Shown here in pieces: positions 1 to 64,000 of a stretch of 64,000 nucleotides of DNA. A model generated the notes under the pieces. That model ran no database searches. It saw only the letters and a list, made by a program, of their open reading frames with translations, and was not told where the DNA came from. The position numbers were made by a program, and so were the translations under genes. The stretch's first letter is position 1; the number at the start of each line of letters is the position of its first letter. The stretch is from Promethearchaeia archaeon (lineage in GTDB: Archaea; Asgardarchaeota; Lokiarchaeia; Sigyniarchaeales; SOKP01), in the NCBI GenBank assembly GCA_029856155.1, contig JAHQWL010000052.1, positions 107,130-171,129 of the forward strand. Reading direction: 5' to 3'.

Positions 1-1
1 T

Positions 2-346
2 ACTCAATTTGATGATAGATTATGGCATAAATATATAATCTACAGCGATTTAAGAAAAAGGGGATATATTGTCCGTACAGGTTATGGTGATGGAATCGAT
101 TTTCGAGTATATAAGAGAGGAGCTGATTTTGAAAAAGATTCTGCAAAGTTCCTAATATTTCCAGTATTTGAAGGAAATCCAATTGAATTGAGAGATCTGG
201 ATAAGATGTCCAGAGTTGCTATGAGCTCTCGGAAAGATCTGATAGTTGCCACCGTGGATAGGTTAAGTAAACCCATTTACTACAGCGTCAAAAAGTTCCA
301 AATTTTAAATAAGGAAGACAATAACAATATAAATAATGCCAGATAG
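2..346 (+). CDS. endA: tRNA-intron (splicing) endonuclease subunit, 5'-truncated by window edge
   Basis: Manual translation of frame 2: ...KYIIYSDLRKRGYIVRTGYGDGIDFRVYKRG...RVAMSSRKDLIVATVD..., the EndA C-terminal domain pattern. Stop TAG at 344-346 overlaps the next gene. Not in the ORF track because the start lies outside the window. Confidence 0.85.
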   Translation, partial: TQFDDRLWHKYIIYSDLRKRGYIVRTGYGDGIDFRVYKRGADFEKDSAKFLIFPVFEGNPIELRDLDKMSRVAMSSRKDLIVATVDRLSKPIYYSVKKFQILNKEDNNNINNAR

Positions 347-1976
347 ATTTGTTTGTGACACATCAATAATTTTGAATGGTCAAATTCTTACCCTAATTGA
401 AGATGGTGAGTTGGGGGAAAAACCAGAAATTTTTATATCAAATATTGTTGTTGCGGAAGTTGAATATAGGACCAATGTTCATAAAGAAATTGGCTTTTTC
501 GGCTTAAGAGTTCTAAAGGAATTAAGAACTCTTCATGATAAAGGCGAAATTATATTACATATTGTAGGTAAACGCCCTTCTAGAGAAGAAATTAAAATGG
601 CTCCAGGGGGGGAATTGGATGCATTGATTAGAGAATATGCAAAAGAGAATAATGCTATTTTAATAACCGCAGATAGAATACAAGGAGATGTCGGAGAATT
701 TGAAGGATTAGAAGTCCTTTTTGCTTGGGAAAAAAAATCAAAGGAAGAACTCTTACCTATATCTTTAAAGATATTAGAATATTTTGATGAGGAAACTATG
801 AGTGTCCATCTCAAACAAAATATACCTCCTTATGCTAAAAAAGGTTCTCCCGGGAGTTGGCGATTACAAAAAATCAGCGATGCACCAATATCAAATAAGT
901 TGATAGAGGATATTGCAATGGAGATTGCTGAAGTGACTAGAGAAGATCAACATTCATTTATTGAGATTGAAAAGGAAGGCGCTGTGGTGGCGCAAATGAG
1001 GGAATTTAGAATAGTTATTACCCGCCCTCCTTTCTCGAAGGATGTTGAAATTACTGCAGTACGACCTCTTGTAAGTTTACAATTATCTGATTATTCAATT
1101 GATAGTAGATTACAAAAAAGATTGCATAAAGCGGAAGGAATACTTGTATCAGGTCCACCAGGAGCGGGAAAATCAACTTTTTCGGCAGCATTAGCAAATT
1201 ACTATTTAAAACAAGAGAAAGTAGTAAAAACGTTAGAAAGTGTTAGAGACTTACAAGTGGAGCCGGAAATAACTCAATATACTAAACTAGAAGGCAACCT
1301 TGAGAATTCTGCAGATATTCTTTTACTTGTAAGACCCGATTTTACTATATTTGATGAAGTTAGAACAACAAAAGATTTCCAAATTTATTCCGACTTTCGC
1401 TTATCAGGAGTAGGGATGGTTGGTGTAGTTCATTCATCTTCAGCAATAGATGCGGTTCAAAGATTTATTGGTCGAATAGAGCTTGGCATGCTTCCATCAA
1501 TTATAGATACAATAATTTTCATTGAAGGTGGAGATATTTCAACAGTTTTTGTATTAAAAATGACTGTCAAAGTACCTTATGGTTTCAGAGATAAAGATTT
1601 AGCTAGACCTGTAGTAGAAGTAAGAAATTTTAAAAACGATCGCTTAGAATTTGAGATTTATAATTTTGGAAATGATGTGGTTGTAAATCCCATAAAAGAG
1701 AAATATACTTCAAGAGAAAGAGGAATTCCCTCAAGTCGAATGAAAAAAGATAAAAGAATCGATTTGGATATCGATGTTAAAAAACAAAAAATAATACTTA
1801 GAGCTAATCCTGAATATGCAAGCCAAAATATCGAAATTTATGCTAACAATCAACAGATTTTTACAGGCTCTTTAAGCCGTAATAGTGATATATCTCTTTC
1901 ATTATCAAACAAAGAGGGAAAAAAAATATTTAAAGAATTAAATAATGGGAAAGAAATTTATGCTAAAATAAAATAG
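336..1976 (+). CDS. PIN-domain P-loop ATPase (PINA family, Holliday junction branch-migration ATPase)
   Basis: N-terminal PIN domain (VCDTSII...EVE...D..I...ITAD), Walker A GPPGAGKST, LLVRPDFTIFDEVR and GVVHS motifs typical of archaeal PINA. Confidence 0.85.
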   Translation: MPDRFVCDTSIILNGQILTLIEDGELGEKPEIFISNIVVAEVEYRTNVHKEIGFFGLRVLKELRTLHDKGEIILHIVGKRPSREEIKMAPGGELDALIREYAKENNAILITADRIQGDVGEFEGLEVLFAWEKKSKEELLPISLKILEYFDEETMSVHLKQNIPPYAKKGSPGSWRLQKISDAPISNKLIEDIAMEIAEVTREDQHSFIEIEKEGAVVAQMREFRIVITRPPFSKDVEITAVRPLVSLQLSDYSIDSRLQKRLHKAEGILVSGPPGAGKSTFSAALANYYLKQEKVVKTLESVRDLQVEPEITQYTKLEGNLENSADILLLVRPDFTIFDEVRTTKDFQIYSDFRLSGVGMVGVVHSSSAIDAVQRFIGRIELGMLPSIIDTIIFIEGGDISTVFVLKMTVKVPYGFRDKDLARPVVEVRNFKNDRLEFEIYNFGNDVVVNPIKEKYTSRERGIPSSRMKKDKRIDLDIDVKKQKIILRANPEYASQNIEIYANNQQIFTGSLSRNSDISLSLSNKEGKKIFKELNNGKEIYAKIK

Positions 1977-1992
1977 TTCTATTTTAATGAAA

Positions 1993-2826
1993 TTAGGATT
2001 CAATCATACCTGACTTCTTCAATAATATTAACCCATCTAAAGTCCATATTGGTCTCCACCAAGGTAAATCCTGATAGATTATTTTTAGACCACCATCGTC
2101 TTTAAGACCATTAAAAAAATTATCTGCTTCATTTTCTACCACTTCTTTATCCACATTATAGAGAGCATGATACCAATGTCGACCAAATAATGGATAATGT
2201 TCTTTATTTTTTTTTAAAATACTCGGTATTTGGTCGATAATATGTTGTAACATCTTTTTTTCCTCTTTGTTTTCTCCTAAATATTTCAAATACATAAAAT
2301 AAGGATAATCATAAATTTGGATTTCCTCAGGAATTTGAGTTTTTGCATAAAAGGTTCTTACTATAGAAAAGAAGTTTTTATCTTCAAACCCAAATTTCTT
2401 TAAAAACGCTGCAGCAGCAAAAATTCTTATATGATCAGAGTTTTTCCACCAAGGTTGATAGGGATAATCTTCAAGGTTTTCTGGGGGGTGATCTATATAC
2501 CCTTCACTGTTTTGTGAATTAACAACCCATTTAGCTATGTTAGGAACAATATCATTATTAGAAATTTCTAATATATCTAAAATATAAAGAGCAGTTTCAG
2601 CACCTATTGCAGTACTAGCTGGACATAGCAGATCTGGTTCAATACCATTACCAAATCCACCATCAGAATTTTGATATGCAACTAATGCTTTAATTACATT
2701 CTCTTTCTTATCATTTTCAAAGAAGTATGAAAATAATTTTCTTTCAAGAAGTCTTCCATTTTTAAAAATAAACTCTTTTATCTTTTTAATCTGATTTTCA
2801 TCAAAAGTTCTCATTAAAAATACCAA
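1993..2826 (-). CDS. Prenyltransferase/squalene-cyclase-like (alpha/alpha) repeat protein
   Basis: YQNSDGGFG and QNSEG QW-like repeats; GRLLER..F and GIEPD motifs. Confidence 0.55.
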   Translation of the reverse strand: MVFLMRTFDENQIKKIKEFIFKNGRLLERKLFSYFFENDKKENVIKALVAYQNSDGGFGNGIEPDLLCPASTAIGAETALYILDILEISNNDIVPNIAKWVVNSQNSEGYIDHPPENLEDYPYQPWWKNSDHIRIFAAAAFLKKFGFEDKNFFSIVRTFYAKTQIPEEIQIYDYPYFMYLKYLGENKEEKKMLQHIIDQIPSILKKNKEHYPLFGRHWYHALYNVDKEVVENEADNFFNGLKDDGGLKIIYQDLPWWRPIWTLDGLILLKKSGMIES

Positions 2827-2865
2827 ATCATATAAATAAAAAATTTAAAACAGACTAATTAATTT

Positions 2866-3630
2866 TTAATTTTTATTTACAATTTGTTTTACCTTTTCCA
2901 TTATTGGAGGAAGAACATCCTCAATTAAATTATCAAATCTAATATCTGCTACATCATCATAGGGTGTATCACCCTTATTTAAAAGGATTAATTTAGCACC
3001 ATATTCTTTCGCATAGCCCGGCATATTTGCTGCGGGTGTAACTACTAATGATGATCCAATAACAAAAAATACATCGGAATTTTGAGAGCGTTGTATAGAT
3101 TCTTCAAGTTCATCATAGGGTAATGGATCACCGAAATTTACAATACTTGAAATTATTCTTCCCTCACAGAAAGGACATGTTGGCTGACCTTCTCGAACTG
3201 GATGTGTTCTATATCCTGAACCCCATATATTTTTGTCCCAACCCGCTTCTTCGAATAACATTTTTTTATTACATGATAAACATTTCATGAAATATAAATT
3301 TCCGTGAAGTTCACTAAGCATATCAAAGGGAATTCCAGATTTAGCATGTAATCCATCTACGTTTTGGGAAATTAAATAGTTTAACTTTTCCATTTCCATC
3401 AACTCCACAATTGCGTAATGATTAGGATTAGGTTTCACTTGATCCCAAGGAGGGCTCTTTGGAGGAGAAAGTCCTTTATCCCGTCTAGTCCAAACGCCAT
3501 CTGGGCCTCTATAATCAGGTAATCCGCTCCCAGTAGAAATTCCCGCACCAGTAAAAATTACTAATCGTTCTGATTCAGCTATCCATTTAGCAGCTAAATC
3601 AATTTTTTCTTCAAAATCCATAAAAAACAT
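2866..3630 (-). CDS. Sir2-family NAD-dependent deacylase, class IV (SIRT6/7)-like
   Basis: [29 protein letters not shown], ELHGN, two CxxC, [10 protein letters not shown]. Confidence 0.9.
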   Translation of the reverse strand: [254 protein letters not shown]

Positions 3631-3665
3631 AAAAATTATAGACTTTAAAAAGATTTTTGTAATAC

Positions 3666-4925
3666 TTATTTAATATCGCTTAAATTCACACCTTTAGTTT
3701 CCTTTAAAAATACTAGAACTAAGAAAAAGACACCAATGAATAATAAACTAAAGATGAAAAAAGATAGTGCTAATCCTTGAGTGAATGTAATTATGCTACT
3801 TAATATAAGTCCGACTGTTATACCAACTGAACTTGTTAATGTTTTTAATCCCACTCCAGTCCCTCTTGATTGAGTAGGTATAATTTCTAATGCCATGATA
3901 CTAATTAAAATACGAAGTCCCCAATATGATAAATTTGCTAATCCTGCTCCAATCATAACCATTGTTAAAGCACCTTCTGAAAAATTGACTCCAAGAACAA
4001 TAATAAATATGGAGATAGGAAATAGAATAGAATAGAGATAGCATAAAGGTCTTCTTCCAATTCTATCAGCAGTTACTCCAGTAATAAAATATCCTATTAT
4101 AGATGAAATTCCCATCACCCAGACAACTGTATCAACATCTTCCTTAGTAAAATTATCTGATAAAAAATCCTCTCCCACTAAAATGAAGAGATTATTCAGA
4201 CCTATTATCAAACTTATAATAAGAATTACGATAAATTCCTTTCTTCTAGAAGATTTAAAGATTTTCTTTATATTTTCTTTAAACATTTTTGGTTTTTGTG
4301 TTAATAAGGAAATATCTTCCTTTATTTCTAGATATTTTGAAGTTTCTTTAAAAGTAAAGAAGATGATTATGCTTAATGGAATCCCTAATAATATTGCGAA
4401 ATACGTCATACCTCTCCAATTTATAATAATATCATGAAATGCAGGTATTAATAAAGCCCCCACAACTCCTCCAATCAGAACTAAGTTAGTATAAAAAGCT
4501 CTTTTATCAGAAGGGCTCTCTTCATTAATATATATTACCCATATATCTGAATTGAAGAAAAAATACAATAAAAACAAAAAACCAGTATACATTATTATAT
4601 TAGTCGAGAAATTAATTAGTAAGGAAGCTATTCCCATTCCAAAAACCGTGAAAGCTAAGAGGTACTTTCTGCCTACCCTATCAGCTAGATATTGATTTAG
4701 AAATACAAAATACATACCCAAAGTTCCTATAGCTACAAAAATTTGAAAAAGTGAGATTGCTGCATTCGAGGATAAATCTGGAAAAAATTCTGCTGAAATA
4801 TCGGAAACTACAACATTTAGATTATTTGTTGTATACGTATCAAGTATTTCAACAAATATTAAGATAAAAATCATATATTTAAAATAGGAGAAAAACTGTC
4901 TGCTTCCTTTTTTATTATCACTCAT
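3666..4925 (-). CDS. MFS transporter
   Basis: About 12 TM segments; LADRVGRK and ADRIGRR MFS motif A; ETKG C-terminal motif. Confidence 0.85.
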   Translation of the reverse strand: MSDNKKGSRQFFSYFKYMIFILIFVEILDTYTTNNLNVVVSDISAEFFPDLSSNAAISLFQIFVAIGTLGMYFVFLNQYLADRVGRKYLLAFTVFGMGIASLLINFSTNIIMYTGFLFLLYFFFNSDIWVIYINEESPSDKRAFYTNLVLIGGVVGALLIPAFHDIIINWRGMTYFAILLGIPLSIIIFFTFKETSKYLEIKEDISLLTQKPKMFKENIKKIFKSSRRKEFIVILIISLIIGLNNLFILVGEDFLSDNFTKEDVDTVVWVMGISSIIGYFITGVTADRIGRRPLCYLYSILFPISIFIIVLGVNFSEGALTMVMIGAGLANLSYWGLRILISIMALEIIPTQSRGTGVGLKTLTSSVGITVGLILSSIITFTQGLALSFFIFSLLFIGVFFLVLVFLKETKGVNLSDIK

Positions 4926-5129
4926 GTTAATATTTTTCTACTGTAAAATATTAAAATCTTTTTCTTTTGATACTAAAAAAAAGAGTATTTTATATAGATT
5001 TTTTTAAAGGATTGATCGATAGAGATTGTATTTAAATAAATTGAGCAGTTAATATAACGCCTTATAAATTTTTGTTTTAATTAAAGTTTAAATAAAACTT
5101 ATTTGATATTTTAATTGGTATAACAGAGG

Positions 5130-5534
5130 TTGAGGATTATTTTATCATATACTATTAATTTTGATATGGAAGCTTTAAAGCATACTGAAGAAGATTATGA
5201 AAATATTGAATGTACGGTATATCAATCCAAATTTATTGATGAAATATCCACATTTTTATATCTTATTATAAAAATTCCTAAATCTGCTATTAGAGGTATC
5301 GTTTGGAATGCATTAAGAGATTGGCAATTAAAGAATAATAAAACTATAGCTAAAATAGCAGAAATGCCAATTGGGATAAGATTAAATGCCGTTAAGGAGA
5401 TATTTTACTTTGGGAGAACTATTTTAAAAAGAATGTTAAATGATCCCAAAGCTAAAAGTGAGATTATTATTGACATCGCATTTGAAAAAGCGTTTAAATA
5501 TTACCTTAATTACTTAAATAAAAGTTGTTCTTAA
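5130..5534 (+). CDS. Hypothetical protein (likely start ATG 5166)
   Basis: ORF track; helical basic protein; no family recognised. Confidence 0.5.
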   Translation: MRIILSYTINFDMEALKHTEEDYENIECTVYQSKFIDEISTFLYLIIKIPKSAIRGIVWNALRDWQLKNNKTIAKIAEMPIGIRLNAVKEIFYFGRTILKRMLNDPKAKSEIIIDIAFEKAFKYYLNYLNKSCS

Positions 5535-5568
5535 ACACTTACAGGCAAAAAATAAATAATAGATAACT

Positions 5569-6315
5569 TTAATTTGAAAAGTAGCTTTTTTTACTGTTTT
5601 TTATATCTAATAAATTTATTAGAATTTCGAAATTTCTTTCAAGGTTATAATACTTTATCATCTCAAAAGGTTCATCAATATTATTCAGAGTTCTTAGGTC
5701 GTGAGAATCACATCCAATTGCAACAAGAATTTCATATTCCCTTAATTTTTCAAAAAATCGTTCATATTTAGGAGAATAAAACGAAGGATAATGTGAGTTA
5801 AATTCAAAATAGATATTATGCTTTTTGAGAAATAACATTAATGTATCAAGGTTTCCCATAATGAAATAAGAAGGATCGAAATGTGCTAACCCTAAAATTG
5901 GAGATTTATCTAAATAGGTTAATTTCCAATAATAAATTAAATTTTCAATAAAAGCAATTGACTCCGGACTTTGAAGATATTCAAATAGAATCAGATCAAA
6001 TTCATCTGCCTGGAGATAAGTTTTTATAAATTGCTCAGAGCTAGCAAGATCTACTTCAATTCCTTTTAGAAGAGTTAATTGATCATTATGTTCCGATAAA
6101 TATTCCTGAATATTTGAAATTTCTTCTAAATATGTCGCAATAATTTCAGAGTTCTTCAAAGTAGATACCCACGCTTTCCAAGAGTTAGTAAAATGATCAG
6201 TTATAGCAATGTAATCTAATTCTAGTTCAAGCGCTTTTTCTACAATTTGTGTTATTGTTTGTTTTCCATCAGAATAATTTGAATGAATGTGTAGATTTAT
6301 TTTTGGAAACGGCAT
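5569..6315 (-). CDS. PHP-domain phosphoesterase
   Basis: NLHIHSNYSDG, AITDH, GIEVD, LAH and GCDSH motifs. Confidence 0.85.
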   Translation of the reverse strand: MPFPKINLHIHSNYSDGKQTITQIVEKALELELDYIAITDHFTNSWKAWVSTLKNSEIIATYLEEISNIQEYLSEHNDQLTLLKGIEVDLASSEQFIKTYLQADEFDLILFEYLQSPESIAFIENLIYYWKLTYLDKSPILGLAHFDPSYFIMGNLDTLMLFLKKHNIYFEFNSHYPSFYSPKYERFFEKLREYEILVAIGCDSHDLRTLNNIDEPFEMIKYYNLERNFEILINLLDIKNSKKSYFSN

Positions 6316-6360
6316 TTTCTAAATTGATATCTTTTATAATAAAAGGAACAATAAAATCTT

Positions 6361-8244
6361 TTAAATACCTAAGTTTTTTGTTTCCTTATTTATATATAAA
6401 CTAAAAGGGCCACTAAACAATAAAATTATGCCAAGAAATATCAAAAAAACTAGAAATAAATATTCTCCTGTTGCAGTAGTACCAAAACTAATACTCTCTA
6501 TTGAAATTATCTCAAATGTAAATAATGAGATTAATGCAAAAATGAAAATTGCAGAAATTATTTGGAGTGCGCCTATAATTATATTCGCATAATAAATAGA
6601 TTTTGCCTTAGTTTTCTTTAGCTCAATGATTCGTCCAATTCCAATATCTATAGCTACTTCATCTTTATTAATCCTTTTTATAAAAAAATATACTAATTCT
6701 TTTAGTGGAATCACATCAAAGAAAATAGTCCCAATGATGAATACACATATAATTATCAAAATTCGTAATAAAATAAATGTAAAAATAGAAGGGATTCCAG
6801 GTATTGGTGAGGTCAGAACACACAAATTGTTTAATACCCAGATGAATAGTCCAACTAAAATTAGAGCAAAAGATTTTAATCCAGCGAGTGTTAATATAAG
6901 GGAATGACGGTCTGCAATTGTGAGTAAATAGTATGCTACTCCAATACTTAAAATAATTAAACCTGAGAAGATAGCTCTCGGTTCTAAGAATAAAGCAAGG
7001 ATAATACAGATTGACATAACCATGTATGGTAAATAAGGATAAAATGGCGCTTTAAAAGGTCTATCAAGTTCCTTTCTCTTACGTCGTAGATTAACTGCTG
7101 CAAAGTTTATAAATGCTAATCCTATGAAATAAATAAATGTAGTAATGTTTGCAGTAAATCCAATATTAGCAAACATTAAAGCTAATATAGTAAATGAAAT
7201 TGTAATTAAAGTTGTGAGGATTAAAATATAAGTTTGTACATTTGTTTTTTTATTTACTTTTAAAAATTTCTGCGATACATAATGATCTCTAGCAAGAGCA
7301 TTAAAGATTGCTGTCGCAGAACCTAAAGCCGCATTCATTGCAATAAACGTTGAAATTATAGCGGCAAAACCCATTAGTATATATCCCGGAAAACTCATTA
7401 TATCACCTAATATTAATGCTAATAAAATAGAGGATTCACCTAACTTTGATTGTTGAATTCCAAGATTAATAAGTACAGTAAAAGTGGTTAGTAGATATAC
7501 ACTTAAAGTTATCGTAATTGCTAGAATATTAACTTTAGGAATATTTCTTGAGGGATTTTTTAAATCTGCATTTAAGAAGGCCAAATTGGAGGTAATGGTT
7601 GTAAAAAAAATGAAAGTAGATGCAAAAACAAAAATAATCTTAAAGAAATCTAAATCTGAGTTTAAAAAACTTGGATTATAACTTGGTAAATTAGTATTTG
7701 GCGCAATAATTAAACCTACAAAAATAAATATACCAAATATTATCAATTGAAATATTGTCAAAGTAATTAAGGTTCTTAGTGCTATTTTATGGGTTCTGAA
7801 TACTGCAATTGCAATGAACAATATTGATATAACTGCAATTAAAAGAATAAAGGGCGTATAAAATGGTAAATTAAAAAACTCTTGAATAACAATTGCCAAA
7901 GCTTGGGCTGAGAATGAAAAGGATGCTATATTAGCAATCCATAAAAAAAAGCCAATTATAAAAGCAAGAAATCCTCCTAATGCTTCTTTACTGAAATTAT
8001 AAGCACCACCAGAAATCGGCAAACTAGTTGATAGTTCACTATAATTTAAAGCAGTGAAAAATATCAAAATTCCTCCAAGAGATAGACTAATTAGTACGCC
8101 TACGCCTGAACCAGCATCACTTATTGCTGATCCTAATAAGATAAATATTGACCCTCCAATTCCACAACCAATTCCATATAAAACACCTACCCATAATCCT
8201 ACTGTTCGTGCAGGATGAATTTGTTTTTGCTCTTTTTCGGTCAA
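6361..8244 (-). CDS. APC-family amino acid permease with extra C-terminal TM domain
   Basis: GIGGSIF TM1 motif, YSELSTSLPISGGAY, KNPSRNIP, RPFKAPFYP; about 4 additional TMs at the C-terminus. Confidence 0.85.
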   Translation of the reverse strand: MTEKEQKQIHPARTVGLWVGVLYGIGCGIGGSIFILLGSAISDAGSGVGVLISLSLGGILIFFTALNYSELSTSLPISGGAYNFSKEALGGFLAFIIGFFLWIANIASFSFSAQALAIVIQEFFNLPFYTPFILLIAVISILFIAIAVFRTHKIALRTLITLTIFQLIIFGIFIFVGLIIAPNTNLPSYNPSFLNSDLDFFKIIFVFASTFIFFTTITSNLAFLNADLKNPSRNIPKVNILAITITLSVYLLTTFTVLINLGIQQSKLGESSILLALILGDIMSFPGYILMGFAAIISTFIAMNAALGSATAIFNALARDHYVSQKFLKVNKKTNVQTYILILTTLITISFTILALMFANIGFTANITTFIYFIGLAFINFAAVNLRRKRKELDRPFKAPFYPYLPYMVMSICIILALFLEPRAIFSGLIILSIGVAYYLLTIADRHSLILTLAGLKSFALILVGLFIWVLNNLCVLTSPIPGIPSIFTFILLRILIIICVFIIGTIFFDVIPLKELVYFFIKRINKDEVAIDIGIGRIIELKKTKAKSIYYANIIIGALQIISAIFIFALISLFTFEIISIESISFGTTATGEYLFLVFLIFLGIILLFSGPFSLYINKETKNLGI

Positions 8245-8307
8245 ATTTATCGCATTTAATTAATTTACAGCTAAAAAATTAATATTTTATTGAAAGAATT
8301 AAACATA

Positions 8308-9762
8308 TTACGATTTTTCTAAATGGAATATACCTGAAATAATCGATAATACAGCACCAATTAATAAGAATAAACCCATTAAAAAGATACTTAAATCTCC
8401 TAAATCAATGAAATTGTAAAATACGCCCATTGAGATGATTATAAAAAAAACACCCATACCAATTAAGATTCCTCCAAAAAATTTAGAAGCACGATAGATA
8501 GCTGATAATACTTCTAATCTATGAATTCGGCTTTCCTTATCTCTAATTTCTTTCTCTTGACTTTCTAATTCTATTTTCAATTTTTGCAAGATTGTTCTAG
8601 AATCATTGGTACTGTTTTCAATTGCTTCTTTTGCTTTATTTAATTTCTCATGATCGGTTTCCAGACGTTTTAATTTTTCTGTTAATGCTTCTAAGCGCTT
8701 TTCTCGTTCAATATATTCTGTATTTGATGTTTCAATGTCTTTTTTTAATTCAGCTACCCGTTTTTCATTTGCTTCGATTAAATTTTCCTTTGAAATGATT
8801 TGTTCAATCAAAGAATTGGCTGAGCCATTAAGTTCCTGTATACGAGATTCAATCTCTATCATTTGTTGTTGTTTATCAGCTAACTGTATTTTATATTTAG
8901 CAAGAAGTTCCTCATATGTTTCTCTTTGTTTTTCCATTTCAGGAAAACCCTCTTTGTATTCTTCTAGCCTTGATTCAATTTCTTTAATTCTTCTTTCTTT
9001 TTTATCAATTTGTTCAGTAAGCAGATTTTTTTCTTCTTCTTTTGCTTCAATTTCTGAATTTGAATGTTCTAATTCAATTTTATTCTTGCTAATAGAGACT
9101 CGCAAAGTCTCATTTTCAGCTCGTTGACTCTTTAATTTCTTTTCTATTGCTTCCGCTTCTTCTCTTTGCTTTTCAAGTAACTCTTCGCTCGTTTGGATCT
9201 CTTGATTCATTTTAGATAATTTAGTGCGAAGTTCATCTTGAGTAGTAACCTTTTCTTTTATTGAATCTGTAAGTACAATTAAATCTACTTGTCTAGTCTC
9301 GTACTGTTTTACTAATTGTTCATTATTTTTCAAAAGTTCCATGAAATCTTGTTCCAAATTCTCTTTACTTTCTGTAGTAATGCTTAATCTCTCCTCTATA
9401 TTACTCATCTCATCAGTTTTACTATTATATTTTTCCTCAAGCTCTTTTATTGTTTCTTCTATCGCATTAAGATATTCTTCTTTATCATCTATCTTTTTAT
9501 TAAGAGAATTTAGTTTTTCTTGAGCTTGTTTTATTTCTTCGCTAACTTCTTCGATAGCTTTCTTCTCAATCTCTTTTTCTTCTACTGCTTCTCCATTTGT
9601 TATGGTCCCTGATATATCTTCAATACTATTTTCGAATGTTCTTAGTTTTTTATCTATCATATCTCTTGAGTTTTTAGCTTTAGATAAAAATTCCTTATCA
9701 ACTCTGTCCGTTTCCTTTTCCGACTTACTTTCCTTTTCTTCTCCGTTAAATTCGTCTGTCAT
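8308..9762 (-). CDS. Long coiled-coil protein with two C-terminal transmembrane helices
   Basis: About 400 aa E/K-rich heptad region followed by two hydrophobic segments (FFGGILIGMGVFFII..., IFLMGLFLLIGAVLSII). Confidence 0.75.
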   Translation of the reverse strand: MTDEFNGEEKESKSEKETDRVDKEFLSKAKNSRDMIDKKLRTFENSIEDISGTITNGEAVEEKEIEKKAIEEVSEEIKQAQEKLNSLNKKIDDKEEYLNAIEETIKELEEKYNSKTDEMSNIEERLSITTESKENLEQDFMELLKNNEQLVKQYETRQVDLIVLTDSIKEKVTTQDELRTKLSKMNQEIQTSEELLEKQREEAEAIEKKLKSQRAENETLRVSISKNKIELEHSNSEIEAKEEEKNLLTEQIDKKERRIKEIESRLEEYKEGFPEMEKQRETYEELLAKYKIQLADKQQQMIEIESRIQELNGSANSLIEQIISKENLIEANEKRVAELKKDIETSNTEYIEREKRLEALTEKLKRLETDHEKLNKAKEAIENSTNDSRTILQKLKIELESQEKEIRDKESRIHRLEVLSAIYRASKFFGGILIGMGVFFIIISMGVFYNFIDLGDLSIFLMGLFLLIGAVLSIISGIFHLEKS

Positions 9763-10058
9763 TTTATAATTGTTGGGTTATGATAATTAATACCTCATAT
9801 AGAATTAGAATATGTAAATTTAATTAATTTTTGAAAATGCAAAATTTTTGGTTAAATATGTCTCGATTTAAATAATCGATCATTATAGATATACACATCT
9901 AATAAGTTTCTTATGTTAAAATACTTATTCAGATATTTAAATGTTGATTTTTTCTGTACTATATTTAGGCAATAGGATAAAATTAATGAATAAATTTATA
10001 TATGATTATGTTTTAAATGGTAAATTGGATTATTCTAAATCGATAAACAAATATTTAT

Positions 10059-10142
10059 GGGGTTTATGTGTCTTTTGACCGGATTGAATGATATCGGTAA
10101 TACTTTATCTATGATTCGCGTTTGAGCAGGCACATTAACCCC
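10059..10142 (+). ncRNA. Candidate structured small RNA (long imperfect hairpin)
   Basis: GGGGTTTATGTGTCT...AGGCACATTAACCCC terminal stem; inner GACCGGATT/GATTCGCGTT pairing; GC-richer than flanks; T-tract follows. Confidence 0.45.
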
Positions 10143-10172
10143 TCCTAATTTCTTTTTACTTTATAGGTTTTG

Positions 10173-11147
10173 CTAACCTATTTTTTTTTCCATCAATTTA
10201 ATAGCATCTTCATATGAAGTATTAGCCATGGGACCAAAAGATTCAACCTTAAGAGCTCCAACCGCATTTGCGAATGTACCACATTTGCAAAAATCCCAAC
10301 CTGCTAAGTATCCAATGATAAAAGCACCCCCAAAAGAATCACCTGCTCCGGTGGGATCTCTTTCAACTGCTTTATATCCTTTAACATTTTGACCTTCATA
10401 TTCATCAGAAGTAAAAATAGTACAACCTTCTTTTCCTTGTTTTAACACAACCATTTCTGGTCCCATCTCAAGTAATTTTTGGCAAGCATTTTTTGATCCA
10501 TTTACTCCAGCTAGCATTTCAGCTTCCTCTCCACTCGGAAGTAAAATTTTTGTATTTTCTAAGACAGGTATGCTCATCTCTAAAATGGTTTTGATATCTA
10601 ACATTTCAGGTCTAATATTTGGATCAAATGAGATTATAACATCTGAATTAAATTCTTTTGCGATTTTTATCGCTTTATAACATGCATCTCGAGATTTTTT
10701 ACTAATTGAAAGTGCACTTCCCATAATGTGGAGATTTTTTATATTCTTGAAGAATTCTGCTCTAACATCCTCTGGAGATGTTTCTCCAGCAGCACCTTTT
10801 GCAAAAATAAACTTACGAGAACCATCAGAATTATATTGATTGAACGCGATTCCAGTTGTTAATTTTTCACTGATTCTAATTTGTGAAGTTTCGATCTCAT
10901 CATTTTTTAATTTTTCAATTATGCATAACCCAAATTCATCATTTCCTATTACTCCAATAATTCCTGTTGTAAATTTAAAAGTCTTTCCCATACGAGCTGC
11001 TGTATCAATATATATTGCTGGTGCTCCACTAGGGAATGGTCCCCTATATATAGCTCCAAGATTTCCATGCGGAGTATCTTTTTCTTCACGCATGATTTCT
11101 ACTAGTAATTCACCAAGAGAAATTATATCCGGATACATCATTACCAT
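10173..11147 (-). CDS. PfkB/ribokinase-family sugar kinase
   Basis: SGAPAI, FDPNIR and DPTGAGDSF motifs. Confidence 0.9.
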   Translation of the reverse strand: MVMMYPDIISLGELLVEIMREEKDTPHGNLGAIYRGPFPSGAPAIYIDTAARMGKTFKFTTGIIGVIGNDEFGLCIIEKLKNDEIETSQIRISEKLTTGIAFNQYNSDGSRKFIFAKGAAGETSPEDVRAEFFKNIKNLHIMGSALSISKKSRDACYKAIKIAKEFNSDVIISFDPNIRPEMLDIKTILEMSIPVLENTKILLPSGEEAEMLAGVNGSKNACQKLLEMGPEMVVLKQGKEGCTIFTSDEYEGQNVKGYKAVERDPTGAGDSFGGAFIIGYLAGWDFCKCGTFANAVGALKVESFGPMANTSYEDAIKLMEKKIG

Positions 11148-11216
11148 TGAATCTCTATCTAATTTAATTATTTTAAAAAAAGATTTTTTTTCATAAGAAA
11201 AAATTATCTGAAAACC

Positions 11217-12056
11217 TTATTTTATGAATTTCTGTTTAAAGGCTTCGATAGTGCTTGAAATTTCATTAATATGAAGTTTTAGTTCTTTTGGATGCAATTG
11301 TTTCAATTTATCTAAATTATCAATAATATCTTTCATTTCATCAATCCATAAATTCATGAGAATTTCCTTCTCTTTGTTTTTGCATGCTAGTTTTATTTCT
11401 TCATCAATCCACTCTTTAGCACTTTCGTGTATCTGTCTTTTAAGTACATCCACAGTTATTTTGACTAAATCTTGTTCACTTTTAAGATTCTCCAATATAG
11501 GTTTAAGATTGTTTTTATACTCTATATTTTCTTCATTAAATTTTTTAAACATATCTCTAAGAATATCTTCTTTAGTATCAAAATCTTCTTTAACAACATT
11601 CAGATTATCTGAAAAATCTTTATTCATTAGTGTTATATTATCTTTAAGAGCCTTTATTTCATTTTTAAAATTATCTATACGTTCATTTAACTTTTTATCA
11701 AATGTTTTAAATTTTTCTTCTACTTCCAATTTAATCCTTTTAAAGTTTTCATCCATTTTGCGATCAAGATTAGTGTATTTTTCTTTTAATTCTTCTTCCA
11801 ACATATTCGCTAAATCTTCAATTTTCTTATTAGTTATATTTCCTTGTTTATCCCCTTTCAGATCCAATTGTATGACTTGTTCTTTTACTTGTTGTTCTAA
11901 TTTATTGATATGATCGGCTAATTTCTTTTCTAGATTATTAGCTTGATCACTTATTTTTTGTGGAGTCTTTTTAGATAGCTCATTCAATTTTTGATCTAAT
12001 TTACTAACTTGCTCTTTTAATTTCTGATAATCCTTTAAATTAATTTCTTCCGACAT
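11217..12056 (-). CDS. Coiled-coil hypothetical protein
   Basis: Entirely K/E/L/N-rich amphipathic helical sequence; directly downstream of the GTPase on the same strand. Confidence 0.65.
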   Translation of the reverse strand: MSEEINLKDYQKLKEQVSKLDQKLNELSKKTPQKISDQANNLEKKLADHINKLEQQVKEQVIQLDLKGDKQGNITNKKIEDLANMLEEELKEKYTNLDRKMDENFKRIKLEVEEKFKTFDKKLNERIDNFKNEIKALKDNITLMNKDFSDNLNVVKEDFDTKEDILRDMFKKFNEENIEYKNNLKPILENLKSEQDLVKITVDVLKRQIHESAKEWIDEEIKLACKNKEKEILMNLWIDEMKDIIDNLDKLKQLHPKELKLHINEISSTIEAFKQKFIK

Positions 12057-12124
12057 TTTATTTATCCTCTTTGCAAATAAAACTTTTATATCTTATTTCT
12101 AGGCAACTTTTCCAATTCTTGTTT

Positions 12125-13114
12125 TTACGATTGATTTTTTTTAACTTTAGAGATAATCTTTACTAATTCAAATTCTTCTATATTTAATTTCAATAATAAA
12201 TCTACACTTGCTTCAAAATCTTTCTTAGTGGATGTAAAAAGATTTTTTAAGTTATTGATTAAATCTTTAACTGGTTTACCAGACGATCTTTGTATATATT
12301 TTATTGTTTTGTTAAGTTCGGAGATATTAATTAGAAATTGATCCATAACTTCATTTTTATGTGTTTCATTTTTTTCTAATTCTTGTCTTAAAAAATCAAA
12401 ATATTTTAGATCGTTGATTTCTTTATCGATAGTGCTTTCTTCCTTGACGCTCTGTTTTATCTTTACTTTCTCTACAGTTGAATCAACGTTGGTTAAATCT
12501 ATCAATTGATATTTTAATTCTTCTTCATTTTTACCAATTAAATTTAGAAACGTTGTTGATGTATTGCTAGGAACATCATCAGGATTCAATAACTCTGCTT
12601 TTCTTAAAAATGTATAAATTAATAATTCAAAACATTTATTAACTCCTTCACCTGTTTTGGCAGAAATTAGATATACATGATCTTTTTTAGTCAGTAACTC
12701 TTTTAATGTAGTATTAAGCTTTTTACTGTTAGAAATTAAATCCATTTTATTTCCAACTAATATTGTTATAAAATCATCAGAATATCGATTCAAATTTTCC
12801 AAAAACTCTTTTTTTAAATTTAAAAATGTTTCTTCGGGTTTTGTTAAATCAAAAACTAAAAGAGCTCCATCTGTATTGGTATATAATGTTGGATTAAAAG
12901 GATTGAATGACCGTTGTCCCCCTGCATCCCAAAGTGTAATGCTTAAAATTTTTTCTTTTTCTTTAAGTATATATTTTTTTTTAGCTGTTTCATTACCAAT
13001 CGTAGGCAAGTATTGTTCGGGAAATTCTTTCCCTAAAAAGGTATTTATAATTGAAGTTTTCCCTACAGATGCTTCTCCAAGAACCACTAATTTTAAATTA
13101 ATAGAGCCTTCCAA
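12125..13114 (-). CDS. Rab-like small GTPase with C-terminal helical/coiled-coil extension
   Basis: G1 GEASVGKT, G2 YLPTIG, G3 WDAGGQ, G4 NKMD, G5 SAK; about 155 aa extension; no prenylation motif. Confidence 0.9.
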   Translation of the reverse strand: MEGSINLKLVVLGEASVGKTSIINTFLGKEFPEQYLPTIGNETAKKKYILKEKEKILSITLWDAGGQRSFNPFNPTLYTNTDGALLVFDLTKPEETFLNLKKEFLENLNRYSDDFITILVGNKMDLISNSKKLNTTLKELLTKKDHVYLISAKTGEGVNKCFELLIYTFLRKAELLNPDDVPSNTSTTFLNLIGKNEEELKYQLIDLTNVDSTVEKVKIKQSVKEESTIDKEINDLKYFDFLRQELEKNETHKNEVMDQFLINISELNKTIKYIQRSSGKPVKDLINNLKNLFTSTKKDFEASVDLLLKLNIEEFELVKIISKVKKNQS

Positions 13115-13430
13115 CTCATTAATCGCCTATAAAGAAATTTAAATTCTTTTTATTAAAAATTTACTGCTAATTAAATATCCAATTAGAATTATTTTTATAT
13201 AAAAACAAAAATGGAACTTATATTTAAATATATTTAAGAAACATACTCTTGGAACCTTCATGAACATGTTTCTAATTATTTAACCAAACAAAATAACATT
13301 TATTTAAAAAGAATGCTACCTAATAATCATTTTTAAATTGATAAAAGGTTTAAATTCTTTTCTTATTTTTCAATATCATTACTATAATATTATTATAAAT
13401 ATAGAAAAGAGTTAAAAGGGGTATAAGTAA

Positions 13431-14468
13431 ATGGGTTTAAAAACAAACATAACTGAAATGCTTGGAATTAAGCATCCAATTATAGCGGCGCCTATGGGCC
13501 CGTTTTACACTAAAGAATTAACTGTTGCGGTTTCTGAAGCAGGAGGTTTAGGTGTTTTAAGTCATACTAATCTATTCGGGAAAAATAGCTTAGAAGAAAT
13601 GAAAAAGGATATGGAATTTGTAATCGAGCATACTGATAAATCATTTGGTTTTAATGTAAGAACATCAAGAATACAGTTAGATGCTCCAGGGCTCTGTCGT
13701 GGGATTTCAAGATTTATTATGGATAATCCGAAATTAAAAGAACAATGTATTTACGCAGTAACAAGTGCAGGGTCAGCTAAACAATTACCAAAAACAAAAT
13801 CATTTCAAAGATTAAGAGAAAGTGGTTCTAATATTAAGCATTTTCACGTTGCTCCCGCATTATGGCTAGCTGGAAAGTGTATTGACGCGGGAGTTGATGG
13901 GGTTGTATTGACAGGATACGAAGGTGGAGGTCATCAATCTTACGAAAAAATTAGCACATTAGTACTCCTTCAACAAGTCAAGCGAAAATATCCAGATCTA
14001 CCTTTTATAGCATGTGGAGGATTTGCAAGTGGAGAAGGTTTAGCTTCTGCATTAACAATGGGAGCAGGAGCAATTGCTATGGGTTCAAGATTTATCGCCT
14101 CAAAAGAGAGTGAATTTCATGAAAGTTATAAAAATGTTGTGCCATCTGCGAAATCAAGTGATACAATATATGTAACAGGAGTACTAGGTCCAATACGACT
14201 TTGGAAAAATAATTATTCTTTACATCATGGAGTTGTTTCAAGTAAGGAAGAAAAGTTAGCAATGGAAGCACAAATAACTCCCGCAATGGCATTAGAAGAT
14301 CAGAAATTTTATGAAATAACTTATGACGGTAATATTAATGATGGAGCAGTTCTTTTAGGTCAAAGTATAGGTATGATTAATTCGATAGAAACAGTTCAAG
14401 ATATTATTGATGATATCGTTAAAGGTGCGGAAAAAAGGTTAAAAGAAGCTAATTCATATATAATTTAA
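13431..14468 (+). CDS. Nitronate monooxygenase/FabK-like flavoprotein
   Basis: HPIIAAPM, VSEAGGLG, GYEGGGH, IACGG and MGSRF motifs. Confidence 0.85.
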   Translation: MGLKTNITEMLGIKHPIIAAPMGPFYTKELTVAVSEAGGLGVLSHTNLFGKNSLEEMKKDMEFVIEHTDKSFGFNVRTSRIQLDAPGLCRGISRFIMDNPKLKEQCIYAVTSAGSAKQLPKTKSFQRLRESGSNIKHFHVAPALWLAGKCIDAGVDGVVLTGYEGGGHQSYEKISTLVLLQQVKRKYPDLPFIACGGFASGEGLASALTMGAGAIAMGSRFIASKESEFHESYKNVVPSAKSSDTIYVTGVLGPIRLWKNNYSLHHGVVSSKEEKLAMEAQITPAMALEDQKFYEITYDGNINDGAVLLGQSIGMINSIETVQDIIDDIVKGAEKRLKEANSYII

Positions 14469-14606
14469 GTATTAATTCAATAAACACTTAAATTATTTTT
14501 TTTCTTATTCTAAAATATTTTCTGATAAAATCTTCGTTAGAGAAAATGAATTCAAAAAAAAAATTCAAATTGCTTAGATATCTAATTAAAGTTCCTTATA
14601 TTAAAT

Positions 14607-14837
14607 ATGGAGGTGTTTGTTATAGGTAAAAATGATGATGATGATGATATTGTTTATTGTAAAAATTGCCAAAAGGAAATACTCCAAAAAAACGCAATTT
14701 ATGTAGGTGGAAAACCTTATTGTAAAAAATGTTATCGTGATGCTGAAGAGTATGAGATCATTGAAGATGCTGAAGAAGATGATGACGACGATGATGATGA
14801 CGACGATGATGATGATTACGATGATGATGATGATTAA
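14607..14837 (+). CDS. Small acidic Zn-finger protein (single LIM-like/treble-clef finger, poly-Asp tail)
   Basis: CKNC-x17-CKKC with GKPYC..CY; flanked by Asp runs. Confidence 0.7.
   Translation: MEVFVIGKNDDDDDIVYCKNCQKEILQKNAIYVGGKPYCKKCYRDAEEYEIIEDAEEDDDDDDDDDDDDDYDDDDD
14779..14834 (+). repeat. GAY trinucleotide run encoding poly-Asp
   Basis: gatgatgacgacgatgatgatgacgacgatgatgatgattacgatgatgatgatgat. Confidence 0.9.
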
Positions 14838-14876
14838 ACTATATACAATAGGAATACACATATTTAATTGATATAA

Positions 14877-15353
14877 ATGGCAAGTAAAAGACAAGAAATT
14901 GGACCATACGATTATATTGAGTATTTTAAGCGAAATACAGCTTTAATGGTCTCGATGGATAAAAATGGAAAACTTAATGTTATGGCTTTAGATTGGAAGA
15001 CTATTGAAGAATTAGATGGTATCCCTGTTATTAGAGCACAGGTAGCGTATAGTCGATATACTTATCAATTACTCACTGAGGGAGTTAATGAATTTACTGT
15101 AAATATACCCTCAGAGAATAATTATGAGGCAATAGATATTGCGGGTTCTTATTCGGGTAGAAATACTAACAAATTCAAACAAGCAGGATTGGAAACCATT
15201 CCGGGAAAAAAAACAAAAGTACCTACAATAAAAGATTGTATTTTAAGCTATGAATGTCAAATTATTCATACGAGTAAATCAAATATGAGCAGTCACCATT
15301 ATTTTTATGGAAAGATTCTAACTGCTTATGCATCTAATGAAATTACCAAATAA
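14877..15353 (+). CDS. Flavin reductase-like FMN-binding protein
   Basis: LNVM..W, EFTVNIP, GSYSGR..NKF, VPTI, YEC and HHYFYG motifs. Confidence 0.85.
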   Translation: MASKRQEIGPYDYIEYFKRNTALMVSMDKNGKLNVMALDWKTIEELDGIPVIRAQVAYSRYTYQLLTEGVNEFTVNIPSENNYEAIDIAGSYSGRNTNKFKQAGLETIPGKKTKVPTIKDCILSYECQIIHTSKSNMSSHHYFYGKILTAYASNEITK

Positions 15354-15373
15354 TTTTTTATTTTATTATAAAA

Positions 15374-15784
15374 TTATTTTTCACAAAAACACCCTGAACT
15401 GTTTAAAATCTTTTCACCGCAAGGGCATTCTTCGGGATGGTCATATTTTTCACAGATTTTATTTATTGTTTCACATGAAAAAAGTAAGCTAAATTTTTCA
15501 CTTTCATTGTGAGCTTTAGTTGGATGGAGTCCTAATTCATTATATAACAGAACTTCGAGAAGCCTGCTATGTCGGTTCAATTCTTTTGCTAATTCAATAC
15601 CATTTTTAGTTAAATCTACTTCATAATATGGTTGATAATTGACAAAATTACGTTGTTTTAGTCTTTTAATACAACTACCAAGAGTAGAATGTGGTAGGTT
15701 TAACTCTTTTTTTATTTCGCCAATTTTCATTGATTTCTGTGATTTAAATAAAAACTTTATAACAAGACAATCTAAATCTATCAT
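15374..15784 (-). CDS. DtxR/MntR-family metal-dependent transcriptional regulator
   Basis: wHTH plus LT..G..LA..L.R..RLLE dimerisation helix and HPEECPCGEKI; third gene of the ZIP operon. Confidence 0.85.
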   Translation of the reverse strand: MIDLDCLVIKFLFKSQKSMKIGEIKKELNLPHSTLGSCIKRLKQRNFVNYQPYYEVDLTKNGIELAKELNRHSRLLEVLLYNELGLHPTKAHNESEKFSLLFSCETINKICEKYDHPEECPCGEKILNSSGCFCEK

Positions 15785-15814
15785 TTTATAAACTCCTCCA
15801 GCATTATTGATTGA

Positions 15815-16573
15815 TTAATGTTCATGTCCTCCAACTATTAATATAAAGCCCATAATGATAATACCTAACATTACTAAAATTAATTGTCTTATGATTTCTT
15901 TTGTACCTGTCTTTTCATGTAATTTTGGTGTTAAATCCGATAATGCTATGTAAATAAAACTAGCTGCTGAGATTGCTAAAAATATTGGTGTAAGAAAGGC
16001 AAAAATACCAATAATATAATAGCTAATAATAGCAGCTGGTATTGTAGATAAGCTAGATATTAAATTATAGATGAATGCTTTTTTTTTTAGCATTCCACCG
16101 TGAAGGAGTATGCCAAAATCGCCTATCTCCTGAGGTATCTCATGAATTATTATTGTAATACCGACTGCAATACCGATATTAAAATCTGTAATAAAGGCAG
16201 TTGCAATAAGAACTCCATCTGTAAAATTGTGAAAAGCATCTCCTACAAGAATTATAGATGCTGTAGCATTACTATGAACTTCACAACTGTTATTTTGACA
16301 ATTCCGCCAAATTAGAAATTTTTCTAAGAAAAAGAAAAATAGAATACCTCCTAATATAAAATACATGATTGAATGAGGGTCACCTGGTGAACTCTCGATC
16401 GCTTCAGGAATTAAACCTAAAAATGAAGCAGTAAGTAATGTTCCTGTCGCAAATGAAATTAAAGCAGAAACGATTCTCTTTTGCATATTTTCTTTAAAAA
16501 GAATGAAGCCTGAAGCTGCTAGTATAGCCCCAACACTTCCAAAAATACTAAACAAAATAATCCAAATTAACAT
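15815..16573 (-). CDS. ZIP-family divalent metal transporter
   Basis: GDAFHNFTDG and HEIPQEIGDF motifs. Confidence 0.9.
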   Translation of the reverse strand: MLIWIILFSIFGSVGAILAASGFILFKENMQKRIVSALISFATGTLLTASFLGLIPEAIESSPGDPHSIMYFILGGILFFFFLEKFLIWRNCQNNSCEVHSNATASIILVGDAFHNFTDGVLIATAFITDFNIGIAVGITIIIHEIPQEIGDFGILLHGGMLKKKAFIYNLISSLSTIPAAIISYYIIGIFAFLTPIFLAISAASFIYIALSDLTPKLHEKTGTKEIIRQLILVMLGIIIMGFILIVGGHEH

Positions 16574-16593
16574 TATTTATCAATTCAGTTTCG

Positions 16594-17349
16594 TTATAAT
16601 ATGGATTTTAACATAAATATTAATATCATTGTAATTATTCCAGCAAACAGTAAAATCAGTTGTCTTAAGCTATGTTTTAATCCTAATTTTTGATGCAATT
16701 CAGGTGTTAAATCTGATAAGGCAATATAAAGAAAACTTGCTGCTGAAATTGCTAGAACATAGGGAATTGCCAAGGAAATTAAATCTAAAAGAAAATACCC
16801 TATTATTGCAGCAGGTATGGTTGCAACTCCTGAAAGAAGATTATATAAAAAAGCTTTTTTTTTTGAATAATTCTTATCAATGAGTATTGCTAAATCGCCA
16901 ATCTCTTGGGGAATTTCATGAGCTATAACAGAAAGACTAATAGCAATTCCAAAAGTAAAATTAATTAAAAAAGATGCGGCAATTACAATACCATCTACAA
17001 AATTATGAAATGCATCACCTATAAGAATAACTGGACCTGCAGCTTCACCCGTTACAACACACTCAGCGTCGTGACAATGACGCCAAATGACCAATTTTTC
17101 AAGAATAAAAAAAAATATAAGACCTCCTAAAAAGTATGTCATTACAATTTGTATTGCATCTCCCGCTTTCGATATAGCTGTAGGAATCATTCCCAATGAT
17201 GCTGCGGCTAGTAACGTACCCGTAGCATAAGCAACCAAACTGGAAACTAGTGATTTTTGAATATTTTTAGTTAAATTAAGAAAAATAAAAGCTAAAACTA
17301 TAGCTCCAATACTCCCTAAAACACTAAACAATATAATCCATAGAAGAAT
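16594..17349 (-). CDS. ZIP-family divalent metal transporter (paralog; probable AUU start at 17349)
   Basis: GDAFHNFVDG and HEIPQEIGD. In-frame ILLWIILFS aligns with paralog MLIWIILFS; the track start TTG 17331 truncates TM1. Confidence 0.9.
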   Translation of the reverse strand: MLLWIILFSVLGSIGAIVLAFIFLNLTKNIQKSLVSSLVAYATGTLLAAASLGMIPTAISKAGDAIQIVMTYFLGGLIFFFILEKLVIWRHCHDAECVVTGEAAGPVILIGDAFHNFVDGIVIAASFLINFTFGIAISLSVIAHEIPQEIGDLAILIDKNYSKKKAFLYNLLSGVATIPAAIIGYFLLDLISLAIPYVLAISAASFLYIALSDLTPELHQKLGLKHSLRQLILLFAGIITMILIFMLKSIL

Positions 17350-17408
17350 TTATTATCACTTCAAATAGAAATAAAATTATTTTTTTTAGTTTTTTAATTA
17401 ATAAAAAT

Positions 17409-17426
17409 TTTACGATTCATCGTAAA
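17409..17426. promoter_or_regulatory. Palindromic operator candidate for the DtxR/MntR regulator
   Basis: TTTACGAT-TC-ATCGTAAA (perfect 8-bp arms, extendable by A/T tracts), about 60 bp upstream of the ZIP-ZIP-regulator operon. Confidence 0.65.
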
Positions 17427-17562
17427 TTTTTACATAAAATCATATAAATTAATCTCTATTAAATTTTCTCACAAAAGAACAAAGGTTGTCAAAAGGACTT
17501 AATAATAAAAAAACCCAATTAATTAATAAATCAAAATTAATATTTGTCTTAGAGGTTATTTC

Positions 17563-19002
17563 ATTATTAAAAAATCACTAACTCTAACTTGTATAGAATG
17601 CAAAAAAAAGTATGAATTTACCTCTATTCAACATAAATGTCCTGAATGTAAAGGACTATTATGGTTTGAAGTTAATTTAGAAAGATTTAGACAACAATTC
17701 TCTGAAATTGAAGCTATAAATAAATTTTGGGATTACAAATTTGCACTTCCTCAAGTACAGGATGATTTTATTGTTTCATTAGGGGAAGGGGGTAGTCCTT
17801 GTAAAAATTCAAAAAAATTTGGAGAAAAATTGGGATTAAAGTTCTTATTTTTTAAAGATGAAACTCAAAATCCAACTAATTCTTTTAAAGATCGTGCGGC
17901 AGCATTATTAGTTTCTCATGCGCGTAGTTGGGATTATAAAAAAATTATCTGTGCTTCAAATGGTAATCAAGGTGCCTCATTAGCAGCATATGCTTCTGTA
18001 GAAGGAATGAGTTGTTTGAATATCATCCCAAGAATAATTGATGTAGGAAAAAAAGCTCAAATGATCGCGTATAACTCCGAATTAGAAGTAATTGGAGAGA
18101 CTGTTGATGATGCTATTGAAGAACTATTAATACGAAAAAATATTACAGATTTCTATCAAGGTTCTCCTGATTTGAATCCACTTACCCTTGAAGCCCAGAA
18201 AACCATCGCTTATGAAATAATTAAACAGGTTGAAGAACCAAATTGGATTTTAATCCCCATGGGAAGTGGAGAATTATTAGTAAGTCTATGGAAAGGATTT
18301 CATGAGCTTCTAGAGGCTAATGTCATAAAGAGGCTTCCAAAATTAGTTGGTGTCCAATCAGAAGCCTCATCTCCCATTGTGGATGAATTCTTTAAAGATA
18401 AGGGGAGTATTCTGAAAAATCAAGAAATTCAAAATTCTATAGCCCTAGGAGTTTTAGTAAGAAATCCTATATATAAAGATTTAGCTATTAAATGTATTAG
18501 GGAAAGTGAAGGCACTGTAATGTCAATTCTGGAGGAAAATATATTAAATTCAATTGATAAACTAGTAAGATATGAAGGAATCTTTGCAGAACCCGCATCA
18601 GCTTTAACTATAGCTGCAGTTCAATCATTGCAAAATAAAAATGTGTTTGATGATAATGAAAAAATTGTATGTCTTATCACTGGTAGTGGACTAAAAGCAC
18701 CTTACATTTTAGAAGCGTTATCATCTCAAACAAAAACGACAGGAAAAGGTTCAATTATTATAACAAAATTAAAAATATTATCTCAAATATCCCTATCTGG
18801 TGAAAAAGGGATTTATGGAAGTAAAATCCATGAAATAATAAGCCCTGGTAAAAAAATTTCTGGAATTTATCAGCACTTGAAAGATTTAGAATCAAAAGGT
18901 CTAATAATGCGAAAAAAAGAAGGAAAACATATATTGTATTTTATAACTGAAAATGGAAAAAAAGTTCTTGATGCATTAGATGTCCTAATTACACTCCTTT
19001 AA
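17563..19002 (+). CDS. thrC: Threonine synthase-like PLP enzyme with N-terminal Zn ribbon and C-terminal winged-helix domain (probable AUU start at 17563)
   Basis: In-frame upstream of the track start: CIEC...CPEC...FWDYKFALP...SLGEGGSP. Also NPTNSFKDR (PLP Lys), ASNGNQG, AEPASA, ITGSGLK, and C-terminal IYQHLKDLESKGLI...YFITENG wHTH. Confidence 0.85.
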   Translation: MIKKSLTLTCIECKKKYEFTSIQHKCPECKGLLWFEVNLERFRQQFSEIEAINKFWDYKFALPQVQDDFIVSLGEGGSPCKNSKKFGEKLGLKFLFFKDETQNPTNSFKDRAAALLVSHARSWDYKKIICASNGNQGASLAAYASVEGMSCLNIIPRIIDVGKKAQMIAYNSELEVIGETVDDAIEELLIRKNITDFYQGSPDLNPLTLEAQKTIAYEIIKQVEEPNWILIPMGSGELLVSLWKGFHELLEANVIKRLPKLVGVQSEASSPIVDEFFKDKGSILKNQEIQNSIALGVLVRNPIYKDLAIKCIRESEGTVMSILEENILNSIDKLVRYEGIFAEPASALTIAAVQSLQNKNVFDDNEKIVCLITGSGLKAPYILEALSSQTKTTGKGSIIITKLKILSQISLSGEKGIYGSKIHEIISPGKKISGIYQHLKDLESKGLIMRKKEGKHILYFITENGKKVLDALDVLITLL

Positions 19003-19640
19003 GATTCATATAATTCAACTTCTTTTCTACCTTCTACTAGAAATACTTTATCAAAAACTTGAGGAAAACTTTGAATAATATTCTTTCTAACAACAGATAT
19101 TATCAGTAAGGATATTAAACCTGATATACCAAATTGTATTATTCCATTTAAAATTACCTCATATAAAGCACTAACAAATCCCCAAAGTATAATTTCATAA
19201 ATAAAATAACCAAGTACCATGAATAAACCTCCCAATACAACAGCTACTATATCACGATAATTAAATTTAATGTTATTCTGCTTAGGATTTGAAATTAATC
19301 CAATTATAAATCCTTCTAATCCTTTAATTATTAAAGTTGCTGGGGCATAAATAGCATAGCCTAAGAAAATGTCTGCTAAAGCAGAACCTATACCTCCTGC
19401 TATACCCCCTATAAAAGGACCAAATAGTAAACCTGCAAACATTACTCCAGCATCTCCAATATTAATAAATCCTTGGGTTGCTGGAATTGGTATCGAAATT
19501 ACCATGGTCAATACACAAATTAAAGCTGCAAATATACCTATAATTGAAAGACATAACACATTATTAGGTAAAAGATAACCCATTAAACTTTTAGGTTTAA
19601 AAACCTTTTTTTCCTTCATTATTTCACTTTCTTCTTTCAT
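18999..19640 (-). CDS. ECF transporter S component
   Basis: IPIPATQGFINIGDA, GIGSALAD and TLIIKGLEG motifs. Confidence 0.85.
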   Translation of the reverse strand: MKEESEIMKEKKVFKPKSLMGYLLPNNVLCLSIIGIFAALICVLTMVISIPIPATQGFINIGDAGVMFAGLLFGPFIGGIAGGIGSALADIFLGYAIYAPATLIIKGLEGFIIGLISNPKQNNIKFNYRDIVAVVLGGLFMVLGYFIYEIILWGFVSALYEVILNGIIQFGISGLISLLIISVVRKNIIQSFPQVFDKVFLVEGRKEVELYES

Positions 19641-19804
19641 AATTTTTCTACTTTTAAATATATAAGTTTGGACTTATATAAGTTTAAACTTATATTTAAT
19701 CTATGATTTTTTTTTATTTAAATCTTTATGTTCAGATTAAAATTAGAAAAAAAGGATCCTATCAATCTAGTTTATTTTGGAAAATTGTTAAAAAAAAATA
19801 TAAG

Positions 19805-20761
19805 TTAGAAATTAGAATAAACCATAAATTTGTTTCCTGAACCAAGACTATAGATTTCAAAATTCGTTCCACGCTTGGTAGTCGCCATCATTTGTATCAT
19901 CGGAAAGAGATAAATCTGGGATGTGATTTGGGCATCTTCATCTTTTTCATGTTTTCTATAATCAGTCTTCGCGGCTCCTATAGTCTTACTGATATTTTTA
20001 TTCATATACCCTAAAGATGCTTCTGTCTTGGACTCTAATTCTTTAAAATCACTGAACTTTATTCCTTCGATATCTTCAATCATTTTATGAAGGTCTTCTC
20101 CGATTTCTTTTTCATATCTTGTTTGAGCACTACTATGTAAAATTGGGATTCCAGTTACTACAGTTTGAAAAGGAACTGGAAGAATTTCATATTTATACAT
20201 ATTTTTATGACCTCCACACTCCTTGCATGGTTCTATTCTGTTTCCAGTTCCATAACACACACCACACGGATACGAAAAGGGTTTTTTTTCTTTTTTTTGT
20301 TCTTCTCCAACTAAAACTGTAAATGTTTCCTCTATTTTTCCCGTTCCTTTACATGTCTTACATTTATCTTCGAGATATCCTTTCCCTTTACAATTTTTGC
20401 AAGGAACAGCTTGAATTGATTCAAAATGAGGGACTTTTTCATTCTCTTTCCAATTCTCCTTATTTATTTTGCCAGCACCTTTAAAAGAATAATACTGTTC
20501 TCTACCAACTCTTGGAGCTGTAACTAGGTTTTCATCTTTCCCCGTTGGAGTAGGTCCAAGAGATTTTTTAACAGCAAAATATATTGCTGCCTCTTTCATT
20601 GTATCCTTAACATATTCTGCTGCACTTATAGCATCTAAAGAGAAAACTGCTCCTTTGGTTCCAAATTGTTTTTCCATCTTCTTTCGATCTGTTCTTGCAA
20701 CTTTTTCCTTCCATTTCACCCATATATCATCGAGATTGGGTGTTTTTATCCTGGTTGACAT
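19805..20761 (-). CDS. DnaJ-type cysteine-rich Zn-finger protein lacking a J-domain
   Basis: CKNCKGKG, CKTCKGTG, CGVCYGTG, CKECGG repeats; no HPD motif. Confidence 0.75.
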   Translation of the reverse strand: MSTRIKTPNLDDIWVKWKEKVARTDRKKMEKQFGTKGAVFSLDAISAAEYVKDTMKEAAIYFAVKKSLGPTPTGKDENLVTAPRVGREQYYSFKGAGKINKENWKENEKVPHFESIQAVPCKNCKGKGYLEDKCKTCKGTGKIEETFTVLVGEEQKKEKKPFSYPCGVCYGTGNRIEPCKECGGHKNMYKYEILPVPFQTVVTGIPILHSSAQTRYEKEIGEDLHKMIEDIEGIKFSDFKELESKTEASLGYMNKNISKTIGAAKTDYRKHEKDEDAQITSQIYLFPMIQMMATTKRGTNFEIYSLGSGNKFMVYSNF

Positions 20762-20911
20762 TTTTTTTCACTTATAAAAATTAATTTTAAATTTAATTAA
20801 CTTTATTTAATTGATGTAGAATTATAAAAATATAAAATAGAATGATTTATAATTTTTATATAAAAGAAAATAAAAAATAAAACTAACTATAACAGAAAAG
20901 TCGAATAAAAA

Positions 20912-21073
20912 ATGTCTGCAGAAGAACGTCAATCTGTTGAATACTTCCTTGAGTGGATTAGAAATCAAGGTCTTTCGCAATGGTTGGAGCATTTTCTAAA
21001 TCAAGGCGATGAGACAAAACTTAGGCAAATTAAAGAAATCTATGATAAAATTAAACAAGTATTTGGATTTTAA
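20912..21073 (+). CDS. Small protein (53 aa) below ORF-track threshold
   Basis: ATG..TAA ORF MSAEERQSVEYFLEWIRNQGLSQWLEHFLNQGDETKLRQIKEIYDKIKQVFGF; coding-like GC in an AT-rich spacer; TTTTATATA box upstream and T-rich tract downstream. Confidence 0.65.
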   Translation: MSAEERQSVEYFLEWIRNQGLSQWLEHFLNQGDETKLRQIKEIYDKIKQVFGF

Positions 21074-21200
21074 TTTTAATCTATTTTTTATTATCTTAAT
21101 TCTTAATTTATTCTTAATTGATTTTAGGTTTTTTAGAATTTAGTAAAATTGAATTGTTGGTTTTCATTCTAATCTATTATTATTCACAATTGGTTTCAAA

Positions 21201-23867
21201 TTGAGTGTCCCTTTAAGATCTTATTTCATTGTTTTTGATAGAAATCGTGATCATAGAAAAGAATTGCTTTTTAATGTAAATTTCTTTTACCTTAAATCAT
21301 TTAAGAAAAAAAGATTCAAATTTACATATGTAAATGAGCCATTCTTTAGGGGAACCGTAATATTTGGGTTAGATTTTAAAAATAAAATGAGGCCGCTCAA
21401 TTTCAATAAAATAGAGAAAGATGGAAGTATTCAGCCAATTAATCCACATTTACTACGGAAATTTATTTTATCAAATGAAAACAAATTTATTGCTTTTTCA
21501 AGTCAAACTTCATCTGAGGATATCCTACCAGTAAGAGAGATGTTAAAAAGTTTACAATTTGATGCAGAAAATATAGTTAATTTGACTTTATGTAATTCTT
21601 GTTTGGATAAAAATAAATTTACTTTAATTAATCAAAATCTTCAAATTAAATCATATAAAAATCAAATAATTTGTTCTGAATGTGCTTTTGATATCGTATT
21701 AAATAGAATTAAGTTAACAGGTTTAATTTCTCAAGAAAAAATCAGTCCTAAATTAAAAAATTTTTTCATGCATTTATTACACAAATTTAGAGATATTAGA
21801 AAGGTATTGGAGGCTTTTAAAGCAGATTTTAATCCAGTAATCAATAGAGATATAACTCTTTATGATATTGAAAAAACACCTTCAATTAGTAAAAAATATC
21901 TTAATCAAAAAATAGAAAATCTGGATATTCATCCCGCATTAAAAAAAGTATTGAAAGGATTAAGCTTATTAACTTTATTACCAATCCAAGCAATATCAAT
22001 TGAAAAAGGTCTATTAACAGAACGTAATAATCAATTAATTATGGCCCCTACTTCTGGTGGAAAAACTCTTGTAGGAGAATTGACGGGGATTTCAAGAGTG
22101 TTAAATGACAGAAAAGCTAAAATGCTATATTTAGTCCCTATTGTTGCCTTAGCTAATATAAGAACGGAAGAATTTAAAGAGAAATATAGCCCAATTAAAT
22201 TAAAAGTCATTAAGAGAATTGGAGAGTCATTATTCGGAAAGAAAGAGGAGGATAATATTGAAGACTTAACTAAAGCACATGTCATTATTGCAACTTATGA
22301 AGCAATTGATTTTATCTTAAGAAGTGGAAATAAAGAGGTTTTAGGAGATATTGGTACAATAGTAATTGATGAAATTCAAACATTAATCGATCCAGATCGG
22401 GGTTTCATATTAGACGGTTTAATAGCTAGGTTAAAAACACAATTTAATTCTCAAATTCTATATTTAAGTGCAACCTTAGGAGAACCAGAGCATTTAGCAC
22501 AAAAATTAAAGTGTAAATTAATTAAGTATAATAATCGCCCAGTTCCAGTTGAACGTCATCTATTATTATGCTTAAATGAAGCTCAAAAACAAAAATATAT
22601 TTCTAAATTAATAAAAGCTGAATTTTCTATAAAATCGATATATGGTTTTAAAGGCCAAACGATAGTTTTTACAAATACTCGAAAAAAGTGTGAATCAATA
22701 TCATCCTATTTACAGCAAAAAGGTATCAATGTAGCATCCTATCATTCAGGACTAACAAATGAAGAGAGAAAGATTATTGAAAAAGAATTTCAATCTCAAA
22801 AAATAATGGGGGTCGTTGCAACAGCAGCGTTAGCAGCAGGAGTAGACCTTCCCGCTCGTCAGGTGATTTTTGAATCTTTATCTATGGGTATAAAGTGGTT
22901 ATCTGTTGCAGAATTCGAACAGATGCTTGGAAGAGCAGGAAGATTAAAAAAACATGAAAAAGGATTAGCTTATATACTTATTGAACCCGGAAAGATTTAT
23001 TCTCCTAAAATGAAAATTACTGAAGAAAATATAGCCATAAAATTATTAAATGGTAAAATTAAAGATTATGAGCTCAATCCTGACGAAAATAAATCTCAAA
23101 CCGAAATTCTTGCATTTATTTCCATGTTTAATCAACGGATTACAAAAGGACAAATTTTTGAATTTTATAAACATCTAATTAATGATTATTTCAATTTGGA
23201 AGAAATTTTGAAGAAATTAATTTCTTTTAATTTGATAGGAATAAAGGAAAATTTAACTCTCAAGGCTACTCGTTTAGGTATGTCAATTGCTAAGTCTTTT
23301 TTAAGTGTTGATGAAAGCCTTGAAATAATTGAAAAATTACAAAATAATTTAGCTACTCCGTTGGATATTGCTTTAGACTTAGAATTTCTAAGAAATGTGT
23401 ATTTATCAAAAAATATAGTTGCAGATTTATCTAAGAATATGAATATGAAATATTTTTCAAACAATTTATTCAGCGCCAGTGTGTTATCTTTAATGAATGC
23501 TGATTATGTTAAGAAAAGAAAAACGTTCTCACGTGATTTTATTGATTTTATAATGAAATTAACAAGCGATATATTTAATTGTAACTGCAAAGATAATCCT
23601 TATTGTGATTGCGGGCGTTTAAATCTGGAAAAATTAATAGTTAATCTACGTATTAAAGAAGACATGACAATTGAAGAAATCTCTAATTATTTGATTGAAG
23701 AATATAAGATATTAGTTTTTAAAGGAGATCTTATTGATTATTTAGAGAATTTAATCTATAGTCTAGAAAGCATTAAAAATATTGCAGAAGGACTATCTAA
23801 TTTAAATAAAAACTATGTAAGGGAGATTGAGGAAATTCCATACTTAATAGAACGGATAAAGTATTAG
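21201..23867 (+). CDS. Archaeal Ski2-like SF2 helicase (ASH-Ski2-like)
   Basis: APTSGGKT, DEIQ, LSAT, TAALAAGVDLPA, QMLGRAGR; N-terminal CxxC...CxxC and C-terminal CNC..PYCDCG. Confidence 0.85.
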   Translation: MSVPLRSYFIVFDRNRDHRKELLFNVNFFYLKSFKKKRFKFTYVNEPFFRGTVIFGLDFKNKMRPLNFNKIEKDGSIQPINPHLLRKFILSNENKFIAFSSQTSSEDILPVREMLKSLQFDAENIVNLTLCNSCLDKNKFTLINQNLQIKSYKNQIICSECAFDIVLNRIKLTGLISQEKISPKLKNFFMHLLHKFRDIRKVLEAFKADFNPVINRDITLYDIEKTPSISKKYLNQKIENLDIHPALKKVLKGLSLLTLLPIQAISIEKGLLTERNNQLIMAPTSGGKTLVGELTGISRVLNDRKAKMLYLVPIVALANIRTEEFKEKYSPIKLKVIKRIGESLFGKKEEDNIEDLTKAHVIIATYEAIDFILRSGNKEVLGDIGTIVIDEIQTLIDPDRGFILDGLIARLKTQFNSQILYLSATLGEPEHLAQKLKCKLIKYNNRPVPVERHLLLCLNEAQKQKYISKLIKAEFSIKSIYGFKGQTIVFTNTRKKCESISSYLQQKGINVASYHSGLTNEERKIIEKEFQSQKIMGVVATAALAAGVDLPARQVIFESLSMGIKWLSVAEFEQMLGRAGRLKKHEKGLAYILIEPGKIYSPKMKITEENIAIKLLNGKIKDYELNPDENKSQTEILAFISMFNQRITKGQIFEFYKHLINDYFNLEEILKKLISFNLIGIKENLTLKATRLGMSIAKSFLSVDESLEIIEKLQNNLATPLDIALDLEFLRNVYLSKNIVADLSKNMNMKYFSNNLFSASVLSLMNADYVKKRKTFSRDFIDFIMKLTSDIFNCNCKDNPYCDCGRLNLEKLIVNLRIKEDMTIEEISNYLIEEYKILVFKGDLIDYLENLIYSLESIKNIAEGLSNLNKNYVREIEEIPYLIERIKY

Positions 23868-25057
23868 GTTAAGTGAATTTCTACTATATCCATGTCCTTT
23901 AAAATATAATCTAAACCAACCTTTTTACGCTTTTGACGTTCACCTTCTCGTATAATTATAGCATGATCGAAAGAATCATAAAAACTTCTATGAACTTTTA
24001 ATGCAACTTCCTTAACGGTAGTGATCTCATCCATTATCAATGGTTGTTCAGCTATAATTCCATTACTCATAGTATATATCCTAATTTTCTTTAAGAATTT
24101 TAATATTATATCACCAAAATCTCTAGGAAAATTCTCTTTTTGATAACTTGTCCCTAAAATTAGAGGAAATCTATCTGAATACTTGCTTTTTAATTTTTCA
24201 AAAATATCTTGAGTATAAGAAAGATCTCCCTTAGTTCCTAGTATTATTACCTTCTTATATACAACAGAGGGAGTTAAAACGTCTATTACATTATCAAGGG
24301 TTATCTCACCATAAATTTTTACAATCCCATTACGAATTCCATTTTCATATACAATTTCTTTTATTTCTTCTGTTAATTCATCTAATCCTTCAATCCCCTG
24401 TGCCTCTTTAGTCAGATAAAGCACTTGAATTTTGTGTGCTCCTGTTTTTTCAATTATTAAAGGTGGGGGTGATATATTTATTCGAATATCAGCTCTAGAT
24501 AATTCATTTAATAATAAATTCATTTGTTCTTCAATATTTCTTGATAGATCTATACAAAAACATAATAAATCGGCTGCTCGAAGTTGTGATAGGATTTCTT
24601 TTCCATTTCCAATCCCATCAGAAGCACCCTCCATGATAGAAGGCATGTCGACGATTTGAAAACGGATTTTTTGATATTGATAAATTCCAATTTCTGGCAA
24701 AGCGGTAAATTTTCCAATTTTCTCTTCTGCGGCTCCAGTTAGTAAATTCAGAAGTGATGTTTTTCCAACTCCAGGAGTTTGAAAACTGCTGATTAATATC
24801 ACTTGAATTCCTTCCTTTTTTATTGAGAATGGGCTAATAATTTTTTGTGTAATTTTTTGTTTTTGCTTACGATTGTCTAATTCACGCTTCATCTTTGCTA
24901 AGCGGGATTTATTAAGCGCAACAATTTTTTCTGTTGCTTTATGTTTAGGAACTAAGGACAAAAATTCCTCCAATTTTTTGATTCTATCTTCTAAAGCCCC
25001 AGCATCTAAATACTCTTGATATTTAGCTTTAGCTTGAGGAGGTAAATTGGAGCTCAA
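23864..25057 (-). CDS. DRG/OBG-family GTPase with TGS domain
   Basis: PKHKATEK N-terminus, GVGKT, DMP..EGAS.G.G.G, TKGD, C-terminal TGS (VGLDYILKDMDIVEI). Confidence 0.85.
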   Translation of the reverse strand: MSSNLPPQAKAKYQEYLDAGALEDRIKKLEEFLSLVPKHKATEKIVALNKSRLAKMKRELDNRKQKQKITQKIISPFSIKKEGIQVILISSFQTPGVGKTSLLNLLTGAAEEKIGKFTALPEIGIYQYQKIRFQIVDMPSIMEGASDGIGNGKEILSQLRAADLLCFCIDLSRNIEEQMNLLLNELSRADIRINISPPPLIIEKTGAHKIQVLYLTKEAQGIEGLDELTEEIKEIVYENGIRNGIVKIYGEITLDNVIDVLTPSVVYKKVIILGTKGDLSYTQDIFEKLKSKYSDRFPLILGTSYQKENFPRDFGDIILKFLKKIRIYTMSNGIIAEQPLIMDEITTVKEVALKVHRSFYDSFDHAIIIREGERQKRKKVGLDYILKDMDIVEIHLT

Positions 25058-25078
25058 ATTAAAATCCTTTTTTTATAT

Positions 25079-25534
25079 TTAAAATAAAGAACGAAATCTA
25101 TCTTCTGTTTTAAGTCTTAAATCCCCTAATGTTTCATTAATTCGGCTTTCAAATTGCTTAAAATATTTAGGTTTTTTCGAAAATATATCATTAAGTGGGT
25201 ATCGATTGAGAAAATAGGACAAAATTTGATTCAATTGATCTTTTACTATTGATGCATCTGTTCCTTTTTCTATTATAGCATATGATAATAAAGGTTGTCT
25301 ATTATCAGCATTATCATTAGGTAATTGAATCATCTCACAATAGCAAACTAATTTAAAGGAAGCTAAACTGATAATTGAAATATCATCTCCAAACACTTCA
25401 GTAGTAAAACTTTCAAGTGCTGTTAAAAATCCAGCACGCAAGTTTGAATCTAATAAATTGTCTGAAGATGAATAATACTTAATCTCAACTAAATTTCGCA
25501 TTCCTAAATTAATTCCTACTTCAAGAATTGCCAT
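25079..25534 (-). CDS. Longin-like small alpha/beta protein
   Basis: LRAGFLTALESFTTEVFGDDI helix, beta strands, and L..I...FL.RY...F..F C-terminal helices typical of Asgard longin-type proteins. Confidence 0.6.
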   Translation of the reverse strand: MAILEVGINLGMRNLVEIKYYSSSDNLLDSNLRAGFLTALESFTTEVFGDDISIISLASFKLVCYCEMIQLPNDNADNRQPLLSYAIIEKGTDASIVKDQLNQILSYFLNRYPLNDIFSKKPKYFKQFESRINETLGDLRLKTEDRFRSLF

Positions 25535-25749
25535 TTTAATAAAGGATGTTTTTAATCTATCTAAAATATAATATATTTTCTACTACTTGTTTTATACTTA
25601 TAATTAAAGTTTTTAGTTCTATTTTTTTTTTAAGCTTTAATTAATATTATTTTTATCGTTTTTTTAGATTAAATTTGTTAATATTAGTTCTAATATTCAA
25701 TTAAATTCTTCTATAGTGATTTAAATTCTTAAAAGAAGAAGTCTAATAG

Positions 25750-26619
25750 TTAAATTTTAGTTAGATTTAATTGTTTTTTATAAGCCGTAAAGGTATTTTG
25801 TAGTAGAAAGTGAACTGTGAGAGGTCCCACTCCACCGGGAGAAGGTGTTATCGATGAACATTTTTCCAAAACATCTTCAAAATCAACATCTCCACATAAT
25901 TTACCCTCGATTCTGTTTGTACCAACATCGATGATCACAACACCTTCTTTAATTCTTTTTTTTGTTATAAATTTTGGTTTGCTTACTGCAACAATCAATA
26001 TATCCGCATTTTTAATATATCTATCAATATTTTTTGTTGATGTATGGCAAACAGAAACTGTGGCATTCCTTTTTAATAGTAAAAATATTAGCGGTTTACC
26101 TACTAAATTTGATCTATTTATAATGACAATATCTTTCCCTCTAAGTTCTATATTGTAATTTTCTAAAAGTGCTATTATTCCTTTAGGAGTACAGGGAGCT
26201 AATTCTTCATTGTAATCAAATAGTTTTCCCCTATTAATTGGATTTAAACCATCTACATCTTTTAAGGGTGATATTTTCTCTTGAAACTCAGCTGTAGCAT
26301 CTTTTAATTTTTCTGGAAGCGGGATTTGTAATAAAATACCATGAATATTAGAATCTTTGTTGAGTTTATCGATTTCATATAGAAGTTCTTGCTTTGAAAT
26401 ATCTTCTTTTAACTCAACAATAATAGAATCAATACCTACTTCTTTGCATGTTTTATGTTTAATGTTAACATAAACTTGAGAGGAGGGATCATTTCCCACA
26501 AGTATAGTAGCTAATTTTGGCCGCTTTCCCGTTTTTATTATCGCTTTTTTAATTTGCTCTTTTAATTCTGAATTTAATTTTTCTGCTAATATTTTTCCAT
26601 CTAAGATTTTAGTATTCAT
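25750..26619 (-). CDS. folD: Methylene-THF dehydrogenase/cyclohydrolase
   Basis: ILDGK, YVNIK, LLQIPLP, KDVDG, PCTPKG, RSNLVGKP and PGGVGP motifs. Confidence 0.95.
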   Translation of the reverse strand: MNTKILDGKILAEKLNSELKEQIKKAIIKTGKRPKLATILVGNDPSSQVYVNIKHKTCKEVGIDSIIVELKEDISKQELLYEIDKLNKDSNIHGILLQIPLPEKLKDATAEFQEKISPLKDVDGLNPINRGKLFDYNEELAPCTPKGIIALLENYNIELRGKDIVIINRSNLVGKPLIFLLLKRNATVSVCHTSTKNIDRYIKNADILIVAVSKPKFITKKRIKEGVVIIDVGTNRIEGKLCGDVDFEDVLEKCSSITPSPGGVGPLTVHFLLQNTFTAYKKQLNLTKI

Positions 26620-26700
26620 GATTCATCTTGAGTATAATAAAATTTGAAATTAAAAAAAGCAATTATATTAATATCAAAATATTGTATAAACTCAAAATCT

Positions 26701-27801
26701 TTATATTCTTGTTCTTCTCCAAAGAAAGATAGCTACTATAATAACTAATCCAATAGAACCAAAAACTATTCCTAAGATCCAGTAATTAAATTCTACCATC
26801 CAAATTTCACTGTAGAGACTAGACAAAGAATCTAATATTCTTAATGTCTCAAATGCATAATAACTAACCACAACTGAGGAGCTTTTCTGTTGATATCCTT
26901 CAGTGTTCTCTGCAAATCCACCATCTATAAAATTTTGATGTGTTAGTACCCAAGTTTTTATAAGACCTTTAAATAATTTGGTACTATCAATTATAGAAAC
27001 TGCTTTTACACAATAATATGTGCTGCTCAACAAGGCAATTTGAGCATAATCATCTGGCAAATATCCTCCATAATTATTAAGATCTGCAGAATTTATAACA
27101 TATAAAGATTGGAGATACCCTATTGTTTTAATAACACTATTTAACGCTTCGATTTCCCCTAATTCCTCTAAAATAAAAACTGCAAAACAGGTATCTACCA
27201 TAGTAGAACCAAGACTTTGATTGCTTCCATATCCCCCCTCGCTATTATAACATGAAAGAACCCAATTCTTATGTATTGATATATTTTCTAATGGTTTTTC
27301 TATTAATGAAAAAAGTTGAATACTGTAATAAGTTGAAGCTAAACTAACTAATTTGGTAGTATTTGAATAAGAAAATCCACCTGTTATTTGTTCAGTATCA
27401 TTTAGATATTTATAAATTTTATTTTCTAAATCAAGATTAATTTCATAATCCTCATCTAAGATATTGAGCGATTTCATTAAAAAGAATAAATCATATAAAT
27501 TTTCTTCATAATTATTAAACATTTCCTCAATATTATCTTCTAAAGTGCTTTTAAGTGTTTCAATATTATGTGGATTTACTGCAAAATAATTTAATATATC
27601 CAAAGCATAAGTTGTTGCTTCAAAAGATATGTCATCACTGCTACCAATAGCATTAGTAAAACCCTCACCTTCAATTTCATTTTGATATATAAAACTAGTT
27701 AAATAATACTGCCGTGTTTTTGCTAACGCACTCGGTATTGCATTTATTGCCAAAAATATTACAATTGTACCTATGATCAAACTCCGATATTTATGCTTCA
27801 A
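26701..27801 (-). CDS. Secreted, membrane-anchored prenyltransferase-beta-like (alpha/alpha) repeat protein
   Basis: Signal peptide, repeated Q/N..GG(F/Y)...STYY(A/C)V units, C-terminal TM followed by RRTR. Confidence 0.7.
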   Translation of the reverse strand: MKHKYRSLIIGTIVIFLAINAIPSALAKTRQYYLTSFIYQNEIEGEGFTNAIGSSDDISFEATTYALDILNYFAVNPHNIETLKSTLEDNIEEMFNNYEENLYDLFFLMKSLNILDEDYEINLDLENKIYKYLNDTEQITGGFSYSNTTKLVSLASTYYSIQLFSLIEKPLENISIHKNWVLSCYNSEGGYGSNQSLGSTMVDTCFAVFILEELGEIEALNSVIKTIGYLQSLYVINSADLNNYGGYLPDDYAQIALLSSTYYCVKAVSIIDSTKLFKGLIKTWVLTHQNFIDGGFAENTEGYQQKSSSVVVSYYAFETLRILDSLSSLYSEIWMVEFNYWILGIVFGSIGLVIIVAIFLWRRTRI

Positions 27802-27954
27802 ATAATAAAACCTATCTGTTAACTAAAAATTTAATTTTAAAAATATATCTTGAAATTAAAAAGTAACTATATATTAAAAGAATTCAAGGGAATATTTCAA
27901 TTTTATATAATTAAGTAAGAAATACAAATAAAAATCCAAATACTTATTTATTAC

Positions 27955-29469
27955 TTAAAGAATCTCGCTAATATCTCTATATAATAGATCCCTATTTGTT
28001 TGGAATTGTTCATAAGTAATAAATAACTGTTGGAAAGAAGGTAAACTTCCTAAAATAGCAGCACCTGTAAAAATAGCAAACTGAAGATTATCGGGTACAA
28101 AAAAATTAATTATTTTATTAGCAGATTCCATGAATTCAGAAAATTCTTGAGCAGGTGATTTTTTAGAAATTGCTTCAGGGATTTCAGTTTTTTCTAAATT
28201 TTCCATGGATGCTCCACAATAAGGACAGAAAAGTGAAGATATATCAGTTATTTCCCTCAAACAATTAGGACATTTATCTCTTTTTTTATTATTTTGATTT
28301 AATGCTCCAATCTTTATTTCAGGTAATACTAATACCCCACCACACGAAGGGCATAATTTTTTTCCATCATTTAAGTTTACAAAACTACCACAATGCGGGC
28401 AAGTATCTTCTTTCTTTTTTGAGATTTCAACAGCTTGTAATTTAATTAATTCACTTTTCATTGCAGAAAGAGGTGCGACCGGTTTAGGAATCTTACCTAG
28501 TTGAGAAAGGAGTGGATCCAATTCTGATTCAAAGCGTTCTTGAAACCCACTATATGAAAGATTTCCTCCGGAAAATACTATATGAGATAAAAGATCATGC
28601 CAATAGTGATTATCTATTGCTCTTAAACTAGCAATAACTGCTTGAGTTATATTCATTATATTTGTATATCCTAACATAGCGGGATTAAATAAAACTTCTG
28701 GAGCTTGATAGAGGATATAAGTTGGGACGTTGATGCTTGATCCATCAGGCATCGGAACACTAAACATTTCTCCTGTCGTAGAAGGTTTATTAGGATCCAA
28801 TACAAAATAGCAATTCTTTTCTTTTATCTCTTGAATGATCTCATCCGCTGCACTTGAAGAAATACTAACACCTTCTCTCATTAGGAGACTTTTTAAGTTT
28901 TGATTAACATCTACACCTGCTAATGGAAGCTTCTGAACAGCATGTTGGACTATCTGTCCATTAACTATTGGAACTATCCATGTCAATCCATCTCCACTTT
29001 CAATTACTAACCCAGTCGTCAATCCAACGCTAAACATAGATAATAATGGCGTTGGCATCATAATTAAACTTTTAACTTGATGAGTTTCAAAGAAAAGTCT
29101 TGCAATATACTCCTTGGTATCTCTTTGCAGAAAAGGAGATTCACAATAAAAAACAGGATAATTCGATAGATTCTCTATTCTAAGCAGTGAATAAAAAATG
29201 TAATTTAACACTTCATAGAAACTATCCCAATCCATGATCTCCCCCCTTGCTATCGGGTGTTTTATTTTAAGAACGCCACGCATTCTAGATACATCATTTC
29301 CAACATATATACTTCTAGCACTTACATCAACCATCACAGATTTATATTTTTCAGTTCCAGTAATGCAAGGAAAAACAAATCTTGGTCCAGGTTCTCCTGA
29401 AAATCCTATTTTGACATATGCTGAACCAATATCAATTATAATTGGTGTGCCAGGAAAGGGTAGTGCCAT
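27955..29469 (-). CDS. Actin-related protein with zinc-ribbon insertion
   Basis: IIDIGSAYVKIGFSGE.GPRFVFP, HPI.RG, LFFET, TGLVIESGDG, AG.D, IKEK.CY, APEVLFNP, SGG, GAAILGSL..FQ; four CxxC motifs inserted. Confidence 0.92.
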   Translation of the reverse strand: MALPFPGTPIIIDIGSAYVKIGFSGEPGPRFVFPCITGTEKYKSVMVDVSARSIYVGNDVSRMRGVLKIKHPIARGEIMDWDSFYEVLNYIFYSLLRIENLSNYPVFYCESPFLQRDTKEYIARLFFETHQVKSLIMMPTPLLSMFSVGLTTGLVIESGDGLTWIVPIVNGQIVQHAVQKLPLAGVDVNQNLKSLLMREGVSISSSAADEIIQEIKEKNCYFVLDPNKPSTTGEMFSVPMPDGSSINVPTYILYQAPEVLFNPAMLGYTNIMNITQAVIASLRAIDNHYWHDLLSHIVFSGGNLSYSGFQERFESELDPLLSQLGKIPKPVAPLSAMKSELIKLQAVEISKKKEDTCPHCGSFVNLNDGKKLCPSCGGVLVLPEIKIGALNQNNKKRDKCPNCLREITDISSLFCPYCGASMENLEKTEIPEAISKKSPAQEFSEFMESANKIINFFVPDNLQFAIFTGAAILGSLPSFQQLFITYEQFQTNRDLLYRDISEIL

Positions 29470-29571
29470 TTTCTATCAATATTACAATTTTTTTGGTTTT
29501 TCTTATTAATAATCTAAAATTAATGATTGTTATAATTTTTTTATAAAATTAATAAATAAGAATTCTTTTAA

Positions 29572-29997
29572 TTATTTTTGAAAAAATTCAAGAAGAGTTT
29601 TTAAGATTCCATTTTGTATAACCAATCCTATTAATTCATTATTTTCATTTACAACTGGAAGTCTTTGAATTTTTTTGAATATCATTTTCTCTAATACATA
29701 CTGTAATGTATCATCTTCTTTTACAATAAAAGGTTCTGGTGTCATTAAATCCTTCACAATTGTATTTGGTGAATTTAAACTCATTGCAAATCTAGCCAAA
29801 CGTATATCTCTTTGTGTAATAATACCAATAAGTTGTTTATTTTTACGATCTTTCACAACAGGAAGTCCACCAATATTTTTCCTGACCATCAAAAGTTCAG
29901 TGGTACTGATTTTTTCTTTTGGAATAGTAAAAAGTGGATCTTTAATCATAATATCGGAGACTTTTATCTTACTTAATTGCGTTAATCGGTCTTCCAT
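29572..29997 (-). CDS. CBS-pair domain protein
   Basis: Two CBS repeats (KVSDIM, GLPVV..LIGIIT; VKDLMT, RLPVV..LIGLV). Confidence 0.9.
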   Translation of the reverse strand: MEDRLTQLSKIKVSDIMIKDPLFTIPKEKISTTELLMVRKNIGGLPVVKDRKNKQLIGIITQRDIRLARFAMSLNSPNTIVKDLMTPEPFIVKEDDTLQYVLEKMIFKKIQRLPVVNENNELIGLVIQNGILKTLLEFFQK

Positions 29998-30087
29998 GTA
30001 AAACCCAATATTATATAATTATTTGAAAAGACAAAGTTACTAAGTTCCTTAATGAAAGTAATCAATATTGAAATTAAAATATATTTA

Positions 30088-30465
30088 TTAGCTGATCTTC
30101 ATTGCTTCTCCAAGCTTTTTTTCAATTTTTGTTATTTCATTTAGATACTTCTGATAAATCTTTAAGATATACAGCCCCCAATCAGTTAATTTTACCCATC
30201 CTCCACCCTTAGAACCGCCTTTATGACTTTCGACAGGGTTCATACCCGTTCTTTTTTCTATTCTTTTTAATATATTCCATGCATATTTATAGGAATAATT
30301 ACATTCTTTTGCTGCTTGAGATAATGAGCCTTCTTTATTTTTATCAATATTTTTTAGCAACTCCGCCCATCCAGAACCTAATATACTTTTATTCTCAAAT
30401 TTCAACCAAAATTTTATTCCCAGTTTTATTTTAGGTTTTAATTCTTCAATGTTGGGATTCTCCAT
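30088..30465 (-). CDS. ModE N-terminal-like winged-helix regulator
   Basis: G...LL..ID..GSLSQAA...YSYKYAW..L, GG..GG..LT.WG. Confidence 0.85.
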   Translation of the reverse strand: MENPNIEELKPKIKLGIKFWLKFENKSILGSGWAELLKNIDKNKEGSLSQAAKECNYSYKYAWNILKRIEKRTGMNPVESHKGGSKGGGWVKLTDWGLYILKIYQKYLNEITKIEKKLGEAMKIS

Positions 30466-30576
30466 ACAATTATAAGTTATTTTTTGAATATTTAATAATT
30501 TTATATTTTGGAAAAGAAAAGCATTAAAGTCACGTCTATTTTATCTTTTTAAAAAACTTTAATTGGTAATTTCATA

Positions 30577-31323
30577 ATGTTTTTTTCTGGTACAGACTCT
30601 GAAAAAAAGGGGAAAGAAGTTAGAACAAATCTATACTATTTTGCTGAAAATCAGATGTTGGATTGCAATCAATATATTATTAAAGATCCAACCACCGATG
30701 AATTAGCATTATTTGATGCGGGGAATAGTATATCTCTTAAAGGATTATTCAAAGGAATGAAAAAATTAAATCTTAATCCATCTAATATAACTAAAGTTTT
30801 TTTAACTCACGAACATGTAGATCATGTTTTAGGTCTTTATCCCTTAATGAAATTAAGGAAGGAAAACCCTTTTGAAATTTTTGCCTATGGTGAAACGGCT
30901 AAAATCTTGACAGAAGGAGATGAATCTCGAATAATTCCCGGAAACATTGGAATTAGCCCTAATATGTTTGGAGTCAAAATTATTCCATTAAAAGTAACTG
31001 ATTTAATTAATACAAAAGAGATTAATATTTCTTCTGAATACAAATTCGAAATCCATTATACACCCGGTCACTCCTTAGGATCAATTTCTTATTATGATTC
31101 TAACAAAAAGATTTTAATCCCCGGAGATCTAGTTTTTACGGGAGGTAGTTTTGGACGATATGATTTTCCAGGAGGTTCGCTAAATATATTAATCAATTCA
31201 ATTAAATATGTAAATGATTTGGATGTAGATTATTTGCTCCCTGGTCATATGGGGATTAGTAGTCAAGGCAACCAACAAATCGCACTTTCCTATAAAATGA
31301 TACAATCTATTAGTTTCTTTTAG
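30577..31323 (+). CDS. Metallo-beta-lactamase fold hydrolase (glyoxalase II-like)
   Basis: THEHVDH, TPGHS, GD, GRYDFPGG and LPGH motifs. Confidence 0.9.
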   Translation: MFFSGTDSEKKGKEVRTNLYYFAENQMLDCNQYIIKDPTTDELALFDAGNSISLKGLFKGMKKLNLNPSNITKVFLTHEHVDHVLGLYPLMKLRKENPFEIFAYGETAKILTEGDESRIIPGNIGISPNMFGVKIIPLKVTDLINTKEINISSEYKFEIHYTPGHSLGSISYYDSNKKILIPGDLVFTGGSFGRYDFPGGSLNILINSIKYVNDLDVDYLLPGHMGISSQGNQQIALSYKMIQSISFF

Positions 31324-31726
31324 TAAATACTCAAAATATTTAGTAATTGAAAAAATGTAAATTAAATTTCATTTATTTGAGTAGAAATTATTTTTAGCCT
31401 AAGTATTATAATATCCTTCAAGAAATCTATTATTTTACATTTAAATAATGTTCTTAATATTGATAAAAAAGCAGATAAAATTGATCTTCTATTGAGTATT
31501 TTGCATGTTATAATGGATTAACTAATTCTAAAGGAGAAAACCTCAATTTAAACTAAAAAAAATTTTTTTGTTTTTCAGTTGAGATAAAGTAAATTAAAGA
31601 AAGTAAAGATCCCTACCATTCAATTTTTAAGGTATATTGAAAAGATACTAATATTTAAATAACACATCTATCTATTATTTTTATAATCTTCTTTAAATTA
31701 AAATAAATAATTAGTGAAAATTTATT

Positions 31727-32386
31727 ATGTCTAAATCAAAATATCAAACAACTGAAATATATTTAAGGACTTACCCAAAAGTTATCTTTTTTTGGCCTTT
31801 ACTCATCACAAGCTTGATTTTAATGTTCATTCAAGTATTTATCGCCCCTAGTCCGGTATTAGGATATGTCTGGTTCATAGTATTCTTTGTAAATATATTT
31901 GTAACTGCATTTGATTTCTCTTCAACAAAATTTTTCGTACTAGTATTAGCTATTGTTATTGTCCTCTTAATTCTTGTTTTTTTAGTTCTACCGAATGTCA
32001 CATTCCAGCTTACGAGTATAGAAATCAATCTAGCTTTGCCATGGGAGTTTTATATGGTAATGACATTAATATTAGCATTTATCCTCGGGATTATTGTTAT
32101 TAGTACGAGATTCGAATACTATAAAATTGAAATGAATGAAATTTATCATAAAACGGGTATTTTCAGCTCAGCCGAACGATTTCCAGTGAAAAGCTTACGA
32201 TTCAAAAAAGAAATTCCTGATGTCTTTGAGTTCTTCATGTTAAGAGCTGGAAAATTTACGATAATGCCTGGAAAAGCCGATGAAGTTATGATCCTCCCTA
32301 CTGTATTGAATGTCAATAAAAAGGAAAAACAACTTGATTGGTTGCTTTCTCACGTTTCGGTTGAACCAGATGAATTAGACCAATAG
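31727..32386 (+). CDS. Membrane protein (4 TM) with C-terminal bacterial-PH-like domain
   Basis: Four hydrophobic segments then Y.I...EI.H..G.F...ER beta-rich region. Confidence 0.6.
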   Translation: MSKSKYQTTEIYLRTYPKVIFFWPLLITSLILMFIQVFIAPSPVLGYVWFIVFFVNIFVTAFDFSSTKFFVLVLAIVIVLLILVFLVLPNVTFQLTSIEINLALPWEFYMVMTLILAFILGIIVISTRFEYYKIEMNEIYHKTGIFSSAERFPVKSLRFKKEIPDVFEFFMLRAGKFTIMPGKADEVMILPTVLNVNKKEKQLDWLLSHVSVEPDELDQ

Positions 32387-32490
32387 AATTATAAGAATTT
32401 ACTCTATTTTTTTTTTTAATATTTTATTCTTTTAATAGTAAAACAAATATGGATAAATTTAAGTTTTAAATAGCTTTTTTAAACACACTT

Positions 32491-33216
32491 ATGTCTCACC
32501 CACCAATAGTTTTATTTGATTTTGATGGAGTTATTATTACTCAGAAGGCACTTGAATATACAGCATTAATCCATTTAAGAAATAAATTTTACAAATGGCG
32601 AAACACAGAAGATTTAAGACTTATTGATTGTGCTCGACTTTTTGAAGAATCAGATTCAAAGAATAGATTGGTGGCTTTTAGACGTATAAATAAAGCATAT
32701 AAACCTTTTATTCCCAGTATCTGGAAGAGAAACTTATTTTTTATAAAATTTAGACGTGGGTATCCCAAATATGAGAAATATGAGGTTTTGAAGCCAAATC
32801 TTGAGGAAATTTTAATCCAACTTAAAAAGATGAGCATACTCTTAGGAATTGTTTCAAATACTAGTAAAGAGAGGTTAGATTCTTTTAGAAATAAACTAGG
32901 TTTAGATAGATTTTTTTCTGTCTTTATCTCTCGCGATGATACTCCTTTTAGAAAACCTAATCCATATCCAATTATCACTGCATTAATGAAAATTAAGAAA
33001 AACTTTAATTACTCAATAAATAGAGATAAAGTATATTATATCGGTGATCTTCCCGCAGATATTGAATGTGCTAAGAATGCAAAAATCAATAGTATTGCTT
33101 TGCTTTCTGGTCATGGTACAAGAGAAGGTTTAGAACAAGCTAATCCAACATTTATACTCCAAGACGTAAAGAATATTATAGAAATTGAACAATTCAAAAA
33201 ATTCTTATTGGATTAA
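32491..33216 (+). CDS. HAD-superfamily hydrolase
   Basis: LFDFDGV, IVSN, KPNP and YIGD...D motifs. Confidence 0.9.
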   Translation: MSHPPIVLFDFDGVIITQKALEYTALIHLRNKFYKWRNTEDLRLIDCARLFEESDSKNRLVAFRRINKAYKPFIPSIWKRNLFFIKFRRGYPKYEKYEVLKPNLEEILIQLKKMSILLGIVSNTSKERLDSFRNKLGLDRFFSVFISRDDTPFRKPNPYPIITALMKIKKNFNYSINRDKVYYIGDLPADIECAKNAKINSIALLSGHGTREGLEQANPTFILQDVKNIIEIEQFKKFLLD

Positions 33217-35962
33217 ACACTTAATTAAATTATCTATGTTTAATCTTAAAGAATTTAACGACAGCTTGATTCTTGAAAAAGTTGATAAACTTAACAAATA
33301 TCTAAATAAAAAAAAAACTGATAAAGTTTCAAAATTAATTGATGATTTGCAAAGTCTATTAGATCAAAAAGAATTTGTTGTACCAATAACATATATCTTA
33401 AGTATTTTAGCAGAAAATCGGATAGAGCTTATCACTGAAGGATTATTAAGGAAAACTGAGGTTTTTCTTCACTCCGAGAGTGTAAAATTAAGAGTAAACT
33501 CATTAATTATTATGGGGTTTTCTCTGATTGCTAAACCAATTTTAATTGAAAATTATTTTCATTTAATTGTCAAACTTCTAACAGATCAATCGGAGGATGT
33601 ACGGGATAATGTTCACTATTTCTTGTTGGAATTATTTAAGAAAAATCCAAATTTGGTAATGTCTAGTATAGATTTTTTACTCGAAAGCCTTAAGATAGAA
33701 AAAAAAAATGCTAATATTGTTTCTTTATTAAACTTTCTTGATTACTGTGAGGATTTATCATTTGATCAATTATTCAATTTTAGAAATATCTCAAAATCTC
33801 TAATTATATCATTTGATGATAAAAGAACATCTAAAATTTTTATTAAATTAATAGATCTAATGAAAAAATTTTTCCCAATGCAAGATAAACCCGAATTGGA
33901 GTATCAAGAAGCTAAAAAGATCATAAAATCATTGGATAGTTATTTTTTAATGAAAAAACATAATTTTACGGTATTAAGTAAGAATACAGGGGTATCATTA
34001 AAAGAATATTTAAAAATTTTTACCAAATCAAAACAAAAGGACAATAAAATCTATTTCTATGTAAAAACCAAGGATAACATAATTTTTGTCTATGAATTAG
34101 AAAAAGTTAAATTAAAAAGATTTTTCGCAGAAGAATTGAAAATATCTAATGAAAACCTCTACAGAACATTTTATCATATTATAGAAAATAAGTCAGAATT
34201 AAAAATTTTTATAAAAACATTAATTTCTCTAAAGCTCATTGATGGTTACTATTCGAATATTGGCTTTTTTTATCCTTATGCATATATAAAATCAAAATTT
34301 TTAGAGGATTTACGTATAAATGCTTCTATAAATTTAAGAAGTTTTAAATTCCTTCCACAAGATTTTATTGAAAAAATTAAGAAAGATATTTCTAATTCTA
34401 CTAATCAAAAATTTTTAAAGAGTAAAGACCAAGAAACTTATTTCTCATTAAAAAATATTCAAGATCAGATTAACTCTGAAGCTGGAAAAAGTAGTATTAT
34501 AGAACTAAAATCATACCGCGAGATATTATTAGAAGAAGATTTCATAAAATTAGTTAAAAATATCCCTAGAGAATATCTATCAAAATTTCATAAAGGTACA
34601 CAGTGGTTGACTAATCTGGGTAAACAAAAAATTACTAATGAAGTTCAAAATTCTAGAATTGTAGGTTATTTTGACATATCCAAAATTTCAGATAAATTAA
34701 ATATAGGAGAACTTTTACTATTAGATGTTTTTGATCAATTTGTAGATTATAGAAGCGGAATTTGGAATAAACAAAAAAACATTTTCTACTATTCAAAATT
34801 CCTAAAAGAGAAGATCAAAGAGATTAGTATAATCTCTGATGAAAACAAGAAATTACAGCAAATTGAAAAGATCTCTAACGAGCTAAATATTGATAGAAAT
34901 CATATCTTATCTAAAATAGATGAAAACCTGCAATTAATTGCGGAAGAAATAAAACAAAAAGATCAAATAAAAATAGATGAATATCTTGAAAAAACTGGGA
35001 TGGAAGTTGACATATTTTTAAAATTTATTGATGATTTGGGCATTTCCTACTTTAAAAAAGCTGATTTATTAATATTTAATATGCAAAAAATAGAAGACGC
35101 GAAGAATGATATAAGATACATGTTAATTGATAAAGCAAAACATGAGGATTATATTTTTTTAGGAAAATATGATATTACGTCAACTTTAATAGAAGATCTT
35201 ATTAATGATTTGTTAGTTGATGGAAAAATAAAGGGGATTTTTTATGATAATGACGGAGAAGTTATTTTTTATACTGAAAGCGGGATTACTAATCTGGTAT
35301 TAGAAAATAGTTTTCTTTTTTCTTTTCATGATTTATTTTATGGTAAAGACTTAAATAAATCAGAGATTAACTTGATAAGAGATATTTTTGATGATTTAGT
35401 TAATAAAAGAAAGCTAATAGGTATTTTTGATGAGGAGACTCTAACCTTTTCAAGTAATGAAGTATTGTTTGCTAAAGATTATAATACAGTTCTATTTGAA
35501 TTTGAAAAAATGGTCAATAATTATATTAAGAAGTTTGAAATTGAATTTCAAAAAGTCACGAAGATCCTAACAAAGAAGGAAGAGACTATTTATCCACAAG
35601 AGATAAGGATTATTCAAGATATAATTGATAAGATTAATGAAAAATATGTCAATTGGAGAAGTAGTCTGGAAGCATTCATTCGTAAAACTAACAAGAAATT
35701 ATTAAGAGATCAAGGTGTAAGTGTAAAACAATATAAAAATCTCTTTTCAGGAGAAAAGAAAGAAGAAGTAAAAGCTTTAGAAGAAGACCCTGAAGTTTAT
35801 GAACTTTTAAATAACTTTAACACTTGGATAAAAAGAATTAATAAACTAGAATTAAAATATTCAAATATAATATTTTACCAAAAACGGTTAATTAATAATC
35901 CAAATGATGAAGAATCTAAAAATAAATTAAACGATTTATTAATAGGTTTAGACTTAATCTAA
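33185..35962 (+). CDS. Large protein with N-terminal HEAT repeats and tandem winged-helix (PCI/UFL1-like) units (likely start ATG 33236)
   Basis: LLTDQSEDVR and LHSESVKLR HEAT motifs; repeated L...G.I.G.(F/Y) wing motifs (LIDGYY, DGKIKGIFY, RKLIGIFD). Confidence 0.6.
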   Translation: MNNSKNSYWIKHLIKLSMFNLKEFNDSLILEKVDKLNKYLNKKKTDKVSKLIDDLQSLLDQKEFVVPITYILSILAENRIELITEGLLRKTEVFLHSESVKLRVNSLIIMGFSLIAKPILIENYFHLIVKLLTDQSEDVRDNVHYFLLELFKKNPNLVMSSIDFLLESLKIEKKNANIVSLLNFLDYCEDLSFDQLFNFRNISKSLIISFDDKRTSKIFIKLIDLMKKFFPMQDKPELEYQEAKKIIKSLDSYFLMKKHNFTVLSKNTGVSLKEYLKIFTKSKQKDNKIYFYVKTKDNIIFVYELEKVKLKRFFAEELKISNENLYRTFYHIIENKSELKIFIKTLISLKLIDGYYSNIGFFYPYAYIKSKFLEDLRINASINLRSFKFLPQDFIEKIKKDISNSTNQKFLKSKDQETYFSLKNIQDQINSEAGKSSIIELKSYREILLEEDFIKLVKNIPREYLSKFHKGTQWLTNLGKQKITNEVQNSRIVGYFDISKISDKLNIGELLLLDVFDQFVDYRSGIWNKQKNIFYYSKFLKEKIKEISIISDENKKLQQIEKISNELNIDRNHILSKIDENLQLIAEEIKQKDQIKIDEYLEKTGMEVDIFLKFIDDLGISYFKKADLLIFNMQKIEDAKNDIRYMLIDKAKHEDYIFLGKYDITSTLIEDLINDLLVDGKIKGIFYDNDGEVIFYTESGITNLVLENSFLFSFHDLFYGKDLNKSEINLIRDIFDDLVNKRKLIGIFDEETLTFSSNEVLFAKDYNTVLFEFEKMVNNYIKKFEIEFQKVTKILTKKEETIYPQEIRIIQDIIDKINEKYVNWRSSLEAFIRKTNKKLLRDQGVSVKQYKNLFSGEKKEEVKALEEDPEVYELLNNFNTWIKRINKLELKYSNIIFYQKRLINNPNDEESKNKLNDLLIGLDLI

Positions 35963-36252
35963 AATTCAGCTTTTTTATTTTTCCCAATTTGGGAGAGTAA
36001 TTTGTCAACGTCTATTTTATCATTTGATATAATCTTATAGGTTTTAGGATTGGTTATTCCATTTACAGTTAAAATTCCTTCTTCTTCAAGACATTTTAGA
36101 GCTCTCCAAATGAAATTTATCTTAGAGCGATTTGAGGATTTAACGTTATAACACCTTCTAATTCTCTTAGTATTTACGATAGTTACATTATTTTCTATTA
36201 GTTTATTTATCGCTTCAAGCGTGTCTTTCAAGTTATCAATAAAAAAATCCAT
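35959..36252 (-). CDS. Small winged-helix protein
   Basis: IWRALKCLEEEGIL...PKTY wHTH pattern. Confidence 0.6.
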   Translation of the reverse strand: MDFFIDNLKDTLEAINKLIENNVTIVNTKRIRRCYNVKSSNRSKINFIWRALKCLEEEGILTVNGITNPKTYKIISNDKIDVDKLLSQIGKNKKAEF

Positions 36253-36457
36253 TTCTAAAAGAGCTCCATCTTAGTAAGATATGATTAGATTTAGTCTCCT
36301 CATTTAAAAGATTAATTTAAAATGTCAAATTCAAAAATATTGAGTATTATAAAATTATCTTTTGAAATTTATAAACCTTTCTTACTACAAATACTTTTTT
36401 TCAATAAGATTAATTCTTAAAGATATAAAACCAAATTAATAGATAGTATAAAATTTT

Positions 36458-38062
36458 TTAATGACGGAATACTCTTTTGCCACAAAATACTAAGGAACAG
36501 CCTAATTCATCTGCACGTTTAATTATAGCTTTATCTCTAATGGATCCACCAGGATTAATTATAGCTTTTGCCCCAGCTTCGACTGTAACCTCTAAACCAT
36601 CAGGGAAGGGGAAAAAGGAATCTGTTCCCATAAAAGAATTTTTTAATTCATCTTTATGGCCAAATTCTATCGCTTTTTGAATAGCTAATTTAACTACATG
36701 AACTCTACTTTGTTGACCAGCTCCAATTCCTATGGAATAAATTCCATTATCATAGATTTGAGCAAAACATGCCGAATTCGATTTTGCCCATTTAGAAACT
36801 TTATACGCAAAGATTAGAGCCTCCTTTTCAATATCATTCACTTTTTTCTTGCTTACAACATTCCATTCTTTAATAACAGGTTTACTATCATACTCTTGAA
36901 CAAGAATTCCCCCTAGAACACTCCTAATTTCAAGATTTTTATAGAGTTCATTTCTTTTATCAAGGAAATCTTGATATTCAATTATTATCATATTTTTTTT
37001 TTGTTTTAATATCTGTAGAGCATCATTTTCATATGAAGGTGCCAGTAATACTTCCACAAATATCTTTTCTTTATTTACAATAAAATCTGCTATATCTTTT
37101 GTTAATTCTTTATTAACTCCCCAGATCCCTCCAAATGCGGACATTGGATCTGTGCTGAATGCTTTTTTTACGGAGGATAGTTGATCTTTTTTATCAATTG
37201 CTACACCATTAGGACTTGTATGTTTTAAAATTGCCGTTGTGTAATGTTCCGTCCCAAAATCCAAAAGAATTTGCATACAGGAATCGATATCTAGATAATT
37301 GTTAAAAGAGATTTCCTTTCCACTAATTTGTTTTAAGTTATGAAGACCATATTTTGCAAAAGAATCTTTATAATATGCTGCTATCTGATCCCAATTTTCT
37401 CCATACCTACAATCTTGTACCTTTTCATATACTTTTATAATTGTTTTGGGTAATAAAGCTTCTGGATTGTAATATTTTTGGAGATAATTTGCAATAGCAG
37501 CATTATAATCTGCCATAATTGAAAATACCTCTTGAGCGAGGAGAATTCGAGTTTTTTCAGTGATAGCTCCTTTATTTTTTCTAAGCTCTTCAATAATTTC
37601 TTGATAATAATCAGGGCTTGGAACCACGATAACATCTGGAAAATTTTTTGCTGCAGCGCGGATCATCGTCGGTCCTCCGATATCAATCATTTCCAATGCA
37701 TCATCAAGAGCAATGCCTGGTTTTTCAATTGCTTCTTTAAATTGATATAAATTGCACACTACCATGTCAATTGGTTTAATATCATATTTATTAGCGTCAT
37801 CAATATCTTTCTGCAAACCTCTACGATATAAAATACCACCTTCGATTTTTGGATGTAAAGTTTTAATTCTGCCATCAAACATTTCTGGTGAATCTGTAAA
37901 CTCTGAAATTTTTGTATATTTAATCCCATTTTTCTCTAAGAGGATTCCAGTGCCTCCAGTAGATAGAATTTCAACCTTAAATTCGTCTAGTAATACTTTA
38001 ACAAACTCGATAATCCCCTTCTTTTCATAAACACTAATAATTACTCTTTTTATTGTTTTCAT
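36458..38062 (-). CDS. purH: Bifunctional AICAR transformylase/IMP cyclohydrolase
   Basis: STGGT, GRIKTLHP, IDIGGPTMIRAAAKN, RYGEN, GAGQQSRV, PGGSIRD, RVFRH. Confidence 0.95.
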   Translation of the reverse strand: MKTIKRVIISVYEKKGIIEFVKVLLDEFKVEILSTGGTGILLEKNGIKYTKISEFTDSPEMFDGRIKTLHPKIEGGILYRRGLQKDIDDANKYDIKPIDMVVCNLYQFKEAIEKPGIALDDALEMIDIGGPTMIRAAAKNFPDVIVVPSPDYYQEIIEELRKNKGAITEKTRILLAQEVFSIMADYNAAIANYLQKYYNPEALLPKTIIKVYEKVQDCRYGENWDQIAAYYKDSFAKYGLHNLKQISGKEISFNNYLDIDSCMQILLDFGTEHYTTAILKHTSPNGVAIDKKDQLSSVKKAFSTDPMSAFGGIWGVNKELTKDIADFIVNKEKIFVEVLLAPSYENDALQILKQKKNMIIIEYQDFLDKRNELYKNLEIRSVLGGILVQEYDSKPVIKEWNVVSKKKVNDIEKEALIFAYKVSKWAKSNSACFAQIYDNGIYSIGIGAGQQSRVHVVKLAIQKAIEFGHKDELKNSFMGTDSFFPFPDGLEVTVEAGAKAIINPGGSIRDKAIIKRADELGCSLVFCGKRVFRH

Positions 38063-38235
38063 AAAAATCTAATTTGATTTAATTTACATATATAAAAAAA
38101 TGATTCTAACAAAGAAAAGTTTTTGGATGTTAATACTTAATTAATAGAGCTTTAATAAGTGAAATTAGGGCTAAGAATGTAAAATTTAAAAAGATGTACT
38201 ATTTTTAAATATCGACACAAATGTATAAAGATTAT

Positions 38236-39705
38236 TTAAAATTTACCAATAAGATCGTGTGGTGATGTTTCACGCTGCCCAACAATTGAGACAATTCCAA
38301 GTGATGCTTTTTTCATCTCTTTAATAGATCCCGCACCAGCATAAATCATTCCATTAGTTAAACCTTCTTTTAGAGTTGCTAAAACTCCAGTTACATCCCC
38401 CACATAAGGTACGTAATCACTAACACCTTCAGTTAGCATTTTTGAGCCTTCTATATAACGATCTGCGATATACCCTGACACTCTCGCATCTTTACTTCCC
38501 ATTCCACGATAAATCTTTACTTTTCTTCCAGCAATAGTATCTATAAAACCAGGAGATTCATCAGTACCAGCAAAAAAATGCCCCGACATTATTATATCTG
38601 CACCAGAAGAAAATGCCTTTGGTAAATCACCTGGTTTAGTGAAACCCCCATCAGCAATTAAGGACATTTCTTGATTATAATCTTGTATAGCATCAGCTAC
38701 TTGCGCAGTAGCATATAAGGTTGGAGCTCCTACACCGGTCTGTATTGAAGTTGTGCAAATTGAACCAGAACCCATCCCCACCTTTAATCCAATAAAACGT
38801 TCCTCAACAAAATCGCATTTTGAGATTAAATATTCAGCAGCTTGGTAAGTCCCAATATTTCCTAAAACAAAATCAGATTCCAAAAGTCTCATTAATTTCA
38901 TTGTACCATCGATATCATCTTTTTTATAAAAATCAGCTACATCTATAAAGAAAATATCTACATATTTATCAATCTCTTTCAAAGAAGCTTGAGCTTGAGA
39001 CGATTCTGGAAATCTAGGGGACAAAGCCATGGCACATAATAAATGTCCTTCATCATCTTTGGAAGCAAATGGAAATTCAGGGGCTAAATCTTTCTTTGTA
39101 ATTAATCCTTTTAAAAGTCCGTCGTCACCTATAATTGGTAATTTTTCTTTACGTGATTCGTATAAAATTTTCAGTGCTTCTTCTCTTGAAGCTCCGGGTT
39201 TGATAGAAATTACATCTTTGGTCATATAATCTTTAATTGTCCCATTTTGAAGGTCTTTTTCAAAGAAAGGAATATCACGCTTAGTGAAAATACCACATAC
39301 TTTCTTTGCTTCATCAACCACTACAATTCCACTTATATTATAATTTTCCATCATAAATTTTGCTTTCGAGACTTTAGAATTAGGACTAATTGTTGCTACA
39401 TCGTCAATTACAAAAGACCTAGCTCGCTTAACAATTCTTACCATTTCTAATTGCCTTTCATAAGAACAATTGCGATGTAGAACTCCAAGACCACCTCTTA
39501 AAGCCATGTTAATTGCCATATTTTCTTCTGTGACTGTATCCATAGCAGATGATAATATAGGAAGTTTCAAATGATATTTTCCTAAGTTTGTAGATATATC
39601 AACTTCATTTGGTGAGAAATTCGTGAATCCCGGTAGTATTAATACATCGTCGAAAGTAGCTATAAGATTGTTTGAATGTATTTTTTTACGATAATAATTC
39701 GACAT
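38236..39705 (-). CDS. guaB: IMP dehydrogenase
   Basis: TFDDVLILP, SAMDTVTE, CBS pair, KVGMGSGSICTT, IADGG, YRGMGS. Confidence 0.95.
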   Translation of the reverse strand: MSNYYRKKIHSNNLIATFDDVLILPGFTNFSPNEVDISTNLGKYHLKLPILSSAMDTVTEENMAINMALRGGLGVLHRNCSYERQLEMVRIVKRARSFVIDDVATISPNSKVSKAKFMMENYNISGIVVVDEAKKVCGIFTKRDIPFFEKDLQNGTIKDYMTKDVISIKPGASREEALKILYESRKEKLPIIGDDGLLKGLITKKDLAPEFPFASKDDEGHLLCAMALSPRFPESSQAQASLKEIDKYVDIFFIDVADFYKKDDIDGTMKLMRLLESDFVLGNIGTYQAAEYLISKCDFVEERFIGLKVGMGSGSICTTSIQTGVGAPTLYATAQVADAIQDYNQEMSLIADGGFTKPGDLPKAFSSGADIIMSGHFFAGTDESPGFIDTIAGRKVKIYRGMGSKDARVSGYIADRYIEGSKMLTEGVSDYVPYVGDVTGVLATLKEGLTNGMIYAGAGSIKEMKKASLGIVSIVGQRETSPHDLIGKF

Positions 39706-39884
39706 TTTGATCAGCCTCGTTGAAGATTTTACTATATTCTTATTATAACGTAAAAATTTAAATTATAATATTAAAAATATTCGTATTCTGACAAACTTAT
39801 AAATTTTTGCTATTGAGGATTTAATTAGTATTTCTATTTTATTTATGAGTAAAAAACAATAAAAAAAAAGAAAAAAATAGAAAT

Positions 39885-40700
39885 TTAGACGGGAATATCC
39901 CGTTTGTTGAAGATTATTATTGAAACTAGTGCTAATATAATAGTATAAGATGAGAGAAACACTATTTTTATAGGCAGTGCATCCCAATTACTATTTACAA
40001 GGAGATTTGACATGTCAGAATAGTAAAAAATACTGATATATTTAATACTTTCCATGCTCTCGCCAAAACTCTGCCAGAATTGGCCAACTGCATAGAAAAA
40101 GATAATTAAACCTAAACTTAAAACAAGAGATTTCTTAGTATCCATGAATGTCGAGAAGAAAAATCCAGTGGTAACAATTCCTAAATTCAATAAGATCATT
40201 ACAAGAAAAGCTGTCAAAAATTCTGCCCATGGAACTTCATTGGGAACAATATTTGGCATAATAAAAATACCCAGAATTACTGCCAACATTACTCCGAACA
40301 GGACTATCACGGCACCAATAATATGATATAAATATTTCCCAAGCGAAAATTCCCATCGTTTAATAGGTTTAGACAATATTAGATCGATTGTTTTATTATC
40401 AATCTCTCTTGGAATGTCTTGGGAAGCCTTTAGTATAAAATAAATTCCAAAAAAGAATAAAGACATCGAAAAAAGATATATATTCAATAGACCTCCAATT
40501 GTGCTTAAAGAATAAAATTCACCTATCATTTGCCTTATTGCTTCAGGATAAGATTCTAATAAAGCTTCGAAGTCTGCAAAAAATACAGGATCAAAAATTG
40601 AAACAAACCACATGTAAAATAGTCCCATTAATGCTGTATAGAGGATAATACCTTTCTTACTTGACGTAATTTCTTTCTGCATAATTTTAACCGCTTTCAT
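39885..40700 (-). CDS. ABC-2 type exporter permease
   Basis: 6 TM; EIDNKTIDLILSKPIKR; C-terminal FNKRDI. Confidence 0.9.
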   Translation of the reverse strand: MKAVKIMQKEITSSKKGIILYTALMGLFYMWFVSIFDPVFFADFEALLESYPEAIRQMIGEFYSLSTIGGLLNIYLFSMSLFFFGIYFILKASQDIPREIDNKTIDLILSKPIKRWEFSLGKYLYHIIGAVIVLFGVMLAVILGIFIMPNIVPNEVPWAEFLTAFLVMILLNLGIVTTGFFFSTFMDTKKSLVLSLGLIIFFYAVGQFWQSFGESMESIKYISIFYYSDMSNLLVNSNWDALPIKIVFLSSYTIILALVSIIIFNKRDIPV

Positions 40701-41653
40701 GCAGCTTCACCTCCTTCTGTAGTATTATCTTTGTAATATTGCATAAAAATATTCTCTAAAGTGGAATGTGTAATTGAAATATCTCTTATAGGGGCTCCAT
40801 CCCAGTCTTTCTCACTAATTTCACGTAAAATTTTTCGAGTCTGTTCTGGAGGGACTAGAAATTGAAGCTCGACATTGTAGGATTGTTTCACAATAGCTTC
40901 TGGAACCTCAGATGCTAAAAAGTTCGTAAATACTTCTAAACCTTTCGGTGTTTCAAAGATTAATTCAATATTTTTCAAATTCTTTGCTTTAAGATCTCTA
41001 ACATCTGAAATTTCCGCAATTTTTCCTTTTTTAATAATTGCCACTCTATCACAGAATTTTTCTATTTCTGGAAGAACATGAGAGCATACAAAGACAGTAC
41101 AATTTGATTCTTTCTGACGTTCAGATACAATTCGATAAAATTCACTCTGATTTAATGGGTCAAGTCCAGAAGTTGGCTCATCCATAATTAATAAATCGAA
41201 CTTACCCATTAAAGCTACTAAAACTCCTGTTTTTTGTTTATTTCCTTTACTTAGAATGCCCATCTTTCGCTCCATTTCGATCTTAAGGCGGTCAGCGACC
41301 TCATCTACAAATCTCCAATCAATTTCGATTTTGTAAAGCTTTGCAAAATACCTAATTAATTGAGTAGCACTCATCTCCTTGTAAATTCCAAGCTCCCCAG
41401 GTAAATAACCAATTCGATTTCGTATTTCTACATCCTTTTTGGGATTAATTTTCTGTCCAAGAATAGTTATATCACCTGCATCAACATTTAAAAACCCAAG
41501 TAAACACCGAATGGTCGTAGTTTTTCCTGCCCCATTTGGTCCAAGAAAACCAAATCGAGAACCTTCTGGAACTTCAAAAGAAATACCATCAACTGCTTTG
41601 ACTTTTCCCTTGTTATAATATTTTTTTAGATTTTTTACTTCGATCGCGTTCAT
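40697..41653 (-). CDS. ABC exporter ATP-binding subunit (start likely ATG 41653, MNAIEV)
   Basis: GPNGAGKTT, LSKGNKQK, DEPTSGLDP, SH. Confidence 0.92.
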   Translation of the reverse strand: MNAIEVKNLKKYYNKGKVKAVDGISFEVPEGSRFGFLGPNGAGKTTTIRCLLGFLNVDAGDITILGQKINPKKDVEIRNRIGYLPGELGIYKEMSATQLIRYFAKLYKIEIDWRFVDEVADRLKIEMERKMGILSKGNKQKTGVLVALMGKFDLLIMDEPTSGLDPLNQSEFYRIVSERQKESNCTVFVCSHVLPEIEKFCDRVAIIKKGKIAEISDVRDLKAKNLKNIELIFETPKGLEVFTNFLASEVPEAIVKQSYNVELQFLVPPEQTRKILREISEKDWDGAPIRDISITHSTLENIFMQYYKDNTTEGGEAA

Positions 41654-41737
41654 ATTTATCAACTTATAGAGTTTTTTATTTTTCATGAATAATAAAAAAC
41701 CTAATAGAATAATATGAATCTGAATATATAAATGTTC

Positions 41738-41759
41738 TTCATTTTTCATGAAAGATGAA
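41738..41759. promoter_or_regulatory. Two overlapping TTCA-N7-TGAA operator candidates
   Basis: TTCAtttttcaTGAA (41738-41752) and TTCAtgaaagaTGAA (41745-41759) in a divergent intergenic region. Confidence 0.65.
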
Positions 41760-41799
41760 AAATTATAAATAGTTGTTTACACATTAATAATATTAAGTA

Positions 41800-42324
41800 A
41801 TGATAGATAAGGAACTTTTGCCTAGAAATCATATATTCAAGGGAAAGATAAAAGAATTTGAGCAAATATTAATTAAATTTGTATTAGATTCTGGAAGAGC
41901 AAAAAGTGTTGACCCTAATCTTCAATTAATTCTTGGATATATTGGATTACACAAAAAGTTGACTCAGAAACAGTTAAAAGATTTAACAAAACTTTCTAGG
42001 GGTACGATTTCAAAAAAATTGAGGGATATATTGTCATTACGTATCATAAGAAAAGAAAGAATTCCAAAATCAAATGAATATTTGTATATAAATGCTCCTG
42101 AAGTCTACGGAGATACCGCTGATGCGACCCTAGAAGAATTCATAGAAATTAATGAATTTCTTAAAAAAAAAATTATTGAGATTGAGGAAAATAAGGAAAA
42201 AAAAGGAGCGAAGTTTCTTTCCGAACGAATAAAAAGCTTAACAGAGACTTTTGAAACTGTTAAGAATATCTGGTCAGATATAGAATTTATATTTAAACAA
42301 AAAAATAAAGAAACTTTACAATGA
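41800..42324 (+). CDS. GbsR/MarR-type winged-helix regulator, unit A
   Basis: LTQKQLKDLTKLSRGTISKKL wHTH plus C-terminal helical hairpin. Confidence 0.8.
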   Translation: MIDKELLPRNHIFKGKIKEFEQILIKFVLDSGRAKSVDPNLQLILGYIGLHKKLTQKQLKDLTKLSRGTISKKLRDILSLRIIRKERIPKSNEYLYINAPEVYGDTADATLEEFIEINEFLKKKIIEIEENKEKKGAKFLSERIKSLTETFETVKNIWSDIEFIFKQKNKETLQ

Positions 42325-42851
42325 ATATACAAGAAAGATTTGATCCTGAAATTAAAAAGATTGAGAATGAGATAATTAAAAAATTATTAAATTATACTGT
42401 TTTTTCTGTTCGGGGTGAAATAACTTCAAAAATACTTTTCTATTTTATAACTCGAAAAGATTTAACTCAATCTGAACTCCAAAACTTAACAGGTTTTTCT
42501 ACAGGAAAAATTTCTCAAGAACTTAATAATTTTCTGGAGTTTGATTTAATAAAAATTTCTAAAAAATCAAAACCGTGGATTTATTCAATGGAATCAGTAG
42601 TAGCAGAAACTTTTAGTAGAGCAATTAACCTTCTAAAATCAAATATCAAATGGGAGGCAAAATTCTTTGAAATGAAGAAGGATTTGGAAGATAACAGAGA
42701 AAATCTTCAAAATTTAAATGGATATACTGAAGTAAAAGACTTTATTGAGGTAAATCTCATGAGATTTAAAGGATTTAAGGTTGTTATTAAACTTTGGGAA
42801 GAACTTAAAAATAAATATGAAAAAGAGGATAAAAAATTAAATCTAATTTAA
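42321..42851 (+). CDS. GbsR/MarR-type winged-helix regulator, unit B
   Basis: LTQSELQNLTGFSTGKISQEL; ATGA overlap with unit A. Confidence 0.8.
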   Translation: MNIQERFDPEIKKIENEIIKKLLNYTVFSVRGEITSKILFYFITRKDLTQSELQNLTGFSTGKISQELNNFLEFDLIKISKKSKPWIYSMESVVAETFSRAINLLKSNIKWEAKFFEMKKDLEDNRENLQNLNGYTEVKDFIEVNLMRFKGFKVVIKLWEELKNKYEKEDKKLNLI

Positions 42852-42917
42852 GCTTATAATGACTTATTTTCTCCTCACTTTAAAAAAAAAGATAAAAAAA
42901 ATTGGGTGAATGAAGAA

Positions 42918-44342
42918 TTAATTATTAGATATTGCTTTCATTAAGATTTGATTTGCCCTTTCTTTGATTTTCAGAATTTTTTCGGATGAGATTGATTCTT
43001 CCATGTGATTTAAAGTTATGCTTGCAGTTTCCCCATGTGTGACTACACCTAAGACTAACTCGGTGTAGGGAGAACACGAAGGCATCAAAATCAGATTCTT
43101 TAAGATTAAATCTCCATATTTTTCTGGAAACCCCGTTTTACCAAGATTAGTCATAATTTGGGCCATTGCGAATCCCTTCGAAAGTTTTTTCTTGACCATT
43201 TTATTTACTATATTCTTTTTGTCCGAGATAAATGCTTGAATTTTATCATAGCTTTTTGAAGTTGGCGGTATGAGGGGACCAAAAGCAGCAAAAATTTGAG
43301 CTTCCAATAACGTTGGGTTTAATGCAAAGGCATTTAGAGTGCCTACTAATGTTTTTTTTGTAAGTTCATTTGGTCCTACTTTTAAGTGAACTTTTTTAGC
43401 TATCTCCCAGAAATTATTTTTATCAGAATATTTGAATTTTAGTTCTATTCCACCTGCGAAAAAACCAAATTGTTCACCTGCAGGATTCTTGAGAAGATCT
43501 CTTAAATTCACAGCAAATGAAATATTCTGTAAATATTTTGGAGATTCAGAATTTAATTGATTTTGAGCTGTAGCAAAGGCAATCATTAATGCTGTGTTCA
43601 CGGTTACCCCATTTTTACGACAAGCCATGATCAATGCATCTGTTTGTCCTTTGGAAAGTTCGTATAAGTGTGCTTTATAGGTATAATTCTTCCAAAAAAC
43701 ATCGTGTAGAGCATAGAAATCATCATAGTTAAAAAGCAATTCATTTTTTTCCCATTTCTTATTGATTGTCTTGCCAAAGATTCGCATTACTAAACTAGGT
43801 TTAATATCAGAAGGTATATTATCTTCGTTAACCAATGGAGCGGGGGACAGTAATTCAATCTTTTTCGTCGGATCTGCTAAATATGTCATTATATCTCTTG
43901 CTAAGTATGCCAAGGACATACCATCACAGATCGTGTGTTGACAAAAGATAATTAAATCTGAAATTTCAGTTGAATGTAATAATAAGAACCTAATTAAGGG
44001 ACCTTGCTCCATATCAAAGGGTATTTTATGTTGTTGAATTATTTCATCCCTCCATTGGTCATCGGAAATACGCTTAATTGTTTTTAAGGGAATTTCCAAA
44101 CTACCATTTGCTAAAAGATATAGTGCTTTACCATCGTGTTGTAAGTATGCATTGAGTATAGGATGCCGTTGTTGCATTTTTTTTATGACCTTTTTCATTT
44201 CATCAATGGAAACATTTCCTAAAATGGTTGCTATCATAGATATGTTTGAATTTGGTACTTTTGAGTGTATTCGTTCTCTTTGATTCAATTTTCTTTTAAA
44301 ATATTGATTATTTAATTCTATTTGTTCTAAAATTTTCAACAC
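42918..44342 (-). CDS. Condensation-domain/alcohol acetyltransferase-like (PapA5/CAT-fold) acyltransferase
   Basis: RHPIL, GPLIRF, QHTICDGMS (HxxxD), CRKNGVTV, AVNLR, TNLG. Confidence 0.8.
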   Translation of the reverse strand: MLKILEQIELNNQYFKRKLNQRERIHSKVPNSNISMIATILGNVSIDEMKKVIKKMQQRHPILNAYLQHDGKALYLLANGSLEIPLKTIKRISDDQWRDEIIQQHKIPFDMEQGPLIRFLLLHSTEISDLIIFCQHTICDGMSLAYLARDIMTYLADPTKKIELLSPAPLVNEDNIPSDIKPSLVMRIFGKTINKKWEKNELLFNYDDFYALHDVFWKNYTYKAHLYELSKGQTDALIMACRKNGVTVNTALMIAFATAQNQLNSESPKYLQNISFAVNLRDLLKNPAGEQFGFFAGGIELKFKYSDKNNFWEIAKKVHLKVGPNELTKKTLVGTLNAFALNPTLLEAQIFAAFGPLIPPTSKSYDKIQAFISDKKNIVNKMVKKKLSKGFAMAQIMTNLGKTGFPEKYGDLILKNLILMPSCSPYTELVLGVVTHGETASITLNHMEESISSEKILKIKERANQILMKAISNN

Positions 44343-44351
44343 CTTTAAATC

Positions 44352-44461
44352 TTCAAATCATGTGAATTTTCATATTTATTGAAGGTTTCAATAATTGATA
44401 GAAAAATAACATATTTAAATGTTTTCAATCTTTATGAAGTTTCATAAAACTTAAATATTCA
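44352..44461. promoter_or_regulatory. Array of TTCA-N7-TGAA operator candidates around divergent promoters
   Basis: Perfect sites at 44352-44366, 44369-44383 and 44424-44438; 1-mismatch site at 44441-44455; extra TTCA half-sites at 44387 and 44458 (17-18 bp phasing). Confidence 0.7.
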
Positions 44462-44484
44462 AATGATCTTAATATGTTTAAGCA

Positions 44485-45591
44485 ATGTCTAAAAAATACG
44501 AGGATTTTATATATCCCGAAGAAGTTAGGAAATATGAAAAAGATTTACTTGATTTTATAGTAGAATCTGGTAAAAATAAAAGAAGATCTGATATAGAATC
44601 CCACATTTTGGGATATTTCCTGCTACATTCAAGTCTTACACAAAAAGAGATTCAGATATTATCAACAAAATTTCGATCAAGGCGTATATCAAGCGGTTCA
44701 ATATCAACTTTTTTAAACCAATATACTTCATATGAACCAAGGATAATTCTTAAACAGAAGGTACTTAAAAGTAAAAATAAGTTCAGATATCATATTGTTT
44801 CAGAGAATTATAAAGAATTATTTGCTGTAAGTAAAGAGGCGGGAGTAAATGTTTTATATGAAACAATTGGAAAAATAAAAGAAATAATAAGAGCTTTAGA
44901 AAAATTAAACCCTAATGAAAAGGAAATTAAGCTTTATAATATGATATTAGAAAGAACAAGAGAACTGCAAAGTTATCTTAAATATCACTTATCCTTATTT
45001 GATAATTTTATGGAAAGTGTGATAGGACAAAAGTATCCTATAAAAAAAGATATAAAAATCCAAAAAGCGGATCCAAAAGTTAAAGCTGTTAAGAATCGAA
45101 ATTTAAAAGCGATTGAACAAGAGCTAATTAATTTAATTTTAAATAATGAGCTTTTTATTATTGAAGAGATAAAATATCATCCAATTATAGCATACTTAAT
45201 AACTCGTAAAAGTTTAACTCAATTAGAGTTAAATAAATTGACTGAACTATCAGCTGGTCTAATTTCTGAAGGACTAAATTATTTAAAAGAGCAAGGTTTT
45301 ATTGAAATTGAAAAATTACCGGGGTTACGTCAAAAAAGCTATGTTTTAGAATCCATTGGTTATTTTAATTTTCTCAAATTTTATCAAAGATTTAAAAATA
45401 TAGCAAACAATAGGTATAGATTGGCTCAAATTTTAGATGAATTAAAAAATAGAAAGGATGAATTAGGAGAAATAAATGGTTATAATGTGATTAAAACCCG
45501 AGCGGAAGAGTTCTTAGAGCAATTCAAAGTAATAGATTTTGGAATTAAAATCTTTCAGAAGGCTTTAGAAGATTTCAAAAAAGTTAATTAA
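44485..45591 (+). CDS. Fused tandem (A+B) GbsR/MarR-type regulator
   Basis: Two wHTH units: SLTQKEI...ISSGSISTFL and SLTQLELNKLTELSAGLISEGL. Confidence 0.8.
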   Translation: MSKKYEDFIYPEEVRKYEKDLLDFIVESGKNKRRSDIESHILGYFLLHSSLTQKEIQILSTKFRSRRISSGSISTFLNQYTSYEPRIILKQKVLKSKNKFRYHIVSENYKELFAVSKEAGVNVLYETIGKIKEIIRALEKLNPNEKEIKLYNMILERTRELQSYLKYHLSLFDNFMESVIGQKYPIKKDIKIQKADPKVKAVKNRNLKAIEQELINLILNNELFIIEEIKYHPIIAYLITRKSLTQLELNKLTELSAGLISEGLNYLKEQGFIEIEKLPGLRQKSYVLESIGYFNFLKFYQRFKNIANNRYRLAQILDELKNRKDELGEINGYNVIKTRAEEFLEQFKVIDFGIKIFQKALEDFKKVN

Positions 45592-45642
45592 TAAAAAGAA
45601 CGAAAAAAAAATTATTAGTACTTAATCATAACATTGTAAGCT

Positions 45643-45837
45643 TTATTGTTGAGATTTGTTATTTCTATTTCCATAACAGACTGCATATTTGATAACTCCT
45701 GTTTGAGAATTAAAAATCCATTCAGTTTCACAATTAGTACAGATAAATTTACTACCCAATTTAGAAGTTAAATTTTGTTTACATATAGGACAGGATTTTC
45801 TTTTTAAAAATAAATTAATTCTTAAGCAAAATATCAT
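45643..45837 (-). CDS. Small Zn-ribbon protein (possibly eroded)
   Basis: CPIC...CTNC; start uncertain. Confidence 0.35.
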   Translation of the reverse strand: MIFCLRINLFLKRKSCPICKQNLTSKLGSKFICTNCETEWIFNSQTGVIKYAVCYGNRNNKSQQ

Positions 45838-45914
45838 TTTCAGTCAACACTTCAAAATTTTTTTTTAATGGAATCCTCGTTTCTCAACTTTAAAAAAAAT
45901 AAAAAAAAAAGATT

Positions 45915-46736
45915 TTATATTAGAATGTCTCTCTTATTGAAGATCAAAAGACTTGCTATAACTAAAGCAGCATTAATCGAACCTAATACGATAATATCAC
46001 GTGCAAAAAGCCCAACATCTCCATGAACCATATAATCTGTTGGATTGAAATAGTAAAAAACTGAAAAATATCTTATTCCTTGTATAGCCTCGTCCATATA
46101 TACATAGAACTCCCCAAGGAAGAACATTAAAAACAACACAAATATGCCCATTGCCATTGATTTTCTACCATTAAGGAAAATCGTAGAAAATAACTTGGCA
46201 AACATTGCCAATGCTCCAAGATAGAGTATAACTATTATGTATGTTAACCATAGACGATCAAAGAAAAGACCTTCATTCCGGAATACTGAAGAAGAAGCCA
46301 TCCCACCCATAGTGATGAGAAAAAACATGCCCAAGGCAGCTGCAATGAATAAATAAAGGAAAGTTATTTTGCTGCCTAAAAAATTAAATCGTGTTACTGG
46401 TTTGGAAAGGGAAAGATCAATTGTTTTTTCCTCAACTTCTCGAGTTAATAAATTGCTTGCCATATAAACAATATAAATACCAGCATAGAGCCACATGAAG
46501 GAGAGAAGTTCTAAGGTCCAAAAACCATAAGGATTGGTAAATGCTTCCACATCCCCGAAAAATTCGATCATCCCTTCTGGCCACAATGAGATGATATCCT
46601 CTATGGCTGAAAGATCCATACCTTCTATCATATACACAATAAAATAACTTAGTAATCCAATTACTCCCCCTAAGATTAGAAGAATATATTTTTTATCTAA
46701 TAGGGATTCTTTTAGTGAAATAAAAAATCGATTCAT
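45915..46736 (-). CDS. ABC-2 type exporter permease
   Basis: EVEEKTIDLSLSKPVTR, FNKRDI; paralog of 39885-40700. Confidence 0.9.
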   Translation of the reverse strand: MNRFFISLKESLLDKKYILLILGGVIGLLSYFIVYMIEGMDLSAIEDIISLWPEGMIEFFGDVEAFTNPYGFWTLELLSFMWLYAGIYIVYMASNLLTREVEEKTIDLSLSKPVTRFNFLGSKITFLYLFIAAALGMFFLITMGGMASSSVFRNEGLFFDRLWLTYIIVILYLGALAMFAKLFSTIFLNGRKSMAMGIFVLFLMFFLGEFYVYMDEAIQGIRYFSVFYYFNPTDYMVHGDVGLFARDIIVLGSINAALVIASLLIFNKRDILI

Positions 46737-47702
46737 TTAAACTTCTACCTCCAATTTCTTTTTTGTATTTTCCATTGATTTCATTTGTATTGAAGATTTT
46801 TCATAGTATTTTAGAAAGATATCCTCAAGTGCAGGACTTGTAACATCAATATCTCTTACTTCAGATTGTGAAAGTAAATTTAGTATTTTGGATAATTCTT
46901 CACGTGAAATCATAAATGATGTTTTAGTTTCATTTAAAATAACAGAATCAACTATTCCAGTAGGAATCTTTTTTGAAAATTGTTGGAGAGCTTCTTTAGT
47001 TTTAAATTCAACTTTAATTTCTTTCATAGCCATATTTTTCAGTTGTTGAATAGTTGCAACTTCTACAATTGAACCATCTCTTATGATACCAACTCGATGT
47101 GCAACCCGTTCAACTTCCCCTAGTAAATGTGAACTTAAAAGAACTGTAGAACCCGTTTCTTTTTGTTGATCATGAAGTATATTATAAAACTCAGCGGTAA
47201 TTAAAGGATCTAATCCAGATGTAGGTTCATCAAGAATTAGTAGCTCAACCTCAGGCGCTAAAGCGAGTATTATACCAATTTTCTGTTTATTACCCTTACT
47301 AAGTTCCTTTACTTTTCGATCAAGTTCCAGATTGAAAATTTCAGCTAATTCCTCAATTCGTCTCAAAGAGATATGATTTTCATAGAGCCCTAAAAGATAT
47401 TTGAGATTTCGTCGTGCTGTTTTATTTTGATATAAGCCTAATTCTCCAGGCAGATAAGCTGTACGCTGACGAATTTTAGTAGAATGATGGTGTATATCAA
47501 GATTGAAAATTTGTGCTCTGCCAGATGTTTTATAAATTAAATCAAGAAGAAGTCTACAAGTTGTTGTTTTTCCCGCTCCATTAGGACCAAGAAGACCAAA
47601 TATTTCCTCGTTATATATTTCAAGATTTAGATTTTCAATACCTCGTGATTTGCCGTAAAATTTTGTTAAATTTTGCGTTTGAATAATAGTTTCTTTAGAC
47701 AT
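46737..47702 (-). CDS. ABC exporter ATP-binding subunit
   Basis: GPNGAGKTT, LSKGNKQK, DEPTSGLDP, SSH. Confidence 0.92.
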   Translation of the reverse strand: MSKETIIQTQNLTKFYGKSRGIENLNLEIYNEEIFGLLGPNGAGKTTTCRLLLDLIYKTSGRAQIFNLDIHHHSTKIRQRTAYLPGELGLYQNKTARRNLKYLLGLYENHISLRRIEELAEIFNLELDRKVKELSKGNKQKIGIILALAPEVELLILDEPTSGLDPLITAEFYNILHDQQKETGSTVLLSSHLLGEVERVAHRVGIIRDGSIVEVATIQQLKNMAMKEIKVEFKTKEALQQFSKKIPTGIVDSVILNETKTSFMISREELSKILNLLSQSEVRDIDVTSPALEDIFLKYYEKSSIQMKSMENTKKKLEVEV

Positions 47703-47921
47703 TTATTTTCTACTCCGTAAATTTTACTTTTTTAATTTAGACTTACAGATTTTTTTTCTATTTATGCTTTAATTAGACATACCTAAAGTTTAATTTTATG
47801 TATTCACTTTTTTCAAATTTTAGGAATGCTAATATTTGTAGAAAAAACAAACTATTTAAATGTTTCATAAATTTCAAAATTTATTTTTAATATTTGGAAT
47901 TTTAAAAAAAAATTAAAGGAA

Positions 47922-48038
47922 CTAAAATTTATTGAAAATATCAAAACGAGAATAATGTCCAATTATATCCAATTTTTGGCACTCCTGGATTGTTAATAAT
48001 AGATCTATGTCGGTATAAAGTATCCCTTCCTCATCTAT
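47922..48038 (-). pseudogene. Remnant of a nitrilase gene (C-terminus only)
   Basis: Manual translation IDEEGILYTDIDLLLTIQECQKLDIIGHYSRFDIFNKF*, matching the nitrilase C-terminal EGILYADIDL...D..GHYSRPD signature; in-frame TAA immediately upstream and no start. Confidence 0.7.
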
Positions 48039-48065
48039 TTACCATATAATATCGCTTTTGGAGAT

Positions 48066-48080
48066 TTCATATACTTTGAA
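48066..48080. promoter_or_regulatory. TTCA-N7-TGAA operator candidate
   Basis: TTCAtatacttTGAA just upstream of GAAAAG-TTTAAAT (BRE/TATA-like) of the regulator at 48218. Confidence 0.6.
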
Positions 48081-48217
48081 ACTTGGAAAAGTTTAAATTA
48101 TTGAGATTCTATATAATAATTAAGGATATAATATCTGAAAATAGTGTAATAGACCTTGTACTATTAATCTTTATCAATGAGATCTTAAAATTATATAAAT
48201 AAAACAAAGAACATAAT

Positions 48218-49291
48218 ATGATTCGATCAATGACAGGAGAAGAGGAACCAAGTCATCTTTTCGATAAAAAATTACGAGAATATGAAGACAAACTAGTGGA
48301 AATTCTATTAGAACTTGGACAAAGTAAGAGAACTAATCCTAAAATGTCAGCAATTGCCTGTTATTTGCTTATTCATGGGATACTAACTCAAAAAGAATTA
48401 AAAGAATTAACAGGATTTTCAATGGGTACTATATCGACTTATCTATCAGTCATGCTTGGTACAGGAAACTTTCAAAAAATACGTATTCCTCATACACATG
48501 CATTTATGTATTCTTTTTCTGGTGAACTTGAAGCACTTACTACAAGAGCGGTTGAGTTCGCATTGAGTAGCTTAAGTTCATTAGAGATTTATTTAAAAAA
48601 CAAAAAGAAAATTTTAACTAAATTAATTGAGAAGTCTATGAATGGTGCTAAACACCTTTCAGAAAGAATAGAAGAATTAATTGAAAGCTTTGAGAAATAT
48701 AAAAAAATTTTTCCTTCTGATGGAGATTCAACTGAAGAAATTCAACACCAAACACCTACAAAACCTGTAAAACGACCTAAAAATGAAAAAGAAGAAGCAA
48801 CAGAAATTATATTTCATCCTGAAGTTTATTTAGTTGAAGATGATATCATAAATCAACTTATATCTTTACCAATGTTCTCTATGCGTGATCCTATGTTTAT
48901 TAGAATTTTCGGGTATTTCATGACAAGGAAGTATCTTACCCAAAATACATTAAAAGGAATTACAGGTTTATCATCTGGGAAAATTTCTGAAGAAGTAAAT
49001 CAACTTTTAGAGAATGAACTTATCTATATAGCTAGTACTTCAGAAAAAGGAAAAATAACTTATGGTGCTGATTCATTTATATTACTTAGATTTACAAGAA
49101 ATATAATCATTAGAATGAGAAAAAAGGTAAAAGACTTAGAAAATATGAAATTACTGTTAAAAAAGAATAAGTCTGATTTGGAATTTTTAGAGGGTTTTTC
49201 TCAGATTTATAAAATCTATGACTACACTTTAAGTGCAATATCAAAGTATAGTAAATATTTTGAGAAAATAGATAAATTGATTGAATCGTAA
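48218..49291 (+). CDS. Fused tandem (A+B) GbsR/MarR-type regulator
   Basis: LTQKELKELTGFSMGTISTYL and LTQNTLKGITGLSSGKISEEV, separated by a low-complexity linker. Confidence 0.8.
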   Translation: MIRSMTGEEEPSHLFDKKLREYEDKLVEILLELGQSKRTNPKMSAIACYLLIHGILTQKELKELTGFSMGTISTYLSVMLGTGNFQKIRIPHTHAFMYSFSGELEALTTRAVEFALSSLSSLEIYLKNKKKILTKLIEKSMNGAKHLSERIEELIESFEKYKKIFPSDGDSTEEIQHQTPTKPVKRPKNEKEEATEIIFHPEVYLVEDDIINQLISLPMFSMRDPMFIRIFGYFMTRKYLTQNTLKGITGLSSGKISEEVNQLLENELIYIASTSEKGKITYGADSFILLRFTRNIIIRMRKKVKDLENMKLLLKKNKSDLEFLEGFSQIYKIYDYTLSAISKYSKYFEKIDKLIES

Positions 49292-49347
49292 AAAAAATTA
49301 TTTTAAAATTTCAATATTAGCTTTTTATTTAATCCTGTGTTAAATTA

Positions 49348-50256
49348 TTACATACGGATTAAGTTTTTTCTTTCCATGTTTTGGATTCTAGGGTCATTTA
49401 TATAAGAATCTAAGGTTTTTATAAACATATCTCGATCTTCTTTTATATTTGAAGATTCTATTGTACAATAATTAGATACATGGTCGTTAAAGACTTGAGA
49501 AGTAACATTTTCACCTAAATTAGCGATAATGTCTCTCTCCTCTTTTATGTTTTCTAATGGGCTCAATAACTCAAATTCACCAGATTTCCATTCATCCCAA
49601 AGAGGAGTACCAGGCAATATATTTAAAGTTCGGAACCGAAAAATTGTTGGGTTAATTTCAGTTAGCACTCTAGCAGTCTCTTTTACATGTTCTTCTGAAT
49701 ATTTATGGCTACCTAACCCTAGAATTATGTATAGGGATAATTTAATTCCAGCGTCTAAAATTTTCTTTCCTGCTTTAATCATAGATTCTGCATTTGTTCC
49801 TTTTTTCATAATTCTTAATATTGTATTTGAACCACTTTCTAGGCCCATATAAACAATATCTAATCCTGCGTTAGCTAATTTTATTAATTCCTCATCAGAT
49901 TTTTTTAAAATGTCTAATGATTTAGCATAACAACTTACTCGAGGAACATTTCTTAGCTTAACCCTTACATATTTAATGATTTCGGCTAAATATTCGGTTG
50001 GTGCCGACGTAGGATTCCCTCCCGCTAAAAAAACTGGAAATCCATGATAATTCGATTGAGCATATTTATCAATATCTTTTTTAACATCTTCTAAGGATCG
50101 TATAGCATAATCTTGAATAACACCATAAACACCTTTATATGTGCCACAAAATCGACATTTGTTCCACGAACAACCACCAGTTACAGGTATTAAAACTGAA
50201 TAAGCTTCTACTGGAGGTCTAATGACAATTTCTGAAGGAGGGATTTTTGTTGTCAT
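49348..50256 (-). CDS. Radical SAM protein
   Basis: IRPPVEAYS, GCSWNKCRFC, YMGLESG, DHVSNY. Confidence 0.85.
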   Translation of the reverse strand: MTTKIPPSEIVIRPPVEAYSVLIPVTGGCSWNKCRFCGTYKGVYGVIQDYAIRSLEDVKKDIDKYAQSNYHGFPVFLAGGNPTSAPTEYLAEIIKYVRVKLRNVPRVSCYAKSLDILKKSDEELIKLANAGLDIVYMGLESGSNTILRIMKKGTNAESMIKAGKKILDAGIKLSLYIILGLGSHKYSEEHVKETARVLTEINPTIFRFRTLNILPGTPLWDEWKSGEFELLSPLENIKEERDIIANLGENVTSQVFNDHVSNYCTIESSNIKEDRDMFIKTLDSYINDPRIQNMERKNLIRM

Positions 50257-50378
50257 AAATCTTTTGTATTAAATATCTTTAAAAATTGTATTATCACACT
50301 TATTGTTTTATTAAATAAAAATAGATTTTTAGATATTATCATTATATTTTACAAAAAGTTAATGAATGATAAAGGAGA

Positions 50379-60968: not shown

Positions 60969-61535
60969 ATGAAGAGATATGACGCTATAAAAAAGATTGT
61001 GGAGTCGTTGAGTAATGAATTCATTGTATGCAATCTTGGTGCTCCCTCACGTGAGTTATATAATATCTCCGATAGAGACTCAAATTTTTATATGTTGGGC
61101 TCTATGGGACTAGCTAGCTCTATAGCTTTAGGGGTTGCTCTCGCTCAGCCTAAACAAACAGTTTGGTGTATTGATGGAGATGGTTCCTTATTAATGAATC
61201 TTGGAAGTCTCAGTACAATAGCCAATAATAGCCCACATAATTTAACTCTCATAGTTATAGATAATTCTTCATATGGCTCTACTGGTGATCAAAAAACTTA
61301 TACAAGTGGTAAATCAAAATTAGAAGTCATCGCAAAAGGAGCAGGATTTGAATCAATTACTATTATCGACAAAGAAAACGAAATAATTCAAGGCCTAAAA
61401 AATTTGGGTGCGGGATGCCATTTTGTACTCATTAAAACTCAACCCGGTAATGCTTACGTAAGTATCATCCCTTTACTTCCTGAGGAGATTAAAACTCGAT
61501 TTTGTAAAGCAATGCTGAACTTCAGGCACCCCTGA
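60969..61535 (+). CDS. comE: Sulfopyruvate decarboxylase beta subunit
   Basis: [26 protein letters not shown] motif GDGSLLMN...DN..YGSTG.Q. Confidence 0.85.
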
Positions 61536-61748
61536 AAAAAAAATCTAAAAGTATGAAAATCAATATCAAAAAATACAAATATCGTACTATTTTTCAAATC
61601 TTATTATTTAGAGGATTCATTCCAGATAATGTTTTAATTGTTGAAAAGTATTCAAGAAAAGACTTATATAATAATATTGTAATCTATTAATCATCTTATT
61701 ATTATCTTGATAAGTTTATATAAAAATTATCAGTAGAGGCGAAATAAA

Positions 61749-64000
61749 ATGAAAAAAGAGATTAAAGCTCTTTTTCTTCCCTTTCTTATACTTTTTCCCT
61801 TAATAACCACTTCTTCAATAATTCTACTTTCTCAGAATGAATATAATGGACATAGAATAAAATCAATTGAACATTATCCAAATCTCTCTTCCACCGTTCC
61901 ATTTAAAGTGGGTTATGGAAGTAATCTTGCATCACTTGATCCTATTGATACTTGGGATCCCCCCTCATTTAACGTACAACATCAAGTTGTAGAGGGATTA
62001 GTTGGCTACAACTACTCCAATCATCCTAATTATACAATAAAGGCGGTGCTTGCGGAATCTTGGGTTTGGGATAGTGATACTCAAATCACTTTTACGTTAA
62101 GACGAGGTGTGCAATTCCATGATGGAACAATGATGACTGCCGAAGATATAAAATGGAATTTTGAAAGGGTACAATATTTCATTAACGCCACAGGTGCTCT
62201 TCCTGGTAATACTACACAAGCATTTCCAAGCTCATTATTATATCATGTTGATGGTACTCCTATCTTTGATTCATTTATTGCAGATGATAATGTTGATCCT
62301 TATGAATTTACAATAATTTTAAGTAAACCTTTTGGTGCGTTATTAGATTTACTATGCTTTGGAGCCACGCATATTTTATCACCTGAATCTACGTCTAGAT
62401 ATAGATATCTCGATTTAGCAACTGATGATTTAGTTGGTACCGGTCCTTTTGATTATCAACATTTTTTCAGAGATTGGGAAATAAAATTTAAAGCATTTGA
62501 AAATTACTGGCAAGGAGAAGCCCAAATTAAAAACATGATTTGGACGATCATCGAAGATGACACTGCTAGAATGACTGCTGGTTTATCCGGACAATTTGAT
62601 TATATTGATGATGTTACAAAGCAGTTTATCGAAACGTTCAAAGCCGATCCAGACTTTCATGTAGAAGATGTTGGTGAAGATCTCTGGTATTTCTATTTAG
62701 AGATTTACTGTGGCCCTAGAGATACTGCTGGAAATATGATGGATCCGGGGAATCCTCAATACCAGAAAAATCCTCCATACTTAAGACGAGCTTTAGCATT
62801 AGCACTTGATTATTCTTATATTTATGATGAAATTCAAGCTGGATATGCTGTTGAAGGAACTACCGCAGTTCCTCGGGCTATGCCAGGACATAATGCATCT
62901 GTCGTACAAGCCAGTGATTCTAGTTTCGCGTGGGGGACCAATATCGTAAAAGCAAGACAGCTTTTGAAAGATAATGCTGCTGACATTGTTGCACGCGGAG
63001 GTATCGATATTTCTGGATTTGATGTCAATAATTATGGTGATTGGACAGGTCAAAACATCCTTGGAAGAGATCTTGAAATAAACAGACTCTTTGGAAGTAC
63101 AACCAGCCAACGAATAAATCAATTAATGGCAAACAACTTTGACCTGATTGGAATTCAAATAACAGAAACAATAAGAGAGTGGTGTGTTTATTTAGATACT
63201 GGTGTAAACACTCCTTGGTTAATGGATATTGGATATGTTGAACGGTGCCCAGATTACTTAAATCCATTCAATATGATTGATCCATTATTTAACTTAGCTT
63301 CTGGTTCATGTTTCTCACGAATTAACGATACTAGCACTGGTGGATTAACTGAATTGATGAATGCCGCCGCAATCGAAACTGATTATTCAACACAATTAGA
63401 CTATTATATGAAGATCCAATCATTAATTTATGATATAAACCGTCCTTTAAATCCAGCTAGTCATGTTCATATCTCAGGTTGGGTAAATTTTATACAGCAA
63501 GTTCATAAGGCAGAATTAGAAAACTTTTCTTATAATGTAATGGAAATACTTGATTTATATTCATTAAACTATTCAATTCATACCTCCACTGCAAATTTTC
63601 CATTTAAAGTGGGTTATGGGAGTAATCCTGCAGCACTTGATCCTGTTGATACTTGGGATCTCCCATCAAAAAATATGCAACACCAAGTTATAGAGGGATT
63701 AGTTGAGTACGATTACTCCACTCATCCTTATTATATAATAAAACCTGTGCTTGCCGAATCATGGGTTTGGGATAGTGATACTCAGATCACATTCACCTTA
63801 AGGCAGGGCGTGCAATTCCATGATGGAACAATGATGACTGCCGAAGATGTGAAATGGAATTTTGAAAGAGTACAATATTTCATTAACGCCACAGGTGTTC
63901 TTCCTGCCAATTCAACATCATGGACAGCATTCCCAAGCTCATTATTTTTTCATAGTGATGGTACTCCTATCTTTGATTCATTTATTGCAGATGATAATAT
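61749..64000 (+). CDS. Family-5 (OppA/DppA-like) solute-binding protein with tandem SBP domains; 3'-truncated by window edge
   Basis: Manual translation from ATG 61749: signal peptide, LDP.D.WD, EGLV, LAESW, F.LR.GV.FHDG...TAED, GTGPF. A second copy begins in frame near 63600; absent from the ORF track because no stop is reached. Confidence 0.85.
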   Translation, partial: MKKEIKALFLPFLILFPLITTSSIILLSQNEYNGHRIKSIEHYPNLSSTVPFKVGYGSNLASLDPIDTWDPPSFNVQHQVVEGLVGYNYSNHPNYTIKAVLAESWVWDSDTQITFTLRRGVQFHDGTMMTAEDIKWNFERVQYFINATGALPGNTTQAFPSSLLYHVDGTPIFDSFIADDNVDPYEFTIILSKPFGALLDLLCFGATHILSPESTSRYRYLDLATDDLVGTGPFDYQHFFRDWEIKFKAFENYWQGEAQIKNMIWTIIEDDTARMTAGLSGQFDYIDDVTKQFIETFKADPDFHVEDVGEDLWYFYLEIYCGPRDTAGNMMDPGNPQYQKNPPYLRRALALALDYSYIYDEIQAGYAVEGTTAVPRAMPGHNASVVQASDSSFAWGTNIVKARQLLKDNAADIVARGGIDISGFDVNNYGDWTGQNILGRDLEINRLFGSTTSQRINQLMANNFDLIGIQITETIREWCVYLDTGVNTPWLMDIGYVERCPDYLNPFNMIDPLFNLASGSCFSRINDTSTGGLTELMNAAAIETDYSTQLDYYMKIQSLIYDINRPLNPASHVHISGWVNFIQQVHKAELENFSYNVMEILDLYSLNYSIHTSTANFPFKVGYGSNPAALDPVDTWDLPSKNMQHQVIEGLVEYDYSTHPYYIIKPVLAESWVWDSDTQITFTLRQGVQFHDGTMMTAEDVKWNFERVQYFINATGVLPANSTSWTAFPSSLFFHSDGTPIFDSFIADDN
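61899..64000 (+). repeat. Intragenic direct repeat, period 1701 bp (567 codons)
   Basis: ccatttaaagtgggttatgg at 61899 and 63600; long identical tracts such as gtgcaattccatgatggaacaatgatgactgccgaagat and gatggtactcctatctttgattcatttattgcagatgataat occur in both copies. Confidence 0.9.

What the first reader, a model, noticed from the sequence alone, without database searches (positions are those of the whole stretch)
27955..29469. Actin-related protein with a ~125-aa four-CxxC zinc-ribbon insertion and altered hydrolysis residues
Seen: a complete actin fold with a full-length D-loop-like segment (KYKSVMVDVSAR). The insert (about 28115-28500; CPHC/CPSC/CPNC/CPYC) lies between GFQERFESEL and IINFFVPDNLQFAIFTG. 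These correspond to actin GIADRMQKEI and IKIIAPPERKYSVWIG, so the insert is in the subdomain-3 loop around residues 320-328. By eye alignment Q137 becomes T (MPTP), H161 becomes W (LTWIVP) and H73 becomes R. Known: Q137 and H161 drive actin ATP hydrolysis, and eukaryotic Arps diversify by loop insertions. Inference: a poorly hydrolysing, probably non-filament Arp-like adaptor with a Zn-ribbon interaction module, an archaeal parallel to Arp specialisation.
Basis: partly seen in the sequence, partly recalled or inferred. Interest (0 to 1): 0.72.

Follow-up and report, generated by a model that had tools for sequence, protein, structure and literature searches.

The report
Lokiarchaeal actin-related protein with zinc-ribbon insert
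This is a real actin-like protein, kept by nearly every genome of one order of Loki-type Asgard archaea (Ca. Lokiarchaeum ossiferum included), that lacks actin's catalytic glutamine, carries one or two zinc-binding modules on flexible tethers, and almost always sits next to a cell-surface protein gene; its function is untested and its architecture appears undescribed.

Summary
ORF 27955-29469 (-) encodes a 504-aa actin-fold protein. A 126-aa insert with four CxxC motifs (two zinc ribbons) replaces nothing and sits at actin ~K326/I327. By HMMER alignment, Q137 is T, H161 is W and H73 is R.

It is a family, not an oddity:
- It is single-copy and scores at least 530 bits only in the window's own order, in 4 families and nearly all genomes.
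- About 230 other Asgard genomes give only ordinary ~384-aa lokiactin scores.
- In 136 members Q137 is never Q (T/S/A) and H73 is always R. H161 is usually W but H in three. Deep branches have one ribbon.
- Published RT-qPCR primers identify the Ca. L. ossiferum ortholog as GenBank UYP44711.1. It has been placed in a tree and detected as transcript, but its text never mentions zinc or ribbons.

A signal-peptide and C-terminal-anchor alpha/alpha-toroid gene lies directly downstream in all but one divergent context.

"Poor hydrolysis" is plausible but untested. "Non-filament" is not supported, because the D-loop and barbed-end cleft are conserved above average. Mechanism remains inference. This scan found the same protein before on other genomes.

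The parts
27955..29469 (-). ZnR-ARP gene, 504 aa plus stop; ortholog of Ca. L. ossiferum GenBank UYP44711.1
28489..29469 (-). Actin fold, N-terminal part (residues 1-327: subdomains 1, 2, 4 and most of 3)
   Evidence: Pfam Actin 9-323; AF2 pLDDT mostly >90
29314..29349 (-). D-loop equivalent (residues 41-52, KYKSVMVDVSAR). It has the same length as in eukaryotic actin and is strongly conserved in the family
29245..29247 (-). R75 codon, at the position of actin H73; R in 136 of 136 members
29050..29052 (-). T140 codon, at the position of actin catalytic Q137; T 117, S 17, A 2, never Q
28978..28980 (-). W164 codon, at the position of actin H161; W in 122 of 136, otherwise F/Y/T/S/N, H in 3
28111..28488 (-). 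126-aa insert (residues 328-453) in the loop between the actin 309-320 helix and the 328-332 strand
28342..28401 (-). Zinc ribbon 1 (C357-x2-C360 ... C373-x2-C376). It is present in every family member
   Evidence: pLDDT ~70
28216..28272 (-). Zinc ribbon 2 (C400-x2-C403 ... C415-x2-C418). It is absent in deep-branching members (f32, P0129, L. ossiferum)
28141..28152 (-). A-x-E-F motif (A440-F443) in the disordered acidic tail of the insert; kept in 6 of 8 divergent representatives
   Evidence: pLDDT <50
27958..28110 (-). Actin fold, C-terminal part (residues 454-504), including the cleft-lining helix AILGSLPSFQQLF
26701..27801 (-). Conserved downstream partner gene (PT). It encodes a 366-aa protein with a signal peptide, a prenyltransferase-beta-like alpha/alpha toroid, a C-terminal TM helix and a short basic tail
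27802..27871 (-). About 70-nt non-coding element directly upstream of the PT start. It is nearly invariant across orthologous loci whose PT proteins are only ~40% identical. It is probably a promoter/operator plus ribosome-binding site
29572..29997 (-). Upstream CBS-pair protein (141 aa); a frequent but not constant neighbour
30088..30465 (-). Upstream ModE-N-like winged-helix protein (125 aa); a neighbour in most of the order, L. ossiferum included

Best explanation
The gene encodes an order-specific, single-copy actin paralogue (here called ZnR-ARP) that works beside lokiactin as an accessory cytoskeletal subunit.

Shown:
- It has a complete actin fold.
- It keeps the nucleotide-binding scaffold: D11, K18, G156, G158, K213/E214 and G301/G302 equivalents.
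- It lacks the catalytic Gln137 everywhere. It also has His73->Arg and Asp154->Glu.
- One or two zinc ribbons sit on flexible, length-variable tethers that leave the fold next to the 322-325 loop.

Inferred:
- It binds ATP/ADP but hydrolyses slowly or not at all.
- It uses its conserved D-loop and barbed-end cleft for actin-type longitudinal contacts with lokiactin (or itself). Its inter-strand contact surfaces have drifted. It therefore more likely ends, seeds or anchors filaments than builds bulk two-stranded F-actin.
- The tethered zinc ribbons dock a partner.
- The most persistent candidate context is the co-encoded, outward-facing toroid membrane protein, which suggests a role at the cell envelope.
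For: Fold and residues:
- Actin fold.
- Family-wide residue pattern in 136 members.
- Insert: low-pLDDT linkers of variable length, with ribbons at pLDDT ~70.

Contact surfaces:
- Mean family conservation is D-loop 0.81, residues 61-65 0.99, cleft 0.83 and 322-325 0.89, against 0.74 overall.
- Lateral-contact partners score 0.56 and residues 283-294 score 0.58.

Distribution and expression:
- Monophyletic clade separate from lokiactin.
- Near-universal and single-copy in one order, with a clean score gap to ordinary actins.
- The genome also has two lokiactins.
- The ortholog in cultured L. ossiferum was detected by RT-qPCR, below lokiactin (PMC9834061; identification).

Gene neighbourhood:
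- The toroid gene is directly downstream in 79 of 83 close loci.
- It is also directly downstream in 13 of 14 divergent contexts whose other flanks differ.
Against: - No biochemical or structural test of nucleotide binding, hydrolysis, polymerisation or partner binding was possible.
- Both longitudinal faces are conserved, which fits a homopolymer equally well.
- The interface analysis uses residue lists recalled from published F-actin structures, not a fitted model.
- HTH and FolD are also often syntenic, so part of the gene-order conservation is inertia.
- The toroid gene has its own strongly conserved upstream element, so co-transcription is doubtful.
- Only about 6 residues of the toroid protein are predicted to be cytoplasmic.
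- One genome (G386) has a TPR gene downstream instead.
- Three members keep His161, and deep branches have Glu/Gln at Ser14, so catalytic loss may not be uniform.
Confidence: 0.4

Rival explanations
1. It is a second, autonomous filament system. ZnR-ARP homopolymerises into stable, slowly hydrolysing filaments, and the zinc ribbons decorate the outside as docking sites.
For: - The D-loop and hydrophobic cleft are both conserved and actin-like.
- The ARP is 61-97% identical where its neighbour PT is only 36-89%, as expected for a polymer.
- The insert exits at the position of actin K326/K328, which is outward-facing in F-actin. This is general knowledge; PDB title 9zbp links K326/328 to tropomyosin.
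Against: - Lateral contact regions are poorly conserved.
- The only filament identified in L. ossiferum cells was assigned to lokiactin, and this gene's transcript was several-fold lower (PMC9834061).
Confidence: 0.25
2. It is a non-cytoskeletal ARP, analogous to nuclear Arp4/Arp8. The actin fold is a nucleotide-bound scaffold and the zinc ribbons bind DNA, RNA or a transcription/translation factor.
For: - Small zinc ribbons are common in archaeal nucleic-acid-binding proteins. The weak Pfam hits include TFIIB- and NOB1-type ribbons.
- A ModE-like wHTH gene is a frequent upstream neighbour.
Against: - The conserved D-loop and cleft are unexplained by this role.
- The ribbon matches are generic.
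- The HTH is missing in about half of the divergent contexts, while the membrane toroid gene persists.
Confidence: 0.1
3. It is a monomeric, non-polymerising adaptor with no actin-actin contacts at all (the strict form of the first reader's reading).
For: Loss of Q137 and, in most members, H161. A large insert lies next to the 322-325 contact loop.
Against: Above-average conservation of exactly those elements that make longitudinal actin contacts. The 322-325-equivalent motif (P/S)-Q-L-G is itself conserved.
Confidence: 0.15

Closest known systems
Ca. Lokiarchaeum ossiferum actin homologue GenBank UYP44711.1 (Rodrigues-Oliveira et al., Nature 2022/23, PMC9834061)
   Same: It is the ortholog. 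The paper's primer 361F maps inside the family match in a 6.0-Mb single-contig genome that all three published ARP primers hit exactly. It shows 38% identity, the same insert site, R at H73, S at Q137, and the same HTH-ARP-toroid-FolD order.
   Different: It has one zinc ribbon instead of two and retains His at position 161. The paper treats it only as one of three 'ARPs' in a tree and an RT-qPCR target. The words zinc and ribbon do not occur in its text.
Lokiactin / bona fide actin (Pfam PF00022; best PDB hit 9wc4 'HC1 actin', then yeast and muscle actin)
   Same: Same fold (TM 0.90), D-loop length, cleft residues and nucleotide-binding glycines and lysines. It is 33-35% identical to actins.
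   Different: It has the 126-aa zinc-ribbon insert, with Q137->T, H161->W, H73->R, D154->E and W356->F. It forms a separate clade. The genome has two true lokiactins elsewhere.
Eukaryotic Arp3 (insertions within the actin core)
   Same: An actin paralogue that acquires function through loop insertions. Arp3 insertions have complex-specific roles (PMC4947185). From memory (Liu et al. 2013, JBC 288:487; the paper was not readable here), one Arp3 insert lies in the same helix-K/strand-15 loop.
   Different: Arp3 keeps Gln137 and His161 (from memory, not checked here) and hydrolyses ATP. Its inserts are about 10 residues and not zinc-binding. No ARPC-type partners are implied here. Orthology to any eukaryotic Arp could not be tested.
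Protein prenyltransferase beta subunits (RabGGTase, GGTase-III, FTase), for the partner gene only
   Same: Alpha/alpha toroid with GGF/GGY repeats (Pfam PF00432 at 1.1e-14). Foldseek gives TM up to 0.77.
   Different: The partner has a signal peptide plus a C-terminal membrane anchor, so it is predicted to face outwards. There is no invariant Cys or His that could form the catalytic zinc site. Identity is about 14%.

Membership tests
Actin family (PF00022) | Sequence match above the curated cut-off and a four-subdomain actin fold | tested here: met
   222 bits against a cut-off of 27. AF2 core pLDDT >90; Foldseek TM 0.90 to actin.
Actin family (PF00022) | Nucleotide-binding scaffold (D11, K18, G156/G158, K213/E214, G301/G302) | tested here: met
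   All are invariant or nearly so in 136 members. Binding itself was not assayed.
Lokiactin / conventional actin | Catalytic Gln137 and His161, and His73 | tested here: not met
   The positions are T140, W164 and R75 here. Q is 0 of 136, H161 is 3 of 136 and H73 is 0 of 136. The own-genome lokiactin keeps Q, H and H.
Lokiactin / conventional actin | Placement inside the lokiactin clade | tested here: not met
   It forms a separate clade with SH-aLRT 99. The own lokiactins branch elsewhere.
Eukaryotic Arp1-Arp10 subfamilies | Orthology in a tree that includes named eukaryotic Arps | not testable with these tools
   No Arp sequences could be obtained. The best 60 PDB matches are all actins, not Arps. 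[quoted passage not shown]
Asgard ZnR-ARP group (orthologs of UYP44711.1) | Actin fold interrupted by one or more CxxC...CxxC ribbons at actin ~326/327, with R at H73 and non-Gln at Q137 | tested here: met
Double zinc ribbon (PF12773) / Zn_ribbon_3 (PF13248) | Score above the cut-off and four Cys per ribbon | tested here: met
   29.3 against 27.3 bits, and 31 against 27 bits. The eight Cys are invariant in 54 orthologs. Metal binding was not assayed.
Protein prenyltransferase beta subunit (neighbour gene) | Alpha/alpha toroid fold | tested here: met
   PF00432 at 1.1e-14. AF2 pLDDT 88.8 and Foldseek hits to GGTase beta.
Protein prenyltransferase beta subunit (neighbour gene) | Conserved Asp/Cys/His zinc site and cytosolic location | tested here: not met
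   The invariant residues are R30, T157, G246, Q289, D293, G295, F296 and S308, with no Cys or His. A signal peptide and C-terminal TM are present in all orthologs.

The most novel reading that the evidence does not exclude
ZnR-ARP and the co-encoded outward-facing toroid protein form a Lokiarchaeales-specific transmembrane coupling. The tethered zinc ribbons (or the acidic A-x-E-F tail) would hold the short basic cytoplasmic tail of the surface protein. The actin-like body would plug into lokiactin filaments. This would link the cytoskeleton to surface structures or adhesion sites, a prokaryotic analogue of cytoskeleton-adhesion linkers.
Probability: 0.12. Interest if true: 0.85.

Novelty: new variant of a known kind. 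Interest (0 to 1): 0.6.

Why it matters
Asgard actin-related proteins are cited as evidence for a regulated, eukaryote-like cytoskeleton, yet none has a known function.

This one has several features that make it a good first target:
- It is sharply defined: an insert, a lost catalytic Gln, and a fixed Arg at H73.
- It is universal and single-copy in the order.
- That order contains at least one cultured Loki-type strain, Ca. L. ossiferum. Two further one-contig genomes of about 4.3-4.4 Mb also carry it. Their identity as Promethearchaeum syntrophicum MK-D1 is only guessed from genome size.
- Its function can therefore be tested directly by biochemistry, cryo-ET and immunolabelling.

It would show whether paralogue specialisation by loop insertion, the route taken by eukaryotic Arps, arose independently in archaea. 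Its fixed pairing with a surface protein gene offers a concrete lead on how these cells connect filaments to their envelope and protrusions.

Tried and rejected
- Complex prediction of ZnR-ARP with lokiactin.
- The look-up of sequencing runs for RNA evidence.
- Literature. No paper combines Asgard ARPs with zinc ribbons, and only PMC9834061 names the ortholog's accession. The Arp3 insertion paper (PMC3537046) is not held, and a text search for the beta15 insert found nothing.
- Operon with the toroid gene. The 153-bp spacer has its own highly conserved element, so co-transcription was not assumed.
- RNA structure in that element. It was rejected: fold z-score 0.01 and no Rfam match.
- Archaeosortase-type sorting signal for the toroid protein's 'VEFNYWIL'-TM-basic tail. 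There was no NCBIfam hit, so it is left as an idea only.
- Origin of the insert from a paralogous zinc-ribbon gene in the same genome. Only marginal hits were found.
- Pseudogene or decay. This was rejected because of order-wide conservation without stops.
- Placement relative to eukaryotic Arps. This was not possible without Arp sequences.

Full report
**1. Observation**

The minus-strand ORF 27955-29469 encodes 504 residues. Pfam Actin matches residues 9-323 at E 1.2e-65, with a weak second stretch at 453-492. Zn_ribbon_3 and DZR exceed their cut-offs over residues 356-421.

phmmer against all PDB chains gives actins as the 60 best hits. The top hit is 9wc4 'HC1 actin', the lokiactin-type actin of a cultured Hodarchaeales strain.

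The printed alignments to yeast actin run from query 10-327 to actin 8-327 and resume at query 454 = actin 327. A 126-aa insert (residues 328-453, nt 28111-28488) therefore sits between the 309-320 helix and the 328-332 strand.

The same alignments put T140 at Gln137, W164 at His161 and R75 at His73. The D-loop has actin length.

**2. Structure**

AlphaFold2 was run with an 85-sequence alignment and gave mean pLDDT 80.7.
- The actin core is mostly above 90.
- The two ribbons (354-380 and 399-421) are near 70.
- The three linkers (333-351, 383-396 and 424-451) are below 50.

Foldseek gives TM 0.90 (normalised to the target) to G- and F-actin structures. The linkers also vary in length between relatives. 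The ribbons are therefore best described as small folded modules on flexible tethers.

**3. It is a family**

A word-indexed search found more than 120 clusters of 63-96% identity. All are about 505 aa with Actin plus DZR. They are annotated only as 'zinc ribbon domain-containing protein', 'actin-related protein' or 'centractin'.

An exhaustive phmmer over 1.84 billion representatives added seven deeper groups of 39-61% identity with the same architecture. After these the scores drop to ordinary, mostly eukaryotic, actins.

In a maximum-likelihood tree with the insert columns removed, all of them form one clade (SH-aLRT 99). This clade is apart from the genome's own lokiactins. A single-ribbon member branches first.

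Residue pattern in 136 members:
- Position 137 is T 117, S 17, A 2, and never Q.
- Position 73 is always R.
- Position 154 is E in 132.
- D11, K18, E214 and G301/G302 are invariant.
- Position 161 is W in 122, but F/Y/T/S/N elsewhere and H in three.
- Ser14 is replaced by Glu or Gln in the deeper groups.
- Six members have one ribbon instead of two.

**4. Distribution**

A profile of the wide family was run over 400 genomes of the phylum.
- True members score at least 530 bits, are full-length and have ORFs of 487-566 aa.
- The next scores are at most 393 bits, cover only model positions 1-330, and come from ORFs of about 384 aa. These are ordinary lokiactins.
- True members occur only in the window's order, families f1, f2, f31 and f32, in nearly every genome and as one copy.
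- They were not found in 7 genomes of other orders of the class, or in about 230 genomes of other classes.

The search for related loci confirmed relatives in 113 stretches of species-representative genomes. The 80 loci kept are mostly titled Promethearchaeota or Promethearchaeia.

**5. Link to a cultured organism and to the literature**

A 6.0-Mb single-contig genome in f2 (G315) is hit exactly by all three ARP forward primers published for Ca. L. ossiferum (primers from PMC9834061).

Primer 361F, designed for GenBank UYP44711.1, maps inside the family match (coordinates). UYP44711.1 is therefore the ortholog.
- It is 499 aa and 38% identical.
- It has one ribbon, S at 137, H at 161 and R at 73.

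[quoted passage not shown] It included the gene in an RT-qPCR in which lokiactin transcripts were several-fold higher than those of the other homologues. Its text contains neither 'zinc' nor 'ribbon'.

No other held paper names the accession. No paper combines Asgard ARPs with zinc ribbons.

The window genome has the same paralogue set:
- two lokiactins;
- this protein;
- P0123, which corresponds to UYP44126.1;
- P0124, which corresponds to UYP47647.1.

**6. Gene neighbourhood**

Directly downstream on the same strand is a 366-aa protein (26701-27801), here called PT.
- It has a signal peptide.
- It has a prenyltransferase-type alpha/alpha toroid: PF00432 at 1.1e-14, AF2 pLDDT 88.8, and best Foldseek hits to RabGGTase/GGTase-III beta.
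- It has a C-terminal TM helix and a tail of about 6 basic residues.
- No Cys or His is invariant. It is therefore not a canonical zinc prenyltransferase, and it is predicted to face outwards.

The pair is adjacent in 79 of 83 close loci with room to check.

It is also adjacent in 13 of 14 divergent contexts where other flanks differ. These are P0126, P0127, P0129 and P0131, and genomes G213, G165, G147, G315, G312, G318 and three of four f32 genomes. G386 has a TPR gene instead.

Among eight divergent contexts checked for them, the ModE-like HTH upstream was present in 4 of 8 and FolD downstream in 4 of 7 (one unknown). The six contexts added later showed HTH once and FolD twice. Part of the synteny is therefore inertia, but the toroid gene is the most persistent neighbour.

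The spacer holds a ~70-nt element just upstream of the toroid start. It is almost invariant across loci whose toroid proteins are only ~40% identical. It occurs exactly once in the genome; two one-mismatch near matches lie elsewhere. It has no significant RNA fold or Rfam match. It looks like a dedicated promoter/operator, so the two genes may be separately transcribed. The region upstream of the ARP is not similarly conserved.

**7. How it probably works**

Shown:
- The fold is intact.
- The phosphate, ribose and adenine scaffolds are intact.
- The catalytic Gln is lost family-wide.
- The ribbons are tethered.
- The family is conserved order-wide.

Inferred:
- The protein binds nucleotide, with hydrolysis slow or absent.

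F-actin contact residues were recalled from published filament structures and mapped through an alignment with a eukaryotic actin. Mean family conservation was:

| Element | Conservation |
|---|---|
| D-loop | 0.81 |
| Residues 61-65 | 0.99 |
| Barbed-end cleft | 0.83 |
| Loop 322-325 | 0.89 |
| All positions 5-370 | 0.74 |
| Inter-strand partners | 0.56 |
| Residues 283-294 | 0.58 |

The cleft residues resemble actin: LLFSGT.G..ILLSFL against VLYAGTEG..ILLTFM.

This pattern favours actin-type longitudinal contacts, with lokiactin or with itself. It does not favour a canonical two-stranded polymer.

The insert leaves the fold at the position of actin K326/K328. In F-actin this position is on the outer, tropomyosin-binding surface. 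That is general knowledge; the PDB title 9zbp is a pointer. The insert does not by itself forbid incorporation into a filament.

I therefore favour an accessory subunit that ends, seeds or anchors lokiactin filaments and recruits a partner through the ribbons. The cell envelope is the likely place of action. This is held at 0.4. A separate homopolymer (0.25), a strictly monomeric adaptor (0.15) and a nucleic-acid-associated ARP (0.1) remain open.

**8. Comparison and novelty**

It works like an Arp, an actin paralogue specialised by a loop insertion. Arp3 insertions are known to carry complex-specific functions (PMC4947185). Membership of any eukaryotic Arp subfamily could not be tested, and it fails the defining residues of lokiactin/actin.

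A zinc-ribbon domain inside an actin fold, together with the fixed toroid partner, appears undescribed. The gene itself is already in databases and in one published tree. I rate it a new variant of a known kind.

This scan has met the same protein on other genomes, and earlier follow-ups reached similar readings. I re-derived the neighbour pairing, the L. ossiferum orthology and the one-or-two-ribbon pattern independently here.

**9. Limits**

No Arp sequences were available for the tree. The tree was a 'quick' search, and its weak sister relation to P0123 (SH-aLRT 91) should not be relied on.

Noticed in passing
window 27802-27871 (-): A ~70-nt intergenic element directly upstream of the toroid gene's TTG start (core GTTAMTTTTTAATTNCAAG ... 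AGGT). It is nearly invariant across loci whose toroid proteins are only ~40% identical. It occurs exactly once in the genome, with two one-mismatch near matches elsewhere. It has no significant RNA fold and no Rfam hit, so it is probably a promoter/operator.
   Followed up: partly
L002:1495-2700 (-) (G000 contig C26): The second lokiactin paralogue (86% identical to the first) has no ATG/GTG/TTG upstream of the conserved N-terminus. The first listed start is a GTG just before the DNGTG motif. This suggests a non-canonical start or a shortened N-terminus.
   Followed up: no
window 26701-26810 (-) and orthologs: The toroid protein ends in a conserved 'MVEFNYWIL' motif, a TM helix and a W-R/K-R-R-I tail. 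The layout recalls archaeosortase/exosortase sorting signals, but no NCBIfam model matched.
   Followed up: partly
L092:1-2181: On the contig of the divergent member P0126, Vps4 (MIT-AAA-Vps4_C) and an ESCRT-II gene lie about 4-6 kb upstream of the ZnR-ARP.
   Followed up: no
family alignment, P0001 residue 16 (actin Ser14): Deep-branching family members (f2, f31, f32, P0126-P0131) have Glu or Gln where actin has phosphate-binding Ser14. The window's family f1 mostly has Ser; one f1 genome, G147, has Glu. The effect on nucleotide state is unknown.
   Followed up: partly
L096:7430-8531: In one divergent locus the toroid gene is split into two ORFs (176 and 181 aa). This is a frameshift, an assembly error or a genuine split.
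   Followed up: no
G225:C102:12418-13695 and G347:C12:3354-4412: Two same-genus genomes show the ZnR-ARP match with in-frame stops (1 TAG; 2 TAG plus 1 TAA). These are possible pseudogenes or assembly errors.
   Followed up: no

What the first reader, a model, noticed from the sequence alone, without database searches (positions are those of the whole stretch)
39885..49291. Regulon of split/fused two-domain GbsR-type regulators facing exporter and acyltransferase genes
Seen: the layout target(-) <- divergent promoter -> regulator(+) repeats three times. The targets are ABC exporter 1, an HxxxD acyltransferase, and ABC exporter 2 plus a nitrilase remnant. The first regulator is two ATGA-overlapping genes (A 41800, B 42321). 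These align one-to-one with the N- and C-halves of the single-chain proteins at 44485 and 48218 (A HIFKGKIKEFEQILI vs HLFDKKLREYEDKLV; B FDPEIKKIENEII vs FHPEVYLVEDDII). Known: GbsR/MarR-type regulators usually act as homodimers. Inference: an obligate A/B heterodimeric (or fused pseudo-dimeric) transcription-factor family controlling an acylate-and-export module, for lipid/metabolite production or detoxification, in an Asgard archaeon.
Basis: partly seen in the sequence, partly recalled or inferred. Interest (0 to 1): 0.8.

Follow-up and report, generated by a model that had tools for sequence, protein, structure and literature searches.

The report
Split and fused two-headed Asgard regulators
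An Asgard archaeon carries three local gene switches of one family whose two unlike DNA-binding halves are made either as one chain or as two coupled genes. All appear to use the same TTCA-N7-TGAA site between back-to-back promoters of exporter and acyltransferase genes; this is a new format of an ordinary regulator type.

Summary
A (41800-42324) and B (42321-42851, ATGA overlap) match the N- and C-halves of the fused proteins at 48218-49291 (37%, E 2e-25; 36%, E 3e-22) and, more weakly, 44485-45591.

- **Fold:** each half is a winged-helix plus helical dimerisation unit, closest to MJ223 (PDB 1KU9), the GbsR-family template.
- **Family:** it is small (369 representatives among 1.84 billion proteins), and every named member is Asgard. 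Forms are fused A-B (77), A-only (39), B-only (35), one with two A-type halves, never B-A.
- **Tree:** A and B domains separate on one branch (SH-aLRT 91). Fused and split states switch at least 6-7 times within each clade.
- **Pairing:** a model supports A+B binding (0.67 against best control 0.29).
- **Operator:** TTCA-N7-TGAA occurs 51 times in 35 regulator-upstream zones (7.3/kb against 0.10/kb) and never at spacings 5, 6, 8 or 9. It lies between divergent TATA boxes. Other first-reader notes on this same stretch had proposed it; I tested it.

Most likely these are ligand-released local repressors. The "acylate-and-export" pathway is not supported, because the cassettes come and go independently between genomes. 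F2 keeps its place without exporter 2 in most relatives. The nitrilase relic is real. This is a new variant of a known kind, of moderate interest.

The parts
39885..40700 (-). ABC-2 family permease of exporter 1
   Evidence: Pfam ABC2_membrane_2, E 1.5e-14. Orthologues are 53-93% identical in the 15 related loci that hold an A/B pair.
40697..41662 (-). DrrA-like ABC ATPase of exporter 1. The ORF is open to 41749, but the likely start is near 41662.
   Evidence: Pfam ABC_tran, E 1.1e-24. NCBIfam drrA subfamily, E 2e-54, below its cut-off. Orthologues are 318-321 aa.
41675..41696 (.). Weaker second operator-like palindrome near the ATPase-1 start
   Evidence: It is one of four 3-mismatch matches to the 22-bp palindrome in the genome, and the only one in the same intergenic region. 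It is conserved in type-1 loci and forms a full TTCA-N7-TGAA in L030.
41725..41732 (-). TATA-like box (TATATAAA), proposed promoter of exporter 1
   Evidence: Read from the sequence. Conserved in all 15 loci. The promoter role is inferred.
41738..41759 (.). 22-bp palindromic operator made of two overlapping TTCA-N7-TGAA sites, lying between the two TATA boxes
   Evidence: The exact palindrome occurs once in the 4.1-Mb genome, and the reversed control gives 0.
41763..41770 (+). TATA-like box (TTATAAAT), about 30 nt before the A start codon
   Evidence: The promoter role is inferred.
41800..42324 (+). Regulator subunit A (174 aa), an A-type GbsR/MJ223-like domain
42321..42851 (+). Regulator subunit B (176 aa), a B-type domain coupled to A by an ATGA overlap
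42918..44342 (-). PapA5/condensation-type acyltransferase with an HTICDG motif
   Evidence: Pfam Condensation at 53.3 bits and PapA_C at 31 bits, both above their cut-offs.
44352..44383 (.). Two TTCA-N7-TGAA sites 17 bp apart, between the acyltransferase start and its proposed TATA box
   Evidence: Both are conserved in L017 and L019 with different spacer letters.
44412..44459 (.). TATA (44412-44419), operator (44424-44438) and TATA-like box (44450-44459), the core of the acyltransferase/F1 divergent promoter
44485..45591 (+). Fused A-B regulator F1 (368 aa)
   Evidence: Orthologues are 80% identical in L017 and L019.
45915..46736 (-). ABC-2 permease of exporter 2
46737..47702 (-). DrrA-like ABC ATPase of exporter 2
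47853..47878 (.). TATA-like box followed by a decayed operator (TTCATAAATTTCAAA, two mismatches) on the exporter-2 side
   Evidence: The same position holds a full site in L022, L017, L032 and L033.
47925..48038 (-). 38-codon relic of the C-terminus of a carbon-nitrogen hydrolase (nitrilase superfamily) gene
   Evidence: 78% identity to a 300-aa ORF in G334; that ORF is CN_hydrolase, E 2.4e-38.
48066..48098 (.). F2 operator TTCATATACTTTGAA, followed by GGAAAA and a TATA-like box (48092-48098)
   Evidence: (unique in the genome).
48218..49291 (+). Fused A-B regulator F2 (357 aa), the most conserved member

Best explanation
The four genes A, B, F1 and F2 encode three transcription factors of one Asgard-restricted branch of the GbsR/MJ223-like MarR superfamily. 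The working unit is an asymmetric pair of two diverged paralogous domains. The A-type domain always comes first and the B-type second.

Each domain is a winged helix-turn-helix with an N-terminal helix and long C-terminal helices, and these helices interlock with those of the partner. The pair is made either as one chain with a disordered linker of about 25 aa (F1, F2), or as two translationally coupled genes (A, B).

Both heads keep the same LTQ...S-x-G-x-I-S recognition motif. The pair is therefore inferred to read a symmetric operator, yTTCA-N7-TGAAr, with half-sites 11 bp apart.

The main operator lies between two back-to-back TATA boxes. It touches the BRE side of the target promoter and sits just upstream of the regulator's own BRE/TATA. 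Extra sites lie between the target's TATA box and its start codon.

Inferred mechanism: the bound factor blocks TBP/TFB or RNA polymerase at both promoters, giving autoregulation plus repression of the divergent exporter or acyltransferase. An unknown small molecule releases it. That molecule is perhaps hydrophobic and binds the single asymmetric A/B interface.

The cassettes are independent units in a variable island between the IMPDH and radical-SAM genes.
For: **Shown**
- Split/fused correspondence.
- AF2 model of F2: pLDDT 85, pTM 0.78, two wHTH-plus-helix halves, linker 169-191 disordered.
- Whole-half structural matches: 1KU9 (Z 9.1-9.3, 149-150 of 151 residues), 4NB5 (Z 9.6-9.9) and 5JBR (Z 9.3).
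- 1KU9 is the top PDB sequence hit of both the A and the B profile (E 0.006 and 0.008, whole domain).
- Full-length ESM Atlas matches are Asgard only. Half-length matches are clusters named GbsR/MarR.
- Architecture census of the best representatives: 77 A-B, 39 A-only, 35 B-only, 1 A-A, 0 B-A.
- A and B domains separate on one branch (SH-aLRT 91; 78 rows). Fused/split changes: 7 within A and 6 within B. On the 212-row FastTree tree, 104 of 109 A domains form a clade with no B.
- The F2 orthologue itself is split in G004 and G012, and high-scoring split pairs occur in G269 and G069.
- In all 16 A/B pairs aligned from the window and related loci, A lies directly upstream of B; in those whose junction I read it is a short gap or an overlap.
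- Complex model of A+B: ipSAE 0.67 against best control 0.29. That mark was reached by 58 of 80 solved complexes and 2 of 110 mismatched pairs. Runs agree in at least 86% of contacts, and partner pLDDT is at least 81. Because MarR-type homodimers are solved, the pass may partly reflect likeness to them.
- Operator: 51 TTCA-N7-TGAA sites in 35 upstream zones and none at spacings 5, 6, 8 or 9. Density is 7.3/kb against 0.10/kb. There are 46 distinct versions with free spacers and fixed half-sites.
- Six of the window's nine sites fall in the three intergenic regions.
- Only four site clusters exist in the 4.1-Mb genome, and two are here.

**Inferred:** repression, ligand release, and control of the divergent gene.
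Against: - There is no expression or binding data.
- Sequence links to GbsR/MarR models are marginal. MarR_2 scores 25.9 bits against a cut-off of 27, and 1KU9 scores E about 0.007.
- Structural Z of 9-10 is only modestly above the background of 7-8.
- A site just upstream of BRE/TATA can also activate in archaea, so the sign of regulation is open.
- The related loci are kin, so the site counts are not independent.
- Homodimers A2 or B2 were not modelled, so 'obligate' is not shown.
- In this window the operator on the exporter-2 side has decayed, and F2 lacks exporter 2 in most relatives. F2's target beyond itself is therefore uncertain.
- All paralogues share the same half-sites, so specificity versus cross-talk is unresolved.
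Confidence: 0.7

Rival explanations
1. The architecture and operator are the same, but the factors are activators. Bound just upstream of BRE/TATA, they would recruit TFB/TBP to one or both divergent promoters when a ligand is present.
For: The proximal operator ends about 4-11 nt upstream of the regulator-side TATA box. By general knowledge of archaeal regulators such as Ptr2, activators use this position.
Against: - The same site abuts the BRE side of the opposite promoter.
- Further sites lie between the TATA box and the start codon of the acyltransferase (44352-44383) and near the ATPase-1 start. These are roadblock positions, typical of repression.
- MarR/GbsR relatives are mostly repressors (PMC6207618).
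Confidence: 0.18
2. A and B are simply two co-transcribed paralogous regulators. Each would work as an ordinary homodimer (A2 and B2), and the fused proteins would be an unrelated curiosity.
For: - Both have complete wHTH and dimerisation helices.
- MarR/GbsR proteins are normally homodimers (PMC6207618).
- Homodimers were not modelled here.
Against: - The A-then-B order is fixed in fused and split forms, with 0 B-A.
- A-only and B-only numbers are about equal (39 against 35).
- A and B are always adjacent and tightly coupled.
- Fused and split states interconvert repeatedly, including within F2 orthologues.
- The A+B model passes its controls.
- Each promoter has only one kind of operator.
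Confidence: 0.08
3. The split pair is an assembly error or a decayed, frameshifted fused gene, and is not functional.
For: The window comes from a draft genome of 104 contigs with 5.7% contamination.
Against: - Intact A and B ORFs with their own start codons occur in at least 16 genomes, at 73-83% identity for close orthologues.
- The junction lacks the linker of the fused forms.
- Many A-only and B-only representatives exist in independent datasets.
Confidence: 0.02

Closest known systems
MJ223 of Methanocaldococcus jannaschii (PDB 1KU9) and the GbsR family (GbsR, OpuAR, OpcR; COG1510) within the MarR superfamily
   Same: - Size is the same, about 150-180 aa per domain.
- The layout is the same: an N-terminal wHTH and a C-terminal helical dimerisation region.
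- The S-x-G-x-(I/V)-S recognition-helix motif is shared.
- 1KU9 is the best PDB sequence hit for both halves, and a structural match that covers a whole half.
- JGI names family members GbsR.
- These are local regulators next to transporter genes.
   Different: - Known members are homodimers of one gene product (PMC6207618). Here the unit is two diverged paralogous domains, fused or split.
- The sequence link is marginal (E about 0.007).
- The neighbours are ABC-2 exporters and an acyltransferase, not Opu importers or betaine synthesis genes.
- The aromatic cage for choline was not examined.
SarS, SarU and SarY of Staphylococcus aureus, two-domain members of the SarA/MarR-like family (SarS is PDB 1P4X)
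   Same: A single chain carries two tandem MarR-like winged-helix domains that mimic a dimer. PMC3616918 notes that SarU, SAUSA300_1114 and SAUSA300_2247 each have two MgrA-like domains.
   Different: - No detectable sequence relationship was found.
- The structural match of the whole model to 1P4X is poor (TM 0.21-0.29, rmsd about 20 A).
- The Sar proteins are bacterial global virulence regulators.
- I know of no split two-gene version, and no repeated fusion or fission, for the Sar proteins (own knowledge).
PDB 4NB5 and 5JBR
   Same: These are the best structural matches to one half, including the long C-terminal helices. 4NB5 gives Z 9.6-9.9 with 143-144 residues aligned, and 5JBR gives Z 9.3. 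From memory, 4NB5 is M. tuberculosis Rv0678 (MmpR5), a lipid-binding repressor of an efflux pump; I did not check this here.
   Different: They share 12-14% identity. Both are homodimeric bacterial proteins, and no sequence-level hit was found.

Membership tests
GbsR family / COG1510 (MarR superfamily) | One-domain fold of the MJ223 template: an N-terminal winged helix-turn-helix joined to C-terminal dimerisation helices | tested here: met
   - The AF2 model has pLDDT 85.
- 1KU9 aligns over 149-150 of its 151 residues to the N-half, with Z 9.1-9.3 and rmsd 3.5-3.9.
- Half-length ESM Atlas neighbours are named GbsR/MarR, with TM by target 0.61-0.74.
GbsR family / COG1510 (MarR superfamily) | Significant sequence similarity to family members | tested here: inconclusive
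   - 1KU9 is the top PDB hit of both the A and the B profile, but only at E 0.006 and 0.008.
- NCBIfam gives no family hit.
- JGI's own annotation names several members GbsR.
GbsR family / COG1510 (MarR superfamily) | Homodimer of one polypeptide | tested here: not met
   - Every member is either a fused A-B chain or one of an adjacent A plus B gene pair.
- A and B are separate clades.
- The A+B model passes its controls.
- Homodimers were not modelled.
GbsR family / COG1510 (MarR superfamily) | Aromatic-cage inducer site for choline or glycine betaine, and linkage to osmoprotectant genes (the GbsR/OpuAR subgroup) | not tested
   The cage was not examined. The neighbours are ABC-2 exporters and an acyltransferase, not Opu or Gbs genes. 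PMC6207618 states that archaeal GbsR-type genes show no consistent neighbourhood.
MarR family (Pfam PF12802 MarR_2 / PF01047) | Score above the Pfam gathering threshold | tested here: inconclusive
   The window's proteins score 12-25.9 bits against a cut-off of 27. Many orthologues carry precomputed PF12802 or PF24034 hits.
Two-domain SarA-family proteins (SarS/SarU/SarY) | Homology to SarA-type domains | tested here: inconclusive
   No sequence hit was found. 1P4X matches only weakly. Only the tandem format is shared.
Condensation / PapA5-type acyltransferases (gene 42918-44342) | Condensation-domain fold signature with an HxxxDG catalytic motif | tested here: met
   Pfam Condensation scores 53.3 bits (cut-off 30.6) and PapA_C scores 31 bits (cut-off 30). 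The HTICDG motif is present. The NCBIfam PapA5 models score far below their cut-offs, so the protein is not a PapA5 equivalog.
ABC-2 type exporters (DrrAB-like) | ABC_tran ATPase next to an ABC-2 membrane permease, with no substrate-binding protein | tested here: met
   Pfam hits are above their cut-offs for both pairs. The drrA subfamily model is the best NCBIfam hit but falls below its cut-off. No binding-protein gene is adjacent.

The most novel reading that the evidence does not exclude
This would be an obligately asymmetric (A/B) MarR-superfamily transcription factor, restricted to Asgard archaea, that still reads a symmetric operator. It has switched many times between a two-gene heterodimer and a single-chain pseudo-dimer. 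The asymmetry would create one unique ligand or partner site per dimer. If so, it is a natural series for studying how homodimeric regulators become pseudo-symmetric single chains, and the first defined operator-regulator pair for Loki-type Asgard archaea.
Probability: 0.45. Interest if true: 0.6.

Novelty: new variant of a known kind. Interest (0 to 1): 0.5.

Why it matters
Gene regulation in Asgard archaea is almost unstudied. I found no paper on this family in the library.

This finding gives a concrete and cheaply testable pair: a small regulator family, and a sharply defined operator (TTCA-N7-TGAA) placed between two archaeal TATA boxes.

The family also documents repeated interconversion between a heterodimer encoded by two coupled genes and a single-chain pseudo-dimer. 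That bears on how symmetric dimers evolve asymmetry.

Practically, it corrects annotation. The ATPase-1 start is wrong, the two halves of a split regulator should be named as a pair, and a hydrolase relic should be marked.

It does not reveal a new pathway or a eukaryote-like feature.

Tried and rejected
- **RPC62/RPC34 and TFIIE-type multi-winged-helix proteins.** Foldseek ranked RNA polymerase III subunit chains first, but with rmsd 13-27 A and TM 0.13-0.26. The Pfam TFIIE_alpha hit of B is below threshold at 21.5 against 22.9 bits. I rejected this as generic winged-helix likeness.
- **Global regulon.** The 22-bp palindrome and the F2 operator with its flank are each unique in the genome. 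TTCA-N7-TGAA is not enriched genome-wide: 207 sites, similar to other spacings.
- **Acylate-and-export pathway.** I rejected this as a unit because the cassettes assort independently.
- **Careful IQ-TREE run.** It returned no answer. It was replaced by a quick LG+G4 tree of 78 rows, with nine long-branch proteins and a random remainder left out.
- **Pfam on the 38-aa relic.** This gave nothing. The relic was identified through a full-length relative instead.
- **Whole-model search of PDB.** No solved single chain aligned well across both halves. This does not show that none exists.

Full report
**Anatomy**

The stretch holds these genes, in order:
- ABC-2 permease (39885-40700, -) and ABC ATPase (40697-41749 as an open frame, -).
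- Regulator genes A (41800-42324, +) and B (42321-42851, +).
- A condensation/PapA_C-type acyltransferase (42918-44342, -).
- Fused regulator F1 (44485-45591, +).
- A second ABC-2 permease and ATPase (45915-46736 and 46737-47702, -).
- Fused regulator F2 (48218-49291, +).

PurH and IMPDH lie upstream. A radical-SAM gene and gamma-glutamyltranspeptidase lie downstream. A's stop and B's start overlap as ATGA.

**The split/fused correspondence is real**

| Pair | Identity | E-value |
|---|---|---|
| A against F2 N-half | 37% | 2e-25 |
| B against F2 C-half | 36% | 3e-22 |
| B against F1 C-half | 32% | 3e-14 |
| A against F1 N-half | weak | 1e-7 |
| A against B | 26% | 6e-4 |

So the two halves are old paralogues. 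The own genome holds only these four family genes.

**What the domains are**

Pfam and NCBIfam give only sub-threshold winged-helix hits.
- An AF2 model of F2 built on 57 homologues has pLDDT 85 and pTM 0.78. It shows two equivalent units, each with helix 1, a wHTH with wing, and two long helices. A disordered linker (169-191) joins them.
- The only solved chains that cover a whole half are 4NB5 (Z 9.6-9.9), 5JBR (Z 9.3) and 1KU9, which is MJ223 (Z 9.1-9.3; 149-150 of 151 residues; rmsd 3.5-3.9).
- Profiles of A-type and B-type proteins each find 1KU9 as their best PDB sequence hit over the whole domain. The E-values are marginal (0.006 and 0.008). The hits share the S-x-G-x-(I/V)-S recognition-helix motif.
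- MJ223 is the published template for GbsR-type regulators, which are homodimers (PMC6207618).
- JGI labels several members GbsR.
- In the ESM Atlas, half-length neighbours are clusters named GbsR/MarR. The three full-length neighbours (TM 0.68-0.92) are all archaeal, with Promethearchaeota or Thorarchaeota the commonest phylum.

I therefore accept "GbsR/MJ223-like branch of the MarR superfamily" for the domain. The family's defining homodimeric state is not met.

**Family census and evolution**

A profile search of 1.84 billion representatives finds only 369 proteins at E no greater than 1e-3. The best 150, together with the window's own four proteins, have these architectures:

| Architecture | Count |
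|---|---|
| Fused A-B | 77 |
| A-only | 39 |
| B-only | 35 |
| A-A | 1 |
| B-A | 0 |

Two further short fragments could not be classed.

- Every domain scores far higher on its own half-model than on the other.
- On an IQ-TREE tree of 78 domains, A and B fall on the two sides of one branch (SH-aLRT 91). Nine long-branch proteins were dropped and the rest were sampled at random. The fused/split state needs 7 changes within A and 6 within B.
- A FastTree of all 212 domains gives an A clade of 104 of 109 with no B inside. The five strays are long branches.
- The F2 orthologue itself is split into two genes in G004 and G012. High-scoring split pairs occur in G269 and G069.
- In all 16 A/B pairs aligned from the window and related loci, A lies directly upstream of B; in the junctions I read it is a short gap or an overlap.
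- In an even draw of 301 genomes of the phylum, 73 have a match. The counts are 42 of 68 in the window's family, 5 of 7 in a sister family, and 14 of 76, 4 of 21 and 4 of 11 in three others. The family is patchy, not universal.

**Do A and B pair?**

The complex model supports binding but does not show it.
- The score is 0.67 against a best control of 0.29. That mark was reached by 58 of 80 solved complexes and 2 of 110 mismatched pairs.
- The three runs share at least 86% of contacts, and partner pLDDT is at least 81.
- The interface is reciprocal. Helix 1 of each chain packs on the C-terminal helices of the other, as in MarR-type dimers.
- Such homodimers are solved, so part of the pass may be likeness to them.
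- A2 and B2 were not modelled.

**The operator**

I aligned the intergenic regions of 15 loci and saw conserved TTTCA/TGAAA repeats between two TATA-like boxes. Other first-reader notes on this stretch phrase it as TTCA-N7-TGAA, and I tested that form.
- In 35 zones of 200 bp upstream of family regulators there are 51 sites. None occur at spacings 5, 6, 8 or 9.
- Density is 7.3 per kb inside the zones against 0.10 per kb in the rest of the 267 kb examined.
- The 46 distinct versions keep the half-sites, and a flanking y/r, while the seven spacer letters vary.
- In the window, six of nine sites lie in the three intergenic regions: 41738, 41745, 44352, 44369, 44424 and 48066.
- Genome-wide the motif is not enriched (207 sites). 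Clusters of two or more exist at only four places, and two of them are here.
- The 22-bp palindrome at 41738-41759 is unique in 4.1 Mb. A weaker copy sits 63 bp away, near the ATPase start.
- The loci are related, so the counts are not independent. The strict spacing with free spacers argues for selection.

**Layout of the promoters**

The common layout runs TATA (target), operator, a short purine-rich stretch, TATA (regulator), then about 26-30 nt to the regulator's ATG.
- The acyltransferase/F1 region adds two sites 17 bp apart, between the acyltransferase TATA box and its start. Both are conserved in L017 and L019.
- A symmetric operator fits the fact that both heads keep the same recognition motif.

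**Function**

I infer ligand-released local repression with autoregulation. The grounds are the site positions and what is known of the superfamily. Activation remains possible.

**Neighbourhood**

The order is syntenic in the genus, but the content is modular:
- ABC1 with A/B is in all 15 loci that hold an A/B pair.
- The acyltransferase is in 7 of the 20 related loci, F1 in 2 and ABC2 in 7.
- F2 is always beside the radical-SAM gene, and in most genomes without ABC2. There its operator sits on its own promoter.
- Other genomes carry TetR plus ICMT/PEMT-like methyltransferase cassettes, a C_GCAxxG_C_C protein, a 434-aa protein of no known family, or a CN_hydrolase in the same gap.
- In the window, the hydrolase survives as a 38-codon relic at 47925-48038. 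The operator next to ABC2 has two mismatches.

This is a variable island of independent regulator-target cassettes, not one pathway.

A second A/B type is only 33-39% identical, yet it sits beside an ATPase that is 71-95% identical. It comes with different letters around the same half-sites.

**Comparison with the known**

- Tandem two-domain MarR-like proteins exist in Staphylococcus: SarS, SarU and SarY (PMC3616918).
- GbsR-type regulators are described as homodimers (PMC6207618).
- I found no description of a GbsR/MarR-type factor encoded as an A/B gene pair, or of this Asgard family.

**Verdict**

This is a new variant of a known kind. It is well supported as a DNA-binding family with a defined operator, and it is of moderate interest.

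Noticed in passing
G000:C26:170713-170789 (outside the window): This is the only other intergenic cluster of TTCA-N7-TGAA in the genome. An F2-like operator, followed by ACA and TTTATATA, lies upstream of a small unannotated ORF of about 47 aa with two CxxC pairs (zinc-ribbon-like). It may be an extra target.
   Followed up: partly
window 45643-45837 (-): A 64-aa ORF lies between F1 and exporter 2. It has weak zinc-ribbon-type hits (Gin, Trm112p), both below threshold. Whether it is a real gene is unknown.
   Followed up: partly
window 41663-41749: The ATPase-1 ORF is extended by 29 codons because a CAT inside the operator palindrome reads as a start codon. Orthologues are 318-321 aa.
   Followed up: yes
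L017-L019, L026, L034 (same-genus loci): The A/B pair beside exporter 1 comes in two types that are only 33-39% identical, while the adjacent ATPase stays 71-95% identical. The sequence flanking the shared half-sites changes with the regulator type. This suggests either regulator replacement or fast co-evolution with the operator.
   Followed up: partly
L021, L023, L024, L020, L018, L026, L038: In relatives, the gap between the A/B pair and F2 holds other cassettes:
- TetR-family regulators beside ICMT/PEMT-like membrane methyltransferases.
- A C_GCAxxG_C_C protein.
- A full CN_hydrolase.
- A conserved 434-aa protein with no Pfam hit.
   Followed up: partly
P0195, P0199, P0209, P0222, P0224, P0227, P0228, P0245; L027:9357-10142: A subgroup of A-type subunits carries an N-terminal extension of about 85 aa, for a total of about 250-262 aa. 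One representative (P0166, 607 aa) has a 216-aa extension before a fused A-B unit. P0201 appears to have two A-type halves.
   Followed up: no
window 3283-3292 and 14115-14124: Two further exact TTTCATGAAA palindromes occur in the window. Three are found against 0.7 expected, and 4 of 100 shuffles do as well. Their context was not examined.
   Followed up: no
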